Origin: Squalus acanthias
Taxonomy: Eukaryota
DNA: 64,000 nt
NCBI GenBank assembly: GCA_030390025.1
Contig: CM059431.1
Coordinates: 144,276,001-144,340,000 of the forward strand
Direction: 5' to 3'
Made by a program: the position numbers and the translations under genes. The notes under the pieces are model-generated. The model was not told where the DNA came from. It did not search any database and was given only the letters and a program-made list of their open reading frames with translations. Shown one piece after another: positions 1 through 64,000 of the stretch; position 1 is the first letter of the stretch; each line of letters opens with the position of its first letter.

Positions 1-1004
1 TTAAGAGTCTGATGCTCTATCGACTCTCGCCGGCCCTGGTCAAATTCTCTGCTCTTGTCGCGTATTACAGCGAGGTGGCTGTTGGCTTCGCCCCAGGAGT
101 TCAACTTGTTCTACAAAACACAAACCAAGTTCTCCAGAATTCCAAGTTGTATCAGGAAGTCAACCATCAAACCATTCATTGACCATAGCGGTCCAGGCAA
201 TTTTCTGACAGCAAAGCTCTTTGTCAATATCTCTTGTTTATTTCCCGCTGTTCCCCGATACTCTCTGCATCTCTGGCTGTGTTTGTCTTTGTGTGGCCAC
301 CTACAGGTTAATTTTGAAAGGATACCAGTGTTTATGTCTGTTATATTAAATAAATTAGGATATCAAGCACTTCTCTCCATGACACTGGGGAACTAGTGAG
401 ACATTAGAATAAGGTACAAGTTATTGTGAAAAAGCAAAGCAAACATTACATGGTTCATCTATTATATTATATAACAGAGATCAAAATGTTACAATATTCC
501 GCACCTATTAATAACCGTATACTCGATTTATCGGGAACACAAAGGATAGCGAGAACAGTCTGCAGAATTATTGGTTGCACTATCTTTAGAAGAATAGCTC
601 AACTCTGACCGCACTTTACGATTCCGACCGGAATGCAGCTGAGATCAGTTCATACTCCCGCTTGAGTGAACAATCGGTGCCCCGTTGACAAAATCAAGTT
701 TCACACTATGGGCATATTTAAAGTCACTTGAACAACAAGGTGAGATTTTTCGCTTCAAGGTGCCGGGGAACAGCAACGGGAAAGTAATGCGACTAAACCC
801 ACGAAATTCTGTCCATTACAATTAAGGAACAGAAACTAAGCACAGGTATAATACGCTTCGACACGCCCGGGATCCCTGAAGCCAACAACTCTCTTGGAAA
901 CTAAGTTAGGTTCTTGCTGCCAAATATTTCTCATTCAGTGGCATGCTTATAACGATTGAAGCATTCGAAACAAGATTATAGTTACCGCTAACAGTGGTCT
1001 GCCC

Positions 1005-2862
1005 ATTCGGACTTACTGTTGTTGATGCTGCTCTATCATTACTCGTGGTGATCCTACTCTAATATTGCTGGTGGTGACCCCACTCTGACAGTATTGGTAC
1101 TGACGCAATTCTAACCTTACTGGTGATGACCCTACTCTAATATTACTGTCGGTGTCTCTATTCTAACATTACTGTGATGACCCTACTCTAATATGACTGG
1201 TGGTGACGCTGCTCTAACATTACTGACAGTGACCCTACTCTAATATTACTGACGGTGACTCTACTCTAACATTATTGACGGTGACTCAGCTATAACATTT
1301 TTGGTGATGATCCTGCACTTACATTAATGTTTTTGACACTAGTCTAACATTACTGTGTGTGAATTTACTCTAACATTACTCTTGGTGGCGTTATTCTATC
1401 ATTAGATTAGAGTCACCACCAGTAATGTTAGCGTAGGGTCAAAAGCAATAATTTTAGAGTAGTCTAACAACCAGTAATGTTAGAGTAGAGTTACCACCAT
1501 TAATGTTAGAGTGGAGACACCACCAGTAATGTTAAAATGGACTCACCACCAGTAATTTTAGAGTAGGCACACCATAAGTAATGTCATAGTAGATCCACTA
1601 CCAGCAATTCTAGAGTATTATCACCACCAGTAATGTTAGAGTAGAGTCACAACCTGTAATGTTAGAGTAGAGTCGCAACCAGTAATGTTAGAGCAGAGTA
1701 ACCACCAGTAATGTTAGAGTAGAGTCACCACCAGTAATGTTAGAGTTGGGTCACCACCAGTAATGTTAGAGTCGGGTCACCACCAGTAATGTTTGAGTAT
1801 TGTAACTACCAGTTATGATACAGTTGAGTCAACACCAGTAATGTTACAGTTTGGTCACAATCAGCAATATCAGAGTAGCGTGCCCACATTTCAAGTTAGA
1901 TCTGAGTCATCACCAGTAATGTCACTGTGTGGTTTCCAGCAGTAATGATAGAGTAGAGTCACCACCAGTAATGTTAGAGCAGGGCCACCACCAGTAATGT
2001 TAGAGTAGAGTTACCACCAGTAATGTTAGAGTAGAGTCACCACCAGTAATGTTAAAGTAGAGTCACCACAAGTCATGTTAGAGTAGGGACACCACCATTA
2101 ATGTTAGAGTAGGGACACCACCAGTAATGTTAGAGTAGATTCACCACAAGTCATGTTAGAGTAGGGACACCACCAGTAATGTTAGTGTAGGGTCACCACC
2201 ACTAATGTTAGAGTAGTATCAACATCAGTAATGTTAGCCTATATTCACCACCAGTTATTTAAGAGTAGAGTCACCACCCATACTTTTGCATTAAAGCCAA
2301 CACCAGTTAAGTTAGAATAGGTTTTCCAAAAGTAATATTAGTGTAGAGTCACTACCAGTTACGATAGAGTTGGGTCACCACCAGTAATTTTTAAGTACAG
2401 TCACCACTAGTAATGTTAGAATAGGGTCACCTAAAGTAATATTAAAGTAGAGTCACCACCATTAATGTTGGAGTAGGTTCAGCAGCAGTAATGTCAGTGT
2501 AGGCTCACGACCACTGATGTTAGTGTAGGGTCACCACCAGTAATGTTAGAGTAGGGTCACCACCAATTATTTTAGAGTAGGATCATCATCAGTAATGTTA
2601 GTCTAGATTCACCTCCACTAATTATAGAGTAGAGTCATCACCAATAAATTTTAAATAGAGTCACCGCCATCCATGATAAAATGGAGTCTACATCAGTAAT
2701 GTTAGAGTAGAGACATCATCATTAATGCTTGACTAGTTTCATCATCAGTAATGTTAGTGTAGAGTCACCACTAGTCATGTTAAAGTAGAGTCAACATCAG
2801 CAATGTTAGATTCGGGTCATACCAGTCATAATTGAGTGGAATCAGCATGAATAATGTTAGCG
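1005..2862. repeat. 26-bp minisatellite (consensus AGTAATGTTAGAGTAGRGTCACCACC) with an internal orientation switch at ~1404
   Basis: Units start at 1681, 1707, 1733 and 1759 (period 26). 1005-1403 reads CTCTAACATTACTGGTGGTGAC, the reverse complement of the 1404-2862 units. Confidence 0.95.
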
Positions 2863-3301
2863 TAAAATCTATGGACTGAGGTGCATTATTTCCCCATTGG
2901 TGTTCCAGGACACTGAAGCAGAAAATATTGCCTTGTTTGTTAAGTGACTGTAACTAACGCCAGTTATTGTGTAAGCGGATTTTCTCACCGGGGCACCGAG
3001 TGGTCTTAAAATGGGTAACATTTACGGATCTCAGATGCACTTGGGATGGAAATTTAAAGCAGGACCGAATTCACACCTTCTTCTATAATAAATAGAGTGA
3101 CAGCGCGCTACATCACCTGTATAAATTAAACAATTGTTTTGTGCTGAATTTGTCCGGTGGTGTCTTCTGTTCGTTCAAATTTAAAGTCAGACAAAAGTTA
3201 TCGTATGAATAGTAAACATTTGGAATAATTCGCAGCAGAGTCTCAATTGGGCTGAATCCTGTAATGCCAGCCCGTAAGAAAACTTCTCACACTAAAATAC
3301 A

Positions 3302-5796
3302 ATGATTGATGAGCGGAAGATTTGCTACCCAATTATTATTCTCATTGGTGTCCCAGGTAAGTCTTTCCAACCCGTTATTGCTTTGTATGGAGCGATTTAG
3401 ACTGTATTATCGCTATTGGTGCCTGCCGGATGATGAGGCGTTTCTCAGTGTTTTTTATAAAGTTGTCTCTTCACTTTCCTTTGGTTGTTCACTGCCCACC
3501 AGTCGCAGTCTTCTCTGTTCTTGGTAAGATGGGCCTTGAATTTAAGCAGCAACTTATCGCAAATCGAATCGCTCCACAACTAACCAATGACTTTTATTGT
3601 CTGACAAGTAAAGAGACAGATGGGCCGGTCGTTCACTGGTGACCGGACTTATCATCACTACTGAGCCCCAAGCAGTCTCCAGATTATATATCGGGACTGG
3701 TGTTAGATCACCAATGTGTGCTCGTGGATTACCCTGAAAATATCAGAGTGCTAATATTTTACTCATATGCTATAGTAAGAACAGCTCTTATTTAAAGCCG
3801 CGGTAATGTTGACCTTTCAGGTTAATTAAATGTTTGAAGCATTCTCACTTGTGCTGTACATCTCCAAAATGGACTGTGAATACCTGAGTCAGCCCCAACA
3901 TTCCCGGTCCAATCACACTGCGCGCCACAATCGGAACTCTTTCCTTCAAAATGGTCCTGACGGTTAAAATGTGTAGTCAGAATATAAAGTATAAACAAAT
4001 GATATCGTTCAGAATCATGTAACATTTTATCACATGATCTACTGTGGCTGTAGCTGTAGAATCCTGTTCCCCTTTCCTGCTTCCACTCTCTACAATTCAG
4101 ACTGACACGGGCTAGGTGGTGAAGATATATATTGTGGTGAGGTGGTTAATTTCTCCCGAAATCTTTCTTCGCCTTTTAATGTTACTTCCTCCTTTTTATA
4201 TTTTCTGATCCAGTTCAATCCGATGTGTCCGTATTTATTCCCATCTGCCTCCGTTAACCTTTATACGCTCGTAGTTTCATTTATTTTATATTCTCTACAG
4301 ATCCCCACACCACCGTCGATCATCTGCAAGCCTTTTCACTATTAAAATACGTTTCTCTATTTTGCAATGTGTCAGCCGCACTCTTGCCTCTGCGTCAGAA
4401 GGTTTCATGCAGGCTACCACTCCAATGCAGTACTGAGGAATGGGCCGGTTTTCGGATGAAATACTAAACCGAGGCCGCGTAACATATCTCAGGTGGATGT
4501 GAAAGATACAATGGCACTGTTTCGAAGTAGAGCAGGGGAGTGCTCCCCGGTTTCCTGGCCAATATTTATCCCTCAGCCAACATCACTGAAAGAGATTATC
4601 TGGTCATTATCAGATTGCGGTTTGAAGATCTTGGCTGCTGTGTTTTTAACATTAGAATATCAAAAATGTAAAACGTGGCTACAAAGCGCTTTGGGACGTC
4701 CTGAGATCATCAAAGGTTCTTTATCAATGCAAGTGTTTCTATATTCTAACAGGTTAGTTATAAAAATATCGCTCAGAAATTAAAGAGCAATTGTCCTCAC
4801 GGGATGGAAGAAATTAAACTTTTAGTTGCACAAACATTCTGTTTGATTGTAATTTTGTGGTTTAACATAATTCTGCCGTATCTTTCTCTCTTTGTTCCAG
4901 TTAACCTGGTGGCGATCCCCATCCTGTGCCGAGGAAAGTGCGGTCTCTCCCAATGTGTCACTCGCTACCTGGTGGCGATGGCAGTAGCGGACCTAATGGC
5001 GGTGATCATTGAAGTCCTGTTGTACCGGATTAATGACACCTATTGGATATTTCCATCCCTGGAGCATGCTCCATTCTGTCTTGTCCATTATGTCCTGTGT
5101 CACGTGACAGTGGATTGTTCTGTTTGGCTCACCGTCGCTTTCACTTTCGATCGCTTTGTAGCCATTTGCTGCCCGAAGTTTAAGTTGAAATATTGCATCC
5201 CGAAAATTGCGGCTGTAGTTATTACCACAATATGTCTGGGGTTTTGTTTAAAGAACATCCCCTTTTATTTATTGTATATGGGATCAAGTTATTATGTTCG
5301 CGGGAGTCTGAGGTGTTTGGGGAAACTAGCCCTTCCCATGTCGGAAGCGTTTGAGGGGTTTTACTGTTTGGACCGTCTGTTGACGCCGCTGCTTGCTTTC
5401 TTTCTCATTTTGCTCCTTAATGCTCTGACAGTCAGCCAGATTATTGCAGCCAGTAGAGTCCGCAGGGGGCTCAGGACCCGGAGTAATGGCGAGAAGTAGA
5501 GAGATCCAGAGATGGAGAACCGGAGACAATCCATCATTCTGCTCTTCACCCTGTCGAGCGGTTTTATTCTCTGTTGGATGACAACTACTCTGGTCTTCAT
5601 TCTCAGCCGATGTCTTTACACAGACCTGGAAACGTCTATTCGTCTTATTCAGGCAAAAAATGTTGGCACAGCAATTCAGCTTTTCAGCTGCTGCACAAAC
5701 ACCTTCATTTATGGAGTGACCCAGACGAAATTCAGAGAGCATTTGAGGAGCGCGGTGGTGTACCTTGTTACTCTCGTTGCTAAATTAGTTCGATAA
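3302..5796 (+). pseudogene. GPR139/GPR142-like class A GPCR, probable pseudogene (exon 1 3302-3356, exon 2 4901-5796, in-frame TAG at 5497-5499)
   Basis: Exon 1 reads MIDERKICYPIIILIGVP-G|GTAAGT. The acceptor ctctctttgttccag|TTAAC is phase 1 and gives VNLVAIPILCRGKCGLS. Motifs AMAVADL, TFDRFVAICCP and CCTNTFIY are present. The ORF stops at GEK* and resumes in frame as RDPEMENRRQSIILLF. Confidence 0.85.
4378..4740 (+). mobile_element. Deu-domain SINE (SacSINE1/AmnSINE1-like), internally deleted, in the GPCR intron
   Basis: CTCAGGTGGATGTGAAAGAT...GGCACTGTTTCGAAG...CCTGGCCAATATTTATCCCTCA core and an L2-type tail AAAGCGCTTTGGGACGTCCTGAG...AATGCAAGT. Similar copies lie at 41370-41800, 48750-49127 and 59590-59870. 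Confidence 0.75.
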
Positions 5797-6561
5797 TGTG
5801 TACCGCACAGATGTGTACCGCGTCAGTTAATGTTCTAGTTTTGCAACAGAGCCGAGATGACCGGAAACCTCGCTGAACAAGACTACAATCCACCCTCTGC
5901 GGTCTAACCTGCTGAACTTAACCCTTCTCGAGGTGAGAGTGCCCCTCCTCCCGACTCCTCCATTGTTTCCATTGTCTGCGTCAGGGTACTTGCCTGTTTT
6001 ATAATTCTATTTACAGTTAGGACTGATTTACAAGTGATCCTTATTTGGTTCCTGTCGAATATTGTCATATCACCCCATTGCTCTTATGTCGAACTAAATT
6101 AAGATATCTTCATACATCCTTTACCTCTGATACAAGTTCGAGGGCTAGGAAACACGAACACATCTTATTAATGCATTTAATTAAATCATGTCAATGTTAT
6201 AATGAAACACTAATCCTTAAATGCAGGGTATATGAGATAGAGGTACTGATAATAACATTATAACACCCGTGGCAACGGCTCCTTCAGGAGATCGCAAGCC
6301 TGTCGCCTTGACTGCTTAAGCTGGCCTCAGCAGGACCAGGCTCAAAGTCCCCAAAGAGCTCCAGTGTGTTGTATCGTTTGTATGTTTCCCCTACGCCGCG
6401 TAATGCTCCGATTCAAACCTTCACATTTTACACCAATTTATATTCCCATCTGTGGTCCGGAACTTCACTTGTTTCTCTATTATCAAACTTGTGATCCGAT
6501 TCTTTTTTCTATCAGTTAACCACTTCTGAACCTGATTCAGCACAAACCTTTCACACATATT

Positions 6562-7305
6562 GGCCCAAAAATTAGTGAGGGAGCCTTCGTGCGAGGGTAC
6601 GGCTTCCCCACGATCTCTCACTGCGCGCTGGCTTTTTCATTTCCAGCTCGCACGAACTTGATGTTCTAGACATCAGCTGGGCAGTGCTTGCGTATCCCAC
6701 AGGCGTAGTTAATTCGTGCGAGCTGTGGGATCACGTGATTCAGTTAGCGCCAATGGCAGCACACCATCTTTCATTCATAGCTTTCACAATCAAGTGCTGT
6801 GAAAGCTATGAATCTATACCCCCCAAAAGAACAGCTAAACCACAATTAATTTTTTTAAAACCCCATCACATTAATAAAATAAGTATAGTTAAATAAATTA
6901 ACCACTTTAAACAAAAAATTAAATTTTTGAAAAAATTTAAAATCTTTTTAAAAATTATAAAAATAAACTTACCTTTCTTTAAAGTCTCTAAAAAAGATAT
7001 ACCTGTTGAAAAAAATTCAAAATAATACTTAATTAACTAATTACCTTGTTAAAAGAGGGTCTGACGCCTCCTTTCTTTATGTGCAAAATCTTCCATGCTT
7101 ACCTGCGCGTCCAAAGCACTAAGTGCACTGCGTGCGCGCAGCCTGTAGCGCGCACGCGGAATCACCTAGGAACCGCCCCCTTTTGAAATCAACAAGTGCC
7201 GGTTTTCAGCGCATGCGCAGTGCATGCAGAAAACCGGCAATTGGAGACAGAATACGCGAGAGTACACAGTGCGTACTCTCGCGGAGAGGCACTAATTTTT
7301 GGGCC
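6562..7305 (+). mobile_element. Non-autonomous TIR DNA transposon (MITE), copy 1 of 3
   Basis: TIRs GGCCCAAAAATTAGTG / CACTAATTTTTGGGCC. Colinear with 16270-17011 and, inverted, with 19916-20677. Confidence 0.9.
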
Positions 7306-7310
7306 AAATA

Positions 7311-10300
7311 GCATCTAACATCCTCCCTATGACAGATGATAAACTAACTGGCCTGTAGTTTCCTGCTTTCTGTCTCCCTTCCTTTTATAATAAAGGAGTT
7401 ACATTCGCTATTTACCAATCTAATGGAATCTTCCCCGAATCGAAAGATATTTGGAAAATTAAAACCAACGCATCAACTATCTCACTAGACACTTCTTTTA
7501 AGACCCTAGGATGAAAACCATCAGAACACGGGAACTTGTAAGCCCGCAGCTCCAATAATTTGCTCAGTACCACTTCCCTGGAGTTCCTCCCTCCCTTCCA
7601 TTTCCTGATTTACAGCTATTTCTGGGATGTTACTTGTATTCTCTACAGTGAAGGCCGATGCAAAATACCTGTTCAATTCAATTGCCATTTCCTTATTTTC
7701 CATTATTAATTCCCCAGACTCACTTTGTATAGGACCAACGATCACTTTGTTAAACCTTTTCTTTTTAAATATCTCTTGTATCTCATACTATCTGTTTTTA
7801 TATTTTTAGCTAGCTTTCTCTCGTACTCTAATTTTTCTCACCTTATTAATCTTTTAGTTATTCTTTGCTGTTTTTTTTATATTCTGTCCAATCTTCTGAC
7901 CTGCCACCTATCTTTGCGCAATGATATGCTTTTTCTTTAAGTTTAATACTATCTTTTACCTTTTCCAGTTAACCACGGATGGTGGGTCCTCCCCCTTGGA
8001 ATTATTATTTCTTGTTGGAATGTATATATTATGTGTATTCTGAAATATCCCCTTAAGTGTCTGCCACTGCAACTCTATTGACCTATCCCTTAACCTAATT
8101 TGCCAGTTCAGTATAGTTAGCTCTGCTTTCATACCCTCATAATTTCCCTTATTTAAGTATAAAATACTAGTCTTGGACCCACTCTTCTATACCTCAAACT
8201 GAATGTAAAAGTCAATCATATTATAATCGCTGCTACCTAGGGGCGCCTTCACTATGAGGTCATTAATTAATCCTATCTCGTTGCACAATACCAGGTCTAG
8301 TATAGCCTGCTCTCTGGTTGGCTCCGGAATGTGCTCTTCGAAGTAACTATCCCGAAAACATTCCATGAACTCCTCATCTTGGCTACGTTTGCCCGTCTGA
8401 TTTTTCCACTCTATATGTAGATTAAATCCCCCATGATTATTGCTGTACCTTTCGGACAAGCTCCCATTATTTCTTCCTTTATACTCCATGCTACCGTATG
8501 GCTACAGTTAGGGTCCTGTACACCTCTCCCACAAGTGACTTCTTGCCTTTATCATTTCTCATCTCTACCCAAACCGCTTCTACATCCTAGTTTCCTGAAC
8601 TTAGGTCATCACTCGCTATTGTGCTAATACCATCATTAATTAACAGACCCATGGCTCCACCTATTCCTAGCATCCTGTCCTTCCTAAATGTAATGTACCG
8701 TTCAATATTCAGGTCCCAATGTATGTCATCCAGCAGCCATGTTTCTGTAATGGCTATCAGATCGTACTTATTTATTCCTATTTGCGCTATCAGTTCATCT
8801 GTTTTGTTTCGAATGCTACGTGCATTCAAATGCGGAGCCTTTAGTTTTGTCATTTTATTATTTTTATAACCTCTAGCCTTATCTGTTGATTTACTCTTAG
8901 TTTTGTACTCTCTATCCCTTCCTGTCACGGGCTGTTTATCATTTCCCACCTTAATGCCTTTCTCTATTGCCTTGTCTCTACTCTTTGATTTACCACATCT
9001 TCCCAAATGTGATCCCTTGTCCTCAACATTTAGTTTAAAACCCTCTCTAACGCCCTAGGTATATGAATCGCCAGAACACTGGTCCCAGCATGGTTCAGGT
9101 GAAGTACGTCCCAATGATAAAGATACCACTTTACCCAGTACTGGTGCCCGTGCCCAAGGAATCGCAACCCATTTCTCCAACACCAGTCTTTGAGCCACGC
9201 ATTCATCTCTCTAATTTAATTTACGCTATGCCAATTTTCTCGTGGCTCAGGTAATAATGCAGACAATATTACCCTTGGTGTTCTGCTTTTTAATTTAGCC
9301 GAAGCTGCCCATACTTACTCGGCAAAAGCTCTTTCCTATTTCTACCTATGTCGTTGGTACCCACATGGACCACGACCACGGGCTACTCCCCTTCCCACTA
9401 CACTTTCCTTTCCAGCCCAGAGCAGATTTTCCGAACCCTGGCACCGGGCAGGCAAAACGGCCCTCTGGTCTCTCGCTCTTGGCCGCAGAGAGCTGTATCC
9501 ATCGCCCTGACTATGCTGTCCCCGATTACCACTACATTCCTGTTAACTCCCCCCGCTTGAATGGCTTCCTGTACCTCGGTGCCATGGTCAGTTTGCTCAT
9601 CCACCCTGCTGTCACCGCTTTTATCCATACAGGCCGCAAGAACCTCAAACCAGTTGGACAATTGCAAAGGCTGAGGCTCCACCACTTCTTGGGTTCCCAT
9701 ACCTGCCTCACTCGCGGTCACATCATCCTGTCGCTGACCACTGACCAAATAAGAAGACCCTATCATAAGGGGAGTGACTGCCGCCTGGAATAAAGTGTCC
9801 AGGTAACATTCCCTCTCGCTGATGCATCGCAGTGTCTGCAGTTCGGCCTCCAGCTCATCAACTCTGAGCCGATGCTCCTCGAGCCGCAGAAGTTAACCGC
9901 AGGCATGTTCGTCCTGGATCATACTGATGTCGAGGAGCTCCCACATACTGCAGTAGCAACACAACACCTGCCCTGCAATCTTTATTGAGTCTTAATTAAT
10001 TTAGAAACATGGAAAAAATAGGAGCAAGAGTTGGCCATTCGGCCCTTCGAGCCTGCTCCTCAATTCAATATGATCATGGCTGATCCTGCATCTCAATGCC
10101 ATATTTCCGCTTCTACCCATAACCCTTGGTGCCTTTTGTGTCTAGAAATCTATCTATCTCTTTCTTAAATATATTCAGTAACTTGGCTTCTACAGCCTTC
10201 TGTGGTAGAGAATTCCACAGGTTCACCACCCTCTGAGTGAAGGAATTGCTCCTCATCTCAGGCCTAAAGGTCCTACTCCGTATCCTGAGACTGTGACCCC

Positions 10301-11575
10301 TCGTTCTAGACCTCCCAGCCAGGGGAAACATCCTCTCTGCTTCAAGTCTCTCTAGTCCGGTCAGAATTTTATACGTTTCAATGAGATCCCCTCTCATTCT
10401 TCTAAACTCTAGTGAATACAGGCCTAATCGAGCCAATCTCTCGTCATACGACCGTCCTGCTATCCCTGGAATCAGTCTGGTGAAACTTCGCTGCACTCAC
10501 TCTATGGCAAGTATATCCTTTCTTGGGTAAGGAGACCAAAGCAGCACTCAATCCTCCAGGTGTGGTCTCACCAAGGCCCTGTTGAACTGTAGTAAGACAT
10601 CGCTTCTCCTTTACTCAAATCCTCTTACAATGACCAACATACCATTTGCCTTCATAACTGCCTGCTGCACCTGCATGTTGGCTATTAGTGACTGGTGTAC
10701 AAGGACAACCAGGTCCATTTGTACATCAACATTTCCCAATCAATAACCATTTAAATAATACTCTGCCTTTCTGTTTTTCCTACCAAAGTGGATAACTTCA
10801 CATTTATCCACGTATACTGCTTCTTCCATGTATTTGCCCACTCACTCAACTTGTCTAAATCGCCTTGAAGCGTCTTTGCACCCTCTTCACAACTCACAAT
10901 CCCTCCTAGTTTCGTTTCGTCAGCAAACTTGGAAATATTAAATTTGGTTCCCTCATCCAAATATTGATATATATTGTGAAAAGCTGGGGCCCAAGCACTG
11001 ATCGCTGCGGTACCCCACAAGTCACCGCCTGCCACACCGAAAAAGACCCATTTACTCCTACTCTCTGTTTCCTGTCTGTTAACCAATTTTCAATCTATGC
11101 CAGTATATTACCACCAATTCCACGTGCTTTAAATTTGCACATTAACCTCTTATGTGGGACTTTAACAAAGGCCTTCTGAAAATCCTTTTTAATAATGAAT
11201 AAATCCTACTACACCCAATAAGATTTATTATTGCTAGTAAACTTAACTATTACTAATGAAACCTTACAATTACTAATACATTTCCTGGGCTTTAAAAGAT
11301 AAGAGAAGTGAGCAAAATTCTCACCAACCAATCACTTACCCTTTTCCCTGTGATGTCACCTTTTATTTTTCTCCGAATGCGGTTGGGGTGTTTCACTGAG
11401 CCGAACTCCCACTGGTTCTCTGTCCCCTCTCAAGCAGCTTTTTAACTCCTGTTCTCCTGGAGGCTGACAAAGAGAGAAAAAGAAGAAAGGAGCACCTCCC
11501 TCCCCGAACTCCCTTACTCACCAAACTCACAGGTTTACACTCTTTCCCAAGCTGCTCTCCGTGACAAACTGCACA
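7311..11575 (-). mobile_element. CR1 LINE retaining 5'UTR, ORF1 (SGNH/GDSL esterase-like) and the APE endonuclease/RT N-terminus; 3' part missing; interrupted by a second CR1 at ~10003-11185
   Basis: ORF 9398-9766 has LSNWFEVL...VVVIGDSIVR...CLPGARV. ORF 8587-9006 has LNARSIRNK...IAITETWL. ORF 8187-8489 has PTREQAILDLVL. Several frameshifts. Confidence 0.9.
10003..11185 (-). mobile_element. 5'-truncated CR1 LINE (RT C-terminus and 3'UTR) nested in the older CR1
   Basis: KFADETKLGG; LGLYSLEFRRMRGDLIETYKI; FTQRVVNLWNSLP; 3' hairpin GGCCATTCGGCC. Confidence 0.9.
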
Positions 11576-11815
11576 CATTACAGGGGTTTAAGGAGAACCT
11601 TTCTCACCCAGAGGGTGGTGGGGGTGCAACTCAGTGCCTTAAAAGGTGGTAGAGGCAGAAATCGTCACTGCCTTCAAAAAGTACTTGGATATGCACTTGA
11701 AGTGCCGTAATCTAAAAGACTACGCACCAACGACCTGGATAGCATTTATCAGACAGCAAAGACACGATGGACCGAATGGTCTCCTTCAGCGCATTAAATT
11801 TATATGATTCTATAA
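11576..11815 (+). mobile_element. CR1 3' end fragment
   Basis: TTTCTCACCCAGAGGGTGGTG...ATGGACCGAATGGTCTCCT...TATGATTCTAT tail. Confidence 0.8.
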
Positions 11816-11989
11816 GTCAGGATAACGTGTGACCTGGACAGAAACTTGGAGGTGGTGGTGTTCCCATGCGCCTGCTCCCCTTTTACTTTAAGTGGTAGAA
11901 GTCGCGGGTTTTCAGATGCTGTTGAAGAAGAAATGCCGATTTGTTGCAGTGCATCTTGCAGATGGTATAGATTGCAGCCATGTTGGGCT

Positions 11990-13259
11990 AATCTAACATA
12001 AATGGTGGTTACTCTAATCTAACATTACTGGTGGAGAGGATAAACTAACATTACTTGGTGGTGACTCTACTCCAGCATTACTCGTGGTGAACCTACTCTA
12101 ACATTACTGGTGGTGAACCTACGCTAACATTACTGGTGGTGATTCTACTCTAACATTACTGGTGGTGAACCTACTCTTACATTACTGGTGGTGACCCTAC
12201 TCTAACATTACTGGTTTTGACTCTATATCAACATTACTGGTGGGGACCCTACCCTAACATTACTGGTGGTGACCCTACTCTTGAATTACTGGTGGAGACC
12301 CTACTGTAACATTACTGGTGGTGACTCTATTCTAACATTAATAGTGGAGATCCTACACTAACATTACTGGTGGAGACCCTATTCTAACATTATTGGAGAT
12401 GACATTAACTAACATTACTATGGATGACTCTGTTCTAACATTTATGTTAATGACCCTACTGTATAATTTATGGCGATGACTTGGAACAACATTAATTCTT
12501 TTGATTCAGCTCTAACATTAGAAGTGATGATACTACTCTACAATTGCTGGTGGTGACTCTACTTTAATGCAACTGTCTGTGACTCTAAGCTAACATTACT
12601 GATTGAGGCACTGATTTAACATTACTGGTGCTGACTTTATTCTAACATTGCTGATTTTTACCATACTCCATCATAACTGGCTATCACACTATTTTAACAT
12701 TACTGGTGGTGACTCTACTCTAACATTACTGGTGGTGACCCTACTCTAACATTGCTGGTGTTGACTCTACTCCAACATTACAGGTGGTGACGCTACTCTA
12801 GAACTATTGGTGGAGACCCTACTCTAACATTACTAATGGTGGCGCTATTCTAACATTAATGGTGCTGACCCTACTCTAACATTACTGGTTGTGAACCTGC
12901 TCTAGCATTACTGCTGGTGAATCTACTCTAATATTACTGATGGTGGCCCTACTCTAACATTAATGGTGGAGATCCTACACTAAAATTATTGGTGGAGACC
13001 CTATTCTAACATTATTGGGGATGACACTACACTAACATTACTATGGATGACTCTTTTCTAACATTTGTGTTAATGACCCTACTGTATAATTTATTGCGAT
13101 GACTTGGATACAACATTAATGCTTTTGATTCAGCTCTAGCATTAGAAGTGATGACAAGATTATTGGTGGTGACCCTACTCTAACATTACTGTTGGTGACC
13201 CTACTCTAACATTACTGATGATGACTCTACTCTAACATTACTGATGGTGACTCTAATCT
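11990..13259. repeat. 26-bp minisatellite, second array (CTCTAACATTACTGGTGGTGACCCTA orientation)
   Basis: Same unit as 1005-2862, about 48 copies. Contains a duplicated ~200-bp block (12337-12530 and 12958-13154). Confidence 0.95.
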
Positions 13260-15492
13260 TATTCCACCATCCTTTTAGGAAATGCGTTCAATATCTTAAC
13301 AATCCTCTGTGTCAAAAACACTTCTCCTAATGCCCCCTCTTGTTGTTTTTGCTAATTATTTTAAATCTATGAGCTCTGCTTGTCAATCCACTCGTCAAGA
13401 AAACAATTTCTCCATACTTGCTCAATCTAAACGCATTATAATTTTGAATACCTTTTCAGCTCCACCCTTAACCCTCTCGGCTCTAAGGCGAGCAATAACA
13501 GTATTAGATGTTTTATTCCATCCTGCGATGTGTGCGTCGCTGGCAAGACCAGCATTTATTGCCCATCCCTAATAGCGCTTGAGAAGGTGGTGGTGAAATG
13601 TCTTCTTGAACCGCTGCAGTCCGTGTGGTGAAGGTTCTCCCATTGTACTGTTAGATCGGGAGTTCCAGGATTTCGACACAGCGACGATGAATGAACTGCG
13701 ATATGTTTCCAAGTCAGGATGGTATATAACCTGGAGGGCAAATTGCAGGGGATGGTGCATCCTTGTCATTCTATGTGGTCGAGTTCGCCGGTTTGTGAGG
13801 TGCTGCCGAAGATGCATTGGCGAGTTCCTCTAGTGCATCTTCCAGATGTTACATATAGGAGCCACGGTGCGCCGGTAGTGAATGTTTAAGGTGGTGTAGA
13901 TTTCATAGAATGGTTACAGCACGGAAGAAGGCCTTTCGGCCCGTCGTGCCCGTGTCGGCTCTCTGCAAGAGCACTTCAGCTAATCCCACTCCCCTTTCCT
14001 TTTCCCGTAGCCCTGCAATGTTTTCTTCCTTCAGTTATTTATCCAACTTCCTTTTGAAACCCATTATTGAGTCTGCCTCCGCCACATTTTCAGGCATTAT
14101 ATTCCAGAGCCTAACCCCTTGCAGAGTACTTTTTTTCCTCGTGTCATCTTTAGCTCTTCTGATAATTACCTTAAATTTGTGTCCTCTGGTTCTCGACCTT
14201 TCTGTCGATGGGAACATTTTCTCTCTATCTACACTGTCCAGACCCTTCATGATTTTGAACACCTCTATCAAGTTTCTTCACAATCTTCACTGCTCTAAGG
14301 AGAACAACCCCAACTTCTCCAGTCTATCCACGTAACTGAAGTCCTTTCTCATTCCTGAAATCATTCTCGTAAAGCTTTTTGGCACCCTCTCTAAGGACTA
14401 CACATCGTTACTAAAGTGCAGTGCCCAGAATTGGACACAATACTCCAGTTGAGGCCGAACCAGTGTTTTATACAGATTCATCATTATTTTCACGCTTTTG
14501 TGCTCTATAACTCTGTTCATGAAGCCCAGGATCCCGTAATCTTTTTTACCCGCTTTCTCAACCTTCCCTGCCACCTTCACCGATTTGTGCAAATACATGC
14601 CAGGTCTCTCTGTTCATCCACCCCCTTTAGAATTGTACCCTTTAGTTTATATTTCCTCTCTTCATTATTTCTACCAAAATGTATCACTTCGCACTTTTCT
14701 GCGTTAAATTTCATCTGTCAATTGTCCGCCCATTCCACCAGCCTGTCTATGTCCTCTTGAAGTCTATGACTCTCCTCCTCACTGTTCACTAAACTTCCAA
14801 GTTATGTCTCATCTGCAGATTTTGAAATTGTGCCCTATACACCCACATCCAAGTCAGGAACATGTATCAAGAAAAGCAGTTGTCCTATTACTGACCCCGA
14901 CAGAAAACCACGGTGTACATTCCTCCAGTCCGAAAAACAACCGTTCACCACTACTCTCTGTTTCCTGTCAATGTCGTATCCATGCTGCCACTGTCCCTTT
15001 TATTCTATGGGCTTCAAGTTTGCTGTCAAGCCCATTATGTGGCACTTTGTCGAACGCCGTTTGGAAATCCATGTACAACTCATCAACCGCATTGCCCTCA
15101 TCAACCCTTTGTGTTATCTCATCAAAAAACACGATACTTTTAGTTAAACATGATTTGCCTTTAACGAATCCGTTCTGGCTTCCCTTAATTAATCCACACC
15201 TGTCCAAGTGACTATTAATTTTGTCCCGATTATCGTTTCTAAAAGGTTCCACACTACCGAGATTGAGCTGACTGGCCTGTAGTTTCTGGGTTTATCCTTG
15301 CACCCGTCTTTGAACAAGTTTGTAACATTTGCAATTGTCTAGTCCTCTGGCACCACCCCCGTTTCTAAGGAGTATTGGAAGATTATGGGTGGTACCTCCA
15401 CGATTTCTTACGTCACTTTTCCCAGCGTGCAAGGATGTATTCCATCTGGTTCTGGTGACTTATCTACTTTAAGTACAGCCAGTCTTTCTATT

Positions 15493-15705
15493 ACAGAAGC
15501 ATAATACAGCAGATGCTGGAAATCTGAAATAAAAACAGAAAATACTGGAAATACTCAGACGGTCAGGCAGCATCAGTGGAAGGAAAAACAGAGTTAACGT
15601 TTCAGGTCGATGACCTGATGAAGGATCATCGACCTGAAACGTTAACTCTGTATCCCTCTCCACAGCTGCTGCCTCACCTGCTGAGTATTTCCAGCATTTT
15701 TTTTT
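15493..15705. mobile_element. Penelope-type terminal-repeat palindrome inserted into the CR1
   Basis: Inverted arms ...CAGAGTTAACGTTTCAGGTCGATGA / TCATCGACCTGAAACGTTAACTCTG..., about 75 bp each. A single-arm relative lies at 60085-60218. Confidence 0.7.
15615..15648 (+). ncRNA. Minimal hammerhead-ribozyme-like core
   Basis: CTGATGA-AGG...CCT-GAAAC-GTT-AACT. The stem I 5' arm is lost at the inversion junction. The copy at ~60180-60218 (-) reads GTT CTGACGA GAGGTCTTCGATCT GAAA GGTTA. Confidence 0.5.
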
Positions 15706-16084
15706 ATGTCAGCCTTTCAAGTACCTCCTTTTTATCAATGTTTATCCCATCCAGTTCTCCTCTACCTCTTCCTTCACTATGTCTATTGCAGCATCTTCCT
15801 TTTCTGAATGGGTTGTCAATCAAGGGAGCTGCTTTGTCCTGGATGATGTCGAGCTTCTTGAGTATTTTTGGACCTGCACTCATCCAGGCAAGTGGAGAGT
15901 ATTACCTCACACTCCTGACGTGGGACTTGGTGAGTGAGGATGTGAGACACTCGATGCCGAATACCCAACCTCTGACCTGCTCGTGTTGCCACATTATTTA
16001 TGTGGCTGGTCCACTTAAGCTTCTGGTCAATTTTGAACCCCAGGGTGTTGACAGTGGAGGATTCGGCGATGGTGCTGCTTGTGA

Positions 16085-17157
16085 AACACGTGCAAGTGCG
16101 TTAAGTTAATATCCTTACCTGATACATATTAAAATTGCCAGAAAAAATGTAGTGCATGTCCATTCCAGTGGGTATAACCCTTTAACGGCCTGGTCAGTCT
16201 TACTTACTGAAAAATACATCTCTGGCAATGAAAATTAACTTTTACACGTGTGGAGTCTCAATCCTTATTGGCCCAGAAATTGATCTCGCTCTGTTCCCGC
16301 GGGGGTAAGGCTTCCCCGCGTTCTCTCACTCCGCTTGTGCTTTTTCAGATCCAGCTCGCACGAACTTGATGTTCCAGACATCAGCTGGGCAGTGCTTGCG
16401 TATCCCACCGGCGTAGTGAATACGTGCGAGCTGTGGGATCACGTGACTCAGTTAGAGCCAATGGCAGCACACCATCTTCCATTCATAAGTTTCACATACG
16501 TGCTGTGAAATCTATGAATCTTACACCCCCCAAAATAACAGCTAAACCTCAATTAAATTTAAAAAAAACCCATGACATTAATAAAATAAGTATAGTTAAA
16601 TAAATTAACCATTTTAAATAAAAAATTAAATTTTTGAAAAAATTTAAAATCTTTTAAAAAGTTATAAAAATAAACTTACCTGTCTTTAAAGTCTGTAAAA
16701 AAGATATACCTGTTAAAAAAAATTCAAAAACATACTTAATTCACTACTTACCTTGTTAAAAGTGGGTCTTACTCCTCCTTTATCCATTTCTAAAATCTTC
16801 CGTACTTACATGCGCGTCCAAAGCATGAAGTGCACAGCGTGCGCGCAGCCTGTAGCGCGCACGCGATGCACCGAGGAACCGCCCCCTTTTCAAAAGACCA
16901 ATTGCCGGTTTTCAGCGCATGCGCAGGGCATGCAGAAAACCGGCAATTGGAGAGAGAATATGCGAGAGTACGCAGTGCGTACTCTCGCGTCGCGGGATGA
17001 ATTTTTGGCCCATTATTTTAATTATTGTTGGAGACTTTCTGTTTTTACTATCTCTCTCTTAGACTCATACTTTTCCCGCTCTTTATTTCGCTTTCTGTAC
17101 TTGATTTTACGTTTAATTAAATATTGTAACTTACACTGCCTGTTTCAAACTTTCCAT
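16085..17157. mobile_element. Older MITE-like repeat, same family as 54420-55112, split by MITE copy 2
   Basis: AATTAACTTTTACACGTGTGGAGTCTCAATCCTT before the insertion and AACTTACACTGCCTGTTTCA after it match AATTAACTTTTACGAATGTGGAGTCTCATTCCTT and AACTTACACTTCCTGTTTCA at 54.76-54.97 kb. Confidence 0.65.
16270..17011 (+). mobile_element. MITE copy 2 of 3
   Basis: att|GGCCCAGAAATT...AATTTTTGGCCC|att, a 3-bp ATT duplication. Colinear with copy 1. Confidence 0.9.
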
Positions 17158-17889
17158 TGAACTCAATGGACGGAAATTTCGCCCCATTCCATAAAGGCCA
17201 CTCGAGCTTCCGGCCCAGATTTTCCTTTCTGCAATCTGCACAAGCGATGCTTAACGCTTTCGGCACGATGTCTTAAATAAGGCCTTAAAGTGTCCTCAAA
17301 ATGATGGTTCGGTTTAAAGGCGTCCTCAAAATTGAGACTGAATGCCGGAAAATCAAAAAGAGCGAATTCGATTTCAATGAACGTTTATTAAAACTAAACA
17401 AGGCTGCTCAGTCCAACTGCTGAGGGTCAGAGAAAGTCTCCATCACGAGAAAGAGACAGAAATAAAATGAAAGCAAAGCTGGAGACTGAGAATAAGTGGG
17501 TAGATTTTTAACTTGCCACCCAGCTATCAAACCAGAATGGAAATAAAAATGGGATGAGATTTGTAACTGGTGGCCGATCGACACCCACAATTGTACGCTC
17601 GATATGCAAATTTGAATTATCTTACAGAATATATTGAAAAGAATAAAAGAGAGAGCTTTGTGCAGAAAATGATAAAAGGAGCACGAGTGGAGAAAGATAA
17701 AAATTTAGACTAAATGGAAGGACTAAAAATGAGAACTGAAAAGAATGATCGGTGTAAGAGCGAGCCAGGGAATGACTGGTGTGAGAGGAATATGAGAAGG
17801 CGACACTCCACTCCACCCCCGGCCATCTGCGGTGTCAAATTTTGTTCGCTAGCGATCCTCAGCAGAGCCCTGGGACGTTTTACAACAAC

Positions 17890-18520
17890 AGCTTTCAGTT
17901 ATCTACTGCCTTTAAAGTAATAGAACTTCCAAAGGCGCTTCACAGGAACATTATGAAATGCAATTTGACACCGAGCCACATAATGGGATATTATGGCAGA
18001 TGACCAAACGCATGGTCAAAGATGTAGATTTTAAGGAGCGTCTTAAAGGAAGAAGGAAAGGTAGAGAGGCGGAGAGGTTTAGGAAAGTAACTCCACTGCT
18101 TAGGCCCCTGGCCGCTGAAGGCAAGACCACCAATGGTAAAGCGATTCAAATCGGGGATTTGAAAGCAAAGATGAGAATTTTATAATAGATGTGTTTCTTA
18201 ACCTGGAGCCAATGTAGGTCAGCGAGTACAGGGGGGATGGGTGATTGGGACTTGGTGCGAGTTAGGATACGGGCAGCAGAGTTTTACATGACATGAGGTT
18301 ATGGAGGGTGGAAGATGGGAGGGCGGCCATGAGTGCATTGAAATAGTCAAGCCTAGTGGTAGCAACGGCATGGATGAGCGTTTTAGCAGCAGACGAGTTG
18401 AGGCAGGTGCAGAGTCGGGCGATGTTTTGGAGGTGGAAATTGGCGGTCTTAGTGCTGGCCCTGATATGATGGTCGGAAGTTCATCTTCTGGTCAAATAGG
18501 AGGGTGATATGGTCAACCGT
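17890..18520 (-). mobile_element. L2-type LINE 3' portion
   Basis: AAGGCGCTTCACAGG...TTTGACACCGAGCCACATA...GATTTTAAGGAGCGTCTTAAAGGA, repeated at 50788-51385, 58995-59550 and 60955-61380. Confidence 0.75.
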
Positions 18521-18599
18521 GTCAAAGTCTGCAGACTACGTTAAAGGCGTTATATAAATGCAAGTTGTTGTTGTTGTTGGATAAACTCCAGCAGTATGT

Positions 18600-19770
18600 C
18601 CATTGATACGCTGCCGCTCGACCAGTAATGGACTCCTTGTCAATGGTCCAAGCAGACTTCACCCTGTCTGCAAATCAACTTCATCCCATCACCAGAGCTC
18701 AGACTTTGACTTTGCACACCCTCAGACTTTGTTCCTCTCCGTCCTCTGTTTACAACCGGGGCATGACTCTTCTAATCTCTTTCTGCATCTACATTTTGGT
18801 TGCTGCTCCAGACACGAGCCCATCACGTCTATCTCCCATGTGTGTTCTCTTGGACTCTCTAAGACGCCACTTCCGTATATCATCCCATTTCTATCACATG
18901 CGACGTTTCATTTCACCCCTCTCAGGTACTTTGGCCACCCTATCTCAGTCGTTCACTAATCCTCTGATGAACTACTAACTTTAAGGCTTGAATCTGACTT
19001 GGATAAACCTGGAGATCAAAGGAAACGCTGGCTTCTTTTCTCCGCTACCAAACATTTCTTCAAACCCCTCTCCTTTCCCCTCTCCATCATTACCTCCAAC
19101 AGCAATTGCAAATAGCCCATGGAACTCTCTGTCACTAAAATTGAGATCATGTAAACCGCTGTCTCTGCTTCTGTTCCCTTTCTCTTTTCCCAATAAACCA
19201 AAACTTCCACAGGCTCCCCTGCCCTAGTCGTAATGTTAGTTATTTCTCTGGTTATGCTCCTATCTCCTTTCATGTTTTCCCTAAGCTCATCTTACCCACG
19301 AGATCCACCTCCTGCTCTCTTGAACCAAATCCCCTATAATGTTTACCACCCAAATTCATGCTTTGGCTCCATATTAGCTGACATTATAAATGGGCCCGTA
19401 TCGGTGTTATGTCCCTGCCCCATTGCAAACCACAATCATCACCCTCGCCTCAAAATACCACACCGACCCCGGTGATTTAGTAAACTCACATCCTATCGGC
19501 CACCACCCTTTCATCTCAAAGCCCTTTGACGGTATTGGTGCCTCACAAATCTGTGCCCATGATTCCCACAATTGAATGTTTGAATCTCGCCAATCAGGCT
19601 TCTGCCATTCCCATAGCACTTGAACTGCTTTAATCAAAGGCACAAACAATGTGACAGTGAATGCAGTGCATTGTTCCTCCTTGTTGTCATCACTATCTGC
19701 ACAGCCTTTGAAGTGGTCCATCACAACATCTTCCTGCCTCTCTTTCGTTGCCTAGCCGAGTAAGACTGCC
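18600..19770 (+). mobile_element. Decayed L2-type LINE ORF2 fragment
   Basis: Remnants such as ISSNPSP, IITLASKYHTDPGDLVNSHPI (cf. DP..L.NYRPIS) and CAATCAGGCTTCTGCCATTCCCATAGCACTTGAACTGCT (QSGF...HSTETAL). Confidence 0.65.
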
Positions 19771-19915
19771 CTAGCCTAGTTCTACTCTTATGTTTCCAAT
19801 CATAACTACAGCATTTCCTGCAAAGGCTTGCCTTCCATTCCGTAACGATCAATTCGTAACCCTATCATTTTCCTCATTTAAATGGTGCCGCTTGGCGACA
19901 TCAACTGTAGTCAAT

Positions 19916-20677
19916 GGCCCCAAAATTCGGCTGAGTACGGGAGAGTACGAACTGTGCACTCTCGCGTATTCAGTCCCGAAGTGCCGGTTTCCAGCATGCA
20001 CTGCGCATGCGCGGGAAACCGGCACTTCGGGTATGTCGTAGGGGCGGTTCCTAATTGAACCGCGTGCGCACTACAGGCTGTGCGCACGCAGCACACTCAG
20101 GTTTTTTTTCCGGTTTCAACGCGAAGGTAAGTATGGAAGATTTTACACATGAAGAAAGGAGGCGTAAGACCCCCTTTTAACAAGGTAAGTAGTTAATTAA
20201 GTATTATTTTAAAAAAATTTCAACAGGTTTATCTTTTTTAGAGACTTTAAAGAAAGGTAAGTTTATTTTTATAACTTTTAAAAAGAATTTAAATTTTTTC
20301 AAAAATTTTAATTTTTGTTTAAAGTGGTTAATTTATTTAACTATATTTATTTTATTAATGTGATGGTTTTCAAAAAAAATAATTGAGGTTTAGCTGTTCT
20401 TTTGGGGGCAATTTGTATTCATAGTTTTGAAAGTTCTCCTGTCAAAGCTTTGAATGAAAGATGGTGTGCTGCCATTGGCTCTCCATGCCCCACGTGATCC
20501 CAGAGGGCGCATCGAACTAACTGCGCCTCTGGGACACCCACACACTGCGCGCCGGCACTAGGGAGAGGCCCAGGAGCTGAAGTTTGTGTGGGCCCGAAAC
20601 ACAACGGCCGGCGCGGAGTGCGATATCGCGGGGGATCCTTACCTCCGCGGCAAGACTCCGAGTCAAATTTCTGGGCC
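19916..20677 (-). mobile_element. MITE copy 3 of 3 (inverted, more diverged subfamily)
   Basis: aat|GGCCCCAAAATT...AATTTCTGGGCC|att. The AT-rich core and both hairpins are the reverse complement of those in copies 1 and 2. Confidence 0.9.
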
Positions 20678-20989
20678 ATTGTGTTTGCTTCTTCATGCAC
20701 GATAATAGCTCCCAACTCTATCTCTCCAGCTCGTCTCTTGAATCCTCCACTGCCTTTCTGTGGTCTAATTGATTTCGTGACATCCAGTCTTGGATGAGCC
20801 GCAATATTTTACAATTAAACATTGTCTTCAGCCCCCGCCACACATTCCTTACAGTTGGCACCAAATCCATTCTCGTGAAAACATTTTTTCCCAGATTGAA
20901 CCAGCACTTTTGAAAACTCAGCACTCTATTGGACCTGAGACGAGTTTCCAACGCTATATTGTCATCAAGTAAGTGGAAAGAGTTAATGT

Positions 20990-21600
20990 CATAGAACCAT
21001 ACAGCACAGAAAGAGGCTATTCGGCCCATCTTTGAACGAGCTGTCCAATTAGTCCCACTCAAATGCTCTTTCCCCATAGCCCTGCACTATTTTCCGTTTC
21101 AAATATATATGCAAATCCCATTTGAAAGTTACTACTGAATCTGCTTCCTCCGTCCTTTCAGGCAGTGCAGTTCAGATCAGAACAACTTGCTGCATTAAAA
21201 AAATCGCATCTGCCCCTCTGGTTCTTTTTCCAACAATCTGAAATCGGTGTCCTCTGGTTATCGACCCCCTTGCCAGTGGAAACAGTTTCTCCCTATCTAC
21301 GCCATAAAAATATTTCATAATTTTGAACACTTCTATTAATTCTCTCATTAACCGTCTTTGTTCTAAGATGAACTTTTACACACTCTCCAGATAACTGAAG
21401 TCCCTCATCCCTAGTAAGTTTCCTCTGCACTCTGTCCAATGCCTCGATATACTTCTTAAACTGTGGTGCCCAGAATTGGATACAATACTCAGCTGAGGCC
21501 TAACCAGTGATTTAGAAAGTGTCGGCATAACGTCCTTGCTTTTGTACTCGATGCCACTCTATATAAAGCCAAGGATCCCGTATGCTTTTTCACAGATGCG
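20990..21600 (-). mobile_element. CR1 3' fragment
   Basis: CATAGAACCATACAGCACAGAAAGAGGCTATTCGGCCC...GGTGCCCAGAATTGGATACAATACTC. Confidence 0.8.
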
Positions 21601-23744
21601 CGACTGTTATATATACATCTGTGTCACTGAACTTTGCAAAATATATTTTAACATAAAATACTGCAAAAATAAATTCTGAATGTAGTTCTTCCCTAATAAT
21701 ATTACACAGTTGTGAAATGCACTCCACTTGTCATTAAATATATATAAGTTAAAGATGTCCAACTGCAGAATTACTGTTTGTGTTATATTTATATGAGATG
21801 AATTATGTATCTGCTAACAAAAAGCTGCCTGCAACCTGTCACTATGTGAAATTGATAAGAATTTCCACTGGCAATCGCCGCGGTGAGCACAGAGTTTCCT
21901 GAGGTTAGTTCAATGCGCCTCGCATGGCCACTTGACTCTGTGCCCTTACGTTGATGACGTATTTTGCAGCGAGATATGCTACAACTGTTATCGATTTAGG
22001 TTCAGGAAAAAGCTCGAGAGCATGAGGTCACACAAGCCTGTTCCCCTAATAAGGGAAATCACTCCTAATTTGCTGCCATCTTTATCTCTGACACTCCATC
22101 TCAATACTGCTAAAATTATCGATTAAGCTCCCCATCATTCTTAGTTCATTTGTACCACGGTTTTGTGTCGTTATTTTTCTCGCTGATTTACCTTTGTTTT
22201 TGATTGTTTTTCACAATTTTTCATTTTACTTTTGTCTGTCTTCGCAGAAACCAGTAAGTCTTTGCGTTCTTCTCTCTGTCGGTTTAATGTATCGATTGCA
22301 ATGTTATTCTGTCGTGAATGTCTATTACAATATATATATAAAAATTACCTGAAGGGGCAGTGGAAGCCAATTAAATGATAAATCTCAAAGGAAATTGGAT
22401 AAATACTTGAACTGGAGAAAATGGCAGGGCTGTGTGGAAAGAGCAGGGAAGCGGGATTAATTGCATGGCTTTTTCAAACAGCCGGCAGAGGCAAGGTCGG
22501 CAGAAGGGCCTTATTCTGTGCTGTAAGATTCTCTGATTCTGAGATATATATTAAAACAGCGGGAATGAATCTGAGCTGGAATAACCTGCCCCCACCTCCC
22601 GGCTGCATATTTTCCTTTACAATATGGCGAATTTTAGCATTGGAATTTGCAGGATAGAAAAGATCCTATCAGGTAATCCCCAGAGTTAAAAACACTGCAG
22701 TGATCACATATATCTCCGTTCCGCCGATGCTACAGTGTCCGTTTGTAGGCTCAGTTCGAAATAATTTGTTAATTTTTGCACATTGATTGTAAACACGAAT
22801 GCCTCCCCTTAACCCCAATGAAAGGCAATTTAGATTAGCCGTATTACCATTGAGAGCTACTTGGCACAACAACATATTGTGAAGCAGAACAGATTGCCCG
22901 GACTCCAACATCCTCGCGCTCTTTATCCAGTGACATGTATTCAGCGTGGACTCTGCGCAGACTCAGACCCAGCTGGTAAGCCGAGCAGTGTCAGCCGTGT
23001 GACAATTCACACCACCAATTGCTCGCGTCAAGCGCCCTGCTGTGGAAGCTTGCAACCACAAGCTGGCAAGTACCGGATGAGTAGATTGCATCGTATCTAG
23101 GGCAGTTTTTAGGAACATCGATTGCAGCAACACGCAGATCATTGTAAAGCCTTAAACAATACGTGTTATATCGAAATTATAACACCCCCCAACTGTTAAA
23201 GAAAATGCAAATTCTACATCTTATTTGGTATGAGGACAAAACAAATGATAATGAAAAGTTTGAGACTGATAGACAGTCGGTCAGTTTCTGAAAAAAAAGC
23301 AAATGTATTTTCAAACGAGGTCACAAGCGTTAGATCTGCAGAAATTTGCGAGTCAAAGGAAACGACAGCACAGAACTGCGAGCTGGTCATGGTACATACC
23401 GAAGGAATAAAATGCCCAGTTTCAGCATTGCTAATGTCAAATATGAGGTCTATTGCAGGATCTATTTATTTACGGATTTCACTGGTCAGCAGCTGAAACG
23501 TCTCACCAGAAAGAATGTTTAAGTTCGGGAAATTTGTTATTTATTTAGCGCCTTTCACGATCGTAGGGTCTCCCAAAGGGCTTCACAGCTGACTAGCTAT
23601 TCTTTTGAGATATAATCACTGCTATTTTATGGATTAACGTGGCAGCCAAGTTCCGAACAGCAAGGTTGCACAAACTATAATTAGCTCAGTTAATCTAGTG
23701 AAACATAAACTACAGTGTCACCCCCCTTTTATTACACTACATTA

Positions 23745-24868
23745 GATCTCATGGGATTGAGTGCAATATAGTAGAGTGGACCTATGATTGGGTAACAGAG
23801 AGAAAACAGAGAGTAGGAATAAACGGATCATTTTCGGGTTGGCAGGTTGTAACTAGTGGGGTGCCACAAGGATTGGTGGTTGGCCTTCAGCTCTTTACCA
23901 TCTATATTAATGATAGATGAGGGGACAGTGCGTAATATATCCAGGTTTGCGGACTATGCAAAGCTAGGTGGGAAGGCAAGCTGCGAGGATAACGCAAAGA
24001 GGCTGCAACGGGACATAAACAGGTTAAGTAAGTGGGCAAGAAGTTGGCAGATGGAATATAACGTGCGGAAATGTGAAATTTTCCACTTTGGTAGGAAGAA
24101 TAGAAAAGCAAAATATTTTTTAAAAGCTGACAGACTCGTAAACGTTGGGATTCAGAGGAATTGGGTGTCCTTGTCGAGGAATCACAGGAAGGTAACGTGT
24201 AGGTGCAGCAAGCAATTAGGAAGGGAAATGTTTTTTAAGCCTTCATTGCAAGTGCGTTGGAGTAAAAGAGTAAGGAAGATTTCTGCATTTATATATGGCT
24301 TTGTGTGGCCACTCTTGGAGTACTGCGTAGATTTTAGTCTCCTTACCTAAAAATGGATATACTCGCCTTGGAGGTGTTGAAACCAAGGTTCAGTAGTTCA
24401 TTCCTGGGATGAGAGCGTTTGCATGTGAGGAGAGATGAGTAGAATGGACCTATATTCTCTGGAGTTGAGAAGAAAGATAGTTAATCTAATTGAAACGTAT
24501 ACATTTCCTAGAGCGGAAACAGGGTAAATGCAGGGAGGATGTTCTGCCTGGCTGAAGAGTCTGTAACCAGGGGCTATAGTCTCAGGATAAGGGGAATGCA
24601 ATTTAGGACTGAGATGAGGAGACATTTCTTCACTCAGAGGGTTGTGAAACTTGGAATTCTCTACCCCAGAGGGCTGTGGATGCTCTTTCGTTGAGTATAT
24701 TCAAGAATGAGCTCGATAGATTTTTGGACACTAAGGGAATCAAAGAGTGCGGTGAGAGGGCGGGAAAGTGGAATTGAGGTAGAAGATCACCCATGATTTT
24801 GTTGAATGGTGAAGCAGGCCTGATGGGCCGTATGGCCTACCCTGCTCCTATTTCTTCTGTTCTTATGT
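23745..24868 (+). mobile_element. CR1 RT C-terminus and 3'UTR
   Basis: ISRFADYAKLGG, WQMEYNVRKC, TTCTTCACTCAGAGGGTTGTG and the CCTGCTCCTATTTCTTCTGTTCTTATGT tail. Confidence 0.9.
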
Positions 24869-25588
24869 TCAACTGGTTATGGATATTTTAGATAAAAAGA
24901 AGAAAAAACAAACGGTGCTGGATATATGCAACGAAAACAGACAATACTCGAAACACACAACCGGTTGTGTGAAGAAGCAAATCAGTTGATGGTTCACGTG
25001 TAGACCCAGCGTCAGATTTACATTTTTTGGATAGGTTAATCTGATTTTTTGCAGATTTAATTTATTATTACATTTCACTCCCTCTTTCGCGGTTACACAG
25101 GTCCAAGGCCCGTGTCCCCAGGCGAGAAGCAATAGGGCAAAGTAATGGGTGTGAAGCCAATGTCAGAAATCCTCTGTGTCCCACCATTAGGGGGTGCTGC
25201 AAAGACTGCTAAAGCCAATGTTCGACTGATTGTCTATCTGGAAGGATTTTTTTTGGTTGCCACTTACAATAGACCTATTAGGTAATGCCCTCATGAGAAT
25301 CCTCTAAGCCACCAGAACAGCAGAATCAACCAATACCATGTTTCGTTACTGCTTACCACTCAGTTGTAGTGAGGCTGTCTTTAATAGAATCGGCTTTCTT
25401 GGATACCTCAAGAGGCAAGTTAGAAATCAAATATGAAACACCAATGAACACAGCTACTCCCAGTGTGATATAACTACAGATGAACGAATTAGCCCGCCCT
25501 CCGCCCACCCGCCGCCCAATTGCAGAAAGCTCTTGGATGCAAGAGAGGTAGATCTGAATAGTATAACAGGAGATCCCATTTCTTTCCA

Positions 25589-26490
25589 TCATTTAATAAA
25601 TTTGACTATTACTGTCAGCTGATATTTCGCCGTATTCTTCAACTCCTCCCTGAATGTTCTCTGGGTCACGACATAAATACACGTGTTTGTGCAGCAGCTC
25701 AATAGGAGAAGCATATGTCCGGATTCCTGAAGGATAAAGACTGGGTCGTTGTAACCTGTATAGACATAAGTGCCTGTGATTCGGTAATAGAGTTGATGTA
25801 CAGTGTATGTCGCCCATAACATGACGAAACTTCCGGATACACTGAAGAGTAAAATGATGGATTTTTTCCGGTTCTCCAACTCAGGATCACCTTTATGTTC
25901 AGCAGTGTTGATGCCCCTCAATGCTCGTCGGATGCTATTGGAGGCTAATATGTGTCTTACTGTCAGTACATTGAACAGTAATATAAGGAAAATTGCAAGA
26001 CACGGTGTTAAAATATGATTACTCCAGGAATATGCTATCCACGTGGGTAATGTATAAAAGTTGGATTTGAGGCCAAAGAACATTGGGATGTTGTTAATGA
26101 AATACAAAGGTTCAAGTACAAAGTACCATGGGATATTTTGCAAACAGCTCAGAACAAACACCGTGCCTACAATCGGAGCTGCCGTTTTCTCGGTGCAATA
26201 TGCTCTTTTCAGCATCTGGCAACAAATAGCAACGAATCGATCAAAGGCTAAAGCGACTGTTAACCAGACAGAGCCGTTTCTGCAAGCATAAACTAGGACC
26301 GTTTTGAGACGGCACGCCGGAGTAACGGACAAGGCACTAACTGGATAGTAAATGCCAATGATCCGGTTCAATATCACACCGGTGATAACGACCAGTAGAT
26401 CCGCGACAGCCATGGCCACCAGATAGAGAGTGATGCATTTGGAGAGACTGCACTTTCCCCGGCACTGGATGACAATTGCCATTATGTTAA
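25589..26490 (-). CDS. GPR139/GPR142-like GPCR, main coding exon (open); exon 1 not located
   Basis: Acceptor ttccctctttcttgcag|TTAAC. Open frame of about 300 codons with AMAVADL, AFDRFVAICC, DPELENRKKSIILLF and CCTNTCIY. The ORF-track N-terminus MISLFLA is intronic. Confidence 0.8.
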
Positions 26491-27944
26491 CTGCAAGAAA
26501 GAGGGAAATCATTGACTAGACTCCCAGTACAAAGCATCAGGATTTTGTCTGAATTTCACAGTTTCATTACTGCCTCTGTGGAAGGAATCGAAACGCCCGC
26601 TTTGTGGGGACTGAGGATAAATGTAACCTAACGCTCCGGGCGTAAAACGCACCGCATCCAGAAACCGCCAGTTTTACAGCGCCCAATATTAACTCCATTC
26701 ATTCAATGGAGAGTAAAACCAACGTTGTTCCCGATCCCATCAGTTTTCCAACGGACTGGTTGGGTTCGTTTCAAAATAAATCTAAATAATAATTAAAGTG
26801 TGCATTTGAAAAAAAATCATAGCAGGTGACTGGTAAACGTGAAATAATATCTAAAATGGAAAATAAGTGGAGGCGGAAGGATAAAATGAAACTAATTTAA
26901 ATGGAGGTGGAAACTTGTAATCGGTACCTATGGTGTCCTATCACCTGCCCTAGAACCTGCCCACTTGTAGGCAGTGATTCTCCCGGTGAAGGCATGTCCT
27001 GTAGTGTAATCTGCACCATATGTGTATGCCAATCTCTGAGCAGGTGCTTGATAGGGTTAGATCCAGTGCTGTTTCGATTGGGTTCAAGGCACAAATGAAC
27101 GTTGGTGCAGCTAATAAATGTGACCCTCGGGTCAGCGGTCGGAGCAGAGCAAACTTAGAGGTGTGAGAAGCGGAAAGTGAAAGTCAGAGTAGGTAAGGCC
27201 GCAGTAATGAGTCAGTGAAGCGGAAGTAGGGGAGTGAAGGAGGAAGGAAGAACAAGCTGGGAGCGAGGCGGGGTAGTATTTTGAAGCATCAGGCACAGAA
27301 ACGTGAAAGAGCTAGAATTTTACGTTTGCCATGGGCAAAGAGGTAAAACAAACTGTGCCGTAACTCGGATTCCAACTGAAGTGGCTGCGACAAAAACATA
27401 GGAACCTAAGCCCCAAACAGAGCAGAAAGTGTCCAGGATCCATCCCTGGCCTGAGCTGTGTTAGTCGATTACAGCCATGTGTTAAAGAGCAGAAATAGTG
27501 CACGAAGGTCCCATGTTCCCTGGGCGGATCCGAGTGGGCTTCACAGTTTGTTGCGTTTGTGAGGGAGGGACGGGTCTGTGTGTGTGAGACAGGTGGGTCC
27601 GTGTGGTAGGGGTTAGGGTGGGTATGGGATTTCCATTTTGGGGAGGAGGGTGGATTCTTGTGATGGTGGGCCGAGTCCTTGTGCGGGGAGAGGCGTGTGT
27701 TTTGGGGATGAGGCGGGTCTATTTGGAGGGGGAGAGGCACTTGTGATTGAGGGAGGGGCTGATTTGTGTGCGGAGGGGCAGGCCGGTGTGGGGACGTGTC
27801 TATGTGACAGGAGTCTGTGTTGGTGGAGGGAGTGGGCCTGATGGTTGTGGCCTGGAGGGGAGGGGCTGGTGAGTGGGAAAGGGCGGGTTTGTGTAGGGGA
27901 GGAGCAGGATAGTGTGTGGGCAGGAGCGGGTTGGTAGGTTGAGA

Positions 27945-30265
27945 GGGTCCAGGTTCCATTCGCAACTTATTATGTTAGCTGATCTCACACGGTATGATAC
28001 TGTGCCCCTATAGACAAGCAAGGACCCAGATTTGTTAAGGGGCCTATGTTAGCTCACCTCACCCAGCGTGGTATTGATCAGCAAACATATCTGGGAGGCA
28101 TTAGGATTCAACCACGGCTTGTGCTGTGTTAGCTTAACACAACCAGAGTGGTTCAGCAATATTAAGCAGAAGGGGCCAGGCTCCATCCCCGGCTTGTACT
28201 GAATTAGCTGATCTCACCCAGTATGGGACTGAGTTCCATACAGATCATGAAGGACCCTGGCTCCAAGCCTGCCATATGCTGTTAGCTAATTACAACCTGT
28301 GTGGTACTGAGCCCCACATGAAGCAGGAAGGGTCCAGGTTTTGTTCATGGCCTTTGCGAGACCAGACTCACTGAACAGAAAGTGTCTAATTGCCATCCCC
28401 GGCCTGTGCTGCGTTAGCTGATCCCACTTAGTATGGTGCTGAACCCGATGCAGAGATGGGAGTGCCCAGTTTCCATCCCCGTTAGCTGTTAGCTCAGCTC
28501 AACCGGTATGGTATTTAGCCCCATACAGAGCTCGGAGGCCCCAGATTCTAAACCTCGGATGTGCTGATTTATAATCCCCGGGGTGGTACTGAGCTCCATA
28601 CGGAGCATGAAGGGCCAAAGATCGATTAGAGCTTTGCGTTGTTCGCTGCTCTCACTTCATGTGGTACAGAGCCTCACACAGAGGAGGAAGGACCCAGGTT
28701 CCACCCCTGCCATGTGTTGTTAACTAATCACAACTAGTGTGGTATTAAGCCCCAGGTGGAGCAGGAGGGACCCAGGTTCCACCCCTGCCATGTCTTGTTA
28801 ACTAATCACAACTAGTGTGGTATTAAGCCCCAGGTGGAGCAGGAGGGACCCAGGTTCCACCCCTGCCATGTGCTGTTCGCTAATCACAACCAGTGTGGTA
28901 TTACGACCGAGGTGGAACAGGAAGGACCCAGGTTCCACCCCTGCCATGTGTTGTGAGCTAATCACAAGCAGCGTGGTATTAAGTCCCAGGTGTAGCAGGA
29001 AGTGTCCAGGTTCCACCTCTGCCATGTGTTGTTAGCTAATCACAACCAGTGTGGAATTAAGACCCAGGAGGAGCAGGAAGGACCCAGGTTCCACCCCTGC
29101 AATGTGTTGTTAGCTAATCACAACCAGCGTGGTATTAAGCCCCAGGTGGAGCAGGAAGGACTCAGGCTTCAATTACGGTCCATGCTGAATATGTTAATGA
29201 GACACACTCATTGTGCAAGAAGGGCACAGGCTCCAATCCCAATATGTGCTGAGTTAGTTAGTCCACTCTGTGTGCTACTGAGCCACATACAGAGTAGAGA
29301 GGAACCAGCACCCATCCACAGCCTGTCCTCGTTTAGCTGATTTAGTCCAGTGTACTACTGAGCCCCACACAGATAAGGAAGTGTCCAGGTTCCATCCCGA
29401 GCCTATGCTGCTAGCTCAGCTCTCCAGGCGTGGCACTGAACCCCATTCAAAGCTGGGAGGGAAAATAGTTCTTACCTCCGCCTGTGCTGAGTCAGTTGCT
29501 CCCTATCACAGATGTACTGAGATCCACACAGAGCAGCAAAGGCCCACTTTCCATTCGAGGCTTGTGCTGTTATCTGATCTCACTCCCTGTGATAATTAGC
29601 GCTCAACAGAGTAGAACGGGCCGAAGCTCTTTAACCGCCCTGTGCTGAGTTAATTGATCTCACCCAGTGTGGTTCTGAGCTCCACACTCAGCAGGACGAC
29701 CCAGGCTTCATTCCAGGCCTATTCATATTTTTTGTAATTGGTAAAACAAATTAGCAGAAAGGGCCGAGGTTGCAGACAGGACTGTCCTGTTAGTTCATCT
29801 CATCCGGTGTGGCACTGAGCAACAAAAGAGTAGAAAGTGTCCGGGTTCCATACACGGCCTGTGCTGAGGTACCTGATCTCATCCAGTGTGGAGCTTCACA
29901 AAGAGCAGAAAGGCCTAGGCGTCATTTGCTCCTTGTATGTTCGTTGATCTCACTCCGTGGGGCTATGAGCTCCAAACTGAGCAGAAATGACCTAGTTTCA
30001 TCCGACCTGTGCTGAGTTTGCTAATCTAAGACATTGTGGCACTGAGCCCCACACACAGATGGAATGGCCGAATCTCCATCCCGGCCCCTGCTGTTAGCTC
30101 GCCTAACCCTGCGTGGCAGTGAGGGCCTCACAGAACAGAAAAGACAAAGTTTCCAACCGAGGCCTGTGGTGAGTTAACTCATTTAACCCGGTGTGGTACT
30201 GTACCACACAGAGCAGGAACGGCCCCGGTTCCATTCACGGCCTGTTCTCCGTAATCTGATCTCAA
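27945..30265 (+). repeat. 78-bp tandem satellite (~30 units) with a B-box-like GGTTCCAYCCC; probably derived from a tRNA-SINE head
   Basis: GACCCAGGTT at 28691 and 28769 gives period 78. Unit TGTGGTATTAAGCCCCAGGTGGAGCAGGAGGGACCCAGGTTCCACCCCTGCCATGTGTTGTTAGCTAATCACAACCAG. An extra unit lies at ~27400-27490. Confidence 0.9.
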
Positions 30266-30545
30266 ATTTAGGAACATAGCAACAAGAGTCGGTCATTCAG
30301 CACTTCGAGCCTGCTCCATTAGATCATGGCTGATCTGTATTGTAACTGCATTTGCTTCACTTTTTTCCGTAAACCTTCATACCATGCCTAACAAAAATCC
30401 ATCAAACTCAACTTTGAAATTTTCATTGACCCAGGCCTCAACAGTGTTTGCGGGAGAGAGATCTAGATTTCCACTATCCTTTTTTTCGAAGAAGTTCACC
30501 CTGACAGCACCCCTGTACAGCCTAGCTCTAAATTGAAGTTAATGC

Positions 30546-33500
30546 TGTCGTAAGAATGAGCCTTATGCGTGGTGAACTTAAAGTAAGCTTTAATCAACTA
30601 AAAAGGTGCTACATACAAAAGAGGTCTTACTCTATGCCTCTCCAGGATCCAACTGATCAGTCCAGTATTTATCCTGGACTAATCACAGGAAGTGATGCAA
30701 TAAAGTTCGAGTCACAGGAAGCTGTATTGTGTTACCACATTCTCCCCCCCCCCAAAAGATTAGGAGGCCGGGATGCTCCCTATATTTCGTAGCCGCTGGA
30801 CGAGGGAGAGCCGCACCCGTTTGGGTTCTCGTAGCGGTAGAGGGCCCCTAGCCCGTTTACCCGCCGCGGGGCGTGGACCAGAGTCCGAGTGATCCAGCCC
30901 GCTCTGTGAGGGGTCAGGACGATCCTGACTGTGTACTGGTGCCCGAACGGGTGTCGGGCAGGGCTGTGGCAGATCCGTTTCCGAGCGTACGGTACGGGGT
31001 GGATCGTGGCTGCGCGTGCGAGCCCCGACGGGCTCATAGTCAGTCTGCCCCAGGTCGGCACGCTGGAGTGAGATACCAGCCGGCGTCAGATCCAGATCGT
31101 GATGAGAGGCACCTGGCGAGCCCAGAGATGTGCCTGGTACAATATCATCCCCTGGTGTCCCTCTATGTTTCGGCGGGCAGGGAGCCAGATCCCGCAATGA
31201 CACGGTAGATTCCCGACCGTCAGGATACCGAATATAGGCGTAGGTAGGGTTGACGTCAGTGAGCTCAACTTCATCTACCAGGGGGTCATTCTTAGACGCC
31301 CGGACATATCTTCGGAGTAGCACTGGTCCCGGTGTAGTGAGCCACGACGGGAGAGATATCCCATAGGATGAGCGACGCTGAAATCGAAAAAACCGTTCAT
31401 GAGGCGTCGTATTTGTGGCGGTCGAAAGGAGGGACCGTGTGGAGTGTAATGCGTCTGGAAGTACTGCTTCCCATTGCTGGTTGGGTAGGCCCCGAGATCT
31501 CAAAGCCAGACGTACCGCATTCCAGATGATAGCGTTAAAACGCTCGACTTGCCCATCCCCGACCGGATGATAAGGCGTCGTTCTGCTGGCAGCAATACCC
31601 CGTTCCGAGAGATAGGCCTTGAGTTCTCCTGACATAAAAGAAGGGCCCCGATCCGAATGAACATAGGATGCCATGCCACAGAAAGCAAATACCTGCTCAA
31701 GGCAGCTGATAACCGTGGTCGTCAGCATATTGGGGCAGGGAAAGGCAAACGGAAAACGGGAATACTCATCGACCATGGTCAACAGATAAGTGTTGAGAGT
31801 TGAAGAGGGCAAAGGCCCCTTAAAATCGATGCTAAGCCGTTGCATTGGCTGGGTCGCATGTATGAGTATACCACCCGAGGGGCGGAAAAACTGAGGTTTC
31901 AATTCCGCACAGACTCTGCAGTCTGAGCACATCTTCTTTACATCCCCGGTAGAGAATGGGAGATTTCGGGACCGCACGAAGTGTAGCATGCGAGTAACGC
32001 CCGGATGACACAACCCATCATGGATGTCTACGAGCGTAGAGGGTGCCATGGCGGAGCAGAATGCTCGTGTGAGGGTTTCCGGAGCCACATTCTCCTTGCC
32101 AGGTCGATAGTGGATGGTGTAACCAAAAGAGGCCAATTCCAGCCGCCAAAGCTGGATTTTATTATTTTTAATTTTGGTCCGTTTTCGATTATCGAGCATG
32201 AAGGCGACCGATCGCTGGTCCGTGATTAAGGTAAAGTGCTGGCGAGCTAGGAGATGAGTCCACTTCCGTACTGCCTCTATGATGGCTGTAGCTTCTTTCT
32301 CGACTGGAGGATAATGTAGCTCAGCCCCTTGAAAAGTCCTGTACAAAAATGCCACCGGACGACCTTCCTGATTCAGAGTGGCCGAGATCGCCACCTCCGA
32401 GGCATCACACTCAACAACAAAAGGAAGACTCTCATCGATGGAGTGAAGAGCCGCTTTCTCCAACTGTTTTTTCAGGAAGTTAAAGGCTGCAACAGCCGCT
32501 GTGTCTAGTGGGAATGTGCTGGCCTTCAGTAGAGGTTGGATTCGGTCCGAGAAGTTAGGAATCCATTTAGCATAGTATGCAAACAGGCCGAGGGCCCGGC
32601 GCAAGGAGGCCGGATTCTTAGGTGGCGGGAGTTCTTGGAGTGGGCGAAGCCTTTCAGGGTCAGGTTTAATGATGCCATTGCCCACACAATAGCCAAGGAT
32701 GTTGATGGTTGGTTGTGACTCAATGGATTTAGCCGCATTTAATGTCAAATTACGGTGCTGGAGTGCATCCCAAAATCGTTGGAGATTGGCGTCATGTTCC
32801 CGCTGATTGCCACCTGCGACAGTAATATTGTCCAGATAAGGAAACGTATCCTTCAAGTCTTCCTGTTTGACCAGGTCATCCATTGCTCGCTGGAAGACAG
32901 CCACTCCATTAGTGACCCCAAAGGGGAGGCGACGAAATTGATACAGCCGTCCATTGGCTTCAAAGGCCGTATACTGCTTGTCTGAGACCTTCAAGGGGAC
33001 CTGATGATAGGCACTTTTCAGATCATATGTTGAGAACACCGTGTACTCAGCCAGTTTATTAACCATATCATCGATGCGCGGCAATGGGTATGCGTCCAAG
33101 TCCGTATATTGATTGATGGTCTGTGAATAGTCAATGCACAGCCGTTTCTTGTGAGGTTGTAGAGGGTTCTTAATAATAACGACCTGGGCGTGCCATGGCG
33201 ACGAACAAGGCTCGATGATATCCTCTGCTAAAAGCCGAGAAATCTCAGCCGCAATAAAAGACTGGTCTTCCTGACTGAAACGTCGTGACTTTGTTATAAT
33301 CGGTTTGCATCGAGGAGGGATACTGGTAAACAGTGAGGGTTCATCCAGTGAAGCTGCAGACAATGCACAGAACGGTAATCGAGGTCGTATATTAGAAATA
33401 GTGAGTTCAGGTTTGGATCCGCCGAACTCAATGGTGAGCTTCTTATGCTGCTTTTGAAAATCCAGCCCTAAGATAAGATCACTACACTAATCCTTGAGCA

Positions 33501-34988
33501 CCGAAAGCCGGGTGGAGGGATACCTGTGACCATTAAGTGTTATTTCAACCATACAAAAGCCAGAAATTCTGGTATTAAGTGATGACTGAGCCATCGCAAC
33601 TGCCTGGTCCGATGGGAATACATGTAGCTTTAACTCTTCAACAATCTGTTCCCTAATGAAACTATCAGTGCTACCTGAGTCAATTAAGGCATCTAAAGTA
33701 TGTCCATTAATTGATGCTTTTGTAGCTGCATGGAATAGGTTCTGAGGACAAGCAGCTGTAATTGGTGTCGTTGCACAAAGAGTGGCTGAAACTCTAGGTG
33801 TGTTTCTTCGAGAGGAAACCCGAGAGGAAGCACGATAGATGTTAGCCGGAACATCTTGATAGGCCCTTACCGGGGCAGTTCGGTAGGACTTAGCTTGATA
33901 AGCCCTTGTAGAGGCTCTTGATAGGCAAACCTTTGCAAAATGACCCTTTTTGTTGCAATGACTGCAAAACGGATTGCGAGCAGGGCAGAATTTCCGAGAG
34001 TGAAACTCATCACCACAAAAGAAGCATTTCTTAGATTGCCAAGAGGCTGCCACAGTGGGGTCATCATCCTCTTCATCAGTGAAGTCATCAGATTGATCGT
34101 CAGGGATAAAGTCCTCCCTAAAAGAGTTCACCTGTGGCCTCTTAAATTGCCTGACTGTAGTTAAGGCAGTAGACCGAGGTCTGGGCACTGTATAAAGGTC
34201 TGCATTTCTTTTTGCCAGATCTAGAGAGCAAGCCATGTCATAAGCTCTCAGAAGCTCAAGTGTCTTACTTTCCAGTAGACGCTGGCGTATAAATGGGGAG
34301 GCATGCCCGCAGATGAAAGCATCACGGATCATTTCTTCACGGTACAGCTCAGCTGAGGCCGCCTGAAAGTTACAGTCCATACTAAGTCTGCGAAGCTCTT
34401 GGAGGAATTTATCAATGGATTCCTCCGGCCTTTGTTGGGCTGTAGCTAGTAGATGTCTGGCATAGACCTCATTCGGTGTCTTAGTATATAGTCTCTTAAG
34501 CGTCCGAATTGCCTCCTCGTAACTGTCCCATTCCTCCACATACTGAAATACATTCGGGGTGACACAGTTGATGAGTATCTGCAACTTTGAGTCATCATCA
34601 GCCTTGCAATATTCCAGAAAATTGTCAAACGTGCGATACCAGTGTTTCCACACCTTACCGGCTGCTGGGGTGTTTGGGTCCAAGTCAAGACGCGATGGTT
34701 TAAGGATGTTTTCCATGATGGGTGATTCCCTGGATCCTTACTTCCGAGTTCGTCCAAAAAGTTTGAGTGCGAAGTTTTCCAAAGTTGATTAAATTGTCGT
34801 AAGAATGAGCCTTACGCGTGGTGAACTTAAAGTAAGCTTTAATCAACTAAAAAGGTGCTACATACAAAAGAGGTCTTACTCTATGCCTCTCCAGGATCCA
34901 ACTGATCAGTCCAGTATTTATCCTGGACTAATCACAGGAAGTGATGCAATAAAGTTCGAGTCGCAGGAAGCTGTATTGTGTTACCACA
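30546..34988 (-). mobile_element. Full-length Ty3/Gypsy LTR retrotransposon
   Basis: 194-bp LTRs at 30546-30739 and 34795-34988 (TG...CA, 2 differences seen). 5-bp TSD AATGC at 30541-30545 and 34989-34993. PPT at 30740-30753. Domain order gag-PR-RT-RH-IN. Confidence 0.98.
30760..34716 (-). pseudogene. Gag-Pol polyprotein of the Gypsy element, single frame broken by one TAG (33487-33489) in the protease
   Basis: Two CCHC knuckles (CFFCGDEFHSRKFC, CSHCNKKGHFAKVC); PR LIDSGS; RT LPFGVTNG and YLDN; RH ECDAS/EKEA/TDQ; IN HHCC plus IDFKG, HSDRG, QVERFN. 34716 and 33363 are in the same frame. Confidence 0.93.
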
Positions 34989-35594
34989 AATGCCCTGTTG
35001 TTCTGGACTCCACCCCCACCCCCTCCCACGCACCCGAGGGGATAGTTTATCTCTATCGACCCTATCAACGCCTTTAATTAGGTAAAACAACTCAATTAAA
35101 TCACCACTTAAGGGGATACAAGGCAAGTCTGTGTAACCTGTCCTCTTTATTTAACACTTTTTGACCCGGTATCATTCAGGTGAATCTGCACTGCATCCAC
35201 TCCAAGACCAATATATCCTTCCTGAGGTGCGGTGCCCAGAACTGAATGCAATACCCTATATGGGCTGTAACGAGGGCATTATATGATTGTAACATAAATG
35301 CACCACTTTGTATTCCAGCCTCCTTGAGATGTAGCACAACAAATGGAAGTCGATACGTATTTCAGGAGAAGGAGACAAAATTAAGGGAGAAATGGCTGAG
35401 GATTGGGAGTAAGACTTTCAGAGAGCAGTGCAGACGCGGTGGGTCGAGTAGCTTCCTACTATGCCGTAAAGGACCATAATTCTATCATTTTCCAATTAAC
35501 TTCTTATTCAGGAACGTTACTTTAAGTAGATGGTGATTTTGCTTAAAGACTGCTGCCTCTCACTCAGAAAGATCTATTTTAATATTCCATAAGC

Positions 35595-37770
35595 ACCTGA
35601 TAGATTGGGGAATGTTACTCAAAGGTTTGACGGTGGATAGGCATGGCAAACATTCAAAGATCGCATGGATGAACTGCAGAATTTGTTCATCCCTGTCTGG
35701 CATAAAAATAAAACAAGAAAGGTGACTCAACCATGGCTGACAAGGGAAATTAGGGATAGCATAAGATCCAAGGAGAGGACATATACATTTGCCAGAAAAA
35801 GCAGTAAACCCGAGGATTGGGAGCAGTTTAGGATTCAGCAAAGCAGGACAAAGGGATTAATTAAGAGGGGGGAAATAGATAACGAGCGTAAGCATGCAGG
35901 GTACATAAAAACTGACTAAAAGCTTTTATAAATATGTGAAGAAAAAGAGATTGGTGAAGTCAAGCGCAGGTCCCTTGCAGTCAGAATCAGGGGAATTTAT
36001 AATGGGGAACCAGGAAATGATAGACCAATTAAAAACATATTTTGGCTCTGTCTTCACAAAGGAGAACACAAATTACCTCCAAGAGATGTCGGGGAACATA
36101 GGGCCTAGTGAGAGGGAGGAATTGAATGAAATCAGTATTTGTAGGGATATGGTGTTAGGGAAATTGACGGGATTGAAGGCCGATAAATCCCCAGGGCCTG
36201 ATAATCTACATCCCAGGGTACCTAAGGAAGTCGCCCCAGAAATAGTAGATGCATTGCTGGTCATCTTCCAAAATTCTATTGACTCTGGAACAGTTCCCAT
36301 GGATTGAAGGATAGCTAATGTAACCCCACTATTTAAAAAAGGTGGTAGAGTGAAAACGGGAAATTATAGACCGGTAAGCCTGACATCGGTGTGTGGGGAA
36401 AATGCTAGAGTCCATTATAAAAGATGTAATAGCTGAGCACTTGGAAAACTGTGACAGGATTGGACAAAGTCAACATGGATTTACAGAAGGTAAATCATGC
36501 TTAACTAATCTACTGGAATTTTTTGAGGATGTAACTGGTAGAATAGATAAGGGAGAACCAGTGGATGTGGTGTATTTGGACTTTCAGAAGGCTTTTGATA
36601 AGGTCACGCTAAGAGATTAGCATGCAAAGTTAAAGCACACAGGATTGCGGGTATGGTACTGTCTTGGATAGAGAACTGGTTGGCAGACAGGAAGCAAAGA
36701 GTTGGAATAAACGGGTCTTTTTACGACTGTCAGGCGTCGACTAGTGGGGTACCGCAGGGATCGGTGCTAGGACCCCAGCTATTCACAATATATATAAATG
36801 ATCTAGACGAGGGAACTAGATGTAATATCTCCATGTTTGCAGACGACACAAAGCTGGGTGGGCAAGTGTGCTGTCAGCAGGATGCAGAGAAACTCCAGTA
36901 CGATTTGGACAGTTTGGGTAATTGGGAAGATGCATTGCAAATGCAGTATAACGTGGATAAATGCGAGGTTATCCACTTCGGTGGCAAAAACAGGAAGACA
37001 GCTTATTATCTGAACGGCAATAGATTAGGAAAAGGGGAAGTGCAACGAAACCTGGGTGTCCTTGTGCACTAGTCGTTGAAGGTAAGCATGCAGGTGAAGC
37101 AGGCGGTTAAGAAGCCAATTGGTATGTTGTCCTTCATAGCGAGAGGATTCGAGTACAGGAGCAAGGATGTCTTGCTGCAGTTGTGCAGGGCCTTGGTGAG
37201 ACCAAACCTTGGTAATTGTGTGCAGTTTTGGTCACCTTATCTGAGGAAGGATGTTCTTGCCATGGAGAGAGTGCAGCGAAGATTCACCAGACTGATACAT
37301 GGGATGGCAGGAATGACGTATGCGGAGAGATTGGGTCGATTAGGCTTATACTCGCTGGAGTTTAGAAGAATGAGAGGGGATCTCATTGAAATGTATAAAA
37401 TTCTATCAGGACTAGACAGTCTAGATGCAGGAAGGATGTTCCCGATGGCGGGGGATTCCAGAACCAGGGGTCACAGTCTAAGGATAAGTGGTAAGCCACT
37501 TAGGACTGAGATGAGGAGGACTTTCTTCACCCAGAGAGTGCTGAACCTGCGGAATACTCTACCATACAAGGCAGTGAGGCCAATTCATTTAATATATTCA
37601 ACAAGGAGTTAGATATATTTCTTTAGGCTAAAGAGATCAAGGGCTCTGGGGAGAAAGCAGTGACAGGGTACTGAATTTGGATGATCAGCCATGATCTCAT
37701 TAAATGGCGGCACAGGCTCGAGGGGCTGAATGGCCTACTCCTGCTCCTATTTTCTATGTTTCTATGTTTC
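35595..37770 (+). mobile_element. 5'-truncated CR1 LINE (most of ORF2 and 3'UTR)
   Basis: KSPGPDNLHPRV, SQHGFTEGKSCLTNL, SGVPQGSVLGP, MFADDTKLGG and a TTCTATGTTTCTATGTTTC tail. Confidence 0.95.
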
Positions 37771-37819
37771 AGCTAACAGCACAAGCTGATGGTTGGATTG
37801 TGGGGCCTCCCAGCATTGT

Positions 37820-38580
37820 TTGGGTTTCAGATTAAATGGTAGGACACTGTGTAGCGTAGAGGAACAAAGGGTCCCTGGAGTGCATGTCCACAGATCCCTG
37901 AAGGTAGCAGGCCAGGTAGATAAGGTGGTTAAGAAGGCATACGGAATGCTAGCCTTTATTAGCCGTGGCATAGAATACAATAGCAGGGGGGTTATGCTTC
38001 AACTGTATAAAACACTAGTTGGGCCTCAGCTAAAGCACTGCATGCAGTTCTGGTCACCAAAATGCAGGAAGGATGTGATTGCACTAGAGAGGATACAGAG
38101 GAGATTTATAAGGATGTTGCGGGGAGTAGAGTATCTTAGTTATGAGGAAAGACTGGATAGGCTGGGTCTGTTTTCCTTGGAACAGAGGAGGCTGAAGGGA
38201 GACCTTATTGAGGTGTATAAAGTTATGAGGGGCATATATAAAGTGAATAGAAAGGACCTATTTCCCTTAGCAGAGGGGTCAGTAACCAGGGGGCACAGAT
38301 TTAAAATAATTGGGGGAAGGTTGAGAGGGGATTTGAGGGGAATTTTCTTCACCCAGATGGTTGTGGGGGTCTGGAACTCACTGCCTGATAGGGTGGTAGA
38401 GGCAGGAACCCTAACCACATTTAAAAAGTACTTGGGTGTGCATTTGGGATGCTCTTAGCTGCAGGGCTACGGACCAAGAGCTGGGAAGTGGGATTAGGCT
38501 GGATAGATCTTTATTGGCCGGCGCGGACACGATGGGCCGAAAGGGCCTCCTTGCGTGTTGTAACTTTCTATGATTCTACG
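37820..38580 (+). mobile_element. CR1 3' fragment
   Basis: ORF 37793-38458: KKAYGMLAFISRG...LGLFSLEQRRLKGDLIEVYK...WNSLP. Confidence 0.92.
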
Positions 38581-38594
38581 TTTCGACATGGTTG

Positions 38595-39530
38595 ACATCA
38601 GCTAACTGAGCACACATCGGGGACGGAGCCTGCTCTGTCTGGCTCAGTATCACACCAAGTGAGATCAAAAATTCAGCACAGATCTGTAATAAAGCCTGCG
38701 CCCAATCTGCTCAACCTGCGGCCCAATACCAAACGCGATCAGTTCAGTTAGCTCCGCACTGGCTCTTCCTGATCTGGGAAGGAGCTCATTACTACTCATT
38801 AGATAACAGCATACGCTGGGAAAGTAACATAGGCCCTTCTTGGCCTTTTATCGAACCAGCATCACACCGGATGAGATGAGCTAACAGCCCAGGCTGCGGG
38901 TGGACACTGGAGCCATACAGCTCTGAGTGGGCCTCGGTACCACAATGGTTGAGATCAGCTAACTGTACAAGCCGGGGATTGAACTCGGGCCCTCCCTGCT
39001 CTGTGAAAGTCTCAGTAACACAGAGGTCGAGGTCAGCTAACTATATAAGCCGGGGATGGAACTTGGGCCCTCCCTGCTCTGTGAACTTCTCAGTAACACA
39101 GAGGGTGAGATCAGGTAGTTCGGCACAGGGCGGGGATCATGCCAGGGCTCCTCCTTCTCCACGTTGGTCTAAGTAACAAGCATGGCAATGATGGAACCTT
39201 TGTCCTTCCCGTTCTGTTTGGAGCTCAGTACCATACTGGGTGATATCAGCTGAATCAGCACTGTCCGCGGCACGAACCCGGGCCCTATCTGCTCTGTTTG
39301 TGACTCCGTACAACACCTTGTGAAATCAGTTAAATTAGTATCGGAGGGGATTCCATGATGGGCTCATTATCACACTGGCTGGGATCAGTTAAGTCAGTAA
39401 AGGGCGTTATTGTATCCTGTCCTATTCATCTCCATGATGGGCTCAGTACCACACTGGGTGAGATCAGCTAATTCAGTACTTGCCGAGAATGGAGCCTGGG
39501 TCACTCCTGCTCTGTGTGGGTCAGTAATTC
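38595..39530 (-). repeat. 78-bp satellite, second array (~12 units), inverted relative to 27945-30265
   Basis: GAGATCAGCTAAC...GGGGATGGAACTTGGGCCCTCCCTGCTCTGTG...CTCAGTACCACAC is the reverse complement of the first array's unit. Confidence 0.88.
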
Positions 39531-41084
39531 AGCATGTATGGTAGAACCACACTGCACGTTATAATGCACTTTTGTCCATGGCTAAAACCTGTTGTTCATG
39601 TGTGATCCTCCTAAGTTTGGCCTCTTGATCTTTACATACTGCAAGTAAATAATGTCTTCGCCGTGAGTGTGTTTATTTCTGGTGTCCGACGTCATTCATT
39701 ACTCAAACAGAAACTATTGTATTTCTATAAGCCAAACCTGGAAAGCCATGCAAGTACCAGTATACAGGGGGTTCAGTCCTGCTATATCATGTAAGGATAA
39801 AATAAATAGCTCTGGCCTAATCGATCTCTGTGTATTGCGAGATATAATTGCATTTGAATGTAGGATTTTGCTAGAAAAGACCAGATTTCATAACCCTTAC
39901 AATAGATCATTAAATGTCTCTACAACAGAGGAATTTCATCTCACTCCTGTCACTCTACTATCAGAGGGTCATCATTATTATTGACTATATCGTTTTGTTT
40001 TGTGAGGATACTGTGTTTGCATGCACTAACAGTTGCACTTTTCCCGCCAGTTTGCAGCTATTGCAGTCAATTGGGAGGTAATCGAGTTGTTTTCTGATGG
40101 AGAGCAGTACCGTAGAAACTAAACTGATCGCCGACAGTGAGCATTGGGATGTAGATTTAACTCAATTCTTCTTTTGGCACCTGAATCATCAATTCAAGCA
40201 GAGATGGTGTCAATGTGTGCCCAGACTGCTTACAGTTGGGTTATATACTCAACTAGTTAATGTTCTTATCATAGAAGGTTAAGGCAGAAATACCCGTCCA
40301 TTGGCCCATTCAGTCTGTGCCGGGAAAGAGTAGCCTGGTTCCAGCTAGACAAAGAGAAGCGAGTTTACCTGTGGACGATCTGGGTTTCTGCCATTTCTGC
40401 ACAAGCAACCCCGCCCCCCACCCCCCCACACACACACACCTGGGAGGAAACCTCAGCCTTGAATATTAACCAGTCTGACGTAAGATAAGTAACTCGCGTG
40501 TGTTGGTGTGAGGGACAGTGTGAAGCCAGGACAGGCAACTGTAACCTATGTGAGTCCACATGGGTCAGTAATTGTGTTTGGAATGCTTGAACATGGTAAT
40601 GGGTTTACACAGATGTAGTGATCCGACAAAACAAAATCCATCTTGTTAATCAGGGCGGAAGTTGGGTTACTTTTATTGCAAAAGTACATTCCGTCTTATG
40701 TCCTTGATCTTTGAGTTGACACTCTTATTATCCTAAATAATATGGACGTATCACAATAAGGTTTTGTTTCTAGTTCACGGAACTGTCTCATGTTCAGCCT
40801 TGCAAAGGAATAATAAGACAACAGATCAGTCTGTTTGTTTATTTCCTGAAATCGACCACTACCTCGAACTTTATACTTGAGAGGCGATTTACAGGGAATT
40901 GCAAAGAATCCACTTGAAGAATCGCACATAACACAACGGAAAACAGGCTAAAATAATATTAAAGATTAAACTTCTAAAAGGAGCAAGGAAGAGATCAAGG
41001 TAAAACTGGAGGGACTCGGATGTGAGGTTTCGGTCGTGGCCTCGCTCAGAGCGGGTGAAAGACCTGAAAAATGTCGACATTGCC

Positions 41085-41980
41085 AGAAGCTGGGATAGTT
41101 CTCCATAGAGCAGAGAATGTTCAGGGGAGATTTAATAGAGGAGTTCAAAATTATGAGGGGTTTGGATTAAATAAGGAGAGATTGTTTCCACTGGCAGGAG
41201 GGTCAGTAATCAAAGGACACAGTTTGCCGTTAATTGGCAAATGTTCCAGAGAGGAGCTGAAGAGATGCTTTTTTTTTACATAGCGAGCTGTTACGATCTG
41301 GAATGCATTGCCTGAAAGGGTAATGGAAGCAGATTCAATAATAATTAAAATATTGAAAGTATACAGCTCCTTTCACTAACCCAGGACGTCCTAAAGCGCT
41401 TCACAGCATATAAGATACTTTTGAAGCGTAAACACTGTTGTCATGTAGGGGGCAGGACACCCATTGTACACAGCCAGGTCTCACAAATAACCATGAGATG
41501 ATGACCAGATAATCTGTTTCATTGATGCTGGTTGAGGGATGAATATTATTCAGGACACTGTGGATACCTCCTCTGCGCTTTTCAAAATAGTGCTGTGGAA
41601 TCTTTTCTGTCCTCCTGAGAAGGCAGACGGGGCCTCGATTTATCGTCCCATCCCAAAGACCGCACCGCCGACAGTGCAGCACACACTCAGTACTGCATTG
41701 AGATGTCAGCATAGATTTTGCGTTCAAGTCTATAGCGGGATTTTAAACCACTACCATCTGATTCAGAGATGAGAGAGCTACCACAGAGCCACTGCTGATA
41801 CCTTTATAAATATAGTAACTTTCAAAAGGGAACTGGATATATATGTGAAAATTCAAGGTTTGCTTGGCTGTGAGGAAAGAATAGGGGAGTTGAACTTATT
41901 GGTTAACTAGTTCGTAGAGCCGGGAGGGGCATATTAGGCCGCATGGTCTCCTGATGTGCTTTCTGATTATATGATTCTAG
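41085..41980 (+). mobile_element. CR1 3' end split by a minus-strand Deu-SINE (41370-41800)
   Basis: The CR1 text ...GAAGCAGATTCAATAATAA resumes as ATAGTAACTTTCAAAAGGGAACTGGAT at ~41812. Confidence 0.75.
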
Positions 41981-42399
41981 GCCGCTTGCGTTGCCCGCAA
42001 TTTTCCACCCAATAATGTAAATGGAATTAAAGCTGACGAAACGCATCCATAATTTTCCAAAAATCCGCCAGTTGTGCGTGTGAGACTCCGGCAGTGGTGC
42101 AGGTCTGGGAGATGGGGTGCAGGTCTGGGAGATCCCAGCGCTGGAGTAGAAAAGCAGAATGTGGTTAAGAAAGAACTAATGGGTGTGAAATTAAAAGAGA
42201 ATAGGGAACACCGTAGGACCAAGACAGTATGCAGGGAGCGATGTTAATGATTAAGGAAAAGCGTTTTAATTATCCAATGAATCTAACAGGTAGATAGTAA
42301 GGACCAGCAAAGGACGTTTTGGTAAATATTCGGACTAGAATACAAGTGAATCATTGAAGGCTTGTATGAGAGGCAGCGAGCAAGGCTTTTTTTTAAATG

Positions 42400-43720
42400 T
42401 GCTACGTTATCCAACCGCACAACATGGAAATCTGGAATCCAGGGACCCAGACACCACGTGATAAAGGAATGGGGACTGACAGGAGTGACGGTTTACTGAC
42501 ACTGCTTCAAGTTTCCTCAATTAGGGAAGATTCCTGAGGATCCAACAGCGGCTGATATAATCCTAGTGTTTAAATTAAGGCCAGGAGAGAGCTAGTAGAT
42601 GAACACCTGGGAGTGGAGCAATGTAAAAGGGAATTATATTGGTTTGAGGGGCGATGTGTCATCTTTAACGAACCTGCTGGAGTTTCTGAAACACATCACT
42701 GTCCTGTAGGGCAGGGGAAATGCAGTGGGAATGACCCAGTCTGATTTTAATAAAGCAGCGGACAAGGTTCCGCATCTACAAACGGTGAGCAATTATGGGA
42801 TGGGTGGGAGATCTGGCGCTGCACAGAGAGCTCATTACAAAATGAAAGTAGGTTATCGACAAAAGGGAACATTTACGACTATAATGGATGGATGACGATT
42901 AAACCTCTGGAATCTTCCTCGGCAACAGTTTATTTTTATGAATTTCTTTAATAGAATCACAACGGGGATGAGGGTATGTAAGAAAAAAAAATGAAACTGA
43001 TACCAACAAACCGTAGAGTTTTATTGGCTGGAGTTAGGCCATTCTATCTGTACTGGTTCTTTGATACAGCAATCAAAAACTATCCATACTGTCCCCCTCT
43101 CTCCACAGGCATTTATCTTCCTCTGCTTCAAATATTCATTCAACTTTCCCTTAACTATTCCCTGATGCAAAACATTGCTTTTTCCAGCAGCTCTTTGCAT
43201 AAAGAAGTTTCTGCTAACCTCTCTGCTCATTCCCTCTGTGATCATTTTAAGTCTATCACCTTTTATCACTCACTCAACAACTAGATGAAATTATCCCTCC
43301 ATCTACACTCTGCCAATATTGTTCATAATTTCTAAAATCCTCGATTGAATATCCTCTTAGCTTTCGCTGCTCCAGTGCAAACTGTTCCAATATCTTGCCG
43401 CTCATCACCAGTATAGTCCTGATCCACGGCACCATCCTGGTGTATCTACACTGCTCAGTGGATTTAATGGCCTTTCCAAAATGAGGGACTGAATCTGTAC
43501 CTGGTGTTGTAACGGCGCCCTCATCAACATTTTGTCAAAGTTTATCATCACTTACTTTTTTCTGTTCATCTATGCCCATGTCTATAAAACTCAAATTTCT
43601 GTAGGTTTATTCATGCACTTATCTACCCGCATAAGTGCTTTTATGCAATTAAGCATTTGGTCCGCTATAGCTCGCTGTTATCCACACCCATCAGCTCCTT
43701 CACATTGAGATTTTGCTCCC
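42400..43720. mobile_element. Two old, decayed CR1 fragments (+ 42400-42900, - 43015-43720)
   Basis: Degenerate KSPGPD, LTNLLEF and DFNKA.DKVPH remnants on +. Degenerate CR1 3' end on -. Confidence 0.55.
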
Positions 43721-44716
43721 ATTCCTTGGAGTTTCTCTCACAATCAGGGGAGATCACCGATCTACAATTTGTAACTGATTCAAAGTTGTTGGTATTTTTA
43801 CTTATTATTTGGAACAATATGTAACCTCATAATAAGATGGCAATGACCAAAGATTCTTTCTGACTACCTGCAAATGTTCAAACAAACACAGATTACTTAA
43901 TATCAGTTATATTTTTGAAGAATTTCTGGCAGTGTTTTTAACAGGTCACTTGCAACAATTGTAATAGTTCATAATTTTATGAAGAATCATTCATTTTACA
44001 TTCCTTTACTTTTATTTGGGAGACTGATTGAGAGAATATCAATAATATTATTCATGACAGTTTTATGGGCAGCACAAAACTGTAGCAGACTCCATCTTTG
44101 TGCGGAGTGAGAGACACCAGTCAGCGCACAATCGAAATTTTAAGTCAGTATCTGGGACAAAAGAGGTGAAAGGTCACATCGATGAGCCGAGTTCCGACAG
44201 TTTTCGCCATTCGTACACTGATCACGTCACAAGAGCCCGCTTTATTTGTCAATGAGTAATGGAGTGCGATTGAGAGACCCGCGCCTGCAATATTCACACC
44301 AAACTTCCAGGAAAGTTACCAATATCGGCGATCGCAAGACCTTTGATTTTTTCGGCACCCAATGAAATATTGTTGATGATTTTAACCTGGAGCGCTCGAT
44401 CCCAGTACCTGCAGTGTAAGGTGGATTCCTCTGTTGCCCACATGTCCGACTCCACTGCGGAACCTCATAATTGTTATCTTTGATCCCTGCACCTGAAATG
44501 CGCTAAATCTGCAGGAATAAGTTATGTTTACTCAGGGAAAGATGCGGGAAAAAACTAAAGCAATGCAGACATCAAACGCATGCCACAAAATGGAAGATAT
44601 GTTTATACAAGAACTTTACCATTTTTCACATTAACGGAAAGAAGGACATTCTACGGTGGGAAAGTAATTGAAATTGGGCTTTACTTATGAAGAAGCTTTC
44701 GTTTGCCGTCTTCATT

Positions 44717-46122
44717 CTATTCAGATTTTCTAACCAACCTTAGAATCAGTGTCCAGGGAGATTTCAACACATTCTTCAGCTCTAGTCTGAATTTCCTCTG
44801 GGTCGCTGCATAAATACACGGGTTTTGAAAACCACTTAAAAATTTTAACATGATTCCAGTTTCAGTGGCGATATATCCAGGGTCTGTGCGGTCACCTCGG
44901 TAATAAGTGGGGTTTGTCAGTCTGGTAGTTGTCAAAGTCACGGCGGCAGTCAGCCACAACAATATAAAACTGCCCGATACAGTGAACAGTAAAATTATGG
45001 ATTTCCTTCGGTTCCCCATCTCTGTATCGCTCTGATTTTGACTCCTGTATCCCCGGAGTCCCTTGCGGGCTCTGTTGGCCACTAATATACGTCTGACTGT
45101 CAAATAATTTAACAAGACAATTAAAGTTAAAGGAAGCCAAACGCCCCAGGCGCTGTGAAACCAGAGGTAGGCTACACCTGGAGGTGACGAAAAAAAAGCC
45201 ACACTGTTCTGGCAGCCCCACTGCACATTGTTAATTATTTGTTCAGGTTCAAAAGCAAAAAAAATGGGAATGTCCTTTAAAACGATTAGCACCGTGAACG
45301 TTGTTATAACCGCGGCCGCAGTTCTCTTGGTGCAATAATTTACTTTAAACTTCTGGCAGCAGATAACTACAAATCGATCAAATGTGAAGGAGACAGTGAA
45401 CCAAACAGACATATCGAGGTTGACAGCAGTCATGTATAGAATGAATTTACACCCGAGAGTGTGGGACAGGAATGAAAGTGGAAAGTGATAGCATAAAACA
45501 TGATACACTATTACATTGAAGATCATGATCAGTAGATCAGCTGTTGCCATGGCCACCATGTAGACAGAGATACACTTGGAAAGGCCGCAGTTTCCTCGGG
45601 AGAGAATCACAATTGTCACCAAGTTCGCTGTAAGAAAGAGGAGAAAAATAATGTTCCAGTGTCTGATTGAAATGTATATGGAGGTACCTGTCGAGAGCAT
45701 TTTAATTAGTCATGTGATTATCAACATGGAGCAGTGTGAGAACAGGATTAGTATTGGAGCCATTACCTGGGAAACCCACCCACACATTTTAATGAGTTGC
45801 TGCAGTGCTCACTCTGCACGGGGGGATAAGACGGTCCGGAAATCTGCTAAAATCCATGTATTGGAGCTTCAAAGAACATTGTAACATCAGAGAGGTTATC
45901 GGATTACACAGAACACGTGATTCACAAGTTGCTTCCGATATCTGCCACAGTGTAATGCTGACATCTGCAAAAAAAGTTACTTTCTCAAACAGGCTGCATG
46001 TACATGGATACAGTTAAACTCGATTAACAACAAACAGTTTACAATGTCTCACCAGGTACACCGAAGGCTGCGAGAATGGGGTAGTAAATCTCTTTTATCA
46101 GCAGCATCTCTAGTTGCCCCAT
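44717..46122 (-). CDS. GPR139/GPR142-like class A GPCR, apparently intact, 326 aa (exon 1 46122-46053, exon 2 45627-44717)
   Basis: Exon 1 MGQLEMLLIKEIYYPILAAFGVP-G|GTGAGA. Phase-1 acceptor ctcctctttcttacag|CGAAC. Motifs AMATADL, TFDRFVVICC, ECL2 QWGC and QNPCIY. Confidence 0.9.
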
Positions 46123-46569
46123 TTTCTGTGAGAATGGATGAATTCTGTAGGAGATGAAAGACTCTGACTGGCGCACGACTGAGGCAATGGAAGAGAAGCT
46201 ATATTTATCCACACATCAATCCTCCAGGGAGTCAATCAGGTTAAATCTTAATTAACATTAGTTACAGTCATTTAACAAATAGACTCAGGCAAGTTTTTAT
46301 TGTCTGACACGTCAGATTAAACTAAATAGAAGAAATTGTTATTGGAAAGTTTAATAAACACATGCATAATTCAACATTATTTACAATTAGAGAGTTCAAT
46401 CTGCCAGTACTGCTGCTGCCCCTCTTACGACAGGAGCAGTGAAGGCAACTCCCCCAGCACTACACGCCGTGACCCAATCCTTGACTTAGTCTTATTGCTC
46501 CAACCCCTCCAGAATAGGCGGTGAACCAAATCTTGCGGTATTTGTTATGACGGCAGTCATGTGGTATTA

Positions 46570-47830
46570 AAGTTAACCGTGTTCCTCTGGTAGTTGTAGT
46601 AAACCCACACTTACACTAGAGCTGAGAGTGCTTCTCCTGTATGTGTGGACGCCCTACACTTAAACTAGAGGTGACCGTGCTACTCCGGTGCTATTGGTAC
46701 CCCTGCACTTACAATTGCGACAACACGGTGGCATAGTGGTTAGCACTGTTGCTTCACAGCACTAGGGACCCGGGTTCGAATCCGGCCTCGCGTGACTGCC
46801 TGTGTGGAGTTTGCACGTTCTCCCCGTGTCTGCGTGGGTTTCCTCCGTGTGCTCCGGTTTCCTCCCACAGTCCAAAGATGTGAGGGTTATATTGATTTGG
46901 CTATGATAAATTGACCCTTAGTGCTAGGGTGGGGTATGTGTCGGTGCAGGCTCGATGGGCCGAAATGGCCTCTATCTGCACTGTGGGGATTCTGTGATTG
47001 TGAATAGAGGAGATAGTGGTCCCCCTAAACTTACACTAGAGGAGACAGGCTCCTTCAGCACTAGTGGGACACTACACTTATACTCGAGGTGATGTTGCTC
47101 CTTCGGTACTAACGATTCCCCAGCACTTAGACTAGTGCTGGACGTGAACGTCCTGTTCTGGTGATTCCCCACACTTACACCAGCAGTGCTCCTGCTTCCA
47201 CTGTACGAATGGTACCTCTACAAATACACTAGAGGTGACCATGCTAGAGCAGTGGTAGTGGAAACCCCACACTTGTAGTGACAGTGCTCTTATGATATTA
47301 GTGGTAACCTGCAATTACACACGAGCTGACCGTGCTCCTCTGGTACTCGAGCTAGCCCTACACATACAATAGAGGTGGCCATGCTCCTCCTGTAATAGTG
47401 GTAATCCTATAGTTATATTAGAGGTAACAATACACCTCTGGGTCTAGTGGTAAACCTGTACTTACACTAGAGGAGACAAGTACGCCTTCGATATTAGTGA
47501 TACCCTACACTTATACTAGATGTGACAGTACTACACCTGTAAATGTGGTGTCCATACAGTTACGCTGGTAGTGGCAGTGCTCTTCAGGTATTAGTGGCAG
47601 CGTACATTTACACTAGAGCTGACCGTCCTCCTCCGGTACCAGCAGTACCCCAACACTTACACTAGTGGTGAACGTGGTCGTGCGGTACTAGTCGTTCCCT
47701 CTCTTACATCAGCGGTGATTCTGCTTCTAACCCTACACATACACTAGATGTGACCGTGCTCCTCTGGTAATACGGTGTCTACAGTAGCACCAGACGTGAC
47801 AATGCTCTTCCACTGCTATAGCTAATTCTA
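46570..47830. repeat. 49-bp minisatellite (CCTACACTTACACTAGAGGTGACCGTGCTCCTCTGGTACTAGTGGTAAC), interrupted by a V-SINE
   Basis: ACTTAMA at 46609, 46658 and 46707 gives period 49. The array continues over 47005-47830. Confidence 0.85.
46717..47003 (+). mobile_element. V-SINE (HE1-like tRNA-derived SINE with a CR1-type tail)
   Basis: A-box GGTGGCATAGTGG, B-box GGTTCGAATCC, V domain TGTGTGGAGTTTGCACGTTCTCCCCGTGTCTGCGTGGGTTTCCTCC and tail GATGGGCCGAAATGGCCTC. Confidence 0.92.
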
Positions 47831-48009
47831 TTCCTGTTCATGGCCCCACTCTTGTTGCAGTGTCGGAGACCCATCGACTGCACTACTGGCGAGGACTCTG
47901 CTTTTTCAGCACTGTTGTAATACCTACTGCTGGGAAATAATTATTGAGCAGTTTTACAGCACCAGTGGTAGACCTACTAGGGGACACAAGAAAAATACAA
48001 GGACATAAT

Positions 48010-50390
48010 AAATTATGAGGGTCCTAGATAAATTAAATAGGAAGGGCCTATTTCATTTAGCAGGGAGGTCAATATCCAGAAGGCATCAATTGAAAGTAAT
48101 TGGTAGAATGATTAGAGGGGAGATGACGATAATCTTTTTCACCCCGACGGGGTCTGGAACTCACAGCCTGAAAGGACGGGAGAGGCAGAGACACTCATCA
48201 CATTTAAAAAGTACTTGGAAGTGGACTTGAAGTGCCGTAGCCTACAAGGCTACGGGCCAAAAGCTGGAAGGTGGGGTTAGGTAGTCTGGCACTTTCTCGG
48301 CCGGCACAGACACGATGGGTCGAAAGACCTCATTCTTTGCCATAAGTTTCTATATTCTATTATTCTATTCAAACTTTCGAGCCTGCTCCGACATTCAATA
48401 AAGTCATGGTTGATCTTCTACCTCAACTCCACCAGAATTCCCAAATCTCTTGGTTCCCTGAGTATCCAAAAACCTCTCTCAGCCTTGAATATAGTCAACA
48501 AAAGAGCATCCACAGTCCTCTGTGGTAGCGAACTCCAAAGATTCACAACCCTTTGAGTGAAGAAATCTCTCCTCCTCTCAGTCCGAAATGGCTGATCATT
48601 TATTCTAAGATTGCGACACCTAGTTATAGAGTCTCCAGCCAGGGGAAACAAACCCCTGCATGTACCGTCCCCTCATCCCAGGAATCAGTCTAGGGAACCT
48701 ATGTTGCACCCCATCCAAGGCTAGTGTATCCTTCCTTAGGTAAGGAAAGAAAGACTTGCATTTTTTTAACGTCAATTCACGTCCACCGGACGCCTCAAAT
48801 TGCTTTACAGTCAGTGAAGAATTTTGAAATGGAGTCACTGTTGTAATGTGGAAAACTCAGCAAGCTCCCACAACAGCAATTATCTGTGTTTGTAATGGTA
48901 GTACACCGGGGATGACTCCCTTACACTTTTTCGAAATAGTCCACCTGACAGGGCAGACGGGATCGCGGTTTAACGTCTCATCCGAAAGACGGCACTATCA
49001 GACAGTACAGCACTCCACTGGAGTGTCAGCCTAGCTTTATGTGCTCAAGTCCCTGGAGTGGGACTATGAACCCACAACCTTCATGACTCAAAGGCGAGTG
49101 TGATACCAACTGTGCCACAGCTGACACTGATCAAAATTGTACACAGTACTCAAGGTGTGGTCTCGCCAAGGTCCTATACAATTGCAGTAAGTCTTCTCTA
49201 ATCTTTTAGTCCAATCCTTTTGTAATGAAAGCTAACAAACCATTTGCTTTCCTAATTGTTTGCTGCATCTTCATGTTAACTTTCCGTGATTTGTGTACAA
49301 GAGCACCCAGGTCCCTCTGAATAACAACATTTCCCAATCTCCCACCATTTAAAAATATTCTGCTTTTCTATTGTTCCTACAAAAGCGGATAACTTCAGAT
49401 TTTCCACAGTGGATTCCATCTGCCATGCTCTTGTCCACTCACTTAACCTGTCGATATCCATTTGCAGCCTCTTTGCATCTTCCTCACAACTTACTTTCCC
49501 ACCTAGCTTTGTTTCATCAGCAACCTTGGTTACATTACACTCGTCCCCTCATCTAATCCATAGATATAGATTGTAAACAGCTGTGGCCAAGCATTGATCC
49601 TTGCGGCACCCCACAAGTTGCAGCCTGCCAATCTGACAATTACCTGGTTAATTCCTACTCTCTGTTTTCTGTCGGTTAAACAATCCTCTATCCATGTCAA
49701 TATATTACCCCAAACCCATGAGCCCTTGTCTTGCATTGCAAACCTTTATGTGGCAACTTATCGAATGCTCTTTGGAAATCCAAATTTACTACATCCACTG
49801 TTATCCCCTTAACTACTTTGTTAGTTACAACCTCAAAAAACTCTCTTAGATTTATCAAATACGGCTTGACATTCATAAATCCGTGTTCACTATGCCCAAT
49901 CATATTATGACTTTCTAAGTGCCCTGTTACCGAGTCCCAAATAATAAATTATTTGATTAGCATTTTCACTACTACTGTTGTCAGGCTAGCTGGCCTGTCG
50001 TGACCCATTTTCTCTCTTGCTCCTTTCTTGAATATCGGAGTTACTTTTGACACATTCCAATTGGTGGGGACCGTTATTGAAACTAGGAAATTCTGGAAGA
50101 CCAAAACCAATGCATCCAGTATCTCTCTGGCCACCTCTTTTAAAACGCTAGGTTGTAGGCCACAATGTCCAAGGGATTTGTCGGCTTTTAGTCCCATTAA
50201 TTTAACCACTTTATTTATTTATTAATTATAATTTCTTTAACTTTCTCATTCCCTCTAGCCCCGCGGTTCCCCACTATTTCCAGAATATTTTTTATGTCTT
50301 CTTCCATGAGGACAGATAGAAAGTATTTGTTCAATGTCTCTGCCATTTCCATATTACCCATTATAATTTCTCCTGTCCCTGTCGGTAATG
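48010..50390. mobile_element. Tail-to-tail CR1 fragments (+ 48010-48370; - 48370-50390), the latter containing a Deu-SINE at 48750-49127
   Basis: FFTQRVVNLWSSLP, LDFQRAFDKLPH, KADKSLG...VTPIFKKG. Confidence 0.85.
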
Positions 50391-50787
50391 GTCTTTAATG
50401 GGACCTTGGGAGGCCGCCAAGCGAAGGTCAGTAAAACAGTTTTTGATTTGCCTTAATGTGGAGTCAGATGGTGCAGGATTGGGACTTGGGCTCACCCTCT
50501 TACCTTTGGCCTCCCTCCATTCCCCAAAGGCTGGGTCGCTGTCGGTGCAGCCGAATTTTTCTGTTTCTCGACCAACGAGCTACATCGGACAATTGCCGTC
50601 TGAAGCTCGCAGACTTTAATTGGAGAAAACAAGAATCCCAATTTTCAGTGAGCTTCGGCCCCACGTCTTTGAGCGTATGTTCAGCTTGGCCATCATTTCT
50701 GGCACTAGACTAATGTCTCCCCCAGAGTAGAGAATGTGTAACGAAAATCTGGCGGTACTAATGAAGGACGGTTGATCCACATTATCA

Positions 50788-51385
50788 TCAACAACATCCT
50801 GCCTATACATCGCGCCTTTAACGTAGTAAAAGGGTCCAAGGCGCTTCACAGGAGCGATTATCAAAAAAAAAATGATACCGAGTCACATAAGCAGATATTA
50901 GGACAGGTGACTAAAAGGTTGGTCAAAGAGGTAGATTTTAAGCAGCGCTTTAGTGGAGGAGAGGCAGAGCCTTACAGGTTTAGGGAGATGTTATCAGGGT
51001 TTAGGGCTTTTGCAGCTGAAGGGACGGCCGCAAATGGTGGAGTGATAAAAAAACGGGGTGCACATGAGGACAGAATTGTAGGAGCTAAATATCTCGGAGG
51101 GTTGTAGTGACTGGAGCAGATTACAGAGATGGAGAGGGCGTGGCTATGGAGGGATTTGTAAATATGATGAGCATTTTCAAATGGAGGCATTGCCAGACCG
51201 TGAGTCAATGTCGTTCAGTGTGTTCAGGGGGTGATGTGTGAACGGGAATTGGTGCGAGTTAGAATGCAGGCAGCCGAAGTTTGGATGAGCAGAAGTTTAC
51301 CGAGGGTCCAAGGTGGATGACCGGCCAGGAGAGCAGCGAAATAGTCCAGACTTGATGTAACAAAAGCATGGCTGAGTGTTTCAAC
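50788..51385 (-). mobile_element. L2-type LINE 3' portion
   Basis: CGCCTTTAACGTAGTAAAAGGGTCCAAGGCGCTTCACAGG..., matching 17890-18520. Confidence 0.75.
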
Positions 51386-52309
51386 ACCTGTTTTAGGCCC
51401 TTACATTTAGCTGGAAATCTCTCACACAGAAACAGAAATAGGTGCGTGCAAATGAATGATGCGTTGTGAGTCTGGAAATTACTGTTTGCGATATTAGCAC
51501 ATTAAATCGTAATATTTACAATAGAATCCCTCTGTACGGTTTTAATGGCGTTTTTGACATTTATATCATGAATGGCAGGCGAAGTTGCTTGAAATGATTG
51601 AGTAACTATTCCGATACCAATACTGTGCAGCTAAGCATCGGAAAGAAAGACCGGGCTAATCTGAACCTTATTTCAATGGAGAGGAAAATCGGGCGGAGTA
51701 TAAAACGAAAGGTAACCCAGAACCTGCCCTTTTCTCGCATAACCGGTTTGGTTAAATTACCCCTCCTGGCGTGTTATCAAATACTTTGATAAAGAACGCC
51801 AGTACCATGTTGCTCCTTGTGAATAACTTTGTTGACTCGCTGGTAGTTTCCTCCCAAATTACCCAGCACCGTTCCATTTCCACATCCGGCCTGAAGACCC
51901 CAATCGTTGCCCTGCAGATTCCTGTGTCTCTGTGAGCTGGAGGTCACCGCATGTGATCTTAGAGGAAGAATGCAATCTGTGACATTCCTCTTCTTTAGAG
52001 AGGTGTTCACCAATTTAAAAAGGAAATAACATTTTCCAATCAGGCGTCTGCTGACTGCAAGGCATCTCCCCAGGCTTTCAGTCTAGAACCGGAAATCCGC
52101 GCCAGTTCCTCATAGTCCGGTACAAACACGTGATATTGGATATAGTGATATGGGCACAACGCGTGCAGCAGCTGACCTCTGCATTTCCTATTCCATAGGG
52201 CAGCCCATTTAGGCAGCTAATTGCTGAGACGCACAATGTAGGAATGTCCCAGGTTCTAGACTGGCGTAGAAATAGTTGGGAGTATGAACGGGAAAATGAT
52301 TACCGCTCT

Positions 52310-52510
52310 TGGAGGCAATTTTAACCTAACCTGGCAGTCGCGAATCTGATGGAATCGGGTGAACGCGGGATTTGCTCGCCGCCTGATTTTATTCTCATTG
52401 AATTCAACGGAGAGTAATATAGAGGGGACGGGGGTGGGGAGGATGTAAAACTGGCTTTCCACCCATTACTGTCAGATTCCTGCCCGGCCTGTTATGTTAA
52501 AATTACCCCA
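52310..52510. mobile_element. Short palindromic MITE-like element
   Basis: Ends GGCAATTTTAACCTAAC / GTTATGTTAAAATTACCCC and a central CTCATTGAATTCAACGGAGAG. Relatives lie near 26612-26780, 50570-50780 and 60800-60950. Confidence 0.55.
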
Positions 52511-52767
52511 GTGCGAGGGGTGTGTGTGTGCGTGGGGGGGAGGGGGGGGGGGGTGGGGTGAGCCCAGGTCCAGGTATGAGTGAACACTCACCGGGCAGGC
52601 TGAGAAATGTCGAGTTGACACCCACCTGATTGCCTGACTGATCGCCGCCACCAACAAGTAATGAAGCTCATCAGAGGTGAAAGGTGAGGCGCGTGGTTTT
52701 GCAGGAGGTGTAGGAAGAAAATAAGATCGCCTTAAATCAAGAAAGTAATAGCGCCGTTGATAGTTTA

Positions 52768-53076
52768 TTTCGCAGAATCCCCACAGTGCAGATAGAGGCC
52801 ATTTTGGCCCATCGAGCCTGCACCGACACATATCCCACCCTATCCCCGTAACCACACGTATTTAATTCCCCCTAACAGTAAGGGTCAATTTATCATAGCC
52901 AAATCAACCTAACCCGCACATCTTTGGACTGTAGGAGGAAACCGGAGCACATGGAGGAAACCCACGCAGACACGGGGAGAATGTGCAAACTCCACACAGA
53001 CAGTCACCCGGGGCCGGATTCGAACCCGGGTTCCTGGCGCTGTGAGGCAACAGTGCTAACCACTATGCCACCGTGT
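52768..53076 (-). mobile_element. V-SINE (HE1-like)
   Basis: Reverse complement of 46717-47003, including GGATTCGAACCC and GCAAACTCCACACA. Confidence 0.92.
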
Positions 53077-53344
53077 CTACCCTTTAAGAAACGCATTCAT
53101 TACTGCATCAGAGATCAAAAAGGTTGTTCACTACAGAAAGTCCAAAGAATCCGATCTGGTCACTGTTATATTCCAGCTTGATTTTTCCCACTATAAACCG
53201 ATGTGAAATGTGTCAAATTTCTCTTTATTCTGTTTATTTATGAGCTGGTATTTCTGGTAATACCTTTAGCTTCACACGTGTTGTTCGGTTCAAAACTGGA
53301 CTTAGACAGCACTGCAACAAGTAGTCTTCTTGCTGAATCAGTAA

Positions 53345-54150
53345 ATCACAGAATGATACGGCACAGAAAGAGTCCATTCGGCCCATCGTGCCTGTGCTGA
53401 CTCTCTGAAAGAGCGATCCAAATACACCCACTCTCTTGCTCTTTCCCCATAGCCCAGCAAAATTTTCCGTTATAATTTTATATCCACTTCCTTTTTGAAA
53501 GTTACTATTGAATCTGATTCCACCTCCATTTCAGGCAGTGTGTTCCAGATCACAACAACTCGCTGCGTAAATACATTTCTCCTTATCTCATCTCTCCTGT
53601 TGCACTTTTGCGAATTACATTAAATCTGAATCCTCTAGTTACTGACTTTTCGAAAAAATGGAATTAGCTTCTCCTAATTTACTCTATCACAGCGCCTCAT
53701 AATTTTGAACACCACTAATTAATCTCCTCTTATCCTTCCCTGCTCTAAGGAGAATAATCACAGCTCTCGACATAACTGAAACCCCTCCTCCCTGCTAAAA
53801 TTCTAGCAAATCTCCTCTGCACCATTCCAATGTCCTGATATCCTTCCTAAAGTTTGGTATCTAGAATTGGACACAATGTCCCAGTTGAGGTTTAATCAAT
53901 GATTTACAAAGATTTAGCATAACTTCCGTGCCTTTGTACGCTGTGCCTCTAATTACAAAGCAAATTATCCCGTATGCTAATTAAGAGCTTTTTTAGATTC
54001 TCCTGCCACTATCAAGGTTGTGTGCGCCTGAGCCCCCAGGTCTCTCGTTTCCAGCATTCCCTTTCAAAATTTACTGTTTTGTTCATAAAGATTCTCCTCA
54101 TTCTTCCTCCAAAAATGCATCATTTCGTACGTTAAAATTCCACTGTAAGG
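53345..54150 (-). mobile_element. CR1 3' fragment
   Basis: CACAGAATGATACGGCACAGAAAGAGTCCATTCGGCCCATCG...TTCTTCCTCCAAAAATGCATCATTTC. Confidence 0.8.
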
Positions 54151-54419
54151 TGTCCCATTGTACGACCTCCATTCTATAACGGTGGTGGCATCAGATTGTT
54201 GTAGGCTGGACCTCGGGGATTGTTGTTTCAGATGTGCTGTCCTGATCAGTAGACTCATTGGAAGGCTGATAAGGAAAGCGGAATTGTTGGGAAACAGTAA
54301 CTAAATAAACAAATCAATAAATATGCAAACAAACAAACAAACTGAGGTAAACGATGGTAATTTCCTCCACGTAATATGTGAAATTCCTCGATAAATAAGA
54401 ATTGCGGCATACGTTATAA

Positions 54420-55112
54420 TGTGCTAGAATTTACTGTCAAAATAATGGTGCTGCAAATTGCACTCTGTTATTTATTCACAAATGGGACAGCGACCTCGAG
54501 CCAGCACAGATGCGCAGTTCAACGCGAAAACCTGGAGTTACTGTCCGAGAAACACCGCTATTCGTCAAGCTGCTCGAAATTGGCATCTCGCTGTCTGGCT
54601 CCCCATTCAAATGTACTGAGCTGCGTGAATTTCCTACACTTGCCCGGTAGAGAGGGAATAATCTCGCCACAGAAAGCGAGGGATTGTCCATATCAGTCCA
54701 AGTCGCATTTCTAAAAGTCTGACCATTTTCAATTACTGAAAACAACCTTTCCAGCACTGATAATTAACTTTTACGAATGTGGAGTCTCATTCCTTCAGAT
54801 ATTAATTGTTGACAGAGATTATTTTTCAAATTAAAATTTAAAACGAATAGTTTATCTTTCTTTCTGTCTGTTTTTTCTCTCTCTGATAACAATTTTTATT
54901 TCCCTTTCTCTAATTCACTATCATACCTGATTTGAAAATGAATACGCTATTCAAACTTACACTTCCTGTTTCAGAATCTGCACCATTCAGAATTCAATCC
55001 TTCACTATGATTGGTGAAAGGGATACAGAATTGCTTGTTCTGTTCACACAGGTCCCAGATGCCCTGTAGAGGACGCCGCAACGTTTGGATCTGTTACTGC
55101 AACTTTAAGTAC
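54420..55112. mobile_element. Older MITE-like DNA element
   Basis: Ends TGTGCTAGAATTTAC / GCAACTTTAAGTACA are imperfect inverted termini. The interior is shared with 16085-17157. Confidence 0.55.
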
Positions 55113-55129
55113 AATAAGACGTAAGAATT

Positions 55130-57030
55130 AAACAGACATCTCCATCCTCAATGATGGTGAACCCCAGCACACGAGTGCAAAAGACATGTCTGAAGCGTTT
55201 GCAACAATCTTCAGCCAGAAGTGTTGAGTGGATTAAGCATATCGACCTCCTACTGAGTTCCCCACCATCACAGAAGCCAGTCTTCAGCCAATTCAATTCA
55301 CTCCACGTGATATCAAGAAACGACTGAGCGCACTGGTTACAGCAAAGGATTTGGGTCCCGACAGCATCCCGGCTTTCACGCTGAAGGCTGGGGCACCAGA
55401 ACGAGCCGCACCTCCAACCAAGCTGTTCCAGTACAGCTGCAACACTGGCATCTATCCGACAATGTGGAAAACTGCCCAGGTACTTCCTGTCCACAAACAG
55501 CAGGACAAATCCAATCCGACCAATTACAGCACAATCAGTCTGCTCTCAAGCATCAGCAAATTATTGGAAGGTGTCGTTAACAGTGCTATCAAACGGCACT
55601 TGTTAACCAATAACCTGCTCACCGATACTCAATTTGCGTTCCGCCAGGACCACTCAGCTACAGACCTCATTACAGCCTTGGTCCAAACATGGACAAAAGT
55701 ACTGAATTCCAGTGGTGAGGTTTGATTGACAAGCCCTTGACAACAAGGCTGCATTTGACCGAGTGTGGCATCAAGGAGATCAAGTAGAGTTAAAATCAAT
55801 GGGAATCAGGCGGCAAATCTCCACTGGCTGGAGTCATATCTAACACAAAGGAAGATGGTTGTAGTTGTTGGAGGTCAAACATCTCTGCCGCAGGACATCG
55901 CTGCAGGAGAATCTGAGGGCCGTGTCCTAGGCACAACCATCTCCAGCTGGTTCATCAATGACCTTCCCACCACCCTACGGTCAGAAGAGGGGAAGTTTGC
56001 TGATGATTGCATTGTGTTCAGTTCCATTCACAACTCCTCAGATAATGATGCGATCCATGCCCGCATGCAGCATGACCTGGACGACCTCCTGGAGGTTTTT
56101 GAGGATGTAGCTGGTAGAATAGTTACGGGAGAACCAGTGGATGTGGTGTATTTGGATTTTCAGAAGGACTTTAGTAAAGTCCCACGTAAGAGGTTAGTGT
56201 GCAAAATTAAAGCACATGGGAGTTTTTTGTATTCGTTTATGGGATCAGGGCGTCACTGGCAATGCCAGCATTTATTATCCATCCCTAGTTGCCATTGAGA
56301 AGGTGATGGTGAGCTGCCTTCTTGAACCGCTGCAGTCCGTGTGGTGATGGTACTCCCACAGTGCTGTTAGGTAGGGATTTCCAGGAATTTGACCAAGCGC
56401 CGATGAAGAATCGGGGATATTCTTCTAAGTCAGGATGGTATGTGTGACTTGCAGGTTAACTTGGAGGTGGTGGTGTTCCCATGCACCTGTTCCGCTTGTC
56501 CTTCTAGGTGGAAAAGGTCGCGGGTTTGGGAGGTGCTGCCGAAGAAGCCTTGGCGAGTTACTGCAGTGCATCTTGTAGATGGTACACACTGCAGCCACGG
56601 TACGCCGGTGGTGGAGGGAGTGAATGATTAATGTGGTGGATGGGGTGCCAATCAAGCGGGCTGCTTTGTCCTGGATGGTGTCGAGCTTCTTGATTGTTGT
56701 TGCAGCTGCACTCATCCGGGCAAGTGGAGAGTATTCCATCACACTCCTTACTTGTGCCCTGTGGATGGTGGAAAGCTTTGGGGAGTCTTTGACCTGCCAT
56801 TTATGAGGCTGGTCCAGTTAAGTTTCTGGTTAATGGTGACCCCCTGGATGTTGATAGTGGGGGATTCGGCGATGGTAATGCCATAGAATGTCAAGGGGAG
56901 GTGGTTAGACTCTCACTTGTTGGAGATAGTCATTGGCTAGCACTTCTATGGCGCGAATGTTACCTGCCACATATCAGCCCAAGCCTGAACACCGTCCAGG
57001 GCTTGTTGCATGCGGGCACGGACTGTTTCA
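55130..57030. mobile_element. Two convergent fragments of the second LINE family (+ RT N-part 55130-56082; - 3' part 56225-57030) with a short CR1 piece between
   Basis: GPDSIPA...DKSNPTNYSTISLLS...TQFAFRQDHS, GKFADD on +; MEYSPLA...LDTIQDKAARLI...HTILT on -. Confidence 0.85.
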
Positions 57031-57259
57031 ATGTGTTCTAGGGACCGAGCCAAGCAGTCAGGAGTTGATCAGATGATGTCGGGTTTTTTTTCAGGTCATT
57101 TTTTTCCAAATTTACGTTCAGGGAATCTGAAACTGAATACTCACCCCTCCACAGACGATTTTCACAGCCGAAACGTAATTATCTCATGACTACCATTTGC
57201 TAAATTGCTGTTTTTCATTTTTTTTAAAACGTCAAGACTTAATTTGACCAAAACTAGGA

Positions 57260-59870
57260 ACGATAAGTACAAGATTGTCACCAATAAATCCAATGGGGAA
57301 TTCAGGCGAAACTTATTTTACCAGAGAATTGTGACAATGTGGAACTCGATATCGCAAGGAGTGTTTGTGGCGAATAGCATTTAAGGGGAATCTAGATAAG
57401 TACATGAGAGAGAAAGGAATATAATGTTATGCTGATAGAGTTAGATGAAGCAAGACGTGAGGCGACTCTTGTGGAACATAAACACCGGCATAGACCGATT
57501 GGGCGGAATGGACTCTTTCTACGCTGTAAATTGAATGTAATTCTATGTATTGTGAACGATGAATATTGATAAATGCTACTGTGCAGATTGACATATTCCG
57601 TGCTCTCCAGAGGAGCCACAATGTAATTTCTGCTCTTTATTACATGTGAGCTTGGTTTTCCGGAGCGGTGGTGCAGGTGTACCCTGAGTACCTTGTCCCG
57701 CAGTGTCTGGCTTGCCCATTAGACGAGCTCGAAGTTATCCCTACTCGATGCTGTGTAGCTTCTAACTCCCCAACAGTAGTTATTGTACAAATTCTCTTGA
57801 GGTGGATTATAGCGCAAGTGACAGACGTCGACTCAAATAAAACTGCGAGCTGGGGGACTGAAGAGTAAAATAGTCTCAGTGCCTCCATCTTCTGGTAGGA
57901 TCTGTAAACGGACTTTTCGACACCCGTATCCATGAAGCTCTGTATAGTGAATTGCGTTTCGTGATATTTCCTACTCTGTTCAAATTTTCTTCTGTGTATT
58001 TGCCTTCCGACTTATGCAATCGAATGTGTGTAGATTGTCATCACGCAGTGATAAGAGAAATGGTGCATCATTTACTAATCGCAATTCGGGATGAGATTTA
58101 AACCAATTGACAAGAGACAGGGTGGAACATGATGAAACAATGTGCGAACAATTAAAGGGATAATTGGGCAGACAGGGGATGTTACAGTGCAAGAGAAAAA
58201 GAGAAATGACATCAGGCTTAGGAAAGTTTATTGGTGAATTTAATGCTGTAATAAATCAGATCAACAAACAATTTAGAGAACAACTGATGTGAAAAGCAAT
58301 CAATTGCATTATGTATTGCGTCTGCGCCTCAGAGCAGTGATGGTTAAAGCGAGATAGGACGGAGGAGTTCAATATTATGAGGGATTTTGCTAGAGTAAAC
58401 AAGGGGAAAATGTTTCCACTGGCAGGAGGGCCCGTAACCAGAGGACACAGGTGGTTAGCAATAGAATCAGAGGGGTGGCGACCAGAATTTTTTAAAAGCA
58501 GTGAGTTGTTGTGATCTGGAATGCATTGCCTGAAAGGATGTTGGAAGCATATTTCATAGTAACTTTAAAAAGGAATTGTATCTCTAATTAAAAAGGAAGA
58601 ATTGCCAGGCTCTGGGGAAAGAGCAGGAGAATGGGGCGAATTCTGAGCTCTTTCAGAGAGCCGGCATAGTCAGGATGGGCTGAATGGCCTCCTTCGGGGC
58701 TGTACCATTCCATGTGCTGAATCAGATTCACAAAGAGTTAACGTTGAATCTGCTTCCACCACCCTTTCGGGCAGTGCATTCCGGTTTCTAACAACTCGCT
58801 GCCTAAAGACAATTCTCCTCAACTGCTCTATGGATTTTTTGCAACTTTTCTTATGTCTCTGTATCTGGTTACTGATCCTCCTGCCACTGGGCATAAACAT
58901 TTAGGTAACTATTATTGTAGCGTTGCACGGCCATCAATACAGTGAAGATCAGGTAAATTGGCATTGATCGCAGAGGAAATGCGTGAACATCAACAACATC
59001 AATAAAAATTGCATTTATATGGATAATTTAACGTAGTAAAATGTCCCAAGGTGCTTCACATGAGCATTATCAAACAATGTATTGAAATGGAGACACGTAA
59101 GGAGATACTAGAACAGGTGATCAAAAGATTGGTCAAATAAGTAGGTTTTAAGGAGCGTCTTAAAGGAGGAGAGAGAGGTAGAGAGACGCAGGTTTAGGGA
59201 GGGAATTTCAGAGTTTCGGGCCTTGGCAGCTGAAGGCACGGCCACCAATGGTGGAGCGGTTAAAATCGGGGATGCACAAGAGGCCAGAAATGGTGGAGTG
59301 CAGATATCTCGGGGCTCGTTGGGCTGAAGGAAATTACAGATATATGGAGGAGCGAGGCCACGGAGGGATTTGAAAACATTGATTAGAATTTCAAAATCGA
59401 ATTGTACCAGGCACCAATATAGGTCAGCGAGCACACGGGAGATGGTAAAACGGGAGCGAGTTAGGACACGGGCAACAGAGGTTTAGATGCGCTGAAGTTT
59501 ACATCGGGTGGCAATAGAAGGCCAGCCAGCAGGACATTGGAATAGTCGAGCATGGATTAAAGGGATAATTGTCTAGACTGGGAATGCTTCCTCAGGTGGA
59601 CGTAAAAGATCCCGTGGCACTATTTCGAAGAAGAGCAGGGGAGTTATCCCCGGTGTCCTGGCAAATATTTATCTCTCAACCAACATAACAAAACAGGTTT
59701 TCTGGTCATAATCACCTTGCTGTTTGTGGGAGCTTGCTGTGCGCAAATTGGAGGCCGCGCTTCCAATATTGAAACTGTGTCTGCACTTCAAAAATACTTC
59801 ATTGACTGTAAAGCGCTTTGAGAGGTCCTGCGGTCGTGAAAGGCGCTATATAAATGCAAGTCTCTCTTTT
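57260..59870. mobile_element. Cluster of short CR1 3' ends (57260-57545, 58350-58900), an L2 3' portion (58995-59550) and a Deu-SINE fragment (59590-59870)
   Basis: Same signatures as the other copies in the window. 57550-58340 appears unique. Confidence 0.7.
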
Positions 59871-60276
59871 TTTCAGCCAGAAGGGCATTGGAATAGTCAA
59901 TGGATATCTGGATTAAAGGAATAATTGGCTAGACTGGGGATGTTATAGAACAAAAGGGAGACTCCCTGGTTTCAATAAAAGAACGGATAGCAGATATGCA
60001 TGGCTCACGGGAGCGGGCTTTAACACTGAGTTATCAGCGCAGTTGAATGTCATCTGCTAATCAATGAGGTTACTTCACTGTATCAAAAGCCAAATACTGC
60101 GATTCTGCAAATCTGAAATACAAACAGAAATATCTGGAAAATACTCAGCAGGTCAGTAAGCCTCTGTGGAGAGAGAAACAGAGATAACCTTTCAGATCGA
60201 AGACCTCTCGTCAGAACCGGTACAAGCTTTGAGCACATTCGTTGCAGCCTTATTTTCCTGGATCACCTTTAGTGAT

Positions 60277-61623
60277 TCACGGATGCGGAGAACTTCCAGC
60301 TTTGTTTTCCTTGTTCAACCAGAAGCTGATGACACCGATGTTCCAGACAGAGAGAAACAGTTGCAGGACAAGGAAAAAGAGTATCAGCCAATGGAAGGCG
60401 GTCAAGTAATCCTGTAAGGGAGGAGAAACAGGGCCCTGAATGAGCTGAATATATTCCAATGGGATGCACATTGCTCCCGCAGACAACAGCTTGTTTCAAA
60501 TGAACTTGGTGAACATCACCACTGAGAGACAGGGCAGAATTGGTGCCTTCATTGGGATACAACAGTGGGCGGAGGGGGAGGGGGAGTGGATTTTTACTTC
60601 TGGCGATGGTTTGCAGCTGACGATATCGGATCGGCCACCATTTATACTTCAATACGGAGTTGCCTTTCCGTTGATTTCAATTAAGGCAAACTCAGGCGAT
60701 GCTTTTTAGGTAGAGCATTCCTCAGCCATTGGGCATCACTTTCCCATCGTTTCTCCGTGCGCTGGTCCTTTTCACCAGCCTGCATTGTTCATTCCGATTG
60801 GGGTAAATGTTGAGATTTTGCGACGGTATAAAACTAGTGATAGCGAGTGAGCCGAACGATTTACATCTCTCCGTGACTTCAATAGAATTCAAAATCGGGA
60901 GAGATGTAAAGCCGGCTGCCGACTCGCTAACACCCGTTGAATACTATCGCACAAAAACAACAACTTGAATTTATATTGCGCCTTTAACGTAGTCAAATTT
61001 CCCAAGGTTCTTCAAAGACACGCAAATAAGACAAATTTGGGCACCGAGCTATTAAAGGAGATATTAGAATATGTGATCAACAGCTTGGTCAACGAGGTGA
61101 GGAAAGATGGAGAGGCGGAGAGGTTTGTGTGTGTGTGGGGGGGGGGGGGGGCGGGGGGGCGGGTAGGAGGGACCCAGGGCATAGGCGGCTGAAGGCACGG
61201 CGGCCAATGGTGGGTAAGAGTGGGGAATGGACAAGCGCCAAAGTTGGAAGAGCTGAGATCTCATGAGGGTTGTAAGGCTGCAGGAGGTTACAGAAATAGG
61301 GAGGGGCGAGGCCTTGGAGGGATTTGAGCACGAGGATGAGAATTTTTAATTCAAAGCGTTGGTGTACGGGGAGCCAAAAACTGCCACCAATTAATACGAG
61401 GAAGATATCAACCTTTCATATCTAAAGAAGTGACTCAGTCAAATGATTTAAATTATTTCCAATTGATCCACAATTACCACTTTGAGTAAATTCATTCAAT
61501 GGGGAAACATAATTTTCTCACCTTACACTCCGTTAGTTGGTCAAGTCCATTCCAGATTGATAATCCCAATGATGTTAGAGCCAGTACCAAGCCAACTATG
61601 TTCGAGCCAAGTACAATATTCAA
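60277..61623 (-). CDS. Probable 3' exons of an MS4A/CD20-like four-transmembrane protein (61623-61522 and 60411-60277); possible upstream exons 61790-61699 and 63818-63735
   Basis: ctcgttttcag|LNIVLGSNIVGLVLALTSLGLSIWNGLDQLTECK|GTGAGA joins in phase 0 to gtttctcctcccttacag|DYLTAFHWLILFFLVLQLFLSVWNIGVISFWLNKENKAGSSPHP*. These resemble the MS4A TM3 (LGxNIVS) and TM4 (LLxFxVLE) exons. Confidence 0.55.
60955..61380 (-). mobile_element. L2-type LINE 3' portion (intronic)
   Basis: AACAACAACTTGAATTTATATTGCGCCTTTAACGTAG tail; ORF LKSLQGLAPPYFCNLLQPY. Confidence 0.78.
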
Positions 61624-61924
61624 CTGAAAACGAGATGGTTAATCACTGGTCAGTGTTTCTACAATTAGTTCGCAGTGCAACGGCCACCAGAGCCTTACAT
61701 AAACAAACTTCTCTTGGTAACAGTAACATCTAGATGTGAGAAATTCTCCACAGAGTTGACCCAGTAGGTTGGATATCGAAACAATTATCTCTGATACTTG
61801 AGGTCAAATTCAGCCCTTAGTGATAGCAAGTGATTGTGTTTAGGTACAGATCAGCCATGATCTAACTGAATGGTGGAACAGGCTGGTGGGTTTGAATAGC
61901 CTACTCCTGGGTCTTTACATAAAA

Positions 61925-63380
61925 TCACATGGAATGTACAGCAGAGAAACAGTCCATTAGACTAACTGACCCATGCCGATGATTATGCACCAAACGAGCC
62001 TCCTTCCGTCCCTCTTCATCTAAGACTATCAGCATATCCTTCTATCCCTCTCTCCCTAAAGTGCTTATCTAGCTTCCCCTAAAATACAATTGTTATTCGC
62101 TCAACCAATCCATGTGGTAGTGATTTTCACATTCCAACCACTCTCTGAGTTAAGAAGTTTCTCCTAAATTCCCTACTGATTGATTAGTAATATTTCTATA
62201 TTTATGGCCCCTGGTTTTGGTCTCCCCTACAAGTGAAAACATTGTCTCCATATCAACACTTTCAAAACCCTTCATAATTTTAAAGACCTCTATTAGGCAA
62301 CTCTCAGCTTTTTCTTTTCTAGAGTAAAGAGCCCCAGCTTGTTCAGTCTTTCCTGAAAATTATAACCTTTGAGTTCTAGTATCATCCTTGTTAATCTTTT
62401 TTGCGCCTTCTCCATGCCTTTATAGCCTTTTTAAAAATACGGTGACCAGAACTGTGGACAGTACACAACGTGTGTTCTAGCCAAAGTTCAATCATTTTAA
62501 ATGACTTCTCTGCTTTTCAAATCTAGAAATGAAGGCCGCGCTTTGTTTGAATTTGAAGGACGTATAAACCTGCGTCGTTACATTAGTGAGTTGTCTGTCG
62601 GTATCCCATATCCTTTTACCACTTGTCTTTACCCCTATTAGGCTCTTATTATCCAAGGAGTGTGAGGCCTCCTTTTTCTTCCCATCAAAATACACCACCT
62701 CACACTTATCTATATCGAAATTCATTTTCCCATTATGCAAGTTTATTAATATTTTATTTTAGTGTCTCACAGTCTTCGTCACTATTAAGTGCGACGCCCC
62801 CATCGCCCCGCCCCTAATTGTTGTCTTTGATTCTATGCTAATTTTAATATATCTGCTGGAGTATTGCGTCCAATTCTGGGCACCACACTTTAGGAAAGAG
62901 GGTACAGAAGAGGTTTACCAGAATGATACCAGGGATGAGAGACTTCAATTATGTGGAGAGACTAGCGAAGCTTGGGTTATTCTCCTTAGAGCAGAGAAGT
63001 TTAAGGGGAGATTCAATATATGTGTTAACATTTATGAGGCGTTTTGTTGGTGTGGATCCGGAAAAACTAATTCCAGTTGCAGGAGGATCGGTAACCAGAG
63101 GACACAGATATAAGATCATTGACAAAAGAACCAGAGGCGACAGGAGGAGAACGGTTTTACACAACGAGTTGTTACGATCTGGAAAGCTCTGCCTGAAAGG
63201 GTATTAGAAGTAGATAGAATAATAACTTTCAAAAGAGAATGAGATAAATAGTTGGAGGGGAAAACTTACCAGGGCTTTGGGGAAAGGGCAGGGGTAGTGG
63301 GACTAATTGGATAGATCGTTCAAAGAGCCAGCACAGGCCCGATGGGCCGAATGTCCTCCTTCTGTGCTGTACGATTCAAT
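61925..63380. mobile_element. CR1 fragments (- 61925-62740; + 62855-63380)
   Basis: MNFDIDKCEVVYF; LEYCVQFWAPH; LGLFSLEQRSLRGD. Confidence 0.8.
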
Positions 63381-64000
63381 TTCCTGTCAGCTGCAGTAGA
63401 GCGATAGGGGAACAAATTGATCAAACGACCCACTGAGGTTGGTAATGAGACACATTGTGGTGACAGATTAAGAGACAGGCTTCACTTTTATCCAGTTGTG
63501 GTCTATCTGACTGTGAGTGCTTGCATTCAGACGCTGGATCTCTAAAATTCCAGGTGTTCCAATCCCCAGCAGTATCGCTCACGTCGATTAACACAAGTAT
63601 CATAAGAAAATAGTATTTGTGAGTAACTATCGTTCATTAACCTTTTATAGTAATGAGCTAGCACACCAAGCAATTCACAGCCCAGTGAGGCTTTTGAAAA
63701 GCGATAGACAAGATTACATGGCTACAGTGCTGACCTGAATTGGTACATTTTATTCCCATATATAGTTTGGGTGTGACACAAGAAATGGAGATGGAATGGA
63801 TCAACGCCAGAAATGTATCTGAGACGGTGAGAACAAACCCTTTTAAAAGCTGTACGAGATTTCAGTATCTAGATTCCTAATGCTAAAGCATTGCAGCAGG
63901 CGGAGGCCACACAGTCCCTCTAGACTGTTGCGCCATTAATTCAGGTCGTGGCTGATCTGTACCTCAAGTCCAATTTCCGGCTTTAGCTCCCAATCCTTAC

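Follow-up and report, generated by a model that had tools for sequence, protein, structure and literature searches.

The window, that is, the entire 64,000-nucleotide stretch of the Squalus acanthias genome that was analysed, contains a complete LTR retrotransposon that is identified by its LTR pair and a target duplication (Table 1). The order of the Pfam domains in the element (protease, reverse transcriptase, RNase H and integrase) is that of the Ty3/Gypsy elements (Metaviridae), and the closest relative with a solved structure is the Ty3 Gag-Pol (7q5b, E = 2.9e-57). The in-frame TAG inside the protease domain is private to the window copy, with a stop at this place in 0 of 26 other copies. 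An earlier note, made from the letters alone, had stated that the element has no visible chromodomain. Pfam confirms this for the window element, with no Chromo match in pol, and the chromodomain family PF00385 is also absent from all 120 relatives listed; the C-terminal 246 amino acids of pol have no counterpart in Pfam, even when E values as high as 10 are allowed. Intronless rhodopsin-type receptor genes are present in the window as well and fit a vertebrate host.

Table 1. Features of the retrotransposon in the window (positions 1 to 64,000)
Feature	Position	Strand	Remarks
LTR retrotransposon, complete, 4443 bp	30546..34988	minus	LTR pair and target duplication
Target duplication GCATT, 5 bp	34993-34989 and 30545-30541		flanks the element on both sides
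5' LTR, 194 bp	34795..34988	minus	TG...CA
Proposed self-primer AGTTGATTAAA	34838..34848	minus	5' LTR positions 141-151; same letters in the 3' LTR at 30589-30599
Predicted 5-bp hairpin GCUUA / UAAGU	34825..34837	minus	one G-U pair; directly 3' of the primer
Predicted 7-bp hairpin	34798..34816	minus	last part of the LTR; 4 nt ahead of the predicted primer-binding site
Predicted primer-binding site TTTAATCAACT	34783..34793	minus	complementary to the self-primer at every base
gag (two CCHC knuckles) and first part of protease	33487..34716	minus	ends at in-frame TAG 33489-33487
Remaining protease, then reverse transcriptase, RNase H, integrase	30760..33486	minus	same frame as gag
Polypurine tract GGGGGGGGGGAGAA (G10AGAA)	30740..30753	minus	G-rich; adjoins the 3' LTR
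3' LTR, 194 bp	30546..30739	minus	2 mismatches vs 5' LTR

On the strand of the element, the 5' LTR reads ...TTACGACA to 34795 and is followed by a single A (34794) and then by TTTAATCAACT (34793-34783), as the earlier note had read it. The claim that this 11-mer is the exact reverse complement of an LTR-internal sequence, AGTTGATTAAA (34848-34838), is borne out by the window letters. So are the two statements that went with it: pairing ends on both sides, where T faces T (34849/34782) and G faces A (34837/34794), and the LTR 11-mer begins in the initiator-like TTAGTT and finishes in the hexamer ATTAAA. The 11-nt complement is located exactly at the end of the repeat. In LTR formation, the end of the repeat marks the starting point of minus-strand synthesis. 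The note had further claimed that TGG, expected in a tRNA-type site, is absent; this stands for the sequence that adjoins the LTR and fails slightly beyond it, with one TGG 13 nt further on (34781-34779), which cannot indicate where priming occurs, as the repeat stops at 34795. Among 695 internal 25-mers of the element, the longest complement to the LTR is 9 nt, and none (0/695) reaches 11 nt, so that the match between the LTR and the site is above chance; for one fixed site and a 194-bp LTR, we estimate the chance of such a match at about 1e-4.

A search of the genome yielded 802 first-look candidates, and all 40 of those that were scored are approximately 100% identical across the LTR and the site. 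The 29 other copies that were fetched show 97.2-98.8% identity to the window copy over 1589 nt, and both 11-mers are kept in 30 of the 30 fetched copies (the window copy counted). This is a young, large and recently amplified Ty3/Gypsy family and, because its near-identical copies keep both 11-mers, one that works with this arrangement of the site.

The Pol of the element has hundreds of relatives at 55-80% identity, mostly encoded in single frames of about 1200 amino acids; those named come from shrimp, a nematode, a copepod, cnidarians, a tunicate and a mussel. Scanning of metagenome contigs with an alignment of the proteins of these relatives produced 80 loci. For 12 loci, the 5' LTR could be defined from a repeat pair, and these together with the window form a set of 13 LTR-pair elements, with LTRs of 123-301 bp. 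A covariance model built from an 11-sequence alignment gave 27 plus-strand matches (E<=0.001) in 26 loci and the window. Such matches favour structure by construction, yet they sit where the site must be. Altogether, 26 distinct instances were compared, namely, 25 metagenome-contig relatives, with Pol identity of 42-74%, and the window. In the group at 42% identity (L083, L088, L089 and L093), neither LTRs nor an intact gag were found.

Co-variation of the site with the LTR motif among relatives, which had been set beforehand as the test of the proposal, is clearly positive. Without any model, the post-LTR site is exactly complementary to part of the LTR over 11-17 nt in 12 of the 13 LTR-pair elements, and for each of these 12 elements, 0 of 695 internal controls match the length of the complement. 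In L080, which departs from this pattern, the 5' LTR is mutated, and the complement survives only in the 3' LTR. The LTR arms of L048 and L051 differ by one base, and the site carries the matching base change. The same pattern is seen when the site is approached from the gene side. The N-terminus of gag was located by tblastn in 29 loci, 26 of them with at least 130 nt upstream, and in 22 of these 26 an exact complement of at least 10 nt lies just before gag. Three of the four misses are an old copy with one mismatch (L043), the mutated 5' LTR of L080, and L073, where the site falls outside the search window and spans 15 nt by covariance-model coordinates; the fourth, L109, is the one judgeable relative in which the LTR motif is present and there is no site at all.

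In the 11-sequence alignment, 95.3% of the cells of a 16-bp helix are paired vs 75.0% in shuffles (0 of 500 shuffles reach this value), and sliding the helix partner by 1-3 columns leaves only 23-50% of the cells paired. Eleven pairs of this helix changed on both sides. Within its 11-nt core, 121 of the 121 cells are paired, 6 of the 11 pairs are compensatory, and there are 0 one-sided changes; RNAalifold predicts the same helix unaided, with 8 compensatory pairs. Complementarity is retained, not lost, across the related families: the 26 instances include 21 different 11-mer cores, in which 279 of the 286 cells are Watson-Crick pairs, one is a G-U pair and six are mismatches, all six in visibly decayed copies. 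In most relatives, the complementarity continues upstream beyond the core by 1-7 nt, and 98 of the 127 cells in this extension are paired. The near absence of G-U pairs in the core points to templating by the primer, given that an RNA structure maintained by selection only would be expected to tolerate G-U. Likewise, a core that is poor in G-U pairs, unlike the neighbouring hairpin, would fit a duplex in which every cycle produces one arm as a copy of the other.

The surroundings of the site leave little space for another primer site. The ATG of gag is located 4-24 nt past the core in 14 relatives and 66 nt past it in the window; with gag so close behind the core, no second primer site fits in these 14 relatives. 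In agreement with the earlier claim of no tRNA-type site next to the LTR, TGG adjoins the LTR in 0 of the 12 relatives with inspected LTR ends and does not adjoin it in the window. The site starts as A-TTTA in the window and in 11 of these 12 relatives, and in L074 it begins TTTTCA.

The two ends of the core are far more conserved than its middle. Position +1 is A in 23 of the 26 instances and +2 is G in all 26; +9, +10 and +11 are A in 26, 25 and 26 instances, respectively; positions +3 to +8 are variable and co-vary freely. That bases are paired and yet near-invariant suggests a constraint besides pairing. The contrast between the fixed ends and the co-varying middle lends indirect support to the proposal of the earlier note that a single motif could act as start site, primer and poly(A) signal. 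The start of the core is initiator-like (T, any base, A, G, T, T; TCAGT in two relatives), and the hexamer at positions +6 to +11 is ATTAAA in the majority of instances and AATAAA in five, with weaker variants in the remainder; in the weak-hexamer elements L033, L032 and L034, a canonical or near-canonical hexamer is found further down the LTR. The bases that follow the core are G or A, then C, C, T, and in 14 of the 26 instances, the window among them, the core is directly followed by a local hairpin of the form RCCU...AGGY. When the window RNA is folded from the 11-mer onward, the duplex of primer and site is part of the predicted minimum-energy structure (z = -2.8) and encloses two local hairpins, one of them beside the site; the duplex is present in the predicted minimum-energy fold in 21 of the 26 instances.

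Taken with the lack of space for another primer site, the exact position of the complementarity at the LTR edge and its co-variation, these features make it most likely that the element starts minus-strand DNA synthesis without a tRNA, by self-priming similar to that of the yeast retrotransposon Tf1. The self-priming interpretation put forward in the earlier note is supported by the co-variation, with the tRNA-type TGG absent and the complementarity retained. Under this scenario, 11 nt of LTR-derived RNA from the element itself (AGTTGATTAAA), located at or close to the transcript's 5' end, would fold onto the site that lies one base past the LTR. The RNase H of the element would cut the RNA just behind the duplex, after ...AAA, and the freed 3' end would be extended through the final 43 nt of the LTR in the window element and through the last 20-77 nt in the LTR-pair elements. 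The primer-binding site of the new copy would then be templated by the primer, so that both would remain perfectly complementary. The same stretch probably carries the transcription start (the invariant, initiator-like A-G) as well as the poly(A) hexamer, ATTAAA or AATAAA, and the 5' copy of this hexamer would be hidden in the duplex.

As a transcription start, the invariant A-G located exactly 11 nt ahead of the end of the duplex is only suggestive. Upstream of the 11-mer, at a distance of 73 nt, the window has a TATA-like ATAAATA; L171, which represents a related family in this genome, has a comparable box 51 nt upstream. Should these boxes be in use, transcription would begin 20-45 nt ahead of the core and, unlike in Tf1, the RNA would not have the primer as its extreme 5' end. 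The upstream extension of the complementarity, similarly, would imply either that the RNA starts above the invariant A-G or that the extension has a separate role. For the narrower claim that transcription starts within a few nucleotides of the core, these sequence features leave the case evenly balanced.

The duplex could, instead, be a regulatory RNA structure only, one that hides the 5' poly(A) hexamer or is involved in the control of packaging or translation, with another, unseen primer starting the synthesis. Several observations are compatible with such a role: the LTR arm nearly always finishes in a hexamer of the poly(A) type, which is ATTAAA or AATAAA in the majority of the 26 instances, the partner sequence occurs only downstream of the 5' LTR and would thus tell the two LTR copies apart, and the gag ATG follows the duplex at the short distance seen in 14 relatives. 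However, the 3' end of a primer must pair at the LTR edge, which is exactly where this duplex starts, and there is no space for another primer site; furthermore, 279 Watson-Crick pairs against a single G-U pair among the 286 core cells would be unusual for a purely structural helix, and the divergent L074 keeps a 14-nt complement without a poly(A)-like hexamer. We consider the regulatory role alone unlikely; the regulatory and priming roles of the duplex are mutually compatible.

Self-priming might also proceed in trans or from the other end of the RNA, that is, with the 11-mer at the U3/R border near the RNA 3' end, or with a second packaged RNA, as the source of the primer. The complementarity upstream of the invariant A-G would fit this variant: if the A is the start, those bases are present only in the 3' copy. 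Conversely, the predicted local fold of the 5' region already provides the duplex, and the proven case of Tf1, in the account of its priming in PMC7175516, uses the 5' end, which makes priming from elsewhere improbable.

A host RNA as the primer, whether a piece of a tRNA, a copia-like internal tRNA half, or another small RNA ending in ...UUAAA, appears highly improbable; the match to the LTR would then be secondary. Half-tRNA priming does exist in other LTR elements, according to the section of PMC6317226 on such primers. The tRNA sample against which the site was compared consisted of 8 distinct sequences from 30 genome loci (tandem arrays) and the window; the best complement among them is 5 nt, in a small sample that covers only 3 anticodon types. 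Against such a primer, there is no TGG adjoining the LTR to pair with a tRNA 3' end, and the 21 cores of the 26 instances, from hosts of several phyla, each match their own LTR, so that a host RNA would have to co-vary each time. As for a chance match, the 11-mer is indeed AT-rich, and this explanation is refuted by the co-variation in 26 instances, in addition to the 0 of 695 control windows that reach 11 nt.

To our knowledge, self-primed reverse transcription has been proven only for Tf1 of fission yeast. It has been assigned by sequence to the Tf1/sushi chromoviruses and to a few plant and fungal groups. As in Tf1, Tf2 (both from Schizosaccharomyces pombe), Tj1 (S. japonicus) and the Tf1/sushi group, the site next to the 5' LTR of the window element complements the element's own LTR RNA, not a tRNA. 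In the Tf1 mechanism, as outlined in PMC7175516 and PMC10085805, the RNA's initial 11 bases pair with the primer-binding site, cleavage by RNase H falls between bases 11 and 12, and the RNA adopts a three-duplex fold. The 11-nt core described here has the length of the Tf1 self-primer; in common with the Tf1/sushi group, the pairing stops exactly at the point where cleavage would produce a 3' end directed towards the LTR, and a small hairpin is predicted beside the site at the end of the LTR. As regards the 'pretzel' of three duplexes known from Tf1, the window RNA is predicted to form the primer/site duplex around two local hairpins. Self-priming of the Tf1/sushi group is described as occurring 'from yeast and vertebrates' in the relevant passage of PMC6317226 and 'from fungi to vertebrates' in that of PMC4600332, and the group itself is characterized in the corresponding text of PMC10085805 as a chromovirus sublineage that is defined by the chromodomain. 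Self-priming is, accordingly, known for vertebrate Gypsy elements of the Tf1/sushi type, and the window element is outside that group: Tf1/sushi chromovirus identity is ruled out by the missing chromodomain at the integrase end of the window element, a domain that the 120 listed relatives lack as well. Unlike Tf1/sushi, the present elements have relatives across animal phyla, with single gag-pol frames of about 1200 amino acids and short LTRs in the range given above, and the putative primer ends in a poly(A)-type hexamer that is followed by a predicted local hairpin.

Predicted self-priming is also on record outside Tf1/sushi, for the Tcn1-clade chromoviruses and the TAR copia elements of plants, in the part of PMC6317226 that deals with such elements. 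In these groups too, the site complements the element's own LTR, differs between families and is known from sequence only; the difference is that they belong to other clades or superfamilies and to other hosts, whereas the elements analysed here are chromodomain-less Gypsy elements of animals. With the tRNA-primed Ty3 and Drosophila gypsy, the window element shares gene order and LTR anatomy; in those elements, the site begins with TGG and complements a tRNA 3' end, unlike here, where no TGG adjoins the LTR.

By host range, LTR length and LTR ends, the clade to which the element belongs is probably Mag C (SURL-like). SURL comes from sea urchins, and Jule of Xiphophorus, a 4.8-kb element with 202-bp LTRs, is a member of the Mag family. 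Similarly to Mag C, which occurs throughout metazoans, vertebrates included, the elements compared here are chromodomain-less Gypsy elements of metazoans, as in the hosts named above, with short LTRs. The mean LTR length of Mag C is 174 nt, and the LTR ends are TGTNATRT...AYANAACA, as tabulated in PMC3601003 (Tables 1 and 3); SURL is placed by name in the Mag C-clade in the supplement of PMC6238403. The LTRs of the relatives end in ...ACAACA or ...ATAACA, compared with ...AYANAACA in Mag C, and the window LTR, TGTGGTAA...TTACGACA, is a partial fit to the Mag C ends. In the passage of PMC3601003 on hairpin priming, this mode is mentioned only for 'some chromoviruses'. No paper linking self-priming to Mag, the C-clade, SURL or Jule was found in the full texts that were searched, and older primary papers may mention it.

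We tentatively suggest a wider generalization, one that goes well beyond what we would hold for the window element itself: a chromodomain-less, animal-wide Gypsy clade, probably Mag C, would self-prime with about 11 nt of its own RNA, with a single motif acting as initiator, primer and poly(A) signal, and with the 5' signal silenced by the primer duplex. The use of the primer as initiator and poly(A) signal at the same time would be a possible twist on the known mechanism. If the generalization is true, self-priming is no peculiarity of Tf1/sushi and is either ancestral in Gypsy or has evolved repeatedly; and if such an abundant chromodomain-less animal clade self-primes, the mechanism is far wider in animals than textbooks say. 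Automatic annotation by tRNA sites would, in that case, consistently give wrong labels to one of the most common clades of animal retrotransposons, and a check for self-complementarity would have to be added to LTR pipelines in which a tRNA site is a requirement. Self-priming in this clade would also bear on whether hairpin or self-priming preceded tRNA priming, a question raised in the discussion of priming in PMC3601003. The hundreds of near-identical copies in the genome offer a natural system for the mapping of RNA ends.

Among the sequencing runs listed as holding the element, none is recorded as RNA, and one raw RNA run contained 0 reads matching the element. Three contig runs do contain it, in short DNA-like pieces that are broken at the LTR edges and look like DNA unitigs, and they gave no transcript starts or ends. 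A pattern search of the same genome produced 45 matches vs 29 for the reversed control, that is, mostly background; the 30 pattern-match loci that were fetched include no element of this kind, and three of them are a palindromic satellite. Four further places in the same genome were fetched, and one of these, L171, is a decayed related family that retains 7 consecutive pairs, with more pairs interrupted by mismatches.

A more distant relative, from the metagenome contigs (L074:1-144; 49% Pol identity), retains a 14-nt complement between the putative primer-binding site and the LTR. Its LTR arm, the stretch complementary to the site, is 77 nt away from the end of the LTR and contains neither TTAAA nor a poly(A)-like hexamer; the site/LTR pairing is thus independent of this hexamer.

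In two public sequencing runs (X1 and X2), we identified a second LTR variant of the element family which, when compared over window positions 34793-34946, shows 12 differences as well as a one-base insertion next to the 11-mer (the proposed self-primer), which is itself unchanged. The genome of Squalus acanthias additionally harbors a decayed related family (L171, contig C1637) with a different site, TTTAATCGACTTG..., and in this case, two positions in the present LTR arm mismatch the complement of the site. Three further loci on contig C9 of the same genome (L159-L161) were rejected as LTR elements: these are copies of a palindromic, satellite-like repeat, with an 11-nt palindromic pair around TTTAAA, that matched the search pattern by chance.

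In several relatives, all from metagenome contigs, the gag start codon is located immediately behind the site core, with the ATG either 4 nt (L051, L048, L050, L058, and L072) or 6-7 nt (L056, L045, and L046) downstream. With such spacing, the primer/site duplex would directly abut the start codon, an arrangement suggesting that, in these close-spaced relatives, priming and translation of one RNA could be linked.

The window copy of the element is dead: the protease domain is interrupted by an in-frame TAG that is private to this copy (a stop is present at this position in 0 of the 26 other genomic copies), whereas the family looks recently active. The element is located within a receptor gene cluster; the window holds three intronless open frames with Pfam matches to such receptors (E = 2e-10 to 2e-20). 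For a tRNA, the tRNA-like sequence in the same window is of unusual length, and it could represent a tRNA-derived repeat rather than a gene.

Features of the window, including the stop codon in the element
Feature	Window position	Strand	Basis or detail
Intronless open frame, rhodopsin-family 7TM receptor match	4750-5499	+	Pfam 7tm_1
Intronless open frame, rhodopsin-family 7TM receptor match	25589-26515	-	Pfam 7tm_1
Intronless open frame, rhodopsin-family 7TM receptor match	44717-45709	-	Pfam 7tm_1
In-frame TAG	33487-33489	-	
tRNA-Arg(CCT)-like sequence	48631-48726	-	ARAGORN; 96 nt
Tandem array, 78-nt period	28681-29166		6.2 copies
Tandem array, 78-nt period	38933-39114		2.3 copies
Long arrays of 26-nt satellite	1012-2810 and 11988-13259		up to 54 copies

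The two arrays with the 78-nt period lie on either side of the neighborhood of the element, and their units, judged by eye, look unrelated. The 26-nt satellite arrays are in opposite orientations.
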